A stretch of 62,828 bases of DNA, filler included, from an uncultured Thermoplasmatales archaeon (GTDB taxonomy: Archaea; Thermoplasmatota; E2; DHVEG-1): the NCBI GenBank assembly GCA_964517155.1. It is 9 parts of 9 records of this genome, joined end to end, with 100 filler letters (N's around TTAATTAATTAA, not from the genome) between each part and the next. Parts side by side here need not be neighbours in the genome. Positions count along the whole stretch, not along the records: positions 6,698 to 16,195 come from CAZFAZ010000012.1; 8 more parts are not named here. One strand, 5' to 3'. The notes beneath the pieces are model-generated. The model was given only the letters and a program-made list of their open reading frames with translations. It did no database searches and was not told where the DNA came from. Shown here in pieces: positions 1 through 62,828 of this stretch (position 1 is its first letter; each line of letters starts with the position of its first letter). The position numbers and the translations under genes are program-made.

Positions 1-135
1 CCACCAATTGGAGGACATCCAAATCAAGCAACAGGTGGAGCATCTGCAGGTAGAACCTGTCCATCATGTGGAAGACCTATTCCAATGGATGCTTCAGTAT
101 GTCCATATTGTGGTAAAGATTTTAGAAATCCATAA
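1..135 (+). CDS. 3' end of a protein with a C-terminal zinc ribbon (partial, runs off the window start)
   Basis: Frame 1 reads PPIGGHPNQATGGASAGRTCPSCGRPIPMDASVCPYCGKDFRNP* with TAA at 133-135. Two CPxCG motifs, nearly identical to the tail of the next gene. Not in the ORF track. Confidence 0.85.
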   Translation, partial: PPIGGHPNQATGGASAGRTCPSCGRPIPMDASVCPYCGKDFRNP

Positions 136-145
136 AAAAATAACA

Positions 146-184
146 GGGAAAGAAAATTTTCTTTTCCCAACTTTCTTCTTTTTT
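146..184 (+). terminator. Putative hairpin plus T-rich terminator
   Basis: Imperfect inverted repeat GGGAAAGAAAATTTTCTTTTCCC followed by a pyrimidine/T tract just after the stop at 135. Confidence 0.5.
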
Positions 185-248
185 CACATTTATAAAACTA
201 CTTAAATGATTTTTTTATATATTAAACAAAATAAAGGAGAGAAAAAAT

Positions 249-1073
249 ATGGTTTGTAATACTCAAAAAGGATTACATTTTTTAATAATTGGTTCAATTA
301 TCACAATGACCTATTCTGTAATAACATCAATTTCTAGCTTTTTTACACAAGATGCAATAACACAAATCATTATCGGTTTTTTAGCAATCATATCTTTTAT
401 TGGAGGAATATTAATTCTTGTAGGTGCGATTTTATTTCTAATGGGTAGAAAAGAATTCGGTGAAAAACATCAAAATAATGTTAAAAAGGCTGTAATCATT
501 TTTTGCATTAGTATTATTGTAACAATTTTTCTTACGGTTTCAGTAGCATTTATGACTTTTTCAGCGATATCTTCAGCAAGCCCAACTTTATCTTTGGAAG
601 GTTTAGGAGGCTCATTTTCAATTTTAATTGTCATAATATCAGTTATTAGCGCGGTTTTGGGTGGTTTAATTTATTATTTTGGACTTATTGAATTAGAAAA
701 TGAAACCGGTAAAAATGTTTTATTTGCAGGGATTATTTCTTCAATTATTATTTCAACAATTACATCATTTTATTTAGCAGGAATGCTAGGTGAAATTTTT
801 GGCTCGATTTCATCGACTAGCAGCTATTCATCTTTATCTTTTAATTCAAATATTGGAGCTATTGGAATTTTAGGATTAATACCTAGTTTAATATTCTTAT
901 ATGCATTTTATATTCCATATAATAGGATAAAAAACGGGGAACTTATACCTCAAGTCTCAACTTCGACTCAATCAACAAGTACAAGTCGTATTTGTCCAAA
1001 TTGCGGACGACCTATACCATTTGATGCAAATATTTGCCCGTATTGTGGTAAAGATTTTAGACCACCGCTATAA
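249..1073 (+). CDS. Multi-pass membrane protein with C-terminal zinc ribbon
   Basis: About six hydrophobic segments, a Ser/Thr linker, then CPNCGRPIPFDANICPYCGKDF. GGAG SD upstream. Confidence 0.8.
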   Translation: MVCNTQKGLHFLIIGSIITMTYSVITSISSFFTQDAITQIIIGFLAIISFIGGILILVGAILFLMGRKEFGEKHQNNVKKAVIIFCISIIVTIFLTVSVAFMTFSAISSASPTLSLEGLGGSFSILIVIISVISAVLGGLIYYFGLIELENETGKNVLFAGIISSIIISTITSFYLAGMLGEIFGSISSTSSYSSLSFNSNIGAIGILGLIPSLIFLYAFYIPYNRIKNGELIPQVSTSTQSTSTSRICPNCGRPIPFDANICPYCGKDFRPPL

Positions 1074-1094
1074 TAAAAGATATACTTAAAATTT

Positions 1095-1538
1095 TTAATT
1101 AAACTCTTTTCTAGATAAATAAAGTAAAACCGCAGCTATAACTGATAAAATCCCTGGGATTATTGCAGGAAATACTGTAAAAATACCAATAATTGCACAA
1201 GTTAAACAGATACCCCATAACTTTTTTCTAAAGCAAAGAATGCCGCCAAGTATTGGAAATATAGAAATAACCATCGCAATTGAAAGACAAACATTCATTA
1301 AACCAAGTACGCCTTCAATTGTAATCTCAGGGCTTATTTCTGTAAATTGAGAGATATCAATGAATTGTTCAGGGTTTGAAGAAATCATTGCATTAAGCAA
1401 TATCAAAATAATAATTGATAAAGCTCCTGCGATAATCAATAAAACACCTGCAATCATTATTTTCGGACTAGTTTTTTTATCATGATCATAGGGGTTTATT
1501 TGTAAATCATTTTCAAACATTTTATTTTCATCCATCAT
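1095..1538 (-). CDS. Hypothetical membrane protein
   Basis: 147 aa with 3-4 hydrophobic helices; starts 1 nt after the upstream stop. Confidence 0.7.
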   Translation of the reverse strand: MMDENKMFENDLQINPYDHDKKTSPKIMIAGVLLIIAGALSIIILILLNAMISSNPEQFIDISQFTEISPEITIEGVLGLMNVCLSIAMVISIFPILGGILCFRKKLWGICLTCAIIGIFTVFPAIIPGILSVIAAVLLYLSRKEFN

Positions 1539-1539
1539 T

Positions 1540-2973
<1,434 letters not shown>

Positions 2974-3036
2974 AAAAAATGTTTTTTTAAACTAGTATAA
3001 ACTAATATTTGAGAAGAAGATCGAGTGAAATAAAAA

Positions 3037-3192
3037 TTATTTCTTTAGTTTTCTTATTGTAAACTCTCCAATACCTGTAGGCAGTATCTCTATTTCATCT
3101 CCATCGTTTATATCGTGGGCTTTCGCAAGTTGACTTGGTATTGTTACCACCAAACTGCTACCCACAACTCGGGCTTTTCTTGTTAGAGGCAT
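3037..3192 (-). CDS. AbrB/MazE/SpoVT-family DNA-binding protein (51 aa)
   Basis: MPLTRKARVVGSSLVVTIPSQLAKAHDINDGDEIEILPTGIGEFTIRKLKK, read manually. Swapped-hairpin pattern GxSxxVTIP...IxxGD. Confidence 0.85.
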   Translation of the reverse strand: MPLTRKARVVGSSLVVTIPSQLAKAHDINDGDEIEILPTGIGEFTIRKLKK

Positions 3193-3348
3193 CTCCCATC
3201 CACCACACAAATTCAGTAATGTATACGTGAATATATATATGTTTTGATATTTTCAAATAGCTCTAAATATGAACACTTATAAATATTAAAATAGTATATT
3301 TTAGAAATCTAAAACACCAAGATTCGTATAGTAAAAAAAAAATAAAAT

Positions 3349-3642
3349 TTATTTTGGTTTTTCTATTTTACCAAATTCTTTTTTTCTTTCTTTTGTATTC
3401 ATACCTGTTGCTTCGAATAAAAAGTCATTCCATTTTTTTATAATACTGTAATCACCGCATACTTTTTTAGGTGGCTTGATATCTACGATTAAAAAATTTT
3501 TTTCTTGTTTAATATCAATTTTTCCAATGCCTTCTACTTCAAATTTTATACCAGAATAAATGTCGCCTTTTGCTCCAAAGAATCTGTTTATGAGCACTCC
3601 AACATCTGGATTATGTCCTTTCTTGATTCTATATTCTCTCAT
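3349..3642 (-). CDS. Conserved archaeal hypothetical protein (DUF5611-like)
   Basis: MREYRIKKGH N-terminus and WNDFLFEATG..xKERKK C-terminus. Confidence 0.75.
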   Translation of the reverse strand: MREYRIKKGHNPDVGVLINRFFGAKGDIYSGIKFEVEGIGKIDIKQEKNFLIVDIKPPKKVCGDYSIIKKWNDFLFEATGMNTKERKKEFGKIEKPK

Positions 3643-3687
3643 AGTTGTACAACCTACTTTATGAAATATAAAAATCTATTATTAATT

Positions 3688-4191
3688 TTATGATAAAAGT
3701 TCAAATGCTTTTTTGACAGCATCCTCTGCAGACTCTGCGACTATAAAACTAGATTCAACCCCTTGCATAAGATTACCATTTATAATCTCATCAACACAAC
3801 CACCAGTACCTTTTATAAGAATCAAAGGTTTTTTTGAAATCATTCTAAAAGCAATCTCATTTAGTGTCCCCCAGCGCCCACCAATCGCAATTGTTACATC
3901 ACTAGTTCTTGATACAAGATAATTTCTAACATTACCAATTCCTGTAGTAATTGCAATATCAATAAACTCATTTGCTTCATCTTTTTCAAAAGGCATTATG
4001 CCAACTGTAATTCCATTTTCTTTTTTAGCACCGCAGCAAACAGCCTCCATTACACCTTTATGGCCACCGCAAACAATAACACCACCGCGTTGAGCAACAA
4101 GAGCACCTACTTTTTCTGCTACTTCTAAAGCATAACTAGAAAGCTTTTCATCAGAAACATCGCTTCCACAGACGGAAATTAGCTTTTTCAT
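3688..4191 (-). CDS. LOG/TIGR00725-family Rossmann-fold protein
   Basis: CGGHKGVMEA, TVGIMP, RN, IGGRWGTLNEIA motifs. Confidence 0.9.
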   Translation of the reverse strand: MKKLISVCGSDVSDEKLSSYALEVAEKVGALVAQRGGVIVCGGHKGVMEAVCCGAKKENGITVGIMPFEKDEANEFIDIAITTGIGNVRNYLVSRTSDVTIAIGGRWGTLNEIAFRMISKKPLILIKGTGGCVDEIINGNLMQGVESSFIVAESAEDAVKKAFELLS

Positions 4192-4290
4192 GCAAAGGTT
4201 TTATTTGCAATTCATTTTTAACAATTTCCCCCACAAATCTTATAAATACCCCTCCCTTTCACTTGTTTTCACTTACCTGGAGAAAAACAT

Positions 4291-4656
4291 ATGACAAATA
4301 AAAATACTAAAACAAATCCTGCATTAAATTCATTAATTCATGAACTTAAAAAACAAGCTAGTGAAAAAAATGCAAATATCTGGAAAGATATAGCATTAAG
4401 ACTAGAAAAACCTTCAAGAAACTGGGCCGAGGTAAACCTAAATAAAATAAGCAAACATATAAATGATAAAGAAACTGCCCTAATTCCTGGTAAAGTTTTA
4501 TCAACTGGAGAACTTACAAAAAAGGTTTCAATTGCTGCTTGGTCATTTTCTGAAAAAGCAGAAGAAAAAATAAAAAAATCAGGCGGCAAGATAATGACTA
4601 TTAACGAAGTTATGAAATCAAACCCTGATGGGAAAAACATTAGAATATTGGGATGA
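4291..4656 (+). CDS. rpl18e: 50S ribosomal protein L18e
   Basis: KTNP..., EVNLNKI, PGKVLSTG, AAWSFS; first gene of the L18e-L13-S9-RpoN operon. Confidence 0.97.
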   Translation: MTNKNTKTNPALNSLIHELKKQASEKNANIWKDIALRLEKPSRNWAEVNLNKISKHINDKETALIPGKVLSTGELTKKVSIAAWSFSEKAEEKIKKSGGKIMTINEVMKSNPDGKNIRILG

Positions 4657-4663
4657 GAAAAAT

Positions 4664-5077
4664 ATGGTAGCAATAATTGATGCAACAGGCGCAACAATTG
4701 GAAGATTAGGCACAAACGCTGCAAAAAGACTCTTACAAGGCGAAGAAATTGCAGTAATAAACAGTGAAAAAGCAATTATATCTGGTAAAAAAAATTCAAT
4801 TAAAAATAGTTATAAAGAAAAAAGAGAACTTGGAACTTATAGAAAAGGACCTTTTTTCCCAAGGATGCCTGATCAGATTGTTAAAAGAACAATTCGTGGT
4901 ATGATTCCATATCAAACACCACATGGACGCCAAGCGTTTAAACGTCTTAAATGCTATATTGGTATTCCAAAAGAGTTTGAAGGGCAAAAAATTGAAAAAA
5001 TCGCTGAAGCTGAAAAACAACCAGTTAATTTTATGACGATTGAAGAACTTTCAAGATTTTTAGGAGCAAAGATTTAA
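4664..5077 (+). CDS. rpl13: 50S ribosomal protein L13
   Basis: [28 protein letters not shown]. Start moved to ATG 4664, after the rpl18e stop. Confidence 0.97.
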
Positions 5078-5078
5078 C

Positions 5079-5483
5079 ATGGTAAAAAAAGTAGTAAATA
5101 CATCAGGTAAAAGAAAAACTGCAGTTGCTCGTGCAGCAGTTCAAAAAGGAACAGGACTCGTTAGAATAAATAATATACCTGTCGAGCTTTATGAACCTGA
5201 AATTGCACGCTGGAAAGTAATGGAGCCACTTAGAATTGCAGATAATCATATTGATAAAGTAAACATAGATGTAACTGTTAGCGGTGGTGGTGTTATGGGT
5301 CAAGCAAGCGCTGTAAGAACTGCTATTGCAAAAGGACTTGTTGAGTTTACTGGAGACCCAAGTTTAAAGATTGCATATCTTGATCATGATAGAAGTCTTC
5401 TTGTTAGTGACTCAAGAAGAAAAGAACCTAAAAAACAATTAGGCCGTGGTGCAAGAAAGAAAAGACAGAAATCATATAGGTGA
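5079..5483 (+). CDS. rps9: 30S ribosomal protein S9
   Basis: [26 protein letters not shown]-terminus. Confidence 0.98.
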
Positions 5484-5490
5484 AAAAATT

Positions 5491-5715
5491 ATGATTATAC
5501 CTGTAAGATGTTTTACATGTGGAAAAATAATTGGAGATGCATTTGAAGAATACACTAAACGCTATGAAATCTATAAAAAAGCGTTGGACTCTGGTGAGAA
5601 AGTAAAAGAAACACCTAAGCAAATACTTGATGATTTAGGTGTTGATAGATACTGCTGCAGACGTATGATTCTTACACATGTAGAGCTTATTGGAGAATCA
5701 GCACCTTACGAATAA
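5491..5715 (+). CDS. rpoN: DNA-directed RNA polymerase subunit N (Rpo10)
   Basis: [12 protein letters not shown]...[14 protein letters not shown]. True start is ATG 5491. Confidence 0.97.
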
Positions 5716-5724
5716 AAAAATATT

Positions 5725-5761
5725 TTTGGATTTTTTAAAAATCCAAATTTTTATCTATTTT
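5725..5761 (+). terminator. Putative terminator after the rpoN operon
   Basis: Inverted repeat TTTGGATTTT(TTA)AAAATCCAAA followed by T-rich sequence. Confidence 0.45.
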
Positions 5762-5809
5762 TATATTATACCCACCTTAAGTCAATCTTCAGTCTGAAAA
5801 GGTTTTCTT

Positions 5810-5884
5810 GGGCGCGTGGCCTAGCCTGGATAGGGCACCGGCCTTCTAAGTCGGAGCTCGCGGGTTCGAATCCCGCCGCGTCCG
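5810..5884 (+). tRNA. tRNA-Arg(UCU), no intron, CCA not encoded
   Basis: Acceptor GGGCGCG/CGCGTCC, anticodon arm CCGGC-CT TCT AA-GTCGG, T-loop GTTCGAATC, discriminator G. Confidence 0.95.
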
Positions 5885-6010
5885 TAAACTAAAAATTATA
5901 AAACTTCTACATATAAAAATAAACATAATATTTTTAAATTGCAAAAATTTATAATCAAATAGAATATCTTTATTTTCAATTAAAATTAAGTTTAAGGAGG
6001 AACATAAAGG

Positions 6011-6597
6011 ATGGATGATTTAATACAAAATAATAGAATAGATAATGTTATAGAAAGAATTAAAACTGGAATTGATGGATTAGATACTCTTGTCCAGGGC
6101 GGTCTTCCAAAAGGAACTTTTGCAGTTGTAACCGGAGGACCGGGTACTGGTAAAACAATATTTGCATTGCAGTTTTTGGCAAATGGAGCCTTAAAATATA
6201 ATGAAAAAGGATTATTTATAACTGCAGAGCAAAACATAGAAGATATTGTCTCACAAGCAAAGCAATTTGGATGGGATCTAGATCAAATGGAAAACACAGG
6301 AAAAATAAAAATAGTTTCATTAATTGGAAAACAAATATTTGAAGATGAGACCATGAATGAAATTAAACAACTTATACAAGAAAACCATTATGAAAGAATC
6401 GTATTTGATAGTATTACATCACTTTTAAACGCACCATTTTCAAAATATAGTATAGTAGATCATGCTGATAGAGGACTTCAACCGCATGCGCTAAGTGAAA
6501 TGAGCAGAGCAAATGTTATAAATTTTATAGATTTTATTAAAAAACAAGGAATAACAACTGTAGGAATATCTCAAAAAATAGAAGGCTTACCTGGAAA
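6011..6597 (+). CDS. KaiC/RAD55-family RecA-like ATPase (3' end lost at gap)
   Basis: RIKTGIDGLD, GGLP, Walker A GGPGTGKT, Walker B IVFDS. Confidence 0.9.
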
Positions 6598-6697
6598 NNN
6601 NNNNNNNNNNNNNNNNNNNNNNNNNNNNNNNNNNNNNNNNNTTAATTAATTAANNNNNNNNNNNNNNNNNNNNNNNNNNNNNNNNNNNNNNNNNNNN
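6598..6697. other. Artificial contig linker 1
   Basis: 44 N + TTAATTAATTAA (stops in all six frames) + 44 N. Confidence 0.99.
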
Positions 6698-6758
6698 CTC
6701 CAGTTTTTCAATAAGTTATTTAAAGAGTATTTTATTAATAAAGTGCTGATGTTTTCAT

Positions 6759-7334
6759 ATGAGATTTATCAATAAAAAAAACATTGAAATTGATAGAGTG
6801 TTATCTGATTTAGATAAATTTACAATTGATTTTACAAATATTTTAAAAAAACATACAAAATATGTTATTGTCAGCGGATATGTAGCAATTTTGTTAGGAC
6901 GTGCCAGGGCTAGTGAAGATGTTGATATACTTATTCCAAGAATTGATTTTTCAACATTTAAAAATCTTTACATCAATATTAGAAAAAACAATTTTTATTG
7001 TTTAAATGCAGAAGACGAAAAAACTGTTTATTCATATTTAGAAGATAATCTTGCAGTCAGATTTGCAAAAAAAGATACAATGATTCCTAATATTGAAATG
7101 AAGTGGGCTAAGCATGAGTTTGATAAATTAGCCCTTGAAAATACTATTGATGTTTTAATGAAAAATGAAACACTTTGTATTTCTAATCTTGAACTTCAAA
7201 TTGCTTTTAAAGAAGAAGTTCTTAAATCTTTAAAAGATTTAGAGGATGCAGAACACATAAAAGAAGTTGCAAGAGAATATTTAGATAATAGTTTAATTCA
7301 GAAATATAGGAAGATGCTTAATGGGTTTTATTGA
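6759..7334 (+). CDS. Pol-beta-superfamily nucleotidyltransferase-like protein
   Basis: VIVSGYVAILLG-RARASEDVDILI matches the hG[GS]...R.T.DhD NTase pattern. Confidence 0.65.
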   Translation: MRFINKKNIEIDRVLSDLDKFTIDFTNILKKHTKYVIVSGYVAILLGRARASEDVDILIPRIDFSTFKNLYINIRKNNFYCLNAEDEKTVYSYLEDNLAVRFAKKDTMIPNIEMKWAKHEFDKLALENTIDVLMKNETLCISNLELQIAFKEEVLKSLKDLEDAEHIKEVAREYLDNSLIQKYRKMLNGFY

Positions 7335-7512
7335 AGAAAACGAAAAAGAAAGAAAAAGTTTTGTTTGCAAATGGGCAAAATACGTCCGTACTCATAGTGA
7401 TAAAGATTGGTCTTGCCAACAGAATGTGATTATTAACTCTGCATTAAACTCTGCAAATATGACTCGTGAGCAGTTTTTTAAAATGAAGAAAGAAACACAT
7501 TATGTAAAATAA
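7321..7512 (+). CDS. Small hypothetical protein coupled to the NTase
   Basis: 63 aa; overlaps the upstream gene by 14 nt. Confidence 0.7.
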   Translation: MGFIEENEKERKSFVCKWAKYVRTHSDKDWSCQQNVIINSALNSANMTREQFFKMKKETHYVK

Positions 7513-7574
7513 TAATTTTTGAAGTAATATTTTGTGGAAAAGTTCATTGAATCGACTGGCTATTTTTTACTTTT

Positions 7575-7630
7575 ATTAAACTACAGTTTAACTTTAGCTA
7601 TACTATGATTAAACTATAGTTTAATTTTAG
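7575..7630. promoter_or_regulatory. Tandem palindromic direct repeats (putative operator)
   Basis: ATTAAACTACAGTTTAACTTTAG (7575-7597) and ATTAAACTATAGTTTAATTTTAG (7608-7630). The second contains a perfect 18-bp palindrome. A TATA-like TTTTTATA follows. Confidence 0.65.
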
Positions 7631-7667
7631 TAAAGTTTTTATACCTTTAGCACCATAACTAAATAAC

Positions 7668-8834
7668 ATGTATATCAAAAGAGACATAAGAGATAAATTT
7701 GATAAAATCTCAAAAAACTATAACATGGTTGCGGTAGTAGGGGCCCGACAAGCAGGTAAAACTACTTTTCTTAAAAAACAAATTGAAAACAAAAAATCTT
7801 CATATATACTATTTGATGACCCCGATGCTCGTTCTTTATTTGAAGAAGACATTAAAAAATTTGAAAAACAATATGTTTCAAATCATGATGTCTCTGTTTT
7901 AGATGAAGTGCAATACTGTAAAGATGCAGGTAGAAAACTTAAATATCTTGTCGACTCAGAACACAAGCTTTGGATTACATCTTCTTCGGAAATCATTCTT
8001 TCAAAAGAAATACTTTCTTTTCTTGTCGGCAGAGTTTCAATTATTAAGTTATTTCCTTTTTCTATTAAAGAATTTTTAAACTCTAAAAACCAAAAAGAAG
8101 TAACAGCAAAAATATTAGAGCGTAATATCTGGGAGCATGCAACATATGGAGGATATCCAAAGGTTGTTTTAACCGATGATGTTGATATTAAAAAAATAAT
8201 TCTAAGAGACCTTTATGATACAATGCTATTAAAGGATGTAGCACGTACTTTTTCTATCGAAGATATTAGATCTTTAGAAGAATTTTCTAAATATCTTTCT
8301 TTATCTATTGGAGATATTATTTCTTATGATACAATTAGTAGTAATTTAAACATGTCATTTCAAACAGTAAAAAAATATTTTGATGCAATGGAAAAAAGTT
8401 ATTTAATCTATAGAGTTCTTCCATTTTTTACAAACAAAAAAAAGGAAATCATCAAACAACCAAAATTATATTTTATAGATACAGGTATTAGAAATATTAT
8501 TGCTAAAAACTTTGATGTAAATATTGATGGGAAACTTTTTGAAAACTATGTTTTATCTGAACTTTTAAAAATAGGTTTTACCCCAAAATATTGGAGGACT
8601 AAAACCAAAACTGAAGTTGATTTTATAATAGAAACAGAGAGCGACATAATTCCAGTTGAAGTAAAAATTCAAGCAGAAATTGGAAAAATTGAAAAAAGTC
8701 TAAGGGCATTTATTGAAAGTTATAAACCAAAGAAAGCTGTAGTTGTAAGTCTTAAAGGAGCTAAAGGAAAAACAAAGATAAATGGTTGTAATGTTATATA
8801 TACAGATGTGCTTACTCTTGGAAAACAATTTTAA
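7668..8834 (+). CDS. AAA+ ATPase (AAA_14) with DUF4143 / PD-(D/E)xK C-terminus
   Basis: GARQAGKTT, LDEVQ, GGYP, KLYFIDTG, GKLFENYV, EVDFII..PVEVK. Confidence 0.92.
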   Translation: MYIKRDIRDKFDKISKNYNMVAVVGARQAGKTTFLKKQIENKKSSYILFDDPDARSLFEEDIKKFEKQYVSNHDVSVLDEVQYCKDAGRKLKYLVDSEHKLWITSSSEIILSKEILSFLVGRVSIIKLFPFSIKEFLNSKNQKEVTAKILERNIWEHATYGGYPKVVLTDDVDIKKIILRDLYDTMLLKDVARTFSIEDIRSLEEFSKYLSLSIGDIISYDTISSNLNMSFQTVKKYFDAMEKSYLIYRVLPFFTNKKKEIIKQPKLYFIDTGIRNIIAKNFDVNIDGKLFENYVLSELLKIGFTPKYWRTKTKTEVDFIIETESDIIPVEVKIQAEIGKIEKSLRAFIESYKPKKAVVVSLKGAKGKTKINGCNVIYTDVLTLGKQF

Positions 8835-8865
8835 ATTATATTTGGTTGCTTTTAAAAACTAAAGA

Positions 8866-9522
8866 TTAGTATTTTGCTTTGCTATCGCCATGATAAACCT
8901 GAGTGTTATAATCCCAAATTAAATATCTTAATAGTTCTCTATTATCATCTGATGCTGTACTACTTAATAATTTACTAATATTTTGTTTGAATATTTCCTG
9001 GGATTTTTCATAAGAATATTGTACCGTGTTTCCTTTTAATATTGATGAAACAATCTTATTTGTTGGATTTAAAAACAATGCCGCTGTTTTATCTTTTAAT
9101 GGTTTTGTTATGTATTTTGTGTCATAAACAAAAATAAATTCATTTTCATATCCAATAAAGGCAATAGCTCCAGCGTCTATACTATTTGGTCCTAATTCTT
9201 TTGCAGAGTTGCAAGAACGACAATAGATTATCTTATCTTTTAATAAATTAACATTAGTTGAAGTTTCTATAAGAACTTCATTTTTATGACCTGCAATTAA
9301 ATTATTGTCACCGTGTCCATTGAACATGACAAATTTAACAGGTTTTTTTCTCAATGTCCCGGTAACTCTTTTTTTATTTGCTTTATTGTCTTTAAGATCA
9401 ATTACTTTCCTGCCCTTTTTAATTGCTAGATCAACGAGTTCTTTACTCCAGGCTGAAAGATAATACACTACATCATCATGATTTGGACGTGTTATTAAAA
9501 ACATAAACCTTAGATCAAACAA
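8866..9522 (-). CDS. Stand-alone caspase/gingipain (clan CD, C25-like) cysteine peptidase-like protein
   Basis: VMFNGHG (His70), IIYCRSC (Cys104), GAIAFIGY, C-terminal YHGD; no signal peptide. Start is TTG 9522 or ATG 9504. Confidence 0.7.
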   Translation of the reverse strand: MFDLRFMFLITRPNHDDVVYYLSAWSKELVDLAIKKGRKVIDLKDNKANKKRVTGTLRKKPVKFVMFNGHGDNNLIAGHKNEVLIETSTNVNLLKDKIIYCRSCNSAKELGPNSIDAGAIAFIGYENEFIFVYDTKYITKPLKDKTAALFLNPTNKIVSSILKGNTVQYSYEKSQEIFKQNISKLLSSTASDDNRELLRYLIWDYNTQVYHGDSKAKY

Positions 9523-9721
9523 CTATACCTTTTTTTAATGCTCTTATATATGCTAGTTCTATCTCTATTATTTTTTTTCCTATATCATCTTCTTTACTAA
9601 CGTGTTTTATCAGATCATCTCTTGAAAATTCTCCATAGCTTCCGATACAAATCTTTTTATCAACCGGAAAAGTTGATAAACGTGCTTTAACTAGCTCTCT
9701 AATTTCAGCATTTTTATCCAT
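9515..9721 (-). CDS. Small hypothetical protein (68 aa) coupled to the peptidase-like gene
   Basis: MDKNAEIRELVKARL...EDDIGKKIIEIEL. GAGG SD before ATG 9721; its stop overlaps the next gene's TTG start region. Confidence 0.8.
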   Translation of the reverse strand: MDKNAEIRELVKARLSTFPVDKKICIGSYGEFSRDDLIKHVSKEDDIGKKIIEIELAYIRALKKGIVV

Positions 9722-9778
9722 ATATTTTCCTCTTACAAGAATATAAATCAATAGTTATATAACGATTTATTCTATCTT

Positions 9779-9967
9779 TTATATAAATCCTAAGGTGATA
9801 AGCTTATTTAATATTTTCTCGCCTATCTCGGTTTCATTCTTAATTTCAATAAATGCAACATTCCAGGATATAGGTTCTTTATCGATAATTGCTATTATTT
9901 CTTTACGAATATTAATTGGTATATCTGAATACACTCTCATAAATCTGGCTTTTTTATCTCCATCCAT
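9779..9967 (-). CDS. Small hypothetical protein (62 aa)
   Basis: MDGDKKARFMRVYSDIP...ISWNVAFIEIKNETEIGEKILNKL; same strand as the two downstream genes. Confidence 0.75.
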   Translation of the reverse strand: MDGDKKARFMRVYSDIPINIRKEIIAIIDKEPISWNVAFIEIKNETEIGEKILNKLITLGFI

Positions 9968-10042
9968 GATACAAAATCCTAATCTATTTAGAATATTTAA
10001 ATCTGGCTAATATTGAGCATATGTTCTCTAAAAAATTCTCTT

Positions 10043-10987
10043 TTATTTATTTTCAATTATATCCCTAATTGCTTTTCTTACTGCATCATCAGAAGAAAGA
10101 GCAGGCGTCCAACCAAGTTTTTTAATCTTGCTTATGTCAAATTGAAAATGAGGAATATCGCCTTTCCAACCGCGTTTACCGCCGGTATAAGAAAACTTTA
10201 CATTTTTTAACCCCATTTCTTCTACAACAAGCTCACCAATACGTGTGACCTGAGTTGCAGATTCTACTCCAAGGTTAAACACGTTTATCTGCTCATCAGC
10301 ATGAATAAAACCATGTATTATACCCTCTATGCATTCTGTAACATATAAATACGGTTTTTTCTGCATGCCATCTCCAAGTATCTCCAGTTCATGCGGATTC
10401 TTTTTAAGTTTATTAATAAAATCAACGATTACCCCGTGAGTACCACGAGTGCCTACAACATTTGCAAATCTAAACATCCAAGCCTGCATATCAAAAGTAT
10501 GAGCAAACGAGCTAATGAGTCCCTCAGAAGCAAGCTTTGCAGCACCATAAACAGATATTGGTAGAAGAGGTCCGTAATCCTCAGGAAGAGGTTTTGCAGG
10601 TGTTTCACCGTAAATCACACTACTTGAAGAAAACACGATTTTTTTAACACCAGTTTTTCTCATTGCATCTAAAAGATTATAAGTTGCCTGCATGTCTTTT
10701 TCAGCCATGGACGGGTCATCAGCACCACTTCTAACATCAGGGTTAGCTGCGATATGAAACACAATATCATGGCCTTTGATTTCTTCTTCTAATATTTTTT
10801 TATCTAAAAGATCTGCTTTTACAAACGAAAAACAATCATTGTTCTGATGATGAGAAATAAACTCTTTTTTACCAGAGCTTAAATTATCAAAAACAGTAAC
10901 ATTATAACCTTCAGAAATTAATCTATCAACGAGATGACTTCCAATAAAACCTGCTCCGCCTGTGACAAACGCTTTCATAACTTTCAT
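10043..10987 (-). CDS. NAD-dependent nucleotide-sugar epimerase (GalE-like extended SDR)
   Basis: TGGAGFIGSH, FSSSS, YGAAK, RFANVVG. Confidence 0.92.
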   Translation of the reverse strand: MKVMKAFVTGGAGFIGSHLVDRLISEGYNVTVFDNLSSGKKEFISHHQNNDCFSFVKADLLDKKILEEEIKGHDIVFHIAANPDVRSGADDPSMAEKDMQATYNLLDAMRKTGVKKIVFSSSSVIYGETPAKPLPEDYGPLLPISVYGAAKLASEGLISSFAHTFDMQAWMFRFANVVGTRGTHGVIVDFINKLKKNPHELEILGDGMQKKPYLYVTECIEGIIHGFIHADEQINVFNLGVESATQVTRIGELVVEEMGLKNVKFSYTGGKRGWKGDIPHFQFDISKIKKLGWTPALSSDDAVRKAIRDIIENK

Positions 10988-11149
10988 TCTTCCTTTTTTT
11001 GTTTATACTAGAAGTACTTAAGTATTTTTTCTTTTCAAACCAATGAAAAAATGGTTAATGAGCTTCAAAAATCAAAAGAAAGATGTCGAAAGGATAAACT
11101 ACTTTCATTGGAAAAAAATAAAAAAAGAAATGAGTCGAAAATAATATAA

Positions 11150-11164
11150 ATTAGTTAAACTAAT
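11150..11164. promoter_or_regulatory. Perfect dyad overlapping the TA promoter (putative antitoxin operator)
   Basis: ATTAGTT-A-AACTAAT between the TATA-like AATATAAA and the AGGTGA SD. Confidence 0.6.
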
Positions 11165-11185
11165 ATATACTTAGGTGAAATAAGT

Positions 11186-11422
11186 TTGACTCAAGCATTA
11201 ATAAAATTAAATGAAAATATAAATCGTGTTTTAAATATTGTAAAAGCCAGATATGATCTAAAAGACAAAAGCGAAGCAATCGAGTTTATTGTAAAAAAAT
11301 ACATTGAATACGAAAATGAACCTGAGCTAAAGCCAGAGTTTATTAAAAAAATAAACAAAATCAAAAAAGAAAAAAGTATAAGAGTAGATGATTTTGCTAA
11401 GAGGTACGGCTTAGATGTATAA
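11186..11422 (+). CDS. Antitoxin (DUF2683-like, RelB/RHH type)
   Basis: NRVLNIVKARYDLKDKSEAIE...EPELKPEF. TTG start with AGGTGA SD; overlaps the toxin gene. Confidence 0.8.
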   Translation: MTQALIKLNENINRVLNIVKARYDLKDKSEAIEFIVKKYIEYENEPELKPEFIKKINKIKKEKSIRVDDFAKRYGLDV

Positions 11423-11696
11423 TCTAGAAATAAAGCCTACTGCTGATAAAATTTTCAAAAAACTTGCTAAAAAGAACAAAAAACAATTAATAATCATACA
11501 TAAAAAAATTCAAGAAATCAGATCAGAACCAAAACATGATTATAAACATCTTCATCCACCTTTACAAAATTTTTTAAGAGTTCATATTAATTCACATTTT
11601 GTTTTAATATTCAATATAAACCATACAGACGAAATTGTTACAATTTATTATTTTGGTCATCACGATGATGCATATAAATGGAGACCAACTGTGTAA
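11415..11696 (+). CDS. RelE/ParE-family toxin
   Basis: YKHLHPPLQNFLRVHINSHFVLIF...HHDDAY, a basic 93-aa RelE-like pattern. Confidence 0.85.
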   Translation: MYNLEIKPTADKIFKKLAKKNKKQLIIIHKKIQEIRSEPKHDYKHLHPPLQNFLRVHINSHFVLIFNINHTDEIVTIYYFGHHDDAYKWRPTV

Positions 11697-11772
11697 AATA
11701 AGGTGCTGGCTGTAGGCCACAAGCCCCTTTAGAAAAACTTTTTCTTTTGATATTTTCAAATTTTTTATGTAT

Positions 11773-11794
11773 GGGCAAAACATATGTTTTACCC
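11773..11794. repeat. 22-bp near-perfect palindrome
   Basis: GGGCAAAACATATGTTTTACCC, one mismatch. Confidence 0.7.
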
Positions 11795-11877
11795 TAACAC
11801 AGATATTTATAGAATTAAACTAGCAAAATAGTTTAATACAAACTTTGGATTATCTTATATTACCGGGATGATAAAAA

Positions 11878-12057
11878 ATGAGTCGAATTCATCGTGAAGG
11901 TTTAATGTTTAAATGGATTACAAAAGACCATGAAATAACAGTTGGTTTCAAACACATCGGTCATAATAAATGCAGTATATGCGGCATACGTGTTCCTCGC
12001 GGTAACACTATATGTGATAAATGTTTTGAACAAGAAAAAAAGGTTAGTAAAAAATAA
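11878..12057 (+). CDS. Small zinc-finger protein (59 aa)
   Basis: MSRIHREGLMFKWITKDHEITVGFKHIGHNKCSICGIRVPRGNTICDKCFEQEKKVSKK with CxxC-x10-CxxC. Below the ORF-track cutoff. Confidence 0.75.
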   Translation: MSRIHREGLMFKWITKDHEITVGFKHIGHNKCSICGIRVPRGNTICDKCFEQEKKVSKK

Positions 12058-12118
12058 AAAAAATTAGAAAAAATAAGTTATTTTTACTGATTAACTTTGA
12101 TAAGTCTAAAAAACAGTT

Positions 12119-12310
12119 TTATAATTTTTTTATGTTTACTGCTTTAACGCCTTTATCTGTTTCTTCAGTTTCAAATTCTACGCTGTCACCTTCATTTAAG
12201 AAGACTCCTGCGGGTACAGATGATCTGTGTACAAATATGTCTTTTCCATCTTCGCTTTCTATAAAACCGAAGCCTTTTCTTGCATTATACCATTTTATTT
12301 TTCCATTCAT
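12119..12310 (-). CDS. cspA: Cold-shock domain protein
   Basis: GKIKWYNARKGFGFI (RNP1), DIFVH (RNP2), KGVKAVN; GGAGG SD. Confidence 0.95.
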   Translation of the reverse strand: MNGKIKWYNARKGFGFIESEDGKDIFVHRSSVPAGVFLNEGDSVEFETEETDKGVKAVNIKKL

Positions 12311-12440
12311 GTTTTTTTCCTCCTTATACTACCGGAGCATTATTTTTGAAAGGTAGATTATGACATGTTTTATATAGGTTTCTATAGCTTTCTTCTTGAT
12401 ATATTGGTTTTAAATAGGATTATTTTATAAGGAAAAAGAT

Positions 12441-13133
12441 ATGGATGTTCAGATTGTAACTGAAATTGTATGGATGATAGCCCTTGCGTTTTATGCATTT
12501 AGCGTTATTTTACTTACCAAACAAATATATGATTACTTTGTTAATAAAAAACATTTTAAGAAAAGTGTTGCCCTTTACTATAATCGTAAGTTTATTCATA
12601 TCTTTGCAGGAGGGTTTGTAGTTCTTGCAGTTCCATTTGTTTTTGCAAAACCTTATTTTCCTCTGCTGGCAGGTGTTCTTTTAACTATTATTATGTTTAT
12701 TTTTCATAAATCAGGTCGTATTTTATATTGGTTTCAAACAGATGAAAACGTAAGCGATGTAAGTTTTTGTCTGATGTGGGGGATAGCAATTTTTATTTTA
12801 TGGACAGTCTTTGATAATCCTTGGATTGCTATAATGCCGCCTGCATTTATTGCATTTGGTGATGGAGTTACAGGTCTTGTTCGCAACTTTGGTTTTAAAG
12901 AACGTAGCAAACATCCGATAGGTAACGTTTATATGGCTTGTGTTTGTATTCCAATCGGCTATTATTTTGGTGATATTTCAGGAATCCCAGGTATGGCTGT
13001 TTGGGGTGTTATCGCAGCAGTTGCAGCAACCTTTTTGGAAAGATATGAAATAGGACAAATTGATGATAATATACTGATTACTATTGGCTCTACAATCATT
13101 TTGTTTATTGGTGCAGCGCTTGGCTCCGCATAG
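12441..13133 (+). CDS. Dolichol/phytol kinase-like membrane protein (CTP-transferase family)
   Basis: RKFIH, FGDG..G, DDN motifs in a polytopic protein. Confidence 0.8.
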   Translation: MDVQIVTEIVWMIALAFYAFSVILLTKQIYDYFVNKKHFKKSVALYYNRKFIHIFAGGFVVLAVPFVFAKPYFPLLAGVLLTIIMFIFHKSGRILYWFQTDENVSDVSFCLMWGIAIFILWTVFDNPWIAIMPPAFIAFGDGVTGLVRNFGFKERSKHPIGNVYMACVCIPIGYYFGDISGIPGMAVWGVIAAVAATFLERYEIGQIDDNILITIGSTIILFIGAALGSA

Positions 13134-13178
13134 TTTCATAGAAAGGCTTTTATGCTTGCTTTTTTACTACCCTCCCTT

Positions 13179-14477
13179 ATGAATAAGATTACTGATGTTA
13201 AAAAAAAGATAGAAGAACATAATATTAACTGGATTCAAATTCATTTCACGGATCTTATTGGAAGACTACGTGTTTTGCATCTTCCTGTCTCTAGTTTTTT
13301 TAAAAGCGTTGTTGATAATGGTCTGGGTTTTGATGGGTCTAGTGTAGGTTTTGCAAAAGTTGAGAAATCTGATATGATTGTTAAACCTGATCTTGATAGT
13401 TTTCTTGTTTTACCCCATGAATCAGATGAAGCTCGTTTTATAGGTGAGATTTTTGATCTTTCAGGAAAACCTTTTAGCTCATGTCCAAGAAATATACTTA
13501 AAAAAGCAGTGATTTATGCTAAAAACCAAGGTTTTGACAAAGTTATGTTTTCGCCTGAACTTGAATTTTATTTAGTAGAAGAACATGGCAGTCAAGAACC
13601 TAAAATTGTTGAGCAGCAAGGTTATTGTGCACCGCCTTCACTTGATGACTGTAAAGCTTTTCGCAAAACTATATCTGAACATCTGCTAAGATGCGGTTAT
13701 CCAGTTAAATATCATCATCATGAGACTGGTCTGTATCAACATGAAGTAGAAATTCAGGAGCTTGAGGTAGTAGATGCTGCTGATTATTGTATTTTCTTTA
13801 AATATTTAGCGCGTGAGGTTGCAAATTTATTTGAGTTGCTTGTTACTTTTATGCCTAAACCATTTTCTAATGATGCAGGAAATGGTATGCATGCTCATGT
13901 TTGTTTTTATAAAGGCGGTAAAAACTTGTTTCAGGATGATTCTGATGAGTATCGTCTGAGTCAGACTGCTAGATATTTTATCGGTGGGATTTTAGAGCAT
14001 GCACGCGGGATGGCAGCAATTTCCAATCCTACTCTTAACTCGTATAAACGCCTTATTCCTAATTTTGAAGCACCAGTCTATATTGCTTGGGCACAGCATA
14101 ACCGCAGCAGTCTTGTACGTATTCCTGCAAGGAAAAACATTGATGTTGAGGTTCGTAACCCTGATCCTGCAGCTAATCCTTATCTTTTGTATTCTGCAAT
14201 GCTTCATGCAGGACTTGATGGTATTAAAAAGAAAATAGAGTATGAGCCGATATCTAAGAATATCTATAAGATGAGTGAGAATGTTTCAGATTTGAAAATT
14301 AAAAAACTTCCAACTAATCTTAATGAAGCACTTGAGGAACTTGAATCAGATGATGTTATAAAAAAAGCAATTGGTAAAGATACAGTTGATATGTTTATAA
14401 AGTATAAGCAAAAAGAATGGCAGCAGTATATTAGTGAAACTACTGATTTAGAATACAGGCTTTATTTCCATTGTTAA
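13179..14477 (+). CDS. glnA: Glutamine synthetase type I
   Basis: FDGSS, ELEFY, HHE, QHE, TFMPKP, GNGMH, NSYKRL, NRS..RIP, E.R.PDP..NPY. Start is 13179 or 13152. Confidence 0.9.
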
Positions 14478-14490
14478 AAGAGTTTTTTTT

Positions 14491-14877
14491 ATGATTGAAA
14501 AAACTGAAGAGGAATGGAAGAAAATTCTAACACCTGAAAAATATCATATACTACGTGAAAGAGGTACTGAAAGGCCTTTTACAGGTAAATTATTGAAAAA
14601 TAAGGATGATGGGACTTATATTTGCGCAGGGTGTTCTAATCCCTTGTTTTCTTCAGATGTTAAGTTTGATCCTGGTAGCGGTTGGCCTAGTTTTTCAGAT
14701 GTTATATCAAAATCTAGTGTTAAACTAAAAACTGATTACAGCTTTGGAATGAAACGCGTTGAAGTTGTATGTAATAATTGCGGTGGGCATCTTGGTCATG
14801 TTTTTGATGATGGGCCAAAACCTACTGGTAAACGCTTTTGTATTAATTCAGCAAGTCTTGAGTTTATAAAGAGATAA
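14491..14877 (+). CDS. msrB: Peptide-methionine (R)-S-oxide reductase
   Basis: [25 protein letters not shown] and two CxxC. Confidence 0.97.
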
Positions 14878-14923
14878 GATTAAATGAACTTGATATTTTT
14901 AAAATCCTTGTTTTTAGTCTTTG

Positions 14924-15340
14924 TTATTGCTTCACGTATATAGCTGTCACCCATTCGCCATTTAGATATTGCCTAAAAGTGAGTTTATTGTTTCCTTCAG
15001 AAAAAGCGATAAGACAATTGTAATAATGCATTTCATTATTGTAGTAAAACTCAAGGTCAAAATTTAGAGAATTATTATGTTTATAGTTACACCACCAAAA
15101 CGTTCTATTGTCCGTTTGGCCTGTACCATTTGAATTAAATGTATATGAATTGTAAAATGGGATGTTTAGGTTATATTCAGATTCTTCAGTTTCATTTACC
15201 CAAGTACCAAAAAATCTTCCATCATTATCAGCAGTATTATATTTTTTTTCAGTGTTTTGTACTAAGCGAAGACCGACTAGTATCAAAAGAATTGTGATTA
15301 TAATCGCAATTGATATTAATTGATATTTATTGATTTTCAT
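14924..15340 (-). CDS. Membrane-anchored lipocalin-like beta protein
   Basis: N-terminal TM/signal, then FFGTW...YTFNSNGTG. Confidence 0.55.
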   Translation of the reverse strand: MKINKYQLISIAIIITILLILVGLRLVQNTEKKYNTADNDGRFFGTWVNETEESEYNLNIPFYNSYTFNSNGTGQTDNRTFWWCNYKHNNSLNFDLEFYYNNEMHYYNCLIAFSEGNNKLTFRQYLNGEWVTAIYVKQ

Positions 15341-15463
15341 CCTTAGCTCTCAATTCCAAAAACAATTAATGATTTATAATTGTATTTCCCTATGAAAACT
15401 AAATAGCTACAGTATAACAAAAATGGTTTTTACATTAATTTCAGTTTAAAAAATAAAATATTT

Positions 15464-15928
15464 TTATTGTCTACATGAAAAAATCCTATTTTTCTCTAAG
15501 TATTTCTGATGATAATCCTCTGCAGGATAGAATTCTTTTGCAGGAATTATTTCTGTTACAATTTCTTTTTTGTATCTATTTGTTTGTTTTTGTTTTAAGT
15601 CTTCTGCTATCTTTTTTTGTTCTTCTGAATGATAAAATATTACTGAGCGGTATTGTGTTCCAACATCTGGTCCTTGTCTGTTTTTTTGTGTTGGGTCATG
15701 TATATCCCAAAATACATCTAAGAGCTTTTCATAAGATACAACTGATGGATCATATGTTATCTGAACGACTTCTGCATGGCCTGTTTTATCTGTGCAGACT
15801 TGTTCATAAGTAGGATTTTTTGTTTTTCCACCCATATAGCCAACTGTTGTTGAAAGTGCACCTTTTATTTTTTGAAAAGATGCTTCCACACCCCAGAAAC
15901 ATCCTGCCCCAAATGTTGCTTTATGCAT
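15464..15928 (-). CDS. msrA: Peptide-methionine (S)-S-oxide reductase
   Basis: GCFWG, GHAEVV, QYRS, AEDYHQKY. Confidence 0.97.
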   Translation of the reverse strand: MHKATFGAGCFWGVEASFQKIKGALSTTVGYMGGKTKNPTYEQVCTDKTGHAEVVQITYDPSVVSYEKLLDVFWDIHDPTQKNRQGPDVGTQYRSVIFYHSEEQKKIAEDLKQKQTNRYKKEIVTEIIPAKEFYPAEDYHQKYLEKNRIFSCRQ

Positions 15929-16097
15929 CTTTTTTCCTCTTTGCTTTTTTCTCTTTTCTCATCTTTTCTAATTGTTCTTGTGAGTAAAATTTTGCTTTGC
16001 AATTTGGGCAAATGATAGGTGATTCATCTGAACATCTTATCCATCTATGGCCACAAAAATGACAGTTTTCTTTTTTAATTTTATAAACCCCCAGCAC
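15921..16097 (-). CDS. Small zinc-ribbon protein (about 58 aa) coupled to msrA
   Basis: (V)LGVYKIKKENCHFCGHRWIRCSDESPIICPNCKAKFYSQEQLEKMRKEKKAKRKKDA*. The stop overlaps the msrA start (ATGCATAA). Start uncertain. Confidence 0.7.
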   Translation of the reverse strand: MLGVYKIKKENCHFCGHRWIRCSDESPIICPNCKAKFYSQEQLEKMRKEKKAKRKKDA

Positions 16098-16195
16098 AAA
16101 TATTATTTCAATCTTTTAATTTTTTGTATTTTATTTGATTACTCAGTTCGCCCATTTTTCATCATTTTTTAAAGCAGCATTCAGAAAAACTATTG

Positions 16196-16295
16196 NNNNN
16201 NNNNNNNNNNNNNNNNNNNNNNNNNNNNNNNNNNNNNNNTTAATTAATTAANNNNNNNNNNNNNNNNNNNNNNNNNNNNNNNNNNNNNNNNNNNN
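16196..16295. other. Artificial contig linker 2
   Basis: N44-TTAATTAATTAA-N44. Confidence 0.99.
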
Positions 16296-16415
16296 ATTAT
16301 ATTTATCAAGAAAAGGTGGAGTATATTCCTCTTTAAGAGTGAATCTATCCCACAATTCCGAATTTTCCTGTAAAAAAGGAATATATGAACCAGATTCAAT
16401 AACTGTTTTTTGCAA
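16296..16415 (-). CDS. 5' fragment of the next gene in the sugar cluster, possibly polysaccharide deacetylase family
   Basis: TTG start, MQKTVIESGSYIPFLQENSELWDRFTLKEEYTPPFLDKYN, runs into the gap. The LWDxFTxKEEY start resembles deacetylases of archaeal glycan clusters (recollection). Confidence 0.5.
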
Positions 16416-16444
16416 AACTAATCATGCACCTTCATAACATATGC

Positions 16445-17605
16445 TCATTTAATCTCCAACTTAAAAGAATCAAAAACAATATCTGCCCTATCAGGTTGAA
16501 TAAATCTAAGATTCAATTTTTCAATTTCATTCCTAGACATTAAAGAATCAAAAGCATAAACATTTAATCCTTTTTCATAAAGATTCTTAATAAGTTTGAG
16601 ATTCCTACTAAAATAAAGACTTTTTACACCTTCTCTAAAACTTATACCATTAATACAGATTTTTACTGATTCAAGCGGTTTATCCAGCAATTTTGATTTT
16701 TCAATAATTTTATCAGACCAATAATTTATCATATCATCATTGATTAAAGTCGAAGTTTTTAGAAGAAGTGTTTTTTCTTCTTTGCCTTTTTTTTCCATTT
16801 CATTTATTAAAAACCATGGATAAACAGGGATGCAATGCCCTCCAACACCAGTGGAGGGCATATGGATGTTACAAAAAGTATGATTTGCATAGTTTCTTGC
16901 TTCATAAAAATCAATATTTAGCTCATCAGCAATTTTGAAAAGCTCATTTGCAAGAGCAATATTTGTATTACGATAACATCCTTCTATTACTTTTGTAAAC
17001 TCAGCGGCTCTTGCTGAGGAAACAAGGGATAATTTACCGATAAATGTTTTATAAACATCATATGCTTTTTTTCCACTAATTTTATTGACTCCACCAATTA
17101 TTTTTGGGAAATCTCGCAATCTTGATACACTATATCCAGTCATAATTCTCTCCGGAGAATAAGCAAGATAAAAATCACCAAGCAAAAGCCCGCTTGATTC
17201 TTCTAACCAAGTTTTTACTTTTGTTTCAGTTGTCCCCGGGGGAACTGTCGTTTCTAAAACAACGCAATCATTTTTTGAAAGTATTTTTCCAATATCTGTA
17301 AATGCTTTTTTAAGATGAGAAAAATCAGGATTATGATTCTCATCTACAAGCAAAGGAACTATTACAATATAAAAATTACAATCTTTTGCATCATTGTAAT
17401 TTGATGTTGCAAACAGGTTTTTTTTAGCATTTTTCTTAATAATCTCAGATAACTCAGGCTCTTCTTTTATAGGATTAATTCCTTCATTTATCATCCTGCA
17501 TCTTTTTTCATCCAAATCAATGCCTACTACACTATGGCCCTTATCAGCTGCAACGCATGCGAGAGGAAGACCTGCCATTCCCAGGCCTACAACTCCTATC
17601 TTCAT
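16445..17605 (-). CDS. UDP-N-acetylhexosamine dehydrogenase (WbpA/WecC-like)
   Basis: GLGMAGLP, ETTVPPGTT, SPER, GVGGHCIP. Start ATG 17605 with GGAGG SD. Confidence 0.9.
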   Translation of the reverse strand: MKIGVVGLGMAGLPLACVAADKGHSVVGIDLDEKRCRMINEGINPIKEEPELSEIIKKNAKKNLFATSNYNDAKDCNFYIVIVPLLVDENHNPDFSHLKKAFTDIGKILSKNDCVVLETTVPPGTTETKVKTWLEESSGLLLGDFYLAYSPERIMTGYSVSRLRDFPKIIGGVNKISGKKAYDVYKTFIGKLSLVSSARAAEFTKVIEGCYRNTNIALANELFKIADELNIDFYEARNYANHTFCNIHMPSTGVGGHCIPVYPWFLINEMEKKGKEEKTLLLKTSTLINDDMINYWSDKIIEKSKLLDKPLESVKICINGISFREGVKSLYFSRNLKLIKNLYEKGLNVYAFDSLMSRNEIEKLNLRFIQPDRADIVFDSFKLEIK

Positions 17606-18165
17606 TTGAAAACCTCCACTTTTTTGCCGCAATGAGCACATTCAAAGAACCTAGATTTGCCATTTTCATCAACATTTTTTTCTAATTTTCTGCCACAAAA
17701 ACAAATATATCCATGTAATTTTGCAGGAGCACCAATAAACAGATTATGATCAGGTACATCTTTTGTGACAACTGATCCGGCACCAATCATTGCATATTTG
17801 CCAATTGTATTACCACAAACAATTGTCGAATTTGCTCCAATACTTGCACCTTTTTTTATTAAAGTATTTACTAAATCCTCGTCAGACCATTGAAAGGCTC
17901 TAGGATGCTTATCATTAGTAAATGTCACAGAAGGACCGACAAAAACATCATCTTCAATGGTGACTCCTTTATACACCGAGACAAAATTTTGGATTTTTAC
18001 GTTATCCCCGATTACTGCATCTGTATCAATGTATACTCCTTTACCGATATTGCAGTTTCTTCCAATTTTTGCACCTGATCTAACATGAGCAAAATGCCAA
18101 ATCTTTGTACCCTCACCAATTGATGCATCTTCCACTATTGCGCTGTCATGTGAATAATATCCCAT
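17602..18165 (-). CDS. Hexapeptide-repeat N-acetyltransferase (WbpD-like)
   Basis: IGEGTKIWHF, KIQN.VSVY, GPSVTFTND, GANSTI, C-terminal CxCG...CxxC. Confidence 0.92.
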   Translation of the reverse strand: MGYYSHDSAIVEDASIGEGTKIWHFAHVRSGAKIGRNCNIGKGVYIDTDAVIGDNVKIQNFVSVYKGVTIEDDVFVGPSVTFTNDKHPRAFQWSDEDLVNTLIKKGASIGANSTIVCGNTIGKYAMIGAGSVVTKDVPDHNLFIGAPAKLHGYICFCGRKLEKNVDENGKSRFFECAHCGKKVEVFK

Positions 18166-19070
18166 CCAATTTTTTCCTCCAATGTCTCACAAATTTTCAG
18201 ATTATTAACTGCTTGCTTGAGTGTAACAGGAAACTCCTTGTTTTTTTGCACGCAATCAATAAAGGTTTTCAGCTCAACATAAAGCGGCTCAACTTTGTTT
18301 ACAAGAACTTTTTCTATTATGTTATCCTGAACGTATCTTTCGTCTTTTATGTGATATCTCTCTGGTTTTTTGTAAATGTAAACCTCCTGCATCATGAAAT
18401 CCCCTTCAACAGTATACTCTTCTTCCTCGACATAAACAGATCTTATTTTTTTCGAAGAAATCCTGCTACCAGATACAGATACCACTGATTCATTAAAATG
18501 AAACAATGAACTGCATACATCTTTTGTACCATAACAGCTAAAATCATATGATTTATCTGCAAAAAACACATTAAAAATAATATCTAAATCATGAATCATT
18601 AAATCCTTGATAACTGTGCTATCAGTTATACGAGTAGAACCCGGATTATGACGTTTAATATCACAATATAAGATATTGTTAGTTACATTTTTAATTTCAG
18701 AAATAATAGGATTAAAACGCTCAATATGGCCAACACCCACTATAAGATTTTTTTCTTTTAAAGATAAAAGTTTTTCACCTTCAGAAATAGTTAAAGTCAC
18801 AGGTTTTTCAATTAAACAAGGAGTGCCTGATTCAAATGCTTTTTTTGCAGTTTCAAAATGAAGACTCGTTGGAACACAAATACTGACTGCATCAACATTT
18901 CGTAAAACCTCATCAAAACTATCACATATAGTTATATCATATTCCTTCAATGCATTATAATTGCTTTTTTCAACATCAAACACATAAATCTTATCTACCT
19001 GCTGAATCTTTGAATATACGCGTACATGGTTTTTACCCATGGCACCTAGCCCAACTACGCCAACATCCAT
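18135..19070 (-). CDS. Gfo/Idh/MocA oxidoreductase (WbpB-like)
   Basis: GLGAMG, EKP, VGHIERFNP, DLMIHD. Confidence 0.9.
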   Translation of the reverse strand: MDVGVVGLGAMGKNHVRVYSKIQQVDKIYVFDVEKSNYNALKEYDITICDSFDEVLRNVDAVSICVPTSLHFETAKKAFESGTPCLIEKPVTLTISEGEKLLSLKEKNLIVGVGHIERFNPIISEIKNVTNNILYCDIKRHNPGSTRITDSTVIKDLMIHDLDIIFNVFFADKSYDFSCYGTKDVCSSLFHFNESVVSVSGSRISSKKIRSVYVEEEEYTVEGDFMMQEVYIYKKPERYHIKDERYVQDNIIEKVLVNKVEPLYVELKTFIDCVQKNKEFPVTLKQAVNNLKICETLEEKIGWDIIHMTAQ

Positions 19071-20161
19071 TTTTCTTGCCTCATTTCTTTAAAACAATTT
19101 ACAATAAAATCCAAATCCTGACGGCTTAACTGAGGGTGAACAGGAAGGCTTAAAACTTTTTTTGATAAATCATCTGCAACTAAAAAAACACCTTTGCTTT
19201 CTCCAAACAAGGGTTGTTTATGAAGAGGCAGCGGATAATGAATTCCAAAACCAATACCTTTTTTTTGTAAATATTTTGTAACATCATCTCTTTTCAGCGA
19301 AAAATCATCTTCAATTTTTACTGAATACTGATGAAAACAATGCGTAGCATATTCTTTTACAACAGGTGGAGTAATACCGTTTACTCCAGAAAAAGAATTT
19401 GTTAGATACTCTGCATTTTGTCTTCTTTTATCATTCCAAGAATCTAATTTGCTAAGCTGAACAAGCCCTATTGCTGCTGAAATATTAGTCATATGATAAT
19501 TATATCCTAAAAAACCATGAATGTATTTTTCATGCTGACCATGGTTTTGAAATAACCTTGCTTTATTTGCAATTTTTTCATCATTTGTAACAATGATTCC
19601 GCCTTCACCAGTGGTCATATTCTTAGTTGGATAAAAAGAAAATACACCAAGATCTCCAATACTTCCTACTTTTTTGTTATTATACATAGAGCCATGTGAC
19701 TGGCAGGCATCCTCAAGAACTGACAAATTGTTATCAGAAGCAATTTCATTTATAAGTTTCATATCGCATGGATGCCCGTACAAATGAACCGGCAGAATTG
19801 CTTTTGTTTTATCAGTTATTTTCTCTTCTATAAGAAGTGGGTCGATATTAAAAGTCTCTTTGTCAATATCACAGAAAACAGGAGCAGCATTCTGCATAAG
19901 AATTGAAGATGCACTTGCAACAAAAGAAAAATCTGTGGTTATTACCTCATCTTTTTGTTTTATACCAATGGATGCTAACGCCGTATGCAGAGCTGTTGTC
20001 CCTGAACTTGTTGCAATAGCATATTTAGCATTGCAATAATCTGCAAAAGCTGCTTCAAACTCTTCAACAACTTTTCCCTGTGCAAGCATACCTGATCTAA
20101 GAACATCACTTACAGCTTTAATTTCCTCTTTACCAATATTTGGTTTTGCAATATGTATCAA
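19055..20161 (-). CDS. DegT/DnrJ/EryC1 PLP aminotransferase (WbpE-like)
   Basis: SGTTALH, VHLYG, EDACQ, SFYPTKNMTTGEGG. Confidence 0.93.
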   Translation of the reverse strand: MIHIAKPNIGKEEIKAVSDVLRSGMLAQGKVVEEFEAAFADYCNAKYAIATSSGTTALHTALASIGIKQKDEVITTDFSFVASASSILMQNAAPVFCDIDKETFNIDPLLIEEKITDKTKAILPVHLYGHPCDMKLINEIASDNNLSVLEDACQSHGSMYNNKKVGSIGDLGVFSFYPTKNMTTGEGGIIVTNDEKIANKARLFQNHGQHEKYIHGFLGYNYHMTNISAAIGLVQLSKLDSWNDKRRQNAEYLTNSFSGVNGITPPVVKEYATHCFHQYSVKIEDDFSLKRDDVTKYLQKKGIGFGIHYPLPLHKQPLFGESKGVFLVADDLSKKVLSLPVHPQLSRQDLDFIVNCFKEMRQEKWMLA

Positions 20162-21204
20162 TGAATCAAAACCTCCTCTTCAAGCGGCTTGGAAAACCAT
20201 TCATTTGTTTTCTCAAGGCCTTCTTTTAAACCATAAAAAGACTCAAAACCAGTTGTTTTTATACCAGATATATCAGCAGATGAATATCTAATATCACCAG
20301 GCCTTGAATCTTCATAAATAATATCTATACTTTTTTCAAAACTAGAATTAATCTGAATTATTGACTCTGAAAGATCATTTATAGATATAGCATTTCCTGA
20401 TGCAACATTAAATACTTGAAAGTTTTTTTCAGTTGTTTCTGCTAAAAATATGTTTGCATCAACAACATCATCGACAAATACAAAATCACGTGTTTGTTTG
20501 CCATCTCCATATATAGTTAAAGGTTTGTCTTCTTTAACAGAGTTTATAAATTTTGGAATAACCGCAGCATACTCACTAGCAGGATCCTGCCTTGGGCCAT
20601 AAACATTAAAATACCTCAGACAAACTGTTTCTAAATCATATTTTTTACTAAAAATATCACAATAGTATTCACCCATCAGCTTAGTTGTTGCATAAGGACT
20701 CTGGGGATCAGGTTTTTGTGTTTCTTTTATAGGCAAATCATTAGCAGAAGGATCTCCATAAATCGCACATGACGAAGAAAAAATTACTTTTTTAACACCC
20801 ACGTTACGTGCGGCAAGCAGCACATTGAGTGTCCCTGTAACATTTACATTATTAGTTAGGATAGGCTTTTTAATGCTTTCAGGAACACTTACAACGGCTG
20901 CTAAATGAAAAACGTAATCTGGTTTGTATTTTTGAAAGATTTTTTTTAGAAGAGCAAGGTTAGTAATATCTTCTTTTAAAAAAGTAATATTATTATTAGA
21001 TATTACTAAATTATCACTTGTTTTTTGCTCTTCTTTTTTTCCCCTCCTAGTGAAAAGTAGGTGGGAGAGATTATGTAAATGTCCAGTGCTTAGATTATCA
21101 ATTACTACAACTTGATTATTTAAAGAAGGATTTGTAAGTTTTGATACAAGATTGCTTCCAATGAAGCCGGCGCCACCTGTGACGATAATTTTTTTGTTAA
21201 AAAT
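20158..21204 (-). CDS. UDP-GlcNAc 4-epimerase-like extended SDR (WbpP-like) with non-canonical ATT start
   Basis: The frame of ORF 20158..20823 stays open upstream through IFNKKIIVTGGAGFIGSNL to an in-frame TAA at 21217-21219, with no ATG/GTG/TTG. SD AAGGTGA lies 4 nt before ATT. Contains YATTK and YFNVYGPRQ. Confidence 0.88.
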   Translation of the reverse strand: MFNKKIIVTGGAGFIGSNLVSKLTNPSLNNQVVVIDNLSTGHLHNLSHLLFTRRGKKEEQKTSDNLVISNNNITFLKEDITNLALLKKIFQKYKPDYVFHLAAVVSVPESIKKPILTNNVNVTGTLNVLLAARNVGVKKVIFSSSCAIYGDPSANDLPIKETQKPDPQSPYATTKLMGEYYCDIFSKKYDLETVCLRYFNVYGPRQDPASEYAAVIPKFINSVKEDKPLTIYGDGKQTRDFVFVDDVVDANIFLAETTEKNFQVFNVASGNAISINDLSESIIQINSSFEKSIDIIYEDSRPGDIRYSSADISGIKTTGFESFYGLKEGLEKTNEWFSKPLEEEVLIH

Positions 21205-21616
21205 TATTTCACCTTCTTATTTGAAGCAATGCTTGCATCCCTGCTCTTTCTCATCTCATCTCAACTCCGGGATAGGATGGTTGAATGAGAACGCACAAGA
21301 CCACTCTAGTGCATTCACCCAAACCCTCAATATAAGCATTACGCTTACATTACAAATGTAATATTAAAGTAATTTATAAAACCTTTGATTTAGAAAAAAG
21401 AAATTATATCTCTAAAATATTTTTAACTTAATACATTTAATGCTTTTGCTCTAATTTAAAAAACAATTGTTCTCTTTTTTGATACAATTATTTGATAAAG
21501 AAAAAAAATATTGAAAAATAGCATTTTTCCCCTGAAGGATTAACCACTAGATCATATCAACAAGCCGTATGTTTTTAGCATTTTTAATCATAATAGGAAG
21601 AATCTGAGTTTTTGCC

Positions 21617-22867
21617 TTATTTTAACAACCATTTCCATAGCGGTATAAATTCAATTTTTATTTCATCTACAGTTTCAAATGCTTCGAAATCTTTTGTGAT
21701 TATAGTACCCTTCTTAATATTAAACTCTTTAGCACAAGATATTAGACCTTTTATCTCTCTATCTTTGGTTTTTTTATCATTAAACTCGTATACAACTTGA
21801 ATGATTTCCTTTACTTTCAAACCTTCTCTTATAACAAAATCAGCTTCTATACCTTCTTTGTTTTTCCAATAATTTATTTGTTGATTTTGAGATAATCTTC
21901 TTTTCAATTCTAAAAATACTGAATTTTCAAACAGCCTCCCCATATCTTTTTTGCCACTAATTGAATACATAAACCCTGTGTCTCCAAGATAAGACTTCCT
22001 AGGATATTGCGCTCGATCCTTAATATTATAAGAAAAAATTGGAACAAAGAAAAAAAGGTAACTCTCTTGTGAGTTTTTTTCAAGATTTAGAATGCTTTGT
22101 TTTCCTATTTTATAACCAAGACTTTTAAAAAAATTTAGACATTTTGAAGCAGAAAAATAAGATGTATCAATGATATATTTACCAAACAACTCCACAACAG
22201 ATATGTTTTCTCGTGATATTTCTGCTACATCCAGTCCAATTATGTCTCTAAAATAAGAGTTAGAAATACTTATTTTATCTGTTTTGTTTTTTATTAAAAC
22301 TATTTCTGGAAATCCTCCTATTATTAAATGTTTATCAAGTGCTCTTTTTGTTTTTCCTATGCCAATTGTTGTTTTTTCGAATTTAATGTTATTAAATTTA
22401 AGGAATTCGTTAAATGATAAAGGATAAAGTTCCTGAGGTAAAATTCTTCCTCTGAGTGGTTTACTTGGAATGGATAACCCTTTTCTTGATGAGCTGACTA
22501 TAATTTTCAATTTGCCTTTTAACATTTCATGGGATCTTGACAGCCATCCCTCCCAGTCGTCAACACTTGTTATTTCATCAAGTAGAAGATATCCTGAATC
22601 ACCAAACCATGCAAGTATCTCGTCAAGTACCTCTTTTTTATCTTTTATTCTGCTGTCTTCTAGGTTTACATATCTGACTTTTTCATTCTTTTTTTCAAGC
22701 ATCTGGCGTAGAAGAATTAACAAACTTGTTTTACCTGATCTGCGTATGCCTGTTATAGCAATAATTTTTAATTTGGAAGTATTTATTAGAAAATTAAAAT
22801 CAATATCTCGTTGTTTAAGTTTTTTTTCCTGTGCATATATGTCCCATTCTTCAAATACATCTTCCAT
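21617..22867 (-). CDS. AAA+ ATPase (AAA_14) with DUF4143
   Basis: GIRRSGKTS, LLDEI, GGFPE, KSYLGDTG, GRLFEN, EADFV...IQV. Confidence 0.92.
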   Translation of the reverse strand: MEDVFEEWDIYAQEKKLKQRDIDFNFLINTSKLKIIAITGIRRSGKTSLLILLRQMLEKKNEKVRYVNLEDSRIKDKKEVLDEILAWFGDSGYLLLDEITSVDDWEGWLSRSHEMLKGKLKIIVSSSRKGLSIPSKPLRGRILPQELYPLSFNEFLKFNNIKFEKTTIGIGKTKRALDKHLIIGGFPEIVLIKNKTDKISISNSYFRDIIGLDVAEISRENISVVELFGKYIIDTSYFSASKCLNFFKSLGYKIGKQSILNLEKNSQESYLFFFVPIFSYNIKDRAQYPRKSYLGDTGFMYSISGKKDMGRLFENSVFLELKRRLSQNQQINYWKNKEGIEADFVIREGLKVKEIIQVVYEFNDKKTKDREIKGLISCAKEFNIKKGTIITKDFEAFETVDEIKIEFIPLWKWLLK

Positions 22868-22871
22868 ATTA

Positions 22872-22941
22872 TTGTCTTAATAGAAAACAATATTTAAACT
22901 TTTCTGTTTTTTAATAGAACGATTTTATATTAGTATAAAAC
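22872..22941. promoter_or_regulatory. Repeated imperfect dyads flanking the ATPase TATA box
   Basis: TTAATAGAA at 22877 and 22911 within TGTx(T)nTAATAGAA(A)AC units, plus TTTTATATTAGTATAAAA. TTTAAATA (minus strand) lies between them. Confidence 0.45.
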
Positions 22942-22944
22942 AAC

Positions 22945-23507
22945 TCAATGTTTTCTAACAAAAAAACGTTTTTTTATCCCCGGGTAAAACATAATACCCA
23001 CAGGCATAAGAAGCAAAGAAACAATTCCAAACCAACCAACAGGACCTGCTTTTATAAGACTTGCAGCCATTGAGTCGTCCTCTTCTGCAATTTTAAACAT
23101 ATGCGGCATTGCCTCTGCTGCAAAATTTTTACAAAGAGCAAGAGTATCATCATAAGTATCCTCAGAAGGAACCACCGCCGAAATTCTAACCAGGGTTACC
23201 GCATTTGAAGCAGAATACTCGTTTTTTAAATAAAAATACAAAACAACTTTTCTTTCAACAAGAACGTCTTTTTTATATTTTGCCAAATCAAGTTTTTTTA
23301 CAGAAATTACATCGTTTGAATCAAAATAAGCGTCTGTCTTATTTTCATATGTAGAATAAAGCGGTTTTTCAGCCCATGAAACATCTCTTATAGGAATATT
23401 TTCAATACTCTCAGAAACTATATCATAACCAAGGCTAGGATAACAAATAATAGGTGGATGAAAACTAGACAGATTATCTGAATACGTTATTAAAAAAAAC
23501 ACAGGTT
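22945..23507 (-). CDS. EpsI-family (exosortase/archaeosortase-associated) protein, 5' end lost at gap
   Basis: FHPPIICYPSLGY fits the EpsI HxPxxCYxxxG motif; LVRIS; C-terminal TM. Confidence 0.75.
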
Positions 23508-23607
23508 NNNNNNNNNNNNNNNNNNNNNNNNNNNNNNNNNNNNNNNNNNNNTTAATTAATTAANNNNNNNNNNNNNNNNNNNNNNNNNNNNNNNNNNNNN
23601 NNNNNNN
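23508..23607. other. Artificial contig linker 3
   Basis: N44-TTAATTAATTAA-N44. Confidence 0.99.
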
Positions 23608-23808
23608 ATAATGGATCCATCTCTTGACGAAGAGCAGATAGCAGAGGCACGTTTAACTGTTGCAACTGACACAAAAGGCGATATTCGTGCTATGCAGAAA
23701 GGTTTAAATGGCAGTTTTACTGTTGACGAGATTAAAAAAGTTATTAAATCCTCGGTTGATAACGGCAAGAAAATTCGAGAACAATTATATAAAAGCGTGG
23801 GTAAATAA
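23608..23808 (+). CDS. rrp42: Exosome subunit Rrp42, C-terminal fragment
   Basis: DPSLDEE..AEARLTV....IRAMQKG; conserved order rrp42-rpl37ae-rpoP-pcc1. Confidence 0.9.
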   Translation: MMDPSLDEEQIAEARLTVATDTKGDIRAMQKGLNGSFTVDEIKKVIKSSVDNGKKIREQLYKSVGK

Positions 23809-23810
23809 TT

Positions 23811-24092
23811 ATGTCAAAAAGAACTAAGAAAATAGGACCTACAGGACGTCTCGGCGCAAGATACGGAGTTAGAGCAAGAACCCGTGTTAGAAACATTGAG
23901 ATATCTCAAAAAGCAAAACATATTTGTCCTAGCTGTGGTCATGAAAAAGTAAAAAGAGTAAGTACTAGTATTTGGCAATGCAGCAAATGTAAAATAAAAT
24001 TTGCAGGTGGAGCATATAACCCAAAAACAGAAGCTGGACAAAATGCTGAAAAAATGCTTCGAGGGGAAATTGAAATACCTGTAAATAAATAA
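23811..24092 (+). CDS. rpl37ae: 50S ribosomal protein L37Ae
   Basis: GRLGARYG, CPSC...IWQCSKC..KFAGGAY. Confidence 0.97.
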   Translation: MSKRTKKIGPTGRLGARYGVRARTRVRNIEISQKAKHICPSCGHEKVKRVSTSIWQCSKCKIKFAGGAYNPKTEAGQNAEKMLRGEIEIPVNK

Positions 24093-24127
24093 GAAATACC
24101 TGAAAAAAAATAAAAGGTGAATAACTA

Positions 24128-24268
24128 ATGACTGGTTATAAATGTGGACTTTGTAAAAAAAGTGTTAAGTTTGATGTAAAAAATATTGGTATGCAATGCC
24201 CTTATTGTGGTAGTAAAATTTTCTATAAAGAAAGACCTACTGTTGCAAAGAAAATAAAATCCAAATAA
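24128..24268 (+). CDS. rpoP: DNA-directed RNA polymerase subunit P (Rpo12)
   Basis: MTGYKCGLC...QCPYCGSKIFYKERP, 46 aa, AGGTGA SD. Not in the ORF track. Confidence 0.93.
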   Translation: MTGYKCGLCKKSVKFDVKNIGMQCPYCGSKIFYKERPTVAKKIKSK

Positions 24269-24285
24269 AAAATATTTTTATTTTT

Positions 24286-24522
24286 ATGAAAAAAGTATGT
24301 TTTGTTTTAGATTTTGAGGATTTAGGCGATGCAAGAGTTGTTTATAACTCTCTTACTCCCGAAGTAAAACATAAGATACCTAAAACTAAAGTAAATGTTA
24401 AACTTGAAGAAACTGTTTTAAAGCTTGACATAGAAACAAATGATTTAAGTGCTCTTCGTGCAGCGTGTAACTCTTATCTTCGCTGGATTAATACAGCTCT
24501 TTCTGTTAAAAAAACTGTTTAA
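24286..24522 (+). CDS. pcc1: KEOPS complex subunit Pcc1
   Basis: SLTPE...DLSALRAACNSYLRWI. Confidence 0.92.
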   Translation: MKKVCFVLDFEDLGDARVVYNSLTPEVKHKIPKTKVNVKLEETVLKLDIETNDLSALRAACNSYLRWINTALSVKKTV

Positions 24523-26996
24523 ACATCTATTGTTTCTGTTCTACCTGGGCCGATTGATATAAGAGATATTGATGTTTTTGTTTCTTTTTCAATATATTTT
24601 AAATATTTTTGTGCCTCAATAGGTAAATCAGAAAAACATTTTGATTTCGTATTTATCTGAGTCCATCCTTTGAATTCTTTATATATTGGCTTGCATTTTT
24701 TTACATCTTCTATGTTTGCTGGAAAATAATCTATTTCTTTGCCATCAAGCATATATTTTGTACATATCTTGATTTTTTTTAGTCCGTTGAGTACATCTAT
24801 TTTTGTTATTGCAAGTTTTGTAACACCTGATATCATGCATGAATGTTTTACAACTACAAGATCGAGCCATCCGCAGCGTCTCGGTCTGCTTGTTGTTGTT
24901 CCAAACTCGTGGCCTTTTTCTTGTAGATATTTACCTGTTTCATCAAACAGTTCTGTTGGCATAGGTCCTTCGCCTACACGGGTGGTATATGCTTTGACGA
25001 TCCCTATTATTTCATCAATGTTTTTTGGACCAATTCCTGACCCGATACTACTTCCACCAGCAATTGTGTGTGAAGATGTTGCAAAAGGGTATGTTCCAAA
25101 ATCTACATCTAGCATTGTACCCTGTGCACCTTCTAAAAGAATGTTTTTACCCAAGTTTATTGCTTTGTTAAGTGTTATATGTGTTTGAGTAATGTATTGT
25201 TTTAGTTGATTGCCGTAATCTAAATATTTTTCTAAAATTGTTTTTTTATCTAGTTTTTCAGTTATTTCATATGCTTTGAATATTCTTTGTTTTATAGGTA
25301 ATATCAAATCTAATCTTTTGTTTAGAGTGTCTTTGTTTGTTAAATCTATTGCACGTATCCCATTTCTTGCAATTTTATCACTATAACAGGGACCTATTCC
25401 TCTGCCAGTTGTACCTATTTTTTTAGAGCCAAGAACTTTTTCTTCTGCCCCGTCAAGTATTTTATGATAAGGCATAATAATATTTGCTCTATCACTGATT
25501 AAAAGTTTTGGTTTTTTACCTCGTTTTTTAAGCTCATTAATTTCTTTCATTAGTATTTCAGGATCTACTACTACTCCATTTCCAATTACGCCAGTTTTTC
25601 CTTGTATAACACCTGAAGGAGTTAAATGCAATTTATATACTTCATCACCGACCTTTATTGTATGTCCTGCATTGCTATTATGTAGTAATATAGGGCTAGT
25701 TCCACCAAAAAATGCTTCATTGTCACAACCACATAAATCGTATACAAATCCTGAATATGGTTCTTTAGTTATTTCTAAAATTCTCCTTAGTTTAAAACTA
25801 TTTTTTCGTTTTGGTTCCCTATCTAAAAATGGATTACTAGATTCACCGATTTTAAGAGTGTATACTTTTATGCTCTGTAAAATATGACCTTGCGGTGATT
25901 TACGTTCTTTTGTGATTTTTTCAAGAAATGTGCTTTTGATTCCATGTAAATTTGATAACCAATTCAATTGAATAGCCAAATCTTTTGAAACAGTACTGGC
26001 TTCAATTTTTCCGGACTTATGAATATAGCCATCTCCTTGAAGATATGCTTTGAAAAAAATTAAAAATTGTTCTCTTGAAAAATTAAAGAAGAAATCAGGT
26101 AATTTTTTATTTCTTGCATTTTCTCCAAATAAATCCTTAAACAGATAAGCAAGATATTTTTTAGAATATCTAATACATGTTTCGCTGTTTTCATTTGGTG
26201 GTGAAAAAATATTAGGATTATTTTCGTTAAATAATTCATTCATGGCGTTTAATATAAAATTGATGTAATCTTCTTCTTTTGAATTAAACGAAAAGGTGAT
26301 ATCATAGTCATATGAAGGACTCTTTCGATATTTTTCTTTTCTTTGTCGTTTTCTAATACTTGAATTTCCTTCAGCCACATAGTATCCAAAAAGACGCAAC
26401 AATTCATCTGATATTGGAAGAGTTTGAAAAAAACCATCTTTTTTAAATTCTATTTTTAAATCTTCTTTTTCAGATATATCTGAAAAATAAACATTTTTTT
26501 TATTATGTCCTCTTAATAGATTTTTATGAGGAAAACTTACTAATATATCTCCTTTTTTCACTTCAGATGTTTTTTTACATATTGGTTTTCCAAGAGTTTT
26601 ATCATAAATAAATATTGAGTGATCAGGGGTTAATGAAATGTTTCCTCCATTATATTTGATTTTGTATATTTCATCTGCTTTATGTCGGTATATACCTTTT
26701 GTATTCGAAATATCAAAACATTTGATACCCGGGTTATCGGAAATATTTGCTCCAAATGTTGAAGTATTTTTTATTGGTTTAAATCCTTCTTCATCTTTTT
26801 CAAAAAAGGGATCTATAAAATCTTTTATTTTTACAATATTTGAAAGTTTGCAATTTTTTATAAAAACAGGTGTTTCTCCGGTTATACTTCCACCCTGAAA
26901 TCTTACTACGTAATCTGCATCTTTTGAATAGTAATCAACAACTTTTCCTTTACCTTCATCACCCCATTGGGTTCCAATCACTAGATTTACGGTCAT
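24519..26996 (-). CDS. purA: Adenylosuccinate synthetase (long form, 421 aa after splicing) interrupted by an intein
   Basis: GTQWGDEGKGK, RFQGG/SNAGHT, IGTTGRGIGP, EGAQG, AYTTRVG, TTSRPRRCGW. Start ATG 26996. Confidence 0.96.
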   Translation of the reverse strand: MTVNLVIGTQWGDEGKGKVVDYYSKDADYVVRFQGGSITGETPVFIKNCKLSNIVKIKDFIDPFFEKDEEGFKPIKNTSTFGANISDNPGIKCFDISNTKGIYRHKADEIYKIKYNGGNISLTPDHSIFIYDKTLGKPICKKTSEVKKGDILVSFPHKNLLRGHNKKNVYFSDISEKEDLKIEFKKDGFFQTLPISDELLRLFGYYVAEGNSSIRKRQRKEKYRKSPSYDYDITFSFNSKEEDYINFILNAMNELFNENNPNIFSPPNENSETCIRYSKKYLAYLFKDLFGENARNKKLPDFFFNFSREQFLIFFKAYLQGDGYIHKSGKIEASTVSKDLAIQLNWLSNLHGIKSTFLEKITKERKSPQGHILQSIKVYTLKIGESSNPFLDREPKRKNSFKLRRILEITKEPYSGFVYDLCGCDNEAFFGGTSPILLHNSNAGHTIKVGDEVYKLHLTPSGVIQGKTGVIGNGVVVDPEILMKEINELKKRGKKPKLLISDRANIIMPYHKILDGAEEKVLGSKKIGTTGRGIGPCYSDKIARNGIRAIDLTNKDTLNKRLDLILPIKQRIFKAYEITEKLDKKTILEKYLDYGNQLKQYITQTHITLNKAINLGKNILLEGAQGTMLDVDFGTYPFATSSHTIAGGSSIGSGIGPKNIDEIIGIVKAYTTRVGEGPMPTELFDETGKYLQEKGHEFGTTTSRPRRCGWLDLVVVKHSCMISGVTKLAITKIDVLNGLKKIKICTKYMLDGKEIDYFPANIEDVKKCKPIYKEFKGWTQINTKSKCFSDLPIEAQKYLKYIEKETKTSISLISIGPGRTETIDV
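25677..26888 (-). mobile_element. Intein (404 aa) with LAGLIDADG homing endonuclease, inside purA
   Basis: Block A SITGETPVFI, block B LTPDHSIF, endonuclease motifs LFGYYVAEG and FKAYLQGDG, block F VYDL, block G LLHN followed by Ser+1. Confidence 0.93.
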
Positions 26997-27104
26997 TTTT
27001 ATTTCACTTACCTTGCATATTAAAAGACGTAAATAAATATAATGTATGAAAAAAAATTTACTCGACGAAGGTTTTATAAAAGATGGCTTATATTGACCCG
27101 GCAA

Positions 27105-28271
27105 ATGTCTAATACTTATAGCTGGAATCCTTTTGATAACACAAGCAATACTACTAATTTAGACATTGAAATGTTGAAAGCAGAAGTAGGAAAACATTTT
27201 CCATTTTATGATGTAAGATATGGTAAAGATGCGGTTGCTTTCTTCTGCAATATAGACAAAGAAACACTGGAAGAGAAGTTTGACATTCTCAGAAAATCTT
27301 TATCCAACAAAGGATACATAACAATGCTTCGCAACGATAAAGGAGAAGACTTAATATATATTATAAAGAAAGTAAAGAAAAAAGAAAAACCAGTTTGGGT
27401 AAATTTTGTACTTCTTGCATTAGTTCTAATTACCACAATATTAACCGGATCAATTGTTTATATGGGAGAATTTGCAATTTATAGTTTTGACATTGGAGTA
27501 TTAATAAATCCTATAGAAATTTTTTATTTAGAGAACTTATTTTTTGGAGCAGTTTTTTTTGCTTTACCGTTAATGAGCATATTAATCATCCATGAAATGG
27601 GGCATTATTATATATCAAAAAAACATGGAATTGCTACATCTCTTCCATTTTTTTTACCAGTTCCACCAATCCTACCAAATTTTAACATTGGTACTTTTGG
27701 GGCTTTGATATCAAGTAGAGAACCGATGCCTAATAAAAAAGCATTATTTGATGTAGGATTTGCTGGACCGTTGGCAGGTTTTCTAGTTGCAATACCTGTC
27801 ACGATAATTGGAATTGTAACCGCGGAACTAGTTCCAGCAATAAACTTAAATGAGCTATCTACAGGAGAAACAGTATTTGGCAGTTCTCTACTTATCGATG
27901 GATTAGTATCTGTTTTTCGCAATATTCCTCAGGGTTATACGATAAATATGAATCCAATATTGTTTGCAGGATGGGTTGGCCTATTAATAACATCAATAAA
28001 TCTACTACCCGCAGGTCAACTAGATGGCGGACATATTTTCAGATCAATATTGGGTGATAAGCAAAAATATGCTGGGTGGATAGCTATATTTATTATGATT
28101 TTTACAGGATGGATGTTTTTTGCATTAATTATTATTTTTTTAATGGGCATGGTGCATCCTCCACCATTAAACGATGACACACCAATAGATAACAAAAGAA
28201 AACTACTTTTTATAATAGCGATACTTATGCTAATTGTTTGCTACATCCCATATCCAATAATTTCGATTTAA
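27105..28271 (+). CDS. Site-2 protease (M50 family)
   Basis: HEMGH, GTFGA, AGPLAG, NLLPAGQLDGGH. Confidence 0.93.
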   Translation: MSNTYSWNPFDNTSNTTNLDIEMLKAEVGKHFPFYDVRYGKDAVAFFCNIDKETLEEKFDILRKSLSNKGYITMLRNDKGEDLIYIIKKVKKKEKPVWVNFVLLALVLITTILTGSIVYMGEFAIYSFDIGVLINPIEIFYLENLFFGAVFFALPLMSILIIHEMGHYYISKKHGIATSLPFFLPVPPILPNFNIGTFGALISSREPMPNKKALFDVGFAGPLAGFLVAIPVTIIGIVTAELVPAINLNELSTGETVFGSSLLIDGLVSVFRNIPQGYTINMNPILFAGWVGLLITSINLLPAGQLDGGHIFRSILGDKQKYAGWIAIFIMIFTGWMFFALIIIFLMGMVHPPPLNDDTPIDNKRKLLFIIAILMLIVCYIPYPIISI

Positions 28272-28339
28272 TTTTTTAATAAATCAGTTTAATCGCAATT
28301 ATTTAATAGTCTTAAACTAATCTACCTTTTAGACAAAAA

Positions 28340-28573
28340 GTGATACTTATGAAAACATATCTAACAATTACATTTCACAGTGAAGGAAGCAGTCCTTCTG
28401 AAGTAAAGACACAGTTGATGAATTTAGGTTTTAAAGCTGCAAAAGGCAGCTATGATTTTTTATATGAATGGGATTCAGAAGAAGTAACAGTAGATGATCT
28501 AGTATGGTTTGCAGATAAGATACATGCTGCATTAAAAAAACATAATGTGTTATTTACGATAGAAACCATATAA
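28340..28573 (+). CDS. Conserved hypothetical protein
   Basis: MKTYLTITFHSEG..PSEV...GF....G.YDF.YEW; 77 aa. Confidence 0.75.
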   Translation: MILMKTYLTITFHSEGSSPSEVKTQLMNLGFKAAKGSYDFLYEWDSEEVTVDDLVWFADKIHAALKKHNVLFTIETI

Positions 28574-28583
28574 AAAATCCAGA

Positions 28584-29306
28584 TTATTTTTTATTTTTCT
28601 TATTTTTTTGTATACTTCTACTTAGAACACCCATAAAAGTATGGTATTCCCATTTAGAAGGCATTGCTCGGCCCATAATTCGCTTGAACATAACTTCAGT
28701 ATTTTCCCGTTTGTGTTTAGGATAATTAATGCTGTCTAAAAGTTGAGAAAAAAAGCTAAAAAGTTTTTCTTTTTCTATTTTATCAAGTTTTCTTTTTTCA
28801 TTATTTTTCTCATTTTCATTCTCAGTTTTATTTATAAATAAAGAAAACAAAACAACTGTTGCAGCATGTGAAAGATTCATTGAAGAATAAGAGTCACTGG
28901 TAGGTATGCGAAGCATAATATCACATGCTGAAATTTCTTCATTGAAAAGACCGTAATCTTCACGACCAAAAATCAGACCTATTTTACCTTCTATTTCAAA
29001 AATTTTGTTGCAGAAATCAGACAAATTTAATGGAATTCTAAGATGTCTTTTATCTGTTTTACTTTCAATAGCACTTGTTGCAACAAGAAAATCTAAATTT
29101 TTTACAGCCTTGTCAAATGAAGGAAATATCTTTGCATTTTTTAGTATATCTTGTGCATGCATAGCACGAGCAAAACATTCATCATCAAGCTTGCAAGGTT
29201 TTACTAGATACAATTGTTTAAAATCAAAATTTGCCATTGCGCGTGCTACAGCACCTATATTTCCACCATATTTTGGCTCAACAAGTATAACATAAAACTC
29301 AGGAAT
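28584..29306 (-). CDS. trmJ: tRNA (C32/U32-2'-O)-methyltransferase, TrmJ family (SPOUT), ATT start
   Basis: Frame extends upstream of ATG 29237 through IPEFYVILVEPKYGGNIGAVARAM to an in-frame TGA at 29322-29324. GGTGG SD before ATT 29306. FGRED.GL and SMNLSHA motifs. Confidence 0.9.
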   Translation of the reverse strand: MPEFYVILVEPKYGGNIGAVARAMANFDFKQLYLVKPCKLDDECFARAMHAQDILKNAKIFPSFDKAVKNLDFLVATSAIESKTDKRHLRIPLNLSDFCNKIFEIEGKIGLIFGREDYGLFNEEISACDIMLRIPTSDSYSSMNLSHAATVVLFSLFINKTENENEKNNEKRKLDKIEKEKLFSFFSQLLDSINYPKHKRENTEVMFKRIMGRAMPSKWEYHTFMGVLSRSIQKNKKNKK

Positions 29307-29342
29307 TTTTATCCCACCGTTTCATTCCAGTTATTGGAATGA

Positions 29343-29729
29343 TTATTTGATGTTTAATTCTTCTTCTTTTTCTTTTAACATTTTCTGAAATTTAGACGGT
29401 AAATGTTTAACTTTTATTTTAACTTCAGAATGTTTCTTTAAAAATTCTGATCTTTTATTTGTTTTAAGTTCTTTGAGTACAAATTTACTATTTTTAAGAT
29501 AACTGTATAGATAATAGACACCGAACCATCCAAAAACAACAAAACCAAGCACTAAAATGTATGGACTCCAACCTAAAACTTCTTTTGAGAAACCAAAAAT
29601 GTTTTTTGGTATATCCTGAAACCATGTTCCCGTAACACCTATAAATAAAACAATAGCGCCTAATATTGTAAATATAATGCTTAAAATAAAAACATATTCT
29701 CTTAAAAAGCCTGTTATTTTTCCACTCAT
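29343..29729 (-). CDS. Hypothetical two-TM membrane protein
   Basis: GAGGTGA SD before ATG 29729; two hydrophobic helices and a basic tail. Confidence 0.7.
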   Translation of the reverse strand: MSGKITGFLREYVFILSIIFTILGAIVLFIGVTGTWFQDIPKNIFGFSKEVLGWSPYILVLGFVVFGWFGVYYLYSYLKNSKFVLKELKTNKRSEFLKKHSEVKIKVKHLPSKFQKMLKEKEEELNIK

Positions 29730-29761
29730 ATTTTTTTTCACCTCTATCTTTTCTTCTTTTT

Positions 29762-31180
29762 TTAATATGATTTTGCGTATCTCATCCAAGTCTTTGCTTT
29801 TTGTCCGCAGACCGGACACGATTTATCACATTTATTATCTTGAATTGGTTCACCTAACGTGTTTCCCTCTAAAACTTTTTCGATTTCTAAAGCACAATCC
29901 TCTTTGCCACACCAAGGTAATTCAACGATGCCTTTCAAATCTTTTGCTTTTTTAATATTTTCAACTCTGTGTATATTTTCATTTAGAATTTTTTTGGCTT
30001 TATCAAAAAGATTTTTGGCAATATTTTCTAATTCTTTTTTAATTGATTCAACAGATGAAATAATTGGAACTGATTTTTTTTCAGATGTATCTCTTCTAAC
30101 AAGCATTATTTGTTTGTTTTCTATATCACGTGGACCTATTTCAACTCTTAAAGGAACTCCTTTTAATTCCCATCCATAGTATTTGTTCCCAGGTGTTATA
30201 TCTCTATCGTCAACATGAACTTTCAAACCTGCTGTTTTTAATTTTTCTTCTAAAGATTTACATTCAGAAAGAACAATTTTTTCTTTTCCTTTAAAGATAA
30301 TTGGTATTATAACTATTTGAATTGGTGCAACTTCTGGCGGTAGTATAAGGCCTTTATTATCTCCATGAATACCAATAAGTGCGCCAAGTATTCTTTCACT
30401 CATACCATATGTTGTTTGATGGCAAAATGCATGTTCTCCTTTTTCTGTTTCATAGCTTATTTCATATGGTTTTGCAAAGTTGTCACGATATTGATGAATT
30501 GAGCCGAGTTGTAATGTTCTCATAGAAGGCATTAAAACATCTATACTTATTGTGTAATATGCCCCTGCAAATTTATCCCACTCTGGTCTTTTACAAAATA
30601 TAAAAGGAAGGCATAGTTTGTCAAATAGTTTTTTAGCTATTTCTTTGTCTTCTCGTATTTGTTTTTCAGCATCTTCAAAATCAATATGGCAGGTATGTGC
30701 TTCAAAGAAATGTATTTCACGAACGCGTATGAATGCACGGGTTTGTTTGGTTTCATATCTGAATGTGTTTACTATTTGAAAGGTTTTCAAAGGTAAATCT
30801 GCATGTGAGCGTATCCAAAGTGAAAACATAGGATACATAGCAGTTTCAGATGTTGGACGTAAAAGCCAGCGTTCTTCAAGTTTGTTTAATCCTGCATGTG
30901 TAATCCAGTATACTTCACTGCCAAATCCTTCGATGTGCTCTTCTTCTTTTTTAAATGATGATTCAGGTATCAATAATGGAAAATTTACTTCTTGATGATT
31001 AGTTTTTCTCATCTCATCTCTAATCATATTATCTACATAAGTCATTAATGTCCAACCATAGGGTCGCCACACATTCATACCTTTAATTGGATATCTTTTA
31101 TCACATAAATCTGCAAGTTCGACTATTTCATTGTACCATTCATTGAAATCGTCTGTTTTTTTTACTTTTGTCTCAGGCAT
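29762..31180 (-). CDS. proS: Proline--tRNA ligase (archaeal/eukaryotic type)
   Basis: LRPTSET, FRYETK, IRVREI, QTTYG, GVPLRVEIGPRD, C-terminal Zn site and terminal Y. Confidence 0.97.
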   Translation of the reverse strand: MPETKVKKTDDFNEWYNEIVELADLCDKRYPIKGMNVWRPYGWTLMTYVDNMIRDEMRKTNHQEVNFPLLIPESSFKKEEEHIEGFGSEVYWITHAGLNKLEERWLLRPTSETAMYPMFSLWIRSHADLPLKTFQIVNTFRYETKQTRAFIRVREIHFFEAHTCHIDFEDAEKQIREDKEIAKKLFDKLCLPFIFCKRPEWDKFAGAYYTISIDVLMPSMRTLQLGSIHQYRDNFAKPYEISYETEKGEHAFCHQTTYGMSERILGALIGIHGDNKGLILPPEVAPIQIVIIPIIFKGKEKIVLSECKSLEEKLKTAGLKVHVDDRDITPGNKYYGWELKGVPLRVEIGPRDIENKQIMLVRRDTSEKKSVPIISSVESIKKELENIAKNLFDKAKKILNENIHRVENIKKAKDLKGIVELPWCGKEDCALEIEKVLEGNTLGEPIQDNKCDKSCPVCGQKAKTWMRYAKSY

Positions 31181-31249
31181 AAATTTTTCAACCTACAAAA
31201 CCAAAAAAGGAAAAATGCTATTAAATATGACGGTTAAAAAAAGAAATGA

Positions 31250-31399
31250 TTAGACTCCGCGTCCTTCTTTTGCCTTTACTCTTAGTTCTTTTGATCGGCA
31301 TCTTCTGCATCTATCTGCCTTCGGTGCGTTAACACAACCGCATTTCATACATACTTTTTTGTTTAGTATACGTGCTTCTGCTTCAGGGAATCTTGCCAT
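31250..31399 (-). CDS. rpl40e: 50S ribosomal protein L40e
   Basis: [45 protein letters not shown], 49 aa, read manually. Confidence 0.95.
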
Positions 31400-31561
31400 A
31401 TTTGATACCGCCTATATTATCCTTATATTTCCTAGGGAATAAAGATTTATTATATAAATATTGGTGCAGTGCTGTTAACAAATTTTAAAAAAGAAAGTTT
31501 TTTAAAAATTATAGAAATATACTTAACCTAAAATAACTATCAAGGAATAGGTGAAGTATAC

Positions 31562-32389
31562 TTGAAAGGTAGGACTATCTGTCCAAAATGTAAAAAAGAG
31601 TTTGTTTTGGATTTGCCTGATGAAAATAAAACTCATAATGCAACTTGCCCAGAATGTAAAAATGAATTTAGTATTAAAGTTAAATGTGAAAATAAAGGTG
31701 GTTCTAAGCAATGTTCTTGGGAGGAGCATGGAGAGCCACGTAAAACTATTCTTTCAAGTATTAAACCACGTTCTAATAAACCATTAATTGCTGTATTATT
31801 GCTTGTTTGTGTTTTTTCAATTGGACTTTCTACTGCTGTTTTTTCTGATGTTTTTATTGGAACTACTTTTAATACAGCCTCAGCGATGGGTCTTAAAGGA
31901 AATATTAATGTTTATGTAACTGATCAATCAAATTTAAGTCTTGAAAATGTAAATGTAGTTTTATCAGATAAAACATTTGAAAGTAGGGGGAATGGAACTT
32001 ATATTTTAGAAAATGCAACACTTGGCCTGCAGACAATACAAATTACAAAGCAAGGTTACAATAAACAAGAAATTGAGTTGCTTGTAACTCCGTTTTTTTC
32101 TTCTGATATAAATATTAAAATGCAGCAGGGTACAACTGAAAATGAAATAATAAAATTTAACACTCTTGGCTGTTTAAGCATTGTAATTATTTTTTCAGTA
32201 TTTGCAATACTTGCAGTGATTGCTTGTGTTAAACGTCAACATTTTGATCTTGCAGTCGTAGGCTCGTTTTTAGCGATTTTTTCATTTGGTTTTTTCCTTA
32301 TCGGATCTATTCTTAGCATCATTGCATTTGTACTGATCTTTTACTCAAGAGATGAATTTGAAAATGGAAAAAAGGGAAAAATCTTCTAA
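31562..32389 (+). CDS. Membrane protein with N-terminal zinc ribbon and extracellular PEGA/carboxypeptidase-regulatory-like domain
   Basis: CPKC..CPEC, TM, NGTY....ITKQGY, then 2-3 C-terminal TMs. Confidence 0.7.
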   Translation: MKGRTICPKCKKEFVLDLPDENKTHNATCPECKNEFSIKVKCENKGGSKQCSWEEHGEPRKTILSSIKPRSNKPLIAVLLLVCVFSIGLSTAVFSDVFIGTTFNTASAMGLKGNINVYVTDQSNLSLENVNVVLSDKTFESRGNGTYILENATLGLQTIQITKQGYNKQEIELLVTPFFSSDINIKMQQGTTENEIIKFNTLGCLSIVIIFSVFAILAVIACVKRQHFDLAVVGSFLAIFSFGFFLIGSILSIIAFVLIFYSRDEFENGKKGKIF

Positions 32390-32918
32390 GAGTACAATAA
32401 TTATATTCATTTTATTTTTAGTATTTTTTATATGGGCATTATTGCAGTTTATAGCACCATTAGCGCTACCAATGGGAAGTGTTGATAAACTAGATGGACT
32501 CACGGGATTTACTGATAACCAAGAAAAAATCGATAATATGTCTGCACCATGGAACTCTATTTATGGATGTGGTGATGCTTTATGTCATCAAAAAGCAGAT
32601 AGAAGTTTTTTTGTAAATGAAAATCAGATGCCTTTTTGCTCTCGTTGTACTGCTATATGGCTTGGTCTGGCAGTTGGAATTGGTTTTATGCTTTTTTATA
32701 AAATTGAGTTAAATGAAAAATTCATATTTTTAATAGTGTTAGGTTTAGTTCCTATTGGAATTGATGGTTTGTTTCAGCTTTTTGGTTTTTGGGAGAGTAA
32801 TAATGTTATTAGAGTTTTAACTGGTTTATTAATAGGAGTTATATGTGGAATTGCAATTGGGATAATTGTCGATGAAGTCAATGAAATAATAATTTTAAAG
32901 AAAACAAAAAGTAATTAA
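32352..32918 (+). CDS. DUF2085-family membrane protein
   Basis: LCHQKADRSF, QMPFCSRCTAI, IDG..Q, ESNN..R..TG. Confidence 0.88.
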   Translation: MNLKMEKREKSSKSTIIIFILFLVFFIWALLQFIAPLALPMGSVDKLDGLTGFTDNQEKIDNMSAPWNSIYGCGDALCHQKADRSFFVNENQMPFCSRCTAIWLGLAVGIGFMLFYKIELNEKFIFLIVLGLVPIGIDGLFQLFGFWESNNVIRVLTGLLIGVICGIAIGIIVDEVNEIIILKKTKSN

Positions 32919-32951
32919 AAGAGTAATATATTTTGAGGTAGAGGTGTAAAG

Positions 32952-33033
32952 ATGGATAAAATAAAAAAATTATCAATAATGGTTTTGGCAATTATCGTAT
33001 TGTCAATAGGCTTATCAAGCACTGTAGCAGCAT
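32952..33033 (+). CDS. Signal-peptide fragment of a secreted protein (cut by gap)
   Basis: GAGGTG SD; MDKIKKLSIMVLAIIVLSIGLSSTVAA. Confidence 0.6.
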
Positions 33034-33133
33034 NNNNNNNNNNNNNNNNNNNNNNNNNNNNNNNNNNNNNNNNNNNNTTAATTAATTAANNNNNNNNNNN
33101 NNNNNNNNNNNNNNNNNNNNNNNNNNNNNNNNN
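33034..33133. other. Artificial contig linker 4
   Basis: N44-TTAATTAATTAA-N44. Confidence 0.99.
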
Positions 33134-33223
33134 TAAACGGTTGAAACGTTGGGTGTTTATTCAATTAGCTGGGAGATTGAAAGAGCAAAGAAGTGTTCTT
33201 TCAACCTAAATCTGCAAAAGTCT
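33134..33223 (+). mobile_element. Probable right end of an insertion sequence (IS5/IS1182-like)
   Basis: Open frame KRLKRWVFIQLAGRLKEQRSVLST* (stop 33207-33209), then TCTGCAAAAGTCT, a TIR-like sequence. Lies at a contig end and abuts a truncated gene. Confidence 0.45.
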
Positions 33224-33728
33224 TGTTATTATATAAAATGTTTGAGTGTCCTTCGGTAACTTCTACTGCAGATTTCGTATCAGCATGATACACTTTTTTC
33301 ATTAAAACTAGATTATTTGAAAAATTACAAAAACTACTTTTTAAACTTACGCAGGCTATATTTTTAAAATTATCTCCAGGATTTATAAATGTAAACCCAG
33401 AAATATAACAATTATTTGCATTTACAATCAAAGGAGGACTTTTATGGCTACCATCAATTATTGTGTCATTATAACCTTGCAATCCGATTAGATTAACAGA
33501 TACATTTACAACTACGCTTTCAATATATGTGCCAGGATAAACAAGTAAGATATCTCCATTTGAGGCATATACGAGTGCTTCTGAGATACTAGTTAAATTA
33601 TTTGATCCTGCTCCACCAACATACCACCTGTTTGATTCAATATTTTTTTGTACATGTGCATTGATATTTACAGAGCCTGCAATCAAAACAGAAATAAAAA
33701 GAAATATTGCGCATTTATGAAAATTCAT
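33201..33728 (-). pseudogene. Secreted right-handed beta-helix (NosD/PbH1-like) protein, apparently truncated
   Basis: Signal peptide, WYVGG.G..N.TSI.EA, GD..LVYPGTY.E, TIIDG, ISGFT. Ends after about two beta-helix turns, with its stop inside the putative IS end. Confidence 0.55.
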
Positions 33729-33783
33729 ATGAAAAAGAAGGAAAAACAGATATTTATGTCTTTTCTGTATAAAATATTAAAGA

Positions 33784-35175
33784 TTAAATTTTATTTTTTC
33801 TTTTTTGCTTCTTTTTTAATCCTTCCTGATATAAACCCATCATTGCACGTGCTGTTCTCCAGCTACTTGGGTATATTGGAACACCTGCTGATTTTAAATC
33901 AAGTACTAAATCTTCGTATTCTCGTCCTCCGACCCATGTTGCAAGTATTGGTTTTTTGAATTCTTCATGTAGTTTTCTTTCACGAATCATCTTAAGTATC
34001 GCACCTGTGAATTCTTCAGGACGAGCATATCCGCCGTGAACTGATGCAACTATTACTCCGTCGATATTTGGATCTTCTAAAAGAGCTCTTGTTGCAGCTT
34101 CATATCTGAAAAATCCTGCGTCTGCTACTACATCTACAGGGTTGTTTGGTGTTATTAAATCAGGTACTATTTCATCTATTTTTTTGAATGTTTTATGGGA
34201 AAGTTTTGGTATAACAAGCCCATTTTCCTCGCATGCATCTGTAAGCATTATCCCTAGTCCTCCACCGTTTGTTACTATTCCTATGCGGTTTCCTTGCGCG
34301 GGTGGTTGCCCGCTGAGTGCTTTTGCCATATCAAATAGTTCTATGATATCTCTGCAGCGTATTCCCCCTGCTTGTTTTATTGCTGCGCTATATATTTTAT
34401 CGCTACCGGCCATACTGCCGGTATGTGACGCTGTTGCTCTTGCACCTGCAGCACTTCTCCCTGCTTTTACCACAAGTACTGGTTTGTCACATCTTTTAAT
34501 GGCATTCATGAATTCTCGGCCGTCTTTTACTGCTTCTATATAAAGTCCTATCACTTTTGTTTCAGGATCATTTGCAAAATAATCTATCAAATCATCATCG
34601 TCAATATCTATTTTATTTCCAACGCCAATTATTTTTGATACACCCATATATTCATTGTTTGCAAGATATATCATACCAATTCCTAGTGCCCCGCTTTGGC
34701 TAATAAGAGCTACACTTCCTTTGCGAGGGTTTCCATATACAAAGCTTGCATCAAGACCTATTGATGCATTTTTATAACCCATGACATTTGGCCCTAGCAC
34801 TCGCATTTTCGAATCTTTTATTATTGTTTTCAGCTCAGTTTCTAGGTTATGATTCCCTATCTCACTGAAACCTGAAGAGATGATTATTACATTTTTGACG
34901 TTTTTTTCTTTACAGTCTTTTAAAACACTTGGTACAATTGCTGCGGGAACAGAAATTAAGACCATATCTAAAATACCTGGTACATCTGTTACTTTTTTGT
35001 AACATTTAAGCCCAAGTATCATTTTTTCTTGAGGATTTATTGGATAAATCTTACATTGATAATCAGAAATTAGTATATTTTTAAGCGCAGCATGTCCTAT
35101 TTTTCTTGAGTCTTTGCTTGCGCCTACTACAGCGATTGTTTTTGGTTTGAAGAATGTTTCAAGAACTGATGTCAT
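33784..35175 (-). CDS. acdA: Acetate/acyl-CoA ligase (ADP-forming) alpha subunit
   Basis: AVVGAS, ISSGFSE, LGPN, SQSGALG, ASHTG phospho-His, TNGGG, NPVD. Confidence 0.92.
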   Translation of the reverse strand: MTSVLETFFKPKTIAVVGASKDSRKIGHAALKNILISDYQCKIYPINPQEKMILGLKCYKKVTDVPGILDMVLISVPAAIVPSVLKDCKEKNVKNVIIISSGFSEIGNHNLETELKTIIKDSKMRVLGPNVMGYKNASIGLDASFVYGNPRKGSVALISQSGALGIGMIYLANNEYMGVSKIIGVGNKIDIDDDDLIDYFANDPETKVIGLYIEAVKDGREFMNAIKRCDKPVLVVKAGRSAAGARATASHTGSMAGSDKIYSAAIKQAGGIRCRDIIELFDMAKALSGQPPAQGNRIGIVTNGGGLGIMLTDACEENGLVIPKLSHKTFKKIDEIVPDLITPNNPVDVVADAGFFRYEAATRALLEDPNIDGVIVASVHGGYARPEEFTGAILKMIRERKLHEEFKKPILATWVGGREYEDLVLDLKSAGVPIYPSSWRTARAMMGLYQEGLKKKQKRKNKI

Positions 35176-35239
35176 TAAAATCCCTTTCTTTACTATTAAT
35201 TTGCTTCTGAAATATTATTTTATTACTTAAAACTACTCT

Positions 35240-35755
35240 TTAGATATACTGTTTCATAATCTTAATTATCTCTTTAGAGTCCTTAGATTTCCTATATTCT
35301 TCAAGAGGCTCCTTATTTAAGACAAGAAAGTTAGGTCCCCATTTATACAAATCAAGAATTTTTTCAGCCGTTTTAACCTCTCCAAGGATATATAACGCGG
35401 CAGCAAAAGCCTCCAATGTTGAAAGCTTAAAAGGTTTACCATAATTTACAGGATTTACAGCAACGACAAAGGGCAGCGCTCTTGAATTATTTTTACTGTT
35501 AAGATATTCAAAACTATTTTCAGCGTTTTCCCATGAGCAATCAAGAGCAAGTATCCCATTTTTAAAAGCAATTTTTTTATCTTCTGGCGACAAACTTTTT
35601 TCAGAAAAAGGATTCAAAAGAATCATGTCTCTTGGAACTTTTTTAATATTTTTCTGAAGACTTGCAAAACCAAACTTAGCAAGCTTTCTAGCACTACATT
35701 TACGAGGATCATCCTCATTTGAATGATATACAACTAAAGAGATCTTCTCTTTCAT
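35240..35755 (-). CDS. tsr3: 16S rRNA aminocarboxypropyltransferase Tsr3 (DUF367)
   Basis: DDPRKCSARKL, LDCSW, RALP..VAVNPVNYGKP.KLSTLEA, KWG..F..LN. Confidence 0.93.
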   Translation of the reverse strand: MKEKISLVVYHSNEDDPRKCSARKLAKFGFASLQKNIKKVPRDMILLNPFSEKSLSPEDKKIAFKNGILALDCSWENAENSFEYLNSKNNSRALPFVVAVNPVNYGKPFKLSTLEAFAAALYILGEVKTAEKILDLYKWGPNFLVLNKEPLEEYRKSKDSKEIIKIMKQYI

Positions 35756-36609
35756 CTTTCACTAACCTCAAGATCAAAGACGTAATGACTTACACCTGGT
35801 GCAAAAGACTTCACTTTTATATAATTTAATAAATTAACAATTAAACCAAGTTTTCTTGCCTCGTTATTGATATGCTCCATAGTCATATTTGATGTATCAT
35901 CATCTGGGAATTTATCATGTAAATGAATAATGCCTGAATTATTTTTAAGACATCTAAAAGCAGTTGGTAAAAAACGAATAGTTGCACCAAAATAACCCAT
36001 AACTACTCTATCGGCAACATCAGTTGGTGCAACGTCTCTGTTATCACCAAAAACTGGTTGAACAATTGAATTAACATTATTCAAAGAAACATTTTCACAA
36101 AGAAAATTATAAGAAACAAGATTTTTTTCACAAGCAAAAATCGTTTTAGGTTTACTATGAACTGCCATTGGCAAAGTAAAATAACCAATACCTGCAAAAA
36201 GATCAACAACTACCTCACCAGGTTTTGAAATACTTCCCATACGAATACGTTCACTAATATTGCCAGATGAAAACATGACCTTTTGAGGATCGAGTTTAAA
36301 TTTAACACCGTTTTCTTTGTGAATTGTTATAGTATCATTTGAACCAAAAATAACCTTGTTATCAGGTTTACGAAACTCTCCTGAAATCCCGCCTGTATCA
36401 TTTAAAACAGATTTACAGTTTAAAACATTGGCATAAACCTCTCCAATATTTTTTTCATATTTTTTTAGTAAATCGGGTAATACAATTATTAAAACTTCAC
36501 CGTTTTTCTCCCATTTTTTAGGCAAATACTTAATCAAACTAGCAGGAATCTTAGAATTAAGTTTATTTTTTATTTCGTCAAATGGATTTGAAGCCATAAC
36601 TAAATCCAT
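35752..36609 (-). CDS. taw2: Trm5/Taw2 (TYW2)-family SAM-dependent tRNA G37/wyosine-modifying enzyme
   Basis: HKENG..F.LD..KVMFSSGN..ER.RM, DLFAGIGYFTLP, EKN, GDNR, ADRVVMGY. Confidence 0.8.
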   Translation of the reverse strand: MDLVMASNPFDEIKNKLNSKIPASLIKYLPKKWEKNGEVLIIVLPDLLKKYEKNIGEVYANVLNCKSVLNDTGGISGEFRKPDNKVIFGSNDTITIHKENGVKFKLDPQKVMFSSGNISERIRMGSISKPGEVVVDLFAGIGYFTLPMAVHSKPKTIFACEKNLVSYNFLCENVSLNNVNSIVQPVFGDNRDVAPTDVADRVVMGYFGATIRFLPTAFRCLKNNSGIIHLHDKFPDDDTSNMTMEHINNEARKLGLIVNLLNYIKVKSFAPGVSHYVFDLEVSER

Positions 36610-36681
36610 TAAAAAATAATAGTTTAAATAATGTCCTAATAAGGCTTTTTATTATAATCAGATATACCAAAGCTGCAAAAC

Positions 36682-38646
36682 ATGAATCTTTTTCCATACA
36701 AACCACGAAAAAATCAAATAGCAATAATGCAAACAATCAAACGAACATTAGATGATAAGCAACATCTAGTTTTTGAGTCAGGAACAGGGTCGGGTAAAAC
36801 AATATGTGCACTTTCAGCAACACTTGAATATGCATTGAAAAATGGTAAAAAAATTGTTTATACTACTCGTACTAACGCCCAACAAAGACAAGTAATACTA
36901 GAACTTCGCTCTATTAGAGAAAAAAACCCAGATATCAAAGATATTCTCACAGGTGTTGGGATGCAAGGGCGAGGAAACATGTGCCTACTTGCAAGAAACA
37001 ACAGTGAATTTTCAAAAGGCACATCTGAGGAGTTATCCCGCTTTTGTAATAGTGAAAAAAAGAAAACAAAAAATAATCCTTCACAAGGATGTAAATTTTA
37101 TTGTAGTTTTCTTGACAAAGAAAAAACAGATAAAGCAAAAAAATGGTTCAAAGAAAAACTTCCAACCGCTGAAGAATTCATAGAATATTGTGAAAAAAAA
37201 GGCATCTGTCCATATGAAATAAATAAGATTTTAATGAAAGAAAGCACACTTGTTGTTGTCCCCTATGTTTACGTTTTTGATTTAATGATTCGCAACATGT
37301 TACTAGATTCATTAAATATTCCTGAGAATGATATAATTCTTATTGTTGACGAAGCTCACAATCTTCCTGAATATATCCGTGAGTTGTATTCATCAGAACT
37401 TAGTTTATTTATGCTTACTAGCTGCGGCTCTGAAGCGGAGAAATACGGTGATCCTTCTATTCTTGATGGGCGAGTAACAGTTTCTGGTTTTTGTAAAACA
37501 GTTGAGAGTATAGTTTCTGATATTCGCGATACTTATGTATATGGGATACTTGAAAATGGTATACGTACAGGTGGTGTAAAAAATACAGATGCATTTATCC
37601 CAAGTCATGAATTTGAAACTGAGATAATTGGTCGTCTAAAAATTACTAGTAGAACACTTCATGATATTATAGGAGATCTTGTTGCGTATGGTGAAAAAAT
37701 AAGAGAGTACCGTCAGAAAGAAGGAAAACTTCCAAGGTCTTTTCTTCACAGCCTCGGTATTTTTTTAGATTTTTGGGTTAGCCTTGAAATGGAGCAGTAC
37801 GCAAAACTAGTAGTTGATACCGGCGGTGGTAACAACCCGCGTGTAGAGGCATATTGTCTTGACCCTGGTGTAGGTACAGATATTCTCAGATGTTTTCATT
37901 CAACTATTCATATGAGTGGAACCCTTGAGCCTTTAGAAGAATACAGGGATTCTTTGAGTCTTCCTGAAAATACAGAATTGGTATCTTTTCCTTCATCTTT
38001 TCCAAAAGAGAACAGAAAAATTCTTTTTGTAAGTGATGTTTCTACAAAATATGAAGATATTCTAAAAGATGAAGACATGGTTAATCGTATGATAAATCAT
38101 GTTACTAGTGTTTGTAACAGTTTTCCGAAAAACACTATGGTTTTTTTCCCAAGTTTTAACGTTATGAACATGTTTCGCTGTAATGATGATATCAATAAAA
38201 TTAACAGATCTGTTTTTTTTGAAGAGCAAAAGATGTCGCAATCTGCTTTAATGGATTTAGTATCTGATTTTAAAGAATGCGGTAACGGAGAAAGCCAGGG
38301 TGCTGCATTGTTTAGCGTCATGGGTGGACGTATTTCTGAAGGTATGGATTTTCCTGCAGAACAACTTGAAATTGCATTAATTGTTGGTATTCCTTATCCA
38401 AAACCTACTGCACGTCAAAGAGGTCTGCAGCATTATTATGATTTAAAATTTAGAAAAGGATGGGAATACACTGTTGAAGCACCAGCTGCTAGAAAACTTT
38501 TACAATCTATCGGACGATTAATTCGTGATGATAAAGATAGAGGAGTTGCGATAATACTTGATAGACGTGCCACTCGTTTTAAAAAATATATAACGGATTT
38601 GGAAGAATCTAAAGATTTGTTAAAAGACATTAGAAGTTTTATATAA
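36682..38646 (+). CDS. xpd: XPD/Rad3/DinG-family Fe-S DNA helicase
   Basis: SGTGSGKT, Fe-S Cys cluster ending in CPY, DEAHN, SGTL, SEGMDF, QSIGRLIR. Confidence 0.93.
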   Translation: MNLFPYKPRKNQIAIMQTIKRTLDDKQHLVFESGTGSGKTICALSATLEYALKNGKKIVYTTRTNAQQRQVILELRSIREKNPDIKDILTGVGMQGRGNMCLLARNNSEFSKGTSEELSRFCNSEKKKTKNNPSQGCKFYCSFLDKEKTDKAKKWFKEKLPTAEEFIEYCEKKGICPYEINKILMKESTLVVVPYVYVFDLMIRNMLLDSLNIPENDIILIVDEAHNLPEYIRELYSSELSLFMLTSCGSEAEKYGDPSILDGRVTVSGFCKTVESIVSDIRDTYVYGILENGIRTGGVKNTDAFIPSHEFETEIIGRLKITSRTLHDIIGDLVAYGEKIREYRQKEGKLPRSFLHSLGIFLDFWVSLEMEQYAKLVVDTGGGNNPRVEAYCLDPGVGTDILRCFHSTIHMSGTLEPLEEYRDSLSLPENTELVSFPSSFPKENRKILFVSDVSTKYEDILKDEDMVNRMINHVTSVCNSFPKNTMVFFPSFNVMNMFRCNDDINKINRSVFFEEQKMSQSALMDLVSDFKECGNGESQGAALFSVMGGRISEGMDFPAEQLEIALIVGIPYPKPTARQRGLQHYYDLKFRKGWEYTVEAPAARKLLQSIGRLIRDDKDRGVAIILDRRATRFKKYITDLEESKDLLKDIRSFI

Positions 38647-38721
38647 ACCAATTTTTTAAAAAACTGTATGTATTTGGTAGAAATATTTTTATATGAAATA
38701 TTATAATAAATATTTTAAAAT

Positions 38722-39801
38722 ATGTTAAAGATAAGGGCATTAGCATTTTTTATTCTTTTATTATTATTTTTACAATTGTCTAATCTTTTTACTGACAGTA
38801 GATGTTTATCCAAAGCAGATGTATCAGATGAGAATGGTTCAATGAATTTTCCTTCTGATTTAAAGATTGGTGATTTACTATTTTGTGATGTAAAATCAGA
38901 TATTCAAAAAATTGCAGATATGCGAGGTCTATCACAGATACAATCACTGCCAGGATATGCAAATGATCATATAGCAATGTATGTTGGAAACAACAATTTT
39001 ATTGAGGCTACACCCTATTTATTTGCGCCTTTTAAAAATGAATGGATTGGTGTTGTAATTACTCCTTATTGGTTTTTGAAGTTGTGGGCTACAAATATAA
39101 CATTTGGATATGTAGAAACAGATCAAAAAATTAGAAATTCAGCTGTTGAATGGGCAAAAAAACAGATTGGTAAACCTTATGGAGAAAACGGTTTTACTTG
39201 TGCAGAATTAATTTTTGAGGCATACAAAAAACAAAACTTTTTTTTAAATTTTACATGGCCTTACAACAATATAACGTATAATGCTGTCACCCCAGGTATG
39301 ATTATTAGATCAGATCAAGTTGTATTATATTCTAATATCTTACCAATTGCAGAGATAGATGAACTTCCGAGTTATCGATATGTACATGAAACAATTTATT
39401 TTAATGCTTTTAATAGTAAAGATTTAGATGGAATGATCATAAGATACAATTGGGATTTTGGAGATGGCACATATGTTGAAAAATATCCTTCTGAAGGACA
39501 ACAAGTAACACATGTTTACAGAAAACCAGGTGAATATACAATAACACTTACAGTTGTAGATAATGCAGGAGGCACAAATACTGATACGGCAACTATCTTG
39601 ATAAAAGAAGAAACTGATTATGTTGATGACGATGAAGGCGACGCGACTGAACCAGATGAAGACATACCTCTTAACCCTGGAGATGAGGATGATACTCAAG
39701 AGATAATAGGTGAATCTGATGTAGGCTTATCAATACTCATTGGCATGATCTTTGCTATATTTTTATCTATAATTACTTTAATCTTTGTTATAAGAAAATA
39801 A
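38722..39801 (+). CDS. Cell-surface permuted papain-like (YiiX/NlpC-P60) amidase with PKD domain and C-terminal TM
   Basis: Signal peptide; LKIGDLLF, DHIAMY, IEA, QIGKPY, FTCAELI; PKD motif YNWDFGDG...HVY..PGEYTITLTV; acidic linker; TM plus RK. Confidence 0.85.
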   Translation: MLKIRALAFFILLLLFLQLSNLFTDSRCLSKADVSDENGSMNFPSDLKIGDLLFCDVKSDIQKIADMRGLSQIQSLPGYANDHIAMYVGNNNFIEATPYLFAPFKNEWIGVVITPYWFLKLWATNITFGYVETDQKIRNSAVEWAKKQIGKPYGENGFTCAELIFEAYKKQNFFLNFTWPYNNITYNAVTPGMIIRSDQVVLYSNILPIAEIDELPSYRYVHETIYFNAFNSKDLDGMIIRYNWDFGDGTYVEKYPSEGQQVTHVYRKPGEYTITLTVVDNAGGTNTDTATILIKEETDYVDDDEGDATEPDEDIPLNPGDEDDTQEIIGESDVGLSILIGMIFAIFLSIITLIFVIRK

Positions 39802-39805
39802 ATAA

Positions 39806-39976
39806 TTATTTTGGCAAAAGAGCAGGAACACCATCTGATATTTTATAGATTTTATTACATTTTTTACAAGTAAAAATACCTTTAATAATCTCATCTTTTT
39901 CTTCTTTTTCAACAGTTAAATGCAAATCCTTTTTGCAGATAGGACAACACAAAATATCAATTAATTTCTTGTTCAT
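39806..39976 (-). CDS. Trm112-family methyltransferase activator (56 aa)
   Basis: MNKKLIDILCCPICK.DL.L...G.FTCKKC...YKISDGVPALLP, read manually. Confidence 0.9.
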   Translation of the reverse strand: MNKKLIDILCCPICKKDLHLTVEKEEKDEIIKGIFTCKKCNKIYKISDGVPALLPK

Positions 39977-39979
39977 TAT

Positions 39980-41062
39980 CTATTCCTTATTTACAAGATA
40001 CATCGGTCTTTTCATACCCAAATCTGAATCCCAGATAAAACCCCAGTCATCATCACTGTTTTTACGACCTTCTTCAATGTTTTGTATAAAGTTTTTTACC
40101 TGTGAATCCATCATATCTGCGGCATGAACAACCATCGCTTCCACAGTTTTGGGCATACGTGGGCTGCCAAACTCATATTTTCCATGATGACTTAAGATAA
40201 TATGGCAAATCTTGTTTTCCAGTTCTTCATCAAAACCTTCTTCATTATCTCTGATTTCTTTTATTTTCTCACGAATCCAGCGATCGCCCATAACAATATG
40301 GCCAATGAAATTACCTATATCTGTTTTATCAATTGATGCAGTAATATAATATTCCTTAATCTTACCTATATCATGTAGAATTGCACCGCATATTGTTAAA
40401 TCCCTGTTTATCCCTTGGTACATCTCACAAATATTTTTACAAAGCCTTACAACACCTACAGTATGCTCAAGATTTCCACCAACATAGTTGTGATGATGCG
40501 TCATAGCACTAGGGCTGCTGCAGAAATCATTAACAAAATTTGAATCTTTAAAAAAAGCGTTAAGAAGATTTTTAATTTGAGGATTTTTTATAGATTCGAT
40601 ATCTTCTTTAATCAACTTGAATAATTCTTTTATTTTTTCTTTTTCAAGTGAGACAATAAAATCTGATACATCATATTCATTAGAACCGCATCTGCGTATT
40701 CCACCATTTGATTCATTTATACTAATCTGAGGCTTTTCTTCATATATTTCAACGTTGCCTAGGCGAATTTGTACGACATCGCCTGTTTTAAAACTATCAT
40801 AAAGTCTTTTCACGCGGTCTTTATTGTCTCCACCCCAATATTTTACAGAAATCTCACCGGTTTTATCAGTAACCACTAGACCAAACCAGGTGCCCCGTTT
40901 ATATGTTCGTGGAGGATTTTTTATTTTAACAGCATAAAAATCGTTTACAACATCACCGTCACGCAAGTTTTCAATGTATTGTTCTTTTTTGCGTTTACCT
41001 ACATCTGTTTTAATCAAAGTCTGCTCATCTTTTTTATTTGAATAATCAAGTAAATCAGTCAT
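39980..41062 (-). CDS. YhaM-like 3'-5' exoribonuclease (OB fold + HD domain)
   Basis: DKTGEI..KYW, SA..HHH...GG..EH, LHDIGK..EY, GHI, ILSHHG, AD..D. Confidence 0.9.
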   Translation of the reverse strand: MTDLLDYSNKKDEQTLIKTDVGKRKKEQYIENLRDGDVVNDFYAVKIKNPPRTYKRGTWFGLVVTDKTGEISVKYWGGDNKDRVKRLYDSFKTGDVVQIRLGNVEIYEEKPQISINESNGGIRRCGSNEYDVSDFIVSLEKEKIKELFKLIKEDIESIKNPQIKNLLNAFFKDSNFVNDFCSSPSAMTHHHNYVGGNLEHTVGVVRLCKNICEMYQGINRDLTICGAILHDIGKIKEYYITASIDKTDIGNFIGHIVMGDRWIREKIKEIRDNEEGFDEELENKICHIILSHHGKYEFGSPRMPKTVEAMVVHAADMMDSQVKNFIQNIEEGRKNSDDDWGFIWDSDLGMKRPMYLVNKE

Positions 41063-41214
41063 TTTTTATCATTTCCTCCCCTTAGATAGAGGGTTTTTGT
41101 TTTTAATGTATTTATAAGCTTCTACTTTAAACAGTTTTCCTTATAATTGTGACAAAAATAAAAAGATAATGGTGCAAAAAACAACAATTTATTATAATAA
41201 TAGCAAAATAAAAA

Positions 41215-41764
41215 CTATATTTTGTAGGTTTTTGCTTCTTTTACAATATGTGTTTTCATGTTAAGTTTACTAAACAACTCAGGTTTTTCAGTATGAATAG
41301 GAAACAACTCTTTTGGTTTAACATCTTCTAGTAATTTTTTCAAATCAAAACCATTGATATGACCAGAACAATGCGACTGAACAAAATCCATATCAAAAAA
41401 CTTAACCCAATTGACCATACGTTCATAAGAAATCTCCATTTCTTCATTAAAAGGCTCAGAAAGAGAATGAATATACACGCCACCTTTAGGTTTTAAATCA
41501 ATAAGTTGATTAAAATACCAAAAATTCAAAACAACAATGTACTCACTAGGTTTTTTTCTAATGTCCTCTGCAGTTATAATATTTGGATAATTCAAACGAC
41601 GTTTAATATACTGATCAGTGTAATCTTCATTCGAATAAGTGCCGGTAAGACGCTTAGGTTTTAAAATAAAAATATTTTCATCACGGCTATCAGGTGATTT
41701 AATCTTTGGGTCTTTATGATAACGCTCCAGAAAACATGCATGTTTAAAACTAATTACAAATTTT
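41215..41764 (-). CDS. RNase J-like / beta-CASP metallo-beta-lactamase, C-terminal fragment
   Basis: Frame open to the gap; YIHS.SEPF.EE, HCSGH, PIHTE. Confidence 0.82.
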
Positions 41765-41864
41765 NNNNNNNNNNNNNNNNNNNNNNNNNNNNNNNNNNNN
41801 NNNNNNNNTTAATTAATTAANNNNNNNNNNNNNNNNNNNNNNNNNNNNNNNNNNNNNNNNNNNN
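41765..41864. other. Artificial contig linker 5
   Basis: N44-TTAATTAATTAA-N44. Confidence 0.99.
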
Positions 41865-41865
41865 A

Positions 41866-42000
41866 TACAAAGATGCAACTATCGGTAGAGAAATGAGAGT
41901 AATAGAACTAAAAAAAGAGGTAAACAAGATATGTAAAGAGCAAGGACTTGCTGTAAAATACAAAGATATCGAACAAAAAAGCATGGAGGCTGTCCCATGA
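41866..42000 (+). CDS. C-terminal fragment of a sensor-type protein ending in a GRExRxxELKxEVN coiled coil
   Basis: YKDATIGREMRVIELKKEVNKICKEQGLAVKYKDIEQKSMEAVP*. ATGA overlap with the kinase. Confidence 0.7.
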   Translation, partial: YKDATIGREMRVIELKKEVNKICKEQGLAVKYKDIEQKSMEAVP

Positions 42001-43913
42001 ATCTTTTTGTAGAATTTTATCTAGTAATTTCGATATGCTCTCTTGCTGCAGGTTTTGCTGTCTATCTGAACACATTTAATAAAAAACTAAAAACAATGTT
42101 TTTACTTTTCTCACTTGCTGCATCATACTGGGCATTTACAGGATACCTTCTTAGAACCTCTACAACTATTGATGAGGCAGTATTTTATCAAAAAATAGGT
42201 GGATTCTGGCCATTTGCAGTTGCAATTTTACTGCATTTCATACTCTATTACACAGGATACGAGGAAAAAATAAAAAATAAAATAATTTTTTATTCATTAG
42301 TTTACACCCCTGCCTTTCTAATATCAATAATAGAACTAATATCTCCTCAAATAAACGCGGTTAAAATATCCCCACTTGGTTTCTGGGAATCAACCTCACC
42401 ACAAGGCTCAATAAACCATATCTTTTCAAATACTTGGAGTGCTGTTATTGCATTTATTGCACTTTTAATGATATTGAATTACTACTTAAAAGAAAAAGAA
42501 AAAAAGAAGAAACACCAAGCAATGTTTGTATTCATAGGATTATTCATAACAATTTTTCTTTCTATCTTAACCGAAGTTATTCTACCTTTATTTTCACTTC
42601 CAACATTAAAAATGACCATACCGGGTTATGGAATAGGGCTAATTTTTATATCATATTCAATATGGAGATATGGTCTGTTTGAAATAAGCCCATGTGCTGA
42701 ATTTGAAAAAATAATTTCAACAATTCCTGATATTCTTATGATTGTTGATAAAAATAAAACAATTACAATGGTAAATTCTGAGTTTGAAAGAAGGCTTGGT
42801 TATCAAAAAAACATGGTGATGGGAAAAAGCGCAGATATTATAATTGATAATAATAATAATAATAATATATTTTATCTAAAAAAATCATTTGACCTAGAAA
42901 CAAACCTAATAACAAGCTCAGGAGAAAAAATACCTGTTCAAATATCAACAAATGTAATAGATAGCAAAAATAAGGAACCACAAGAGATAGTAATTCTTGC
43001 AAGAGATATTTCTGAAAGTAAAAAAACAAACAAAGAACTAAAAGAATATGTTGAAAAAATGAAAGAAAGTGAGCTTGCGACGATAAGCATGCTTGAAGAC
43101 TTAAAACTTTCAAAAGAAGAAATACAAAAACAAAACATCGAACTAAAAAATCTAGACAGGTTAAAGAACAATTTTATAAACGTGACATCACACGAACTAA
43201 GAACCCCAATGGCATCCATTAAAGGATATGTACAAATGCTTCTCAAACAAAAACTAGGAAACATTACAGATGAAGAGAAAAATGCATTGGAAATTGTTCT
43301 AAGAAATACAAATAGACTTGATAAACTAATACAAGACATACTTGATCTTTCAAGACTTGAATCAGGAAATATGAAATATATTCCTGAGAAAACAGACATA
43401 ATCTCACTTATAGAAGAAGTAAAAGAAACAATGAGTGCAAAATCAGATGAAAAGAAGATAAAAATAAAAACCGAAGTCGACAAAGAAATACCACTGGCAG
43501 TAATCGACCCTGAAAAAATAAGACAAGTAATAATGAACCTTGTAGACAACTCAATAAAATTTTCAGATAATGGAACAGTAATTAATCTCAAGGCAAAAAA
43601 AGAAAAAAACGATATTTTAATAGAAATACAAGACTTTGGAAGAGGAGTACCTGAAACACAAAAAGACAAAGTCTTTGAAACATTTTATCAGGTAGACTCA
43701 GGTGAAGACAGAAAATACGGCGGTACAGGACTTGGCCTTGCCATATCAAAAAGCATAATTCAAGCCCATGGTGGAAACATCTGGGTCGAAAGCAAAGGAG
43801 TCCCCCATGAGGGGAGTACATTCAAATTTACAATACCACTTGACTCAGAAAAAGCAATACGACAAGCAATAAGAGATCAAGACATGTTCAAAGTTGAAAA
43901 AAATGAAAAGTAA
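41997..43913 (+). CDS. Membrane sensor histidine kinase (7TM + PAS + HisKA + HATPase)
   Basis: About 7 TMs, PAS (VN.EFE..LGY), H-box SHELRTP, N-box NLVDNSIKF, D.G.G, GGTGLGL. Confidence 0.95.
   Translation: MNLFVEFYLVISICSLAAGFAVYLNTFNKKLKTMFLLFSLAASYWAFTGYLLRTSTTIDEAVFYQKIGGFWPFAVAILLHFILYYTGYEEKIKNKIIFYSLVYTPAFLISIIELISPQINAVKISPLGFWESTSPQGSINHIFSNTWSAVIAFIALLMILNYYLKEKEKKKKHQAMFVFIGLFITIFLSILTEVILPLFSLPTLKMTIPGYGIGLIFISYSIWRYGLFEISPCAEFEKIISTIPDILMIVDKNKTITMVNSEFERRLGYQKNMVMGKSADIIIDNNNNNNIFYLKKSFDLETNLITSSGEKIPVQISTNVIDSKNKEPQEIVILARDISESKKTNKELKEYVEKMKESELATISMLEDLKLSKEEIQKQNIELKNLDRLKNNFINVTSHELRTPMASIKGYVQMLLKQKLGNITDEEKNALEIVLRNTNRLDKLIQDILDLSRLESGNMKYIPEKTDIISLIEEVKETMSAKSDEKKIKIKTEVDKEIPLAVIDPEKIRQVIMNLVDNSIKFSDNGTVINLKAKKEKNDILIEIQDFGRGVPETQKDKVFETFYQVDSGEDRKYGGTGLGLAISKSIIQAHGGNIWVESKGVPHEGSTFKFTIPLDSEKAIRQAIRDQDMFKVEKNEK
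42849..42866 (+). repeat. (AAT)6 in-frame microsatellite giving poly-Asn in the PAS domain
   Basis: GAT AAT AAT AAT AAT AAT AAT ATA encodes DNNNNNNI. Confidence 0.8.
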
Positions 43914-44111
43914 TTATTGTCGGTTATAACTTACAATAAATGGCTATTATTGTTACTTTAGGTAGACGAATACTTGACAATAAACAAAAAGCATGAAGGG
44001 TTAGATACATCTCACTTTGGAAATGGCTTCTAAACAAATAAGAAAAAGATAAATAAAGAAAAGAATATTACTAATAAGTAATAGAAGAGGATGGATGCGA
44101 GGGAATATTAA

Positions 44112-45014
44112 TTGGATGAGGATGCACCAGACATTATAAAAACCCTGAGAGAAGAAGAAAGGCAAGGGTTACTTTGTTCTAAATCAAATAAAGATAGTAA
44201 CACTCAAGATCTTAATCAAAAAAACTTGACAGAGGAAACAGATGAGAAAAAACAGATTGTGAACCTAAATAAAACAGAGTCAAAAATACTAAATGTAACC
44301 TCTCATGAATTAAGAACACCTATTGCTGCGATTAAAGGATACGTACAAATAATTTTAAAAGAAAAACTAGGAACTCTTACTGAGGAGCAGAAAAAAAGCC
44401 TGGAAATTGTTTTAAGAAATGCAAACAGACTTGACAGCCTCATACAAGACCTGCTAGATATTTCAAGGCTGGACTCAGGAAGAATGCGTTTTGTTCCTGA
44501 GAAAACAAATATTGAAAAAATGATACAAGAAACAATTGAAACAGTACAGCAAACTGCAAACAAAAAACAGATAAACTTATACGCATCAGTAGAAAAACCT
44601 ATACCAGAAATAGTAATCGATTCTGAGAGAGTTAAACAAGTTATCACTAATTTACTTAATAACTCGATAAAGTTCTCAGAAGAAAAATCAAAAATATATG
44701 TCTATGTTAAAACAAAAAATGAGTATGTTTTATTTGAAGTAAAAGATTACGGTCGAGGAATAAGCCAAGATAAAAAAGAAAAAATTTTTGATGCTTTTTA
44801 TCAGGTAAACCTCGAAGACAAAAAACTGGGCGGAGTAGGTCTTGGTCTTGCAATATCACGAGGGATAATTATCGCACATGGCGGAAAAATGTGGGTAGAA
44901 AGCAGAGGAATGCCCGGGGAAGGAAGCACGTTTTCATTTATTCTACCTATAAAAGCCGTACAAAACGTTGAAAACAGGTTTGATGAACTAGACATACTCT
45001 CAAGGAATAATTAA
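44112..45014 (+). CDS. Soluble histidine kinase without a recognisable sensor domain
   Basis: SHELRTP, NLLNNSIKF, DYGRG, GGVGLGL; close paralogue of the upstream kinase core. Confidence 0.92.
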   Translation: MDEDAPDIIKTLREEERQGLLCSKSNKDSNTQDLNQKNLTEETDEKKQIVNLNKTESKILNVTSHELRTPIAAIKGYVQIILKEKLGTLTEEQKKSLEIVLRNANRLDSLIQDLLDISRLDSGRMRFVPEKTNIEKMIQETIETVQQTANKKQINLYASVEKPIPEIVIDSERVKQVITNLLNNSIKFSEEKSKIYVYVKTKNEYVLFEVKDYGRGISQDKKEKIFDAFYQVNLEDKKLGGVGLGLAISRGIIIAHGGKMWVESRGMPGEGSTFSFILPIKAVQNVENRFDELDILSRNN

Positions 45015-45126
45015 TATAAAAAATATTATTAAGTGAAATAAAAAATAAAAGCAATAACAATAGCTGAATAAACGTTTAACATAGACAATCAAAGGCAATT
45101 TCTATAAACTGCCTTTGTTAAAAAAA

Positions 45127-45228
45127 TTATTCCTCTTCTTTATCATCTCTGAAAGTTTCACATTTTTCACAAGTAGAAAAGATAGAAGAATTTACATGCC
45201 CGCAACTTTTACATTTCCACATACTCAT
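45127..45228 (-). CDS. RanBP2-type zinc-finger micro-protein (33 aa)
   Basis: MSMWKCKSCGHVNSSIFSTCEKCETFRDDKEEE fits W-x-C-x2-C-x3-N-x6-C-x2-C exactly; AGGTG SD. Confidence 0.8.
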   Translation of the reverse strand: MSMWKCKSCGHVNSSIFSTCEKCETFRDDKEEE

Positions 45229-45251
45229 TTTTTTAACACCTTTTTTATATT

Positions 45252-45476
45252 TTATTCAACGGCAAGCAGCAAGTATTTGCCTTTTTGAGTGATACTATAA
45301 TAGATTTGTCGGCCATGATTCGCATCATACTTATCAACAAATCCGCTTTTATGCAAAGAATTAAGATGATCATAGATCGTTGACAGAGGTATAGATAGTT
45401 TTAGAGAGAGGTTGTAACCATATGAAGAAGTTACTGATAACTCCGAAAGTATCTGTCTCTTTGTGCGTCCAATAAT
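45252..45476 (-). CDS. Winged-helix (ArsR/PadR-like) regulator, ATT start (74 aa)
   Basis: IIGRTKRQILSELSVTSSYGYNLSLKLSIPLSTIYDHLNSLHKSGFV...YYSITQKGK. In-frame TGA two codons upstream of the start; GGTGAGGAG SD. Confidence 0.8.
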   Translation of the reverse strand: MIGRTKRQILSELSVTSSYGYNLSLKLSIPLSTIYDHLNSLHKSGFVDKYDANHGRQIYYSITQKGKYLLLAVE

Positions 45477-45916
45477 TTTATATCAGCTCCTCACCAAAAA
45501 CATGAGATGCATTATAAAAATTATAACGATAAAATACGTTATACTGTTCTTTTTTGTTATAGATGCGATTGTGAATAAGTCTATTCAAAGAAAGAATTTT
45601 AAGTAGAGAAAAAATAATTGTTAACCGACTTAATGCTCTTTTTGTAAAATCAAATATAACTAGTATTTTTATTGACAAATTTACCTCAAGTTAAAACAAA
45701 ATTATTATGTCGAGAAAAGTAGAAATAAGCATATTATGCTTACAGGGAAAGCAACAACAATAACTCAGTTTTCAATAAACCTGTTACTACTTGCCATCAT
45801 TTATAGTTATCTATCAAATAAAAAAACATAATCTTGAGGATTGCTATTATCTTGAATCGCCTTTAAATCTTGATGAAATGAAAGAGATTGTAACATTTGG
45901 CATAAGCAAATGTAAC

Positions 45917-46016
45917 NNNNNNNNNNNNNNNNNNNNNNNNNNNNNNNNNNNNNNNNNNNNTTAATTAATTAANNNNNNNNNNNNNNNNNNNNNNNNNNNN
46001 NNNNNNNNNNNNNNNN
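45917..46016. other. Artificial contig linker 6
   Basis: N44-TTAATTAATTAA-N44. Confidence 0.99.
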
Positions 46017-46089
46017 GCCCGCATCGGGATTCGAACCCGAGTAGGAAGCTCCGCAGGCTTCCAGGATATCCAAACTACCTCATGCGGGC
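46017..46089 (-). tRNA. tRNA-Arg(GCG), discriminator lost at gap
   Basis: Minus strand acceptor GCCCGCA...TGCGGGC, anticodon arm GAAGC-CT GCG GA-GCTTC, T-loop GGTTCGAATCC. Confidence 0.95.
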
Positions 46090-46090
46090 T

Positions 46091-46603
46091 TTATTTAATT
46101 ATATCAATCAATGCAATCTTCTCAAGTATAAGACTGCTGTATTTATCTTTTGAGACTGTTTTTATCTGGCTTTCTTTTAAACCAAACTTTTTCAGTGTAT
46201 TAACATCTCCCTCAAGAACTTTATCATCTCGTTCAAGTGATAATTTTCCAAGTAATCCACCTACTAATTCATCAGTTATTTTATTCTTTATAACTATAAA
46301 AACTATATCTGTTTGCCCTTTTTTTACACCCATCTTAGGAATTGCAAGTTTTAACTGCCTTTCACCTGATGCATAAAGAAGTATCTCCATTCCAAGTGAA
46401 TTTGTTGTATTTGTCTTTTGCTCAAATGCTCTTTTTGCGTGTTCAAAAGCAGATATTAAATGTTTCTCTCCAAATATCATTTCAGCGTTAAAAACTTGAA
46501 TAACAATATTTTTTTCCCTGCAAAAAACATTGATTTCTTTTAAAAACTCATCAATATTTGAAATATTTCCTTTTGCACCTATTATTTTATACATATCAAT
46601 CAT
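46091..46603 (-). CDS. cgi121: KEOPS complex subunit Cgi121
   Basis: G..HL..A..HA.RAF, MEILLYASGERQ...AI..MG.K.G. Confidence 0.92.
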   Translation of the reverse strand: MIDMYKIIGAKGNISNIDEFLKEINVFCREKNIVIQVFNAEMIFGEKHLISAFEHAKRAFEQKTNTTNSLGMEILLYASGERQLKLAIPKMGVKKGQTDIVFIVIKNKITDELVGGLLGKLSLERDDKVLEGDVNTLKKFGLKESQIKTVSKDKYSSLILEKIALIDIIK

Positions 46604-48780
46604 TGTTTTTCTATAAATTCAGATAGTTCTTTTTCTTCACCTGAAGTGCTTTCCCCTATTTGACTTTTAATGCTTTTTGCAACTGCTTCACCAATCGTTT
46701 TAATCTGAGATAAACGCTTCAAAGGCACACCGCGAAGATCATTAATTGTTTTAAAACCTTCATTAAACAACGCACGTGCACGAATGCGACCAACTCCTTT
46801 TAAAGAAACCAAACTGAGAAGTTCTTTTTTACATCCATATTCAACACGCATAAGCAAATCTGTGATTTCTGATACACAATCAAAATTATACATACGGGCA
46901 AACTCACGAGCAGCATGCAAAAGCCACTGAACCATTTCAACTATATTGTGTATATCACCAGGTCCAACATTATATTTGTTTACAATATTATCCTCATAGA
47001 TTTCGTCTATCCAATCCTCAACAAGAGCTGCAGTTTTTAAATCACTTAAAAACCATTCATAATCATTACTTCCTGCAAAAGGTGTATCCAGTAAAAACTC
47101 ACCACGAGACACCTCTGCTTTTTCTTCAACCCATGTATCACTACTGCGTAGATATAAACTTCTTACATCAGGTGTAGAACACACAGCATGCAAAAAACTA
47201 AGACTTGAAACCTGTCGATTACATGAATTTTCAAGGGCAAGTTTAAGCTGCAGAGCCGAGAGTGGATCAATATATAAACTGCTAGTTCTATTTCCAAGTA
47301 AAGTAGACATATATTCTGTATTGTTAATTTCTTCAATAAAACCGTTACTTGATAGAAAATTAATTGCGTTATCAATTTGGTTTTTAAGAGTTGAAACATC
47401 AGATTGATAAGCATAAAAAGTACTATCAATAAACTTGTAAACGCCTTCTGAATTATTTACAAAGTTTGTTGCAATTGCAGCAAGTAGATGCATACGTAGT
47501 GCAGATTCACTACCAAGTTTTGAAAAAATAGGCTCAGTATCACCAAGTATATAATTATTAAAAATCTCATCAACTTGTCTTTCATTTTTTGCAATAGTTA
47601 TTGCTTCACCAAATTTATCATATCTAGGTCTACCTGCGCGGCCTGCTTGTTGTTTATATTCAAGTATTGGTATCGGATGCATACCAAAATTAGGATCATA
47701 CCGCCATAAATCACGAATGATTACACGCTGAGCAGGAATATTTACACCTGCTGCAAGAGTAGGTGTTGCAACAATACATTTAATTATTCTTTGTTTAAAA
47801 CCATTCTCAACAAGGCTTCTTTGAGAACTAGATAAACCAGCATTATGAAATGCTGCACCATTTTTAAGACTTAAAAAAAGTGCTTTGTCAAAACTAGTCT
47901 GCTCAGAAAGCTGTTTTTTACTTGTATCTAACAGAGTTTTAATATTATTTTTATCTTCATCTGATAAAATTTTTTCAATTTCTAAACCAAGTTTACCTGC
48001 AACAGATACAGTGGAGCGCCTGCTGTTTACAAAAACTAAAACCTGTCCGCCATTTGAAATAGAATCTGTTACAAGTTTTTCTAATGTTTTTTTACCAGAA
48101 TCTTCAAAATCAGCAATTTTGCCGTCATCAAACTTTATACTTGATTTATAACAAACACCTTCGCGAAGTTTAACAGGTCTCCAATCAGATTTAACAAGTT
48201 GTGCATCAAGCCACGTTGAAAGTTCTATTGCGTTTTTTATAGTTGCAGAAAGAGCAATAATTTGAGTATCTGGGTTAAGTGATTTAAAATGAGAAATAAT
48301 TACTTCTAGAGCCGGTCCTCTATCAGGATCATTTATAAGATGAATTTCATCTACAATTAAAACCTTTATTTTATCCATCCATGAAACTTTATGTCGCAAT
48401 AAAGAATCTGCTTTTTCAGATGTACAGACAATTATGTCAAAACTGGCAAGACGAGGATCTGAATCGTCTAAATCACCAGTTGATATGCCAACTTTGAATC
48501 CAAGTTTTTCAAAAAGTAAAAGCTCTTCATATTTCTCACGAGCAAGGGCTTTTAATGGAACAATATATAATGCTTTTCCTTCCTCATTTGTAATTTTGTT
48601 TATAATGCCAAGATATGCAACAAGACTTTTTCCACTAGCTGTAGGAATAGAAAGAACAGTGTTTTTACCATTTAGAACAAAAGGTAATGCTTTCTCCTGA
48701 GGCGGATACAATTTATTTATCCCATGTTCTTTTAATATTTCGATTATTTCTTTTTTTAAAGGCAGATTTTCGACTTTCAT
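46600..48780 (-). CDS. hel308: Ski2-like DNA helicase Hel308/Hjm
   Basis: LYPPQ, PTASGKS, DEIH, LSAT, HNAGL, TPTLAAGVN.PA, QQAGRAGRP, HhH GVGRIRAR. Confidence 0.96.
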   Translation of the reverse strand: MKVENLPLKKEIIEILKEHGINKLYPPQEKALPFVLNGKNTVLSIPTASGKSLVAYLGIINKITNEEGKALYIVPLKALAREKYEELLLFEKLGFKVGISTGDLDDSDPRLASFDIIVCTSEKADSLLRHKVSWMDKIKVLIVDEIHLINDPDRGPALEVIISHFKSLNPDTQIIALSATIKNAIELSTWLDAQLVKSDWRPVKLREGVCYKSSIKFDDGKIADFEDSGKKTLEKLVTDSISNGGQVLVFVNSRRSTVSVAGKLGLEIEKILSDEDKNNIKTLLDTSKKQLSEQTSFDKALFLSLKNGAAFHNAGLSSSQRSLVENGFKQRIIKCIVATPTLAAGVNIPAQRVIIRDLWRYDPNFGMHPIPILEYKQQAGRAGRPRYDKFGEAITIAKNERQVDEIFNNYILGDTEPIFSKLGSESALRMHLLAAIATNFVNNSEGVYKFIDSTFYAYQSDVSTLKNQIDNAINFLSSNGFIEEINNTEYMSTLLGNRTSSLYIDPLSALQLKLALENSCNRQVSSLSFLHAVCSTPDVRSLYLRSSDTWVEEKAEVSRGEFLLDTPFAGSNDYEWFLSDLKTAALVEDWIDEIYEDNIVNKYNVGPGDIHNIVEMVQWLLHAAREFARMYNFDCVSEITDLLMRVEYGCKKELLSLVSLKGVGRIRARALFNEGFKTINDLRGVPLKRLSQIKTIGEAVAKSIKSQIGESTSGEEKELSEFIEKQ

Positions 48781-48900
48781 TTTCTGTTTCTGTAATAAGA
48801 AAAGGGATTATAAAACAAAAGTATTGCGTTAATTTACGGCTAACCTTATAAAATAAGAGTATTATTCAGGGTACACAAAAAAAGTTTAGGTTGATGAATT

Positions 48901-49212
48901 ATGGGCCGAAGACAAACCATGATGGAAAAATACAAGATGCAAATGAAAGCATATCGTAAAAAAAGAATGCAGCAGGATAACACTCCTTTCTTACCAATAG
49001 ATGGTGCTGTTTATGTTATGGATACACTTGATGCTACAAAGAAATTAAAAGCAGAGGTAATTAAAACAAGTACAAAACAACACCGTGAAGTAATAGAGAG
49101 TCTTGCATGTCCAGTATGTGGCAACCCTATGGAATGGGACTCGAAATGGGAAGCATTCATATGTTTAAAACACGGTAAAAAAGCAATATATGAGATAGTA
49201 GATCAAGATTAG
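48901..49212 (+). CDS. Conserved hypothetical protein with C-terminal CxxC...CxxH zinc site
   Basis: ACPVCGNPMEWD....FICLKHG. Confidence 0.75.
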   Translation: MGRRQTMMEKYKMQMKAYRKKRMQQDNTPFLPIDGAVYVMDTLDATKKLKAEVIKTSTKQHREVIESLACPVCGNPMEWDSKWEAFICLKHGKKAIYEIVDQD

Positions 49213-49275
49213 ATTTATTTTTAAACAATTCTTTAAGTATAGCTTTTTATATTATTGTTACTTGGTGAACCTAAT

Positions 49276-49536
49276 ATGGTTGAGGAAAAAATTGGTGTTG
49301 TAGAACACTTTTTTGGTAATGTTGCTGTTGCTGCTATTAAAATCACTGAGGGTGAACTTAAAATAGGGGATACTATTCACTTTGTTGGAGCGCATACTGA
49401 CTTCAAACAAAAAATTGACAGTATGCAAATTAATAAAAATGCTGTTCAAACAGTTAAAAAAGATGATGCAGTAGGCATCAAAGTAAAAGATAAAGTCCGT
49501 GAACATGATATGGTATATAAAACAACTGAGGGATGA
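49276..49536 (+). CDS. Translation-factor domain-II-like beta-barrel protein
   Basis: IG.V.HFF....VAAI....LKIGD.IH..G..TDF.Q...SMQI...VGIKV...VRE.D.VY. Confidence 0.8.
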   Translation: MVEEKIGVVEHFFGNVAVAAIKITEGELKIGDTIHFVGAHTDFKQKIDSMQINKNAVQTVKKDDAVGIKVKDKVREHDMVYKTTEG

Positions 49537-49539
49537 AAA

Positions 49540-49923
49540 ATGAAACAATTGGCAGAAGTAAGAACACTTAAAGTTGGTAGATATATGATAATAGATGAAG
49601 AACCATGCAAAATAATGAGTATTTCAACATCTAAACCAGGAAAGCACGGTGAGGCAAAAGCAAGAATTGAAGCAGTAGGAATTTTTGATGGTCAAAAAAG
49701 AAGTGTTGTGCATCCTGTTAAACATAAAATTCATGTTCCATTAATTGACAAAAGAAGCGCACAAATAGTAGCGCTTATGGGTGAAAACGTTCAACTTATG
49801 GATCTTGAAACCTATGAGACTTTTGAAATGCCGATACCTGAAGAATACAAAGGACAACTGCAGCCTGGAAGCGAAGTATTATATCTTGAAGCACTTGGTA
49901 GAAAAAGAATTACTAGAGCTTAA
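49540..49923 (+). CDS. eif5a: Translation factor aIF5A
   Basis: Hypusination loop [10 protein letters not shown]. Confidence 0.97.
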
Positions 49924-49952
49924 AATTATTTTTTTATAATTCTTTGGTGAAT

Positions 49953-50831
49953 ATGAAATTTCCAAACTATTTTGCAGATTCTGAAGCAAGTTTTAATGAT
50001 GCAGATTTTATCATATTTGGCGTACCTTATGATAAAACTTGTTCTTTTAGGCCTGGTGCTAAAAAAGGACCTGCTCATATACGTCAAGTAAGTTGGAATT
50101 TTGAAACTTATAATATTAGAACAGATGTTGATTTTAAAGATATAAAAGTTCATGATTATGGTGATTTAAACGTTTTAAATATGAGTCCTTCTAAAATGAT
50201 TGAAACAGTCAAAGATTTTACATTACGTGTTTTATCTAAAAAAAAGATACCTATTTGTTTAGGTGGAGAACATTCAATAACCCCAGGTATTGTTTATGCA
50301 TTTCCAAAAGATATCTGTGTTTTATCTATTGATGCACATATTGATTTTAGAGCAGAATATGAAAATGAAAAATATAATCATGCATGCGCAACAAGACGCA
50401 TAGCTGATCATATAAAAATTGAAAATATTGGTGTCATTGGTATTCGCTCAGCTGAAAAAGAAGAGTTAGATGATGCAATAAAGAATAATTTATTTTTTAA
50501 AACATCTTTTGAAATGAAAAATAAAGGTCTTAAAAACATACTTCGTGAGGCTAAAAAACATTTCAAAGATAAAAAAATGTATCTCACACTTGATATAGAT
50601 GTAGTTGACCCAGGTTATGCGCCAGGTACAGGAACACCTGAGCCATTTGGAATTAATCCTTTTGAACTTCTTGAAATAATAGATTTTTTTTCACCGCAGA
50701 TAATTGGTTTTGATGTTGTAGAGGTAAACCCTGATTTTGATAACGGTCAAACTGCGACTCTTGCAGCAAAAATAGTTCGAAATGTAATTGAAAATATCTA
50801 CTCTAAAAAAAAGAGGGGTAGGTATATATAA
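49953..50831 (+). CDS. speB: Agmatinase
   Basis: GGEHSIT, DAH.D, DIDVVDP..APGTGTPE. Confidence 0.92.
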   Translation: MKFPNYFADSEASFNDADFIIFGVPYDKTCSFRPGAKKGPAHIRQVSWNFETYNIRTDVDFKDIKVHDYGDLNVLNMSPSKMIETVKDFTLRVLSKKKIPICLGGEHSITPGIVYAFPKDICVLSIDAHIDFRAEYENEKYNHACATRRIADHIKIENIGVIGIRSAEKEELDDAIKNNLFFKTSFEMKNKGLKNILREAKKHFKDKKMYLTLDIDVVDPGYAPGTGTPEPFGINPFELLEIIDFFSPQIIGFDVVEVNPDFDNGQTATLAAKIVRNVIENIYSKKKRGRYI

Positions 50832-50888
50832 TATAAATTTATTTCGCAGAGCATGCAAAAAGAAAAAATAACCGCAATAATTCTTGTA

Positions 50889-50988
50889 NNNNNNNNNNNN
50901 NNNNNNNNNNNNNNNNNNNNNNNNNNNNNNNNTTAATTAATTAANNNNNNNNNNNNNNNNNNNNNNNNNNNNNNNNNNNNNNNNNNNN
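50889..50988. other. Artificial contig linker 7
   Basis: N44-TTAATTAATTAA-N44. Confidence 0.99.
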
Positions 50989-53400
50989 AATTTCGTTTTT
51001 AACACCAAGTCTATCCTCTGTTTCAGCGATTTTAAGTCTTGTTTTTATAACTGTATCAGGATTTAGTGAAATACTATCTATCCCACATTCAACTAAAAAC
51101 TCTGCAAACTCCGGAAAATCACTAGGTGCTTGCCCACAGATTCCTACCTTTCTTCTTGGACTGTGTGCATGTGCTGTTTCTATTACTTGCTTTACAAGCC
51201 TTTTTACTGCATCGTTTCTCTCATCAAAAATATGAGCGACCAAATCAGAGTCACGGTCAAGACCAAGAGTAAGCTGGGTTAAATCATTTGAACCAATACT
51301 AAAACCATCAAATATTTCTGCGAACTGATCAGCAACAATAACATTACTTGGAATTTCACACATAACATATATTTCAAGACCATTTTCTCCCTGAGTAAGG
51401 CCAAACTCTTTCATTGTTTGTATTACTTTTCTACCTTCATCGGGTGTTCTGCAGAAAGGTATCATAGGTTTGATATTTGTAAGACCCATTTCATCACGAG
51501 CTTTCTTTAATGCTTTGCATTCAAGACCAAAAGCAGGTTTATATTTAGGATCATAATATCTAGATGCTCCACGCCAGCCAATCATAGGATTATGCTCTTC
51601 AGGTTCATACAAGTAACCTCCTACAAGATTTGCATATTCATTTGTTTTAAAATCACTCATACGCACAATTACATCATTTGGATAAAACGATGCCGCAATC
51701 TTTGCAATACCACGTGCGAGAGTATCTACGAAAAACTCTACTTTATCTTCATAACCTTTGCTTTTTTCATCAATTGTTTTTATTACATCTGCAATCTTTG
51801 GATTTTCATTTACCATCTGCTTAAGTTTATTATATTCAATTAAAGCAAGGGGATGTATACCTATATGAGAATTAATGATAAACTCCTCACGAGCAAGACC
51901 TACGCCATCATTTGGAATCTGGCCCTGTTGAAATGCTTTCTCAGGAATTGCTGCATTCATCATAATCCGAGTTTTTGTCCTTGGCAAATTATCAATTTTA
52001 AGTTCATCTACCCGAAATTTTAATTTTCCTTTATATATAAGTCCTACACCTTCACTGCAGTCAACAGTTATATCTGCTCCATTCGTAATTGTTTGTGTGC
52101 CATCACCTGTACCAATAATACATGGAATGCCCAGCTCACGAGAGATTATCGCTGCATGGCACGTTCTACCCCCGCGGTTTGTAACAATTGCACCTGCTAT
52201 TTTCATTATTGGTTCCCAATCTGGATCTGTCATATCAGTTACCAAGACTTGTCCTTTCTTGAAGTTAGCAATATCTTTTGCATCTTCGATAACGTTTACT
52301 TCACCTTGTCCAATCATGCTTCCAACTGCTTCACCCTCAGCTAAAATATTTCCTTTTTCTTCTAAAACATATGTTTTCATAACAGCTAAATCTTTTTGAG
52401 AATGAACTGTCTCAGGACGGGCTTGAACGATAAATAGCTCACCAGTGTTTCCATCTTTAGCCCATTCGATATCCATTGGTTTTTTGTAGTGATCTTCAAT
52501 GATGCTTGCCCATTTAGCAAGTTTTATTATTTCATCTTCACTAATTACAAACTTATTTCTTTCTTCTTCACCAACTTCTTTGTTTATTACGCCTTTATCT
52601 GCATAAATCATGCGTTTTTGTTTTGCTCCAACTTTTTTTTCTAAGATTGGTTTAAAACCATCCTTTAAGGTTGGTTTGAAAACATAAAACTGATCAGGAT
52701 TAACTGCTCCTTGTACAACATTTTCACCAAGGCCATATGCTCCTGTTATGTATATCGCGTCTTTAAATCCACTTTCTGTATCTATACTAAACATGACCCC
52801 TGCGGAGGCAAGATCTGATCTGACCATTTTTTGAACGCCAACGGAGAGATACACGCTAAAATGATCAAAGCCTTTGTCTTCTCTATATGATATTGCTCTG
52901 TTTGTAAATAAGGATGCAAAGCATTCACGAACTTTTTCTAAAAGGTCTTTCTCACCAGATATGTTCAGATAAGTTTCTTGTTGACCAGCAAATGAAGCAT
53001 CTGGTAAATCTTCTGCAGTTGCACTACTTCTAACTGCAACATCACAGTTTTTACCATAGCGTTCTTCCATACCGCGATAATGTTTGCGTATGTCTTCTTC
53101 AAGTTCAGGCGGCAGTGGTGTATTTTTGATTAAGTTTCTTATTTTTTCACCGCGCTCTGCTATATTATTAACATCGTTTGTATTTAAATCTGAAAGAATT
53201 TGCCTTATTTTTTTATCTACCCCTGCTTTTTCAATTGTGTATTTATAGGCATATGCTGTGACTGCAAAACCTGATGGTACATTAACGCCTTTTTCCTTAA
53301 GCGTTCGTATCATTTCTCCAAGAGATGCATTTTTGCCACCTACACTTGGGACATCATTAATTGTTAGTTCTTCAAACCATTTATTAAACTCTTCAATCAT
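50989..53400 (-). CDS. ppsA: Phosphoenolpyruvate synthase (last codons lost at gap)
   Basis: VGGKNASLGEM, VRSSATAED, QARPET, GGRTCHAAI phospho-His, SIGSNDLTQ, ICGQ. Confidence 0.97.
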
Positions 53401-53500
53401 ACAAATCTCTCCTAATGTTGCTATTCGTTAACAAGAACATACATATAAAACCTTTTTAAAAGTAGATGAAAAAGAAGTTAAAATAAATGCGGTGTTTTTT

Positions 53501-54046
53501 TTATTTCTCTATAAAAACAGCAGCTGCAAGTACTGTAGTCCATAGGCCGTTTTTGTCGCCACGTGCTGTTTGTGCAACACTTTGTGTTCTAACAAATTGA
53601 CCACTCATCTTAAACTCTTGTTTTCTTTCATCCCATGCTTTATCGGGATTAAAATCAATCCCAAGAGTTGTTGCAAGCATTGTTGCTGCAAGGTCTTCTG
53701 CGTAGTCTCCTATTTTTTTGCTTGCTTCTCCAAAGCAATGATGCTCAGAGATGTATCCATATTGTTGGTTCTCCTTTGGAATAGCAACACCTACTGCGGC
53801 GCCTACCATTCTGTTGGGTTCGTTTGTTTTATTTCGGGACATTACAACATATGTAATTTCTCCAGCATTTAGTTCTTCTACTCCTTTTTTACGTGTAATT
53901 ATTTTACATTTAGGAGGAATTATGCTTGAAACGTTTACTAAGTTACATTGTTCAATATCTGCATCTCTTAATGCTAACTCAAAAGATTGTAACTCGTCTT
54001 TATGTCTTCCAACGCCTTTTGTGAAAAATACTCTTTTTGGAACCAT
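53501..54046 (-). CDS. pdaD: Pyruvoyl-dependent arginine decarboxylase
   Basis: SFELALRDA, NLVNVSSIIP (Ser-Ser cleavage site), GYISEH. Confidence 0.93.
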   Translation of the reverse strand: MVPKRVFFTKGVGRHKDELQSFELALRDADIEQCNLVNVSSIIPPKCKIITRKKGVEELNAGEITYVVMSRNKTNEPNRMVGAAVGVAIPKENQQYGYISEHHCFGEASKKIGDYAEDLAATMLATTLGIDFNPDKAWDERKQEFKMSGQFVRTQSVAQTARGDKNGLWTTVLAAAVFIEK

Positions 54047-54092
54047 ATTTTTCAGGAATATAATCCCTCTTATAAATATATCTGAAACTTAT

Positions 54093-55022
54093 TTATTTTT
54101 CATCATCTATTTCTTCGTCTTCTATATTTTCTTTTTCGGCTTTTTTTGAAGGATTCTGCATTTTTAGTAAATCACGCATTTGTTTTTGTATATCTACTTG
54201 TTCTTTTTGAAAGGTTGCTTGTTCTTTTTGGTATTCAACATTTTTCTGATGATAAGGGATTACATCTTTCTCTTGAACAAGTTCTTCGACTAGTTTTTTT
54301 ATTTCTTTATATGGGTAGATGCCGTGTAGTTCATAGTAGCTGCGGGCTCTTGGTGTTTGTACTTCTTTGTTTCCTCCAAAAAGTCCCAAGAGTTTGACTT
54401 TTTTTTCTCCTAGTTGAACCCCGCCTGCTGCAAAGGCATGATCACTTCCTAAGCCAAAACCAGATTGAGATATAGGAATAATTGTTCCAAATCCAAAGAT
54501 CTGACCAATTATTCCTTGTTTAGCATTTATATCTGAGATTTTGTCATAACGAAGAGTTCTTTCTTCTTTGGTTATTATTCCTCCTTTAAAGATTATTCTT
54601 TTGTTGGAAATTATGTATTTATGACTTCTTCTATACCATTCCACCAGTAAAAATCCAATAACTGAAATTGATACGGTATACAGAGGTATGAATATTTTTA
54701 CATGTTCAAACCAACCCTGCCAAAAAACAATTCCAACACCGCTTAAAACTACTGCAAGATACATAAAAAAGATACTCCAGCGGATTGTTGTAAGCGCTGC
54801 AAAAACGCCTATGATTAGTAAAACAATAGCCCAGGCAAACATTACAATAGGCCACTCCTTAAGTACAGACGTGCTCCATTCTGAAAAATTAACTAGCCAA
54901 CCTAATACAGCACCCCAAATTATCAAAAATATACTTAGTGCTTGATAACGCATAAAAGATAATGGATGTGGGGATAATATTTTTTCTAACTGCTCATTTT
55001 TTAACAGGTCGTCATCATTCAT
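54093..55022 (-). CDS. Membrane protein with bacterial PH (bPH_2) domain
   Basis: Several TMs, then Y.ISNKRII.KGGI......Y.KI.DI...QG..GQIFGFGTI and a coiled-coil tail. Confidence 0.78.
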   Translation of the reverse strand: MNDDDLLKNEQLEKILSPHPLSFMRYQALSIFLIIWGAVLGWLVNFSEWSTSVLKEWPIVMFAWAIVLLIIGVFAALTTIRWSIFFMYLAVVLSGVGIVFWQGWFEHVKIFIPLYTVSISVIGFLLVEWYRRSHKYIISNKRIIFKGGIITKEERTLRYDKISDINAKQGIIGQIFGFGTIIPISQSGFGLGSDHAFAAGGVQLGEKKVKLLGLFGGNKEVQTPRARSYYELHGIYPYKEIKKLVEELVQEKDVIPYHQKNVEYQKEQATFQKEQVDIQKQMRDLLKMQNPSKKAEKENIEDEEIDDEK

Positions 55023-56082
55023 TTTTCTTTTTCCTCTTTGTTTTTCTTCGTTTTATCTTTCTTAAGGTTTTAAATTTATCGTCTTTAGAGTCTATACATA
55101 AATAAGTAATTAATATTGTTGAAAGAAACATAACAAACAAAGATAAACTTAAATCAAAATCTGATTTTATATAATAAAAGAAAACACGCATTAAGAGATA
55201 AGAGGTTAGAATAGTTAGATATGGCAGAATTTTTTTCTTCCCATTTATTTTATCTAAATTATATATAAAAAATATAACTAGATGTGATAAAATAAGTGAA
55301 ACAATAGAAATTATTGACAGCCAGCCAAATATTGAAAACAATATCGAATAAAAACCTTGGTTTAGATAAAAAGAGATATAAAAAAACAGGTAGCTTGCTA
55401 AAAACAAAATCAAAACATATATTGGTTTACTGGAAATAAGATGCCAGATGTTTTTTAGATCATATATCATATCAACTTTATCGACTTTTTTTTCACCTAT
55501 ATAGCTTGGTCTTATACCTAAACCCAGGAAAATTAAAAATATTAGAAAGCCAAGATGTCCTGGATTTAATAGGTCTATGTTAAATAAGAATGCAAAAAAA
55601 TTAGCAGAAAAAGAATAAAGATTACTTCCAAAAGCAGTTAGTTGCCCTGCAAAAGTATATTGTGTTCCTAAGAGATGTGTTGGTATTGTAGTATCGAAAC
55701 CTTCTGTTAAAAGAACAAAAAGACAGAGCAATATAAGAAATGCAGGTATAAAAAAAGGGCCTATAAATAGAAAAGCATTTGCAATCCATTCAAATATACC
55801 TTTTTTTTCTTTTTTTGGTGCTACTTTACCATAGTTTACACTTATATAAAAACCAGATATACCGCTTTTTGTTACAGTATATCCTAAAGCATGACAGATA
55901 GTTTGGAAGAGTATTCCTAAAAAATTTGTAAATCTGCAGAAAGGTTCATGTTTTGCTCTTATTTTATCTATTAGATATTTCTGGCTTTCAATAAATAATA
56001 GTTGTATGAACCAGAATAATAATACGCCAAATATTGGTGCAAGTGGTGCAAAAATAACTACATCTACTGCTGAGATTTCCAT
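55015..56082 (-). CDS. Polytopic membrane protein, distant M50B-peptidase-like with degenerate HExxH
   Basis: LGILFQTICHALGY in place of G...HExxH, IGPF, and RPS in place of xPSxxD. Confidence 0.5.
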   Translation of the reverse strand: MEISAVDVVIFAPLAPIFGVLLFWFIQLLFIESQKYLIDKIRAKHEPFCRFTNFLGILFQTICHALGYTVTKSGISGFYISVNYGKVAPKKEKKGIFEWIANAFLFIGPFFIPAFLILLCLFVLLTEGFDTTIPTHLLGTQYTFAGQLTAFGSNLYSFSANFFAFLFNIDLLNPGHLGFLIFLIFLGLGIRPSYIGEKKVDKVDMIYDLKNIWHLISSKPIYVLILFLASYLFFYISFYLNQGFYSILFSIFGWLSIISIVSLILSHLVIFFIYNLDKINGKKKILPYLTILTSYLLMRVFFYYIKSDFDLSLSLFVMFLSTILITYLCIDSKDDKFKTLRKIKRRKTKRKKKNE

Positions 56083-56129
56083 CCTTCTCCAATTTTTGGT
56101 AGTAATTATTTAATATAAAACCTTATCTT

Positions 56130-56546
56130 TTAAACAATTTTTAATGTTGTTTCATTTCCCGCGTAATCATATGCTTTCCAAGAATTTTTATCATATGGAT
56201 AAGCTATAATGATATGTATCCTTCCATGTTTTCTAAAAAGCTCTAAATCTGCATCAGAAGGAATTGGATAAGGGCTAGGGTGACTGTGTATTGTTCCAAC
56301 AATGTTAAAATCAACAGGCATCATATGCAGTTTGAAAATAGCATGTGATTCACCTTGAATGGTTCCCGGTAAAAGTACTATCTCTGAAATAGTATCTTTT
56401 TGTTTGCTATCAACACTTAAAAGCGCTCCAAATTCATTTGGATACACAGATTTTGCGCTCTCAATTATTAAATCTAGACATCTAAGTTTTATTTTCCATT
56501 CTCGTTGTTTTTTTTGTATTTCTTTATTTTTTTTAAAAAACATCAT
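56130..56546 (-). CDS. JAB/MPN (JAMM) metalloprotease
   Basis: YPNEFGALL and GTIHSHPS....PSDADL give the complete E...HxHx7Sx2D motif. Confidence 0.92.
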   Translation of the reverse strand: MMFFKKNKEIQKKQREWKIKLRCLDLIIESAKSVYPNEFGALLSVDSKQKDTISEIVLLPGTIQGESHAIFKLHMMPVDFNIVGTIHSHPSPYPIPSDADLELFRKHGRIHIIIAYPYDKNSWKAYDYAGNETTLKIV

Positions 56547-56550
56547 GTTT

Positions 56551-57363
56551 TTATCGCACCAACTTGAGACGTACCATCTGATAAAAACTTTCGCCGAAAC
56601 GCACAAATCTTGCTTTTTTTTCAGAGCCTGTAATTATTATTTTACTGTCAGGTGTTACTTCAAGGGGGGATTCGCCATCTATTACAATTTTAGATCCTTT
56701 GCTTTTATAAAGAAGTTTAACATTTATTTTTTTATCTAGTGGTACAACCCATGGACGTGCTGCAAGTTTAAAAGGTGCAAGTGGTGCTATAACCATTGCG
56801 TTAACACATGGGTCAAGAATGGGTCCACCGGCGCTAAGTGAATAACTTGTGCTGCCTGTAGGTGTAGCAATAATAACACCATCGGCGCCAAAAGTTTCTA
56901 GTAATTCTTCTTCTATTAAAATTTGTAGATAAATCATTTTTGCAATCCGTGAAGTCTGAATTGTCACTTCATTTGTAGCATCAGGCAGTCTTTTATCATC
57001 AACCATGATTTTTAGTTTTGCTCGTTCTTCTATGTTGTATTTGCCATCTATTACACGCTGCAAGCCTTCTTTTGCATATTTTGATTCAACTTCGGTTAAA
57101 AAACCCATTCCGCCTGAGTTTATCGCAAAAATAGGTTTTTCTATTTTTTCAAGAGCTCGAAGTATCGTTCCATCGCCGCCAACTGTTACAACAACATCTG
57201 CTTTTTTGTTTATCTCTTGTACAGAATATCCTTTAAAACCTTGTTTTTCTGCAAATTTATCTTCTGCAAAGACTTCTGCGTTTTCCTTTAAAAAAGTATA
57301 TAGTTCCTCGGCAACAGAACATGCTTTTTTTATATGATAATTACAAACAAGCCCGAACTTCAT
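56551..57363 (-). CDS. nadK: NAD+ kinase
   Basis: GGDGT, GFL, NE, DG.IIATPTGSTSY.LSAGGP. Confidence 0.96.
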   Translation of the reverse strand: MKFGLVCNYHIKKACSVAEELYTFLKENAEVFAEDKFAEKQGFKGYSVQEINKKADVVVTVGGDGTILRALEKIEKPIFAINSGGMGFLTEVESKYAKEGLQRVIDGKYNIEERAKLKIMVDDKRLPDATNEVTIQTSRIAKMIYLQILIEEELLETFGADGVIIATPTGSTSYSLSAGGPILDPCVNAMVIAPLAPFKLAARPWVVPLDKKINVKLLYKSKGSKIVIDGESPLEVTPDSKIIITGSEKKARFVRFGESFYQMVRLKLVR

Positions 57364-58568
57364 TTCTTTTTTATCTCCTTAATTTCCTTTCTATGTTTAA
57401 TTAAGGCATTAAGTTTTGTTGAAATCGGTAGATGTTTTGCAACTTCTTTTACAAGACCATGAGTACTTATTTCATCAAATTTTACATCTTTTAATGCATT
57501 TGCAAGTTTGTTAAAGGTTTTATCATCCATTCCCAGCATTAATTCTTTTACAAGATAGTTGCGTTTTATTTTTTGACCAAAAGCTTCTTTCCAGCGGGTT
57601 TCATATTCTGATAAAAATTCTGCGCTGTAGTTTTTTGCTTTAATGGCTTTTGCAATAACCTCGCCTGCAATTTTTCCACCTTCTAAACAATGTGTAAGCC
57701 CGCCACCAGTTATTGGGTCGACATGACGAGCGGCATCGCCTATTAATATTAGATTGTCTCGTACTGTTTCAACAGGGTTTGAGACAGGTACTGCTCCTGC
57801 AAGGAAACGTATTGGTGAGCCGTTTTTCATACGTGGGTCTTTTGATATAAAATCATCAAGTAGTTTTTTTGCCATACCTGCTTCTGATAGACTTGCAAGA
57901 ATGCCTATTCCTACATTTGCAATGTTTTTACCTTTTGGAAATACCCAGATATATCCACCAGGTGCAATTTCTTTTCCAAGATAAAAATCACAATATGCAT
58001 CTGTTACATCTATATTTGTAAGGGTATATTGAGCACAAGTTTCTAGATCTTTTGAGTCAAGACGTGTTTTTATTCCAGCCCACTGGCCAATTTTTGATTC
58101 TACACCATCGGCTCCAACTATTATATCGGCCTGTATTTCAAATTCTTCATCAAATCTTTTAGCACGTACCCCTTTTATTTTATCTGCATCTTTGATAAGT
58201 CCAGTTGCTTGTGTATTCATCATAAAAGTTGCACCTGCTTTTATAGCGCTACGTGCAAGTTCTTGATCAAAAATATCGCGATAAACAACGTAACCTGTTT
58301 CGTTACCCGCTTGCTCGGCACTAAGAGTTACACAGGTTTTATCTGGTGAATAAATATGTGCGCCATCCATTTTACCTGCTATCCATCGTTTGCCTTCGAT
58401 TATTTTCCATTCATCTATTTTTCTGCTTATTCCTTCTCCGCATAGAACAGGAACGCCTACTTCTGCACGGCGCTCAAGGACAAGTACTTTTGCGCCGCCT
58501 TCTGCTGCAAAACGAGCAGTAACGCTACCTGCAGGACCTGAGCCGATTATTACTACATCGTATTTCAT
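57360..58568 (-). CDS. Digeranylgeranylglycerophospholipid (geranylgeranyl) reductase
   Basis: GSGPAG, PVLCGEG, R..FD, ADG, PGGY.WVFPK, GDAA...P.TGGG. Confidence 0.92.
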   Translation of the reverse strand: MKYDVVIIGSGPAGSVTARFAAEGGAKVLVLERRAEVGVPVLCGEGISRKIDEWKIIEGKRWIAGKMDGAHIYSPDKTCVTLSAEQAGNETGYVVYRDIFDQELARSAIKAGATFMMNTQATGLIKDADKIKGVRAKRFDEEFEIQADIIVGADGVESKIGQWAGIKTRLDSKDLETCAQYTLTNIDVTDAYCDFYLGKEIAPGGYIWVFPKGKNIANVGIGILASLSEAGMAKKLLDDFISKDPRMKNGSPIRFLAGAVPVSNPVETVRDNLILIGDAARHVDPITGGGLTHCLEGGKIAGEVIAKAIKAKNYSAEFLSEYETRWKEAFGQKIKRNYLVKELMLGMDDKTFNKLANALKDVKFDEISTHGLVKEVAKHLPISTKLNALIKHRKEIKEIKKK

Positions 58569-58753
58569 TGGGCATCACCACTTATTGCACCAACAGGGCA
58601 TGTTCGAATACAAATCGCACAGCTAATACATTTCTCAGGGTTTACTTCTGCTTTATTTCCAATCCAGGATATTGCGTCTTGCGGACAGACAGAGATACAT
58701 CCACCGCATGCTAAGCATTTTTTTTTGTCTATAGTTGCTTTAGGCTTTCCCAT
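58565..58753 (-). CDS. 2x[4Fe-4S] ferredoxin
   Basis: CLACGGCISVCP and CISCAICIRTCP. Confidence 0.95.
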   Translation of the reverse strand: MGKPKATIDKKKCLACGGCISVCPQDAISWIGNKAEVNPEKCISCAICIRTCPVGAISGDAQ

Positions 58754-59312
58754 AACTTTCACCACGTTTCAATCCAGATGCTATAAGATGAGCCACACGA
58801 ATTGGCTCTGGAATAACACCCCTTATTGTTGATATCTTTATTATTTCTTTTGCCTCATTTATCGGTAATCCAACACATTTTATAAATATAGGGTTATGAT
58901 TTGTTTGCACTCTATATAGCCTGCCTTTTTTTATAAGTTTAAATCTATCTTTTCCATCTTTAAAATTTTTTTTCAAAGCTTTTTCAATTTTTACAAAATC
59001 TGGTTTATCTCTCGTCACGGTAATTATAGGAATATTGGTATAAGAATATAGTTCGTTTATATCTACGACGTTAAAACCACCTAGTGAAACACCATCGAAA
59101 AGTACTGCTTTTAGTTGTTTTTTATGACGAGTTTTTTTGATTAAATTTTTACAAACAAACGTTGCATCAGCACCATCGACAGAGACTTGATCATGCAACA
59201 CACATTCGATGTAGCTTGAACCACGCATAACAACGCCTATGATGGAAGAATATTTATCATTAAATGTAAATGGGGAATCATCGATTCCAAGAACCCTTAT
59301 TTCTTTTTTCAT
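58740..59312 (-). CDS. DUF99 (UPF0215) endonuclease V-like protein
   Basis: RVLGIDD, VDG.DAT, GGFNVVD, PEPIRVAHLIA. Confidence 0.9.
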   Translation of the reverse strand: MKKEIRVLGIDDSPFTFNDKYSSIIGVVMRGSSYIECVLHDQVSVDGADATFVCKNLIKKTRHKKQLKAVLFDGVSLGGFNVVDINELYSYTNIPIITVTRDKPDFVKIEKALKKNFKDGKDRFKLIKKGRLYRVQTNHNPIFIKCVGLPINEAKEIIKISTIRGVIPEPIRVAHLIASGLKRGESYGKA

Positions 59313-59417
59313 AAATCATTTTTATAATCATATGTATCTTTTAAAAATATTCCATGGTTTTTTCGACAAGTATAAAAAAGATTGCACGATTTTAGGGAAA
59401 GTTCGAGGAGGAAAAAA

Positions 59418-59762
59418 ATGTTGAAGAAATATTTAATAGTTTTAGGAGCAGTTGTATGTCTAATGGGAGCAATTATAGGAATAACCGTCTCAGCCCAATC
59501 CGGGTCACTTACAGATCCAACCGGTGATGTCATGCATTATAGGGAGCAAGATGGAAGTTGGAGCTGGGGTGCAAACATTGAAAACAAACCAAATATTGAT
59601 ATCACTGAAATAAACTATGTGGTGACCGGCGATACAATTTCTTTATCGTTAACGGTAGATGGAACAATCAGTAATTCTGAATTAGTGGGCTATTATGTAT
59701 ATTTGATTACAAGTGATTCGAGTTATACTTTTTGGCATTTAGGTGATGAAGATTTTGGCATA
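59418..59762 (+). CDS. Secreted/surface protein, 5' fragment
   Basis: GAGGAGG SD, signal peptide, TDPTGDV...PNIDITEI; runs into the gap. Confidence 0.7.
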
Positions 59763-59862
59763 NNNNNNNNNNNNNNNNNNNNNNNNNNNNNNNNNNNNNN
59801 NNNNNNTTAATTAATTAANNNNNNNNNNNNNNNNNNNNNNNNNNNNNNNNNNNNNNNNNNNN
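59763..59862. other. Artificial contig linker 8
   Basis: N44-TTAATTAATTAA-N44. Confidence 0.99.
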
Positions 59863-59863
59863 T

Positions 59864-60277
59864 ACTGAATCTGGTGGTCAAGCAGGTTTTTTATATCAAG
59901 GTTCTACAGGTACAGTTATGAGTAATTTAAATGGCATAAGAGGTTTTTTTTCAAGCACTGAAATATTATCTTATGGTGTCATTGATAAAACAAAGCTAGA
60001 TGCATTAAAAGATTTAAGCGACTCTTTATCATATGAAGATATGCTTGAATTTTTAGGTCTGGATAATATTATTGAGATGAAATATGGATCAGATCTTTAT
60101 TTATCTATAAAAAACATTCAAACAAATGAAGTAATATGGTATTGCGGAACACTTGATTACAACAAAGATATAACAACAATTTACTCCCGCGGACTTACAT
60201 TAAAAACAAAAGATCCTGCTGCAGATAAAACAATTTATCTTCCAGTAATCTTTGAAATAAGAATGTCTTCTGTTTAA
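59864..60277 (+). CDS. 3' fragment of a hypothetical protein
   Basis: Frame open from the gap; G.ID..K..AL....SYE.....LGL pattern. Function unclear. Confidence 0.6.
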   Translation, partial: TESGGQAGFLYQGSTGTVMSNLNGIRGFFSSTEILSYGVIDKTKLDALKDLSDSLSYEDMLEFLGLDNIIEMKYGSDLYLSIKNIQTNEVIWYCGTLDYNKDITTIYSRGLTLKTKDPAADKTIYLPVIFEIRMSSV

Positions 60278-60420
60278 TAAATTACAATTTTTCAAAAATA
60301 GAGATTTTGCCATTGATACAAAGGCAAAAAATTAGAATGTACTAAAACAGAACCTATTTTACACATCAAATGCGATATGTTTAAATTATGGTATTTGTAT
60401 TTAACTTTGATGGGATGTGA

Positions 60421-61350
60421 ATGATTGATGCTAAGAATTTAACAAAGAGTTTTAAAATTAAAAACTCAAAGGATACTCCTAAGTATACATTTATCACTGC
60501 TGTTGACCATTTAGATTTTAACATTTCTAAAGGAGAAATATTTGGTATAGTTGGCCCCAATGGCGCTGGAAAAACAACTACTGCTAAAATTCTTTCGACA
60601 ATTATACTTCCAGATGAAGGAACAGCAACTATAGATGGTTATGATGTTGTACAAGATGCAGATATTGTTAAAGATAAAATAGGGCTTTTAGCAGGAGAAT
60701 ATGCACGATCGCTATATTGGAGAATAAGCGGTATTAGAAATCTTGAATTTTTTGCAAGATTAAGAGGTATGCGCAATGCTAAGGATAGGATAAAAGAACT
60801 TTTAGAAATGTTTGATTTAACTGATAAGCAAAATGAGCTTGTAATGAAATATTCAACAGGGATGAAACATAAACTTGCTTTTGCTGTTAGTTTGCTGCAT
60901 GATCCACAAGTACTTTTTCTTGATGAGCCATTAACTGGTATTGATCCAGTCACAACTCATGAATTAAAAAAATTGATCAAAAAAGAGTTTAGCGATAAAA
61001 CAATTATTTGGACGTCTCATAATCTTTATGAAATCGAGGAGATGTGTGATAGGATTGCTCTTATAGATAAAGGTAAAATTGTTTTACAAGGCAGTCCAGA
61101 AGCTTTAGGTAGAAGTTTTTGGGATCATATAAAAATACTTGTAACTTCTGATAATCCCGGGAAATTTTCATATTTTGATGCCGTAAATCTAAATAATAAC
61201 ACTGTTGAAATTAAAACAAGAGATGTAAATAAAACTATTTCAGAGATTTCTGATTTTTCTAGATTAAATAATATTAGAATCTTTGATATAAAAACAATAA
61301 AACCCTCTCTTGAAGAAATCTTTTTGGAAGTGATGAAGAAAAATGTTTGA
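60421..61350 (+). CDS. ABC-2-type exporter ATP-binding subunit
   Basis: GPNGAGKTT, YSTGM, LFLDEP, TSH. Confidence 0.95.
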   Translation: MIDAKNLTKSFKIKNSKDTPKYTFITAVDHLDFNISKGEIFGIVGPNGAGKTTTAKILSTIILPDEGTATIDGYDVVQDADIVKDKIGLLAGEYARSLYWRISGIRNLEFFARLRGMRNAKDRIKELLEMFDLTDKQNELVMKYSTGMKHKLAFAVSLLHDPQVLFLDEPLTGIDPVTTHELKKLIKKEFSDKTIIWTSHNLYEIEEMCDRIALIDKGKIVLQGSPEALGRSFWDHIKILVTSDNPGKFSYFDAVNLNNNTVEIKTRDVNKTISEISDFSRLNNIRIFDIKTIKPSLEEIFLEVMKKNV

Positions 61351-62158
61351 TGAACTAAGAAAAATCCCTTTTTTTGTTGCAAGAGATCTCCGAATGCTAT
61401 TTACTTATAAACTGGCTCTTTCTTCAGCTATTTTTAGCATTATTTTTAATCTATTTTACTTGGTTTTATTTGGCACTATGTTTGGTGCTTCAAGTTTATC
61501 TTCTATTTCAGATTATGGCGGTGATTTTATTTCATATATACTTGTTGGATCGGTAGGTTGGGGTTTTTTATGGAGCATTATGGATGCAACATCTACATCT
61601 TTAACAGAAGAAATGAGAGTGGGCCCACTTGAATCTGTTTTGCTTACTAGAACAAGGCTTTCTACACTCATGCTTTCTTATTCAATATATGGGTGTTTTT
61701 TTGGTTTAATAATACTTGTAATACTTACATTGGTTGGTTTTTTCTTATTTGGCATTTCAGTATTTGCTAATGCAACTATTTACACTTTGTTAATCTTTAT
61801 TTTATCAATGACAATGATGATGGGTTTTGGGATGATGTTTGGAGGGTTGACTATATGGTTAAAATACATTGGACAAACAGTTCCTTTGCTTCAAAATATT
61901 GTAATGTTATTTTGTGGCGTGTATTTTCCGATATCTGTTTTACCAGAATTTTTTCAACCCGTATCAAAAGTTATACCCTTTTATTATTCGATAGAAGGAT
62001 TGAGAAGATCACTTATTCCAGCAACTACTTTTACTGAGATTATGTATTATATTTGTATTCTTTTTGTTTTGTCAGTATTTTTTATTGTTTTGGGTTTGTT
62101 TGTATTGCGTTTGGGTTTGAATAAGGCAAGGCGAGATGGCTCTTTAGCATATTATTAA
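61343..62158 (+). CDS. ABC-2-type exporter permease
   Basis: About 6 TMs, EMRVG.LE, GVYFP...LP; overlaps the ATPase gene. Confidence 0.92.
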   Translation: MFDELRKIPFFVARDLRMLFTYKLALSSAIFSIIFNLFYLVLFGTMFGASSLSSISDYGGDFISYILVGSVGWGFLWSIMDATSTSLTEEMRVGPLESVLLTRTRLSTLMLSYSIYGCFFGLIILVILTLVGFFLFGISVFANATIYTLLIFILSMTMMMGFGMMFGGLTIWLKYIGQTVPLLQNIVMLFCGVYFPISVLPEFFQPVSKVIPFYYSIEGLRRSLIPATTFTEIMYYICILFVLSVFFIVLGLFVLRLGLNKARRDGSLAYY

Positions 62159-62333
62159 ATAAAAATTTTTATCTTTTTTTTCTCCTTATTTATCAGGTAT
62201 GGTTTTTATTTTTTCATTTTGTAATTCTGACAAGAAATGTTTATATATTATTAAATTTAAAGTATATCATAATAAAGGTTCATGTTATGAATCTTTAATG
62301 TGGAGATAAAAAATAGAAAGGAGGTAAAAAAAA

Positions 62334-62411
62334 ATGACAATATTTAACCGGCCAAGGTATATAGTTCCCTTAAGATCTGAGGATGTAACCGATAATTTGT
62401 TAAAAATTTAA
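62334..62411 (+). CDS. Putative 25-aa peptide
   Basis: Strong AAGGAGGT SD; MTIFNRPRYIVPLRSEDVTDNLLKI*. Confidence 0.4.
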   Translation: MTIFNRPRYIVPLRSEDVTDNLLKI

Positions 62412-62423
62412 TACTTTGTATTA

Positions 62424-62453
62424 GTCACGATATTTCTGTCGTGGCTTTTCTTT
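62424..62453 (+). terminator. Hairpin plus U-tract terminator
   Basis: GTCACGATA-TTTC-TGTCGTGGC forms 9 bp including two G-U pairs, followed by TTTTCTTT. Confidence 0.6.
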
Positions 62454-62727
62454 CAAGGTAAGAAAACATCTGATGGTGTTTAAGTCTAATGAAATAAATG
62501 TCCTGTGGGTTATCCTGCAAGCTAGAATTTGGAGGGTTTCTTTCAGGTTTTTATTTTAAATATTTTTTTTTAAAATTTTTTTGCATTCTACCATATCGAT
62601 TTTTTAAAAAAATGTTGCTAAAAAGATTAAATAGGTGTTATTGTTACAGACTAAAACTGTTGTCTAGAAAAAATCCAAAAGATATGGATTTTTGAGTAGA
62701 TTTAACTGTTTCAAAATAATTGCATAA

Positions 62728-62828
62728 ATGGAGTGTGTAAAAATATCTCGTCTTGAGTTACTTGATTTCAATGAAAATCCAAATGTTGGAGTATTCTGCC
62801 GTGCAAATGATAATGTAGTTTTTGTTCG
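62728..62828 (+). CDS. eif6: Translation initiation factor 6 (aIF6), 5' fragment
   Basis: MECVKISRLELLDFNENPNVGVFCRANDNVVFV fits the N-terminal aIF6 pattern F...P.IGVF...N. Confidence 0.8.
   Translation, partial: MECVKISRLELLDFNENPNVGVFCRANDNVVFV

Follow-up and report, generated by a model that had tools for sequence, protein, structure and literature searches.

Proteases of clan CD are drivers of both cell death and immunity, in organisms ranging from bacteria to humans, and the prokaryotic members known to us are large, secreted or fused to a sensor. A stretch of 62,828 nucleotides of an uncultured Thermoplasmatales archaeon (assembly GCA_964517155.1), referred to here as the window, carries at positions 8866 to 9967 three short genes, one of which had been read from sequence as a small caspase/gingipain-like protease. 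The locus raises the question of whether this protein is a clan CD protease at all, and of what the two small proteins encoded with it are to it: substrates, inhibitors or activators.

Layout of the cassette

Genes A, B and C are three co-oriented ORFs on the minus strand, and the features of the locus are as follows.

9994..10001, minus strand: TATA-like box TTTAAATA, lying 27-34 nt before the start codon (ATG) of A, read from sequence
9779..9967, minus strand: gene A, 62 aa small protein (P0003), ORF call
9515..9721, minus strand: gene B, 68 aa small protein (P0002), ORF call
9507..9512, minus strand: Shine-Dalgarno-like TAAGGT within the spacer that separates the stop codon of B from the start codon of C, read from sequence
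8866..9504, minus strand: gene C, 212 aa standalone protein with a clan CD cysteine peptidase fold
8836..8865, minus strand: T-rich stretch downstream of the C stop, read from sequence

The sequence-only reading had given three co-oriented genes of 62, 68 and 218 aa, the last two overlapping. The common orientation stands; the 218-aa start and the overlap give way to a likelier start further downstream. The ORF of C (8866..9522) codes for 218 aa if it starts from a TTG at 9522 and for 212 aa from an ATG at 9504. The true start is most likely the ATG at 9504, since every relative of C has an N-terminus of the form M-x-LITRP and a database gene call identical to the C of the window (P0004) is 212 aa long. 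With this start, B, which stops with TGA at 9517..9515, and C are 10 nt apart and therefore do not overlap. The ORF of B likewise extends upstream (9515..9751, 78 aa from a TTG), and is 68 aa from the ATG at 9721.

The ATG at 9504 is preceded by TAAGGT, and from the position of this motif in the 10-nt spacer we infer that translation of B and C may be coupled. TTTAAATA is a putative archaeal promoter for a three-gene operon. The T-rich stretch, a possible terminator, faces the 3′ end of a convergent AAA_14-DUF4143 gene (7668..8834). A, B and C are taken to be genuine genes and not chance ORFs, because C has many relatives and homologues of A and B are found in the same order beside C in dozens of genomes.

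Fold and catalytic residues of C

The AlphaFold2 model of C (pLDDT 96.8, pTM 0.92) has a central six-stranded sheet (strands 2-6, 34-38, 58-62, 92-96, 115-119 and 202-206) in an alpha/beta/alpha sandwich like that of the solved members of clan CD. Foldseek comparison with the PDB gave 37 matches at E<=1e-3, and the top ones listed are all of clan CD: SAVED-CHAT (2.3e-7) and gingipain R (1.1e-5) are the best, and caspase-4, legumain, separase and MALT1 are also found. VIA-align placed C closest to RgpB (Z 16.6 over 174 residues, 2.6 A), followed by SAVED-CHAT (15.7), Kgp (14.0), separase (13.6), legumain (13.4) and procaspase-7 (12.3), with clan CD matches spanning Z 12.2-16.6 and 159-185 aligned residues. 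The clan CD fold expected from the motifs alone was thus borne out by both methods. In a viral structure library C matched only giant-virus caspase-like proteins, and these weakly.

The motifs quoted in the sequence-only reading (VMFNGHG, IIYCRSC, GAIAFIGY and a terminal YHGD) are all found in C. N62-G63-H64-G65 follows strand 58-62 and S97-C98 follows strand 92-96, which is the order of the catalytic dyad in clan CD. His64 (codon 9315..9313) and Cys98 (codon 9213..9211) correspond to H70 and C104 in the 218-aa numbering, and the proposed conservation of this pair was confirmed, G63, H64, G65 and C98 being invariant in 44/44 and in 129/129 relatives. D10 and D138 are invariant in 44/44 relatives as well, and could line a pocket.

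Core strand 1 of the model begins at residue 2, so C has no space for a signal peptide, and a search for longer homologues found no longer or fused forms, which is weak evidence. Both results agree with the earlier view of C as a protein with neither signal peptide nor extra domain. We conclude that C is a minimal clan CD (caspase/gingipain-fold) cysteine protease, cytoplasmic and predicted to be catalytically competent; it is quite probably an active protease.

A protein family outside current collections

C has 192 relatives in the database at E<=1e-3, and its family comprises 1309 cluster representatives at 50% identity. The members are standalone proteins of about 212 aa, nearly all between 203 and 225 aa in length, and come mostly from Patescibacteria (CPR) and DPANN archaea.

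None of A, B and C matched a Pfam, NCBIfam or PADLOC model above sub-threshold noise (DUF4847, DUF1189, WKF, DUF7675 and XopD), and PADLOC-DB v2.0.0 gave 0 families for the three proteins at E<=10; the trio therefore lies outside the named PADLOC systems, as had been supposed. The link to family C25 held in part. The fold is RgpB-like, and C25 membership by sequence is marginal: the C of the window did not match PF01364 (Peptidase_C25) even at E<=10, and in its family 2/44 (best E 7.2e-7) and 1/129 (E 7.7e-4) did. Similarly, the C of the window did not match PF12770 (CHAT), which was matched by 2/44 family members at E 0.12 and by 1/129 at 0.0098. The family profile, compared with PDB sequences, found no clan CD chain and no gingipain; its best match, an aminotransferase (0.041-0.049), was not taken up. 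ESM Atlas look-up returned only unnamed 'hypothetical protein' clusters. C founds a sequence family of its own.

At the level of titles and abstracts, we found nothing in the literature on the A-B-C trio, nor a paper treating Patescibacteria, DPANN and caspase together. The term-matched passages of PMC6393860 and PMC12988326 make no mention of the trio.

Conserved gene order and coupling

Loci of the family were collected with a degenerate DNA pattern for LITRPNHD..YL, and a second, independent sample was HMM-based. B lay directly upstream of C and co-oriented with it in 40/40 motif loci (also in L026, L043 and L009), and A directly upstream of B in 39/40 (also in L026 and L043). Counting all motif loci, B was present in 42/42 and A in 41/42, and the order A-B-C was found in 15/15 assessable loci of the independent sample; homologues thus keep both small genes, as the sequence-only reading required. 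The genes are tightly spaced, with median gaps over 40 loci of 1 nt between A and B and 1.5 nt between B and C, the latter being 15 nt or less in 33/40. A, B and C diverge in a correlated way: their matrices of pairwise distance agree with r 0.66-0.72, a level reached in 0/2000 Mantel permutations. No fourth conserved gene was detected among 200 flanking ORFs.

These data make it very likely that A-B-C is a conserved operon whose products form a complex. Toxin-antitoxin (TA) modules are made up of small neighbouring genes that run in one direction, are inherited together and have a patchy, multi-copy spread, and the cassette has this form.

Small proteins A and B

The A family has four invariant residues, F9, P17, R21 and W35. 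The AlphaFold2 model of A (pLDDT 95.3) has a helix-hairpin-helix-helix topology, and its best matches in the PDB were Z 4.2 (VIA-align, 48,161 chains) and E 0.84 (Foldseek), which is no proof of a new fold. The A profile found nothing in the PDB (0.62). Ribbon-helix-helix and winged-helix assignments of A were unsupported, with no convincing fold match. Autoregulation in the style of type II TA systems is likewise unsupported, because A lacks a recognisable DNA-binding or other known fold. Among alignment members of A, DUF7713 was matched in 7/40 (best 0.0035) and MksE in 2/40, weak and scattered matches that were not counted as evidence. A search for longer forms gave a single match, P0271 (187 aa, with the A domain at its end), which looks like an over-extended gene call.

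In the B family G27 and G48 are invariant and R14 nearly so. Positions 24-27 form a conserved (hydrophobic)-S-(hydrophobic)-G motif, in which G27 is shared by 41/41 sequences and positions 24 and 26 are filled always, or nearly always, by hydrophobic residues. The B profile reached a designed double-psi barrel (0.0078) and OmpR-type regulators (0.13) in the PDB, both too weak to be adopted, and HTH_41 in 2/41 alignment members at 0.062 was also weak and not counted as evidence. By these comparisons A and B are each regarded as a new protein family. Aligned with each other by hhalign, they gave a weak match (probability 21%, E 0.001, 31 columns), and the two are possibly distant paralogues.

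Predicted structure of the A-B-C complex

The three chains were predicted jointly with custom alignments. The complex reached an ipSAE of 0.92 in 3/3 runs, which share at least 95% of contacts, with partner pLDDT of at least 89. Controls in which B was replaced gave 0.00 and 0.01; the best control, with C replaced, gave 0.68, so that B still docks on A. The ipSAE mark was reached by 116/157 solved complexes and 2/215 mismatched pairs, a calibration that rests on another type of job. The prediction supports binding of B.

The predicted interface on C comprises residues 10-12, 15, 64-67, 97-99, 122-130, 140 and 173-200. In the model, strand 22-25 of B pairs with C 124-129, a segment that comes after strand 5. 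B makes further contacts with C 64-67 and 97-99, which are the His64 and Cys98 loops, and the C-terminal helix of B packs on C helix 186-200. In the same prediction A contacts B through residues 12, 15-17, 20, 23-27, 32, 55 and 58-62, its strand 23-27 and C-terminus pairing with B. On this model it is rather probable that B occupies the active site of C. The predicted place of B in the catalytic cleft would narrow the options first entertained for the small proteins (substrates, inhibitors or activators); a strand in the groove would nevertheless fit a genuine substrate as well as an inhibitor.

Distribution, decay and genomic neighbourhood

In one CPR class C was present in 16/201 genomes and in one DPANN class in 9/201; the host's phylum had it in 4/401 genomes, and the host's family in 0/24 other genomes. 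A search for McrA, made with regard to the host lineage, found none. Three copies were found in one 1.1-Mb genome and two in another. Several copies in the CPR and DPANN class samples carry internal stops, and that of L043 has an in-frame stop. In a C tree of 41 rows the archaeal label needs just 2 changes, a pattern that looks more like long residence within each domain than rampant transfer. An archaeal virus genome carries a distant B-like and C-like pair. A tblastn search of 72,556 plasmids gave no match, and IMG/VR gave none for the LITRPNHD..YL DNA pattern.

On its native contig the cassette of the window lies in a variable island, a genome of the same genus (G001) having a different gene after the epimerase. 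The AAA-DUF4143 gene and RelE TA named earlier as neighbours were recognised by family scans as AAA-DUF4143 and a ParE/RelE-type toxin; the 'NTase pair' at 6759-7512 was not recovered, there being no Pfam or PADLOC match at E<=1e-3. Defence or TA genes lay within two genes of the cassette at a number of loci: AbiEi/AbiEii (L014), PDC-S01 AAA_14-DUF4143 (L018, L024 twice, L048 and the window), PDC-S41 (L023), SoFic (L024 and L030), HicA (L032), SocA/Panacea (L034) and HepT/HEPN-NTase (L047 and L048), all counted as raw occurrences at individual loci. Many loci have only housekeeping neighbours, such as FtsZ/FtsA (L011 and L028), CysS (L029), TruB (L030) and UvrA/UvrC (L046). No conserved CRISPR or CBASS genes were found among the flanking genes of the surveyed loci.

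Proposed function and alternatives

We propose that A, B and C would act as a single autonomous operon whose products form one complex. B would wrap C, with its conserved strand 22-27 (hydrophobic-S-hydrophobic-G) in the substrate groove and over the His64 and Cys98 loops, and would hold C shut as a pro-domain acting in trans, a pseudosubstrate or an antitoxin; A may stabilise or regulate B. If B were lost, displaced or cleaved, through stress, infection or loss of the cassette, C would be freed and would cut cellular or invader proteins, and the module would act as a tripartite toxin-antitoxin or abortive-infection cassette. Judged by the model, the cassette appears to be a proteolytic switch that is locked and complete in itself, a kind so far undescribed. 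That it is an autonomous TA- or defence-like module, in which B inhibits the protease as a pseudosubstrate partner that keeps it shut and is neither its substrate nor its cofactor, is put forward tentatively, at a little under an even chance.

A bolder form of the proposal is possible, to which we give roughly one chance in three: the trio may be the first example of a conflict system, so far undescribed, of symbiotic prokaryotes of ultra-small size. It would be a tripartite TA or abortive-infection module with C as a minimal caspase-fold protease toxin, B as the securin-like pseudosubstrate that holds C shut and A, possibly a paralogue, as a guard of B or a sensor for it. C would then be a new MEROPS-level family in clan CD, and the B-C pair may be the ancient core of the system, because it is found in distant archaeal and archaeal-virus variants too.

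Other explanations of the same data assign B a different part. Substrate genes adjoin clan CD protease genes in known systems, and B, perhaps also A, might be the natural substrate of C, cut at or near the hydrophobic-S-hydrophobic-G motif to free an effector or regulator fragment, in a one-shot proteolytic maturation or switch such as the cutting of Csx30 by Csx29 or of bacterial gasdermins by caspase-like proteases. The predicted position of the B strand in the substrate groove, on the His and Cys loops and paired with the segment after strand 5, is consistent with this, as are the invariant G27 (41/41) and the hydrophobic residues at 24 and 26. However, the interface is large (about 112-117 contacts) and both B helices lie on C helices 173-200, which fits a stable partner better; moreover, the motif has no conserved P1 candidate (Arg, Lys, Asp or Asn) in front of it, and B, with 68 aa, has no downstream effector domain. 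We consider a substrate role unlikely. NS2B completes the substrate site of flaviviral NS3, and A and B might similarly be obligatory cofactors that complete the substrate site of C, the heterotrimer being an active enzyme with a cellular job, for example the controlled turnover of particular proteins in episymbiotic cells, and not one in conflict. The strict gene order and tight coupling, the predicted strand addition beside C 124-129, the housekeeping neighbours at many loci and the largely domain-wise split of the C tree all point this way. B is, however, predicted to sit on the catalytic His and Cys loops themselves, and a prevalence of just about 4-8% of genomes even in the commonest lineages, together with stop-carrying copies and multi-copy genomes, fits poorly with an essential housekeeping enzyme, which makes this quite unlikely.

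The chemistry of C itself might also differ from hydrolysis. Some clan CD members ligate, among them legumain-type ligases, GPI transamidase and PorU, and C could be a transpeptidase or ligase that joins another molecule to A or B, whole or in part. Legumain and the plant peptide asparaginyl ligases do match the structure of C (Z 12.3-13.4), a likeness at the level of the fold only; but the closest structural matches of C are hydrolases, A and B end in hydrophobic residues with no conserved C-terminal recognition or leaving motif, and no conserved acceptor or carrier gene lies nearby, so that we regard ligation as very improbable. Pseudo-orthocaspases, which are reported in PMC6426788, would be a precedent for C as a non-catalytic caspase-fold scaffold, with the trio a structural or regulatory complex that performs no proteolysis. 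They have lost the dyad, whereas Gly-His-Gly and Cys are invariant in all 129 C relatives, and a scaffold role is scarcely credible.

The C family may be the smallest working form of the clan CD fold, at about 212 aa, with its regulation left wholly to two trans-acting proteins of 60-75 aa that have no known relatives. It is widespread (1309 clusters at 50% identity) yet missing from Pfam, NCBIfam and PADLOC, and is concentrated in CPR and DPANN, lineages whose defence and conflict repertoires are poorly known. Should the TA or abortive-infection role prove true, TA biology would gain a class of protease toxins, and engineering a compact protease-inhibitor pair that can be switched; even a housekeeping role would leave three new protein families and a testable complex.

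Comparison with known systems

The best structural neighbour of C is gingipain R (RgpB, MEROPS C25; PDB 4ief and 1cvr), with which it shares the order of His-Gly and then Cys. The active site of RgpB is occupied by an inhibitory polypeptide, its pro-domain, and B is predicted in the same place in C. The two differ in that the RgpB pro-domain is cleaved from the same chain, whereas B is a separate gene product. C25 enzymes have a signal peptide, a pro-domain, an Ig-like domain and a C-terminal sorting domain; gingipains are secreted, with more than 400 aa in the catalytic and Ig part, whereas C has 212 aa and none of this secreted multi-domain architecture.

SAVED-CHAT (PDB 8tl0) is the top Foldseek match of C, and TPR-CHAT/Csx29 of type III-E CRISPR (PDB 7y84) is a related CHAT comparison. 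CHAT defence proteases work in the cytoplasm of prokaryotes as conflict proteases, with the products of neighbouring genes as their targets. They are fused to SAVED or TPR sensors and switched by cyclic nucleotides or a CRISPR complex; C, in contrast, stands alone, and has neither the PF12770 match nor the sensor fusion or association of the CHAT family.

Tripartite TA operons include omega-epsilon-zeta, paaR-paaA-parE and the toxin-antitoxin-chaperone systems. The cassette resembles them in its three short, co-directional and tightly coupled genes with the enzyme last, in its patchy, sometimes multi-copy occurrence with decayed copies among other TA and defence genes, and in the small protein, B, predicted over the active site of the enzyme. 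It differs in that no DNA-binding fold was detected in A and that the toxin role of C is putative; among the TA toxins so far described no clan CD protease is known to us, and a literature search found none.

Separase (MEROPS C50; PDB 7nj1 and 5u1t) shares the clan CD fold with C at Z 13.1-13.6, and is kept inactive by a small separate protein, securin, which lies as a pseudosubstrate in its active site. Separase is eukaryotic and longer than 1000 aa, and has a large helical domain. Securin, a disordered protein, shows no sequence relation to A or B. With these differences, securin on separase is our working model for B on C.

Location and gene organisation

The trio lies on a single 9.5-kb contig, C12 (6698-16195), of an archaeal assembly of 1.59 Mb; the rest of the window consists of further contigs of that assembly, joined by Ns. 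ORF listing placed all three genes on the minus strand, co-oriented as the sequence-only reading of 8866-9967 had described, and every motif quoted there for a 218-aa protein was found in the translation of C. The genes concerned are:

9779..9967, minus strand: gene A, ORF of 62 aa
9515..9721, minus strand: gene B, 68 aa from its own ATG
8866..9522, minus strand: gene C, ORF of 218 aa if started at TTG
7668-8834, plus strand: AAA_14 + DUF4143 ATPase, matching the PADLOC candidate PDC-S01 (E 2.4e-79)
11186-11696, plus strand: DUF2683-type small protein, then, with an 8-nt overlap, a ParE/RelE-like toxin

The length of 218 aa and the overlap with B hold for the ORF opened at TTG 9522, but C likely starts at ATG 9504, since its relatives begin with M-x-LITRP and the database protein identical to C has 212 aa. 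This ATG is preceded by TAAGGT. From this start, a spacer of 10 nt separates B from C, which no longer overlap, and the catalytic candidates are numbered His64 and Cys98, corresponding to H70 and C104 of the sequence-only reading.

The right half of C12 has 81-85% DNA identity to two genomes of the same genus, and sequence comparison indicates that the contig is native to the host. The G + C content of the trio (0.281) is no outlier against the genome (0.318, sd 0.034 in 1-kb windows). In the same-genus genome G001 a dehydrogenase-like gene follows the epimerase gene where the window has the trio, which thus occupies a variable island of the native contig. G001 also lacks, between its epimerase and CspA genes, the stretch with the DUF2683/ParE-RelE pair, which is therefore a second small insertion on the contig. 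The same inserted stretch holds a 59-aa ORF (11878-12057, plus strand) with two CxxC pairs (CSIC...CDKC) and no Pfam match, possibly a zinc-ribbon protein.

The ATPase gene is convergent with C and ends 31 nt from its stop. Both this gene and the RelE-type pair, named earlier as accessory neighbours, were recovered by domain match. The third such neighbour, called an "NTase pair" (6759-7512, plus strand; 191 and 63 aa), matched no Pfam or PADLOC model at E<=1e-3; a 76%-identical DNA copy of it occurs in the same-family genome G003. At the contig join (~6600-6697) the N run truncates a KaiC/RecA-like ORF (6011..6649).

Family and fold of the C protein

No model of Pfam (models to 2025), NCBIfam 20.0 or PADLOC 2.0.0 matched C. 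A word-indexed search gave 192 relatives at E<=1e-3, nearly all of the 120 listed being 201-241 aa long, and 1309 representatives of 50%-identity clusters matched at E<=1e-3 (587 at <=1e-10, 166 at <=1e-30). Where a source is named, it is a Patescibacteria (CPR) bacterium or a DPANN-type archaeon. N62, G63, H64, G65, C98 and eight more positions are invariant in 44 aligned relatives; in a more varied set of 129 representatives only the columns of G63, H64, G65 and C98 remain invariant. PF01364 and PF12770 were each matched by just 2 of the 44 and 1 of the 129 members, and the family profiles found no clan CD chain among PDB sequences. At the sequence level C falls outside the described families.

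In a very confident AlphaFold2 model derived from the alignment of 44 relatives (pLDDT 96.8, pTM 0.92), His64 lies directly after strand 58-62 and Cys98 directly after strand 92-96. Foldseek against the PDB returned 37 matches at E<=1e-3, with SAVED-CHAT (2.3e-7) and gingipain R (1.1e-5) leading and caspase-4, legumain, separase and MALT1 also prominent, so that the clan CD fold expected from such a search was borne out.

VIA-align comparisons of C
RgpB: Z 16.6, 174 aa, 2.6 A
SAVED-CHAT: Z 15.7
Kgp: Z 14.0
Separase: Z 13.6
Legumain: Z 13.4
Procaspase-7: Z 12.3

These structure matches, together with the strict conservation of the catalytic residues, place the modelled C in clan CD (caspase/gingipain fold), its His-Cys dyad intact. 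Strand 1 begins at residue 2, leaving no room for a signal peptide, and the search found no longer or fused forms, which is weak evidence; both agree with the earlier description of a protease with neither signal peptide nor extra domain. A few relatives (proteins P0163 and P0267) carry a C-terminal hydrophobic tail.

The A and B proteins

Neither small protein has a family model in Pfam, NCBIfam or PADLOC, a PDB relative by profile search or a named ESM Atlas cluster, and with no PADLOC 2.0.0 match for A, B or C the trio is not a named system there. Alignment of A shows F9, P17, R21 and W35 to be invariant; its model (pLDDT 95.3) consists of a helix, a beta-hairpin and two helices, and structure searches returned nothing convincingly similar to it (best Z 4.2, best Foldseek E 0.84). 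In B, G27 and G48 are invariant, R14 is nearly so, and a hydrophobic-S-hydrophobic-G strand is conserved. A and B have a strand-helix-Gly-helix pattern in common, and their profiles match weakly (hhalign probability 21%, E 0.001), so paralogy of the two is a possibility.

Conservation of the A-B-C operon

A degenerate DNA pattern for LITRPNHD..YL, applied to one-per-species genomes, yielded 42 loci from Microgenomates-type CPR phyla, Woesearchaeota, Nanoarchaeota, Aenigmatarchaeota and Micrarchaeota, one Bathyarchaeia MAG and several MAGs labelled Gammaproteobacteria. The C ORF is complete in 40 of them. A co-oriented B homologue lies directly upstream of C in all 40 (E 6e-21 to 5e-5), and an A homologue upstream of B in 39 (E 6e-24 to 2e-9); in the exception, L009 (1220-1540), A is cut to its first ~15 residues and fused in frame to B. 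Both A and B are present in the other two loci, where C runs off the contig (L026) or is interrupted by an in-frame stop (L043, 2926-3630). L009 and L043 look like decaying copies. The pattern catches 57 of 267 family sequences, roughly one in five, and a second sample was therefore taken from HMM hits in whole genomes. Four of its 20 loci duplicated the first sample; among the 16 new ones, which lack the LITRP-type motif, 15 have A-B-C and one is cut directly after B. The neighbourhood survey thus finds both small genes kept with C.

The median gap is 1 nt between A and B (<=15 nt in 27/40 loci) and 1.5 nt between B and C (<=15 nt in 33/40). The three genes have correlated pairwise distances (r 0.66-0.72; 0 of 2000 Mantel permutations as high), which shows that they are inherited jointly but need not mean co-adaptation. 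No fourth conserved gene emerged when 200 flanking ORFs were clustered. Comparison of these loci shows a conserved three-gene operon.

Distant C-like genes, in the host phylum and in a Methanofastidiosa virus, retain at most a B-like gene. At four host-phylum loci (L004, L002, L005 and L006, in genomes G277, G034, G220 and G235; E 1e-10 to 1e-20) no A homologue was detectable, and a weak B-like gene precedes the C-like gene in two of them (L004, E 6e-4; L002, E 9e-8). In the virus (BK063666.1, L055 2202-3145) the upstream gene encodes 66 aa with the B-like helix-Gly-helix motif (hhalign probability 47.6%); it shares 4 nt with the gene for a 248-aa C-like protein (98.6%), which bears VGHG and LSC motifs and has a transmembrane tail at its C terminus. 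B and C together may therefore be the older core, and the host-phylum form may be an older two-gene module.

Distribution and neighbours

C (E<=1e-10) was recovered from 16 of the 201 genomes sampled in the class around a Collierbacteria genome, with internal stops in G600, G601 and G450, and from 9 of 201 in the class around a Woesearchaeota genome, one of the nine having a stop; over both classes the copies with stops are those of G450, G600, G601 and G769. One 1.1-Mb Roizmanbacteria genome holds three copies and another genome two. C is rare in the host lineage: it was found in none of 24 other genomes of the host's family (one sample) and in 4 of 401 of its phylum, the window's own included and the others distant. 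The distribution is of the accessory type.

A maximum-likelihood tree built from 41 C sequences requires just two changes of the archaeal label; the Bathyarchaeia copy is nested within a CPR clade (support 96/95), and the window copy sits on a long branch without support. Trio-bearing MAGs titled Gammaproteobacteria or Pseudomonadales (L008, L011, L014, L027, L034, L038, L040, L042 and L046) have copies near-identical or sister to Microgenomates-type CPR copies (such as L011 paired with L021, and L038 with L015); given this tight grouping, their labels are probably wrong.

Known or candidate conflict genes among the 128 genes closest to the trio at 40 loci include AbiEi/AbiEii (L014), PDC-S41 (L023), SoFic (L024 and L030), HicA (L032), SocA/Panacea (L034) and HepT or HEPN-NTase (L047 and L048); at many other loci the neighbours are plain housekeeping genes. 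Enrichment near conflict genes is our impression rather than a statistical result. The PDC-S01 family flanks the trio in 4 of 41 loci (L018, L024 on both sides, L048 and the window), which may reflect a recurrent association or a shared island.

Predicted complex and proposed mode of action

C, A and B were predicted as one three-chain job in which B was the partner scored. The ipSAE was 0.92 in each of three runs, against 0.00 and 0.01 when B was swapped for two unrelated proteins; contact agreement was >=95% and partner pLDDT >=89. In calibration 116 of 157 solved complexes attained the mark, as did 2 of 215 mismatched pairs; these counts are only rough here given custom alignments and three chains. 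As a prediction, this supports binding of B. With C replaced, the ipSAE was 0.68, so B is predicted also to bind A on its own.

The substrate site of clan CD enzymes is built by the loops after strands 1, 3, 4 and 5, and to these loops map the interface residues of C in the model (10-12, 15, 64-67, 97-99, 122-130, 140 and 173-200). The lowest-error contacts join B 22-25 to C 124-129 and B 54-58 to C 193-197, while residues 23-27 and 58-62 of A contact B. The predicted assembly is a heterotrimer with the conserved B strand within the catalytic groove of C.

We propose that B would act on C as a pro-domain in trans, a pseudosubstrate or an antitoxin, that A would regulate or stabilise B, and that freed C would cleave proteins of the cell or of an invader. 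Alternatively, B may be a genuine substrate, cut by C at the invariant Gly motif, or A and B may be cofactors of a housekeeping protease; C could also be a transpeptidase. A pseudoenzyme, the remaining alternative, is contradicted by the invariance of the dyad among relatives. The sequence-only observation is confirmed and its reading of the trio as a protease module supported; the biological role set out here is a proposed one.

Full-text searches of the articles themselves returned no paper on such a module. In our view C founds a new family of clan CD and A and B two new families of partners, all encoded in one conserved cassette that would work on principles already known from protease-inhibitor and toxin-antitoxin systems. 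C and B would work together much as separase and securin do, or RgpB and its pro-domain, and in organisation and distribution the trio is like the tripartite TA operons.
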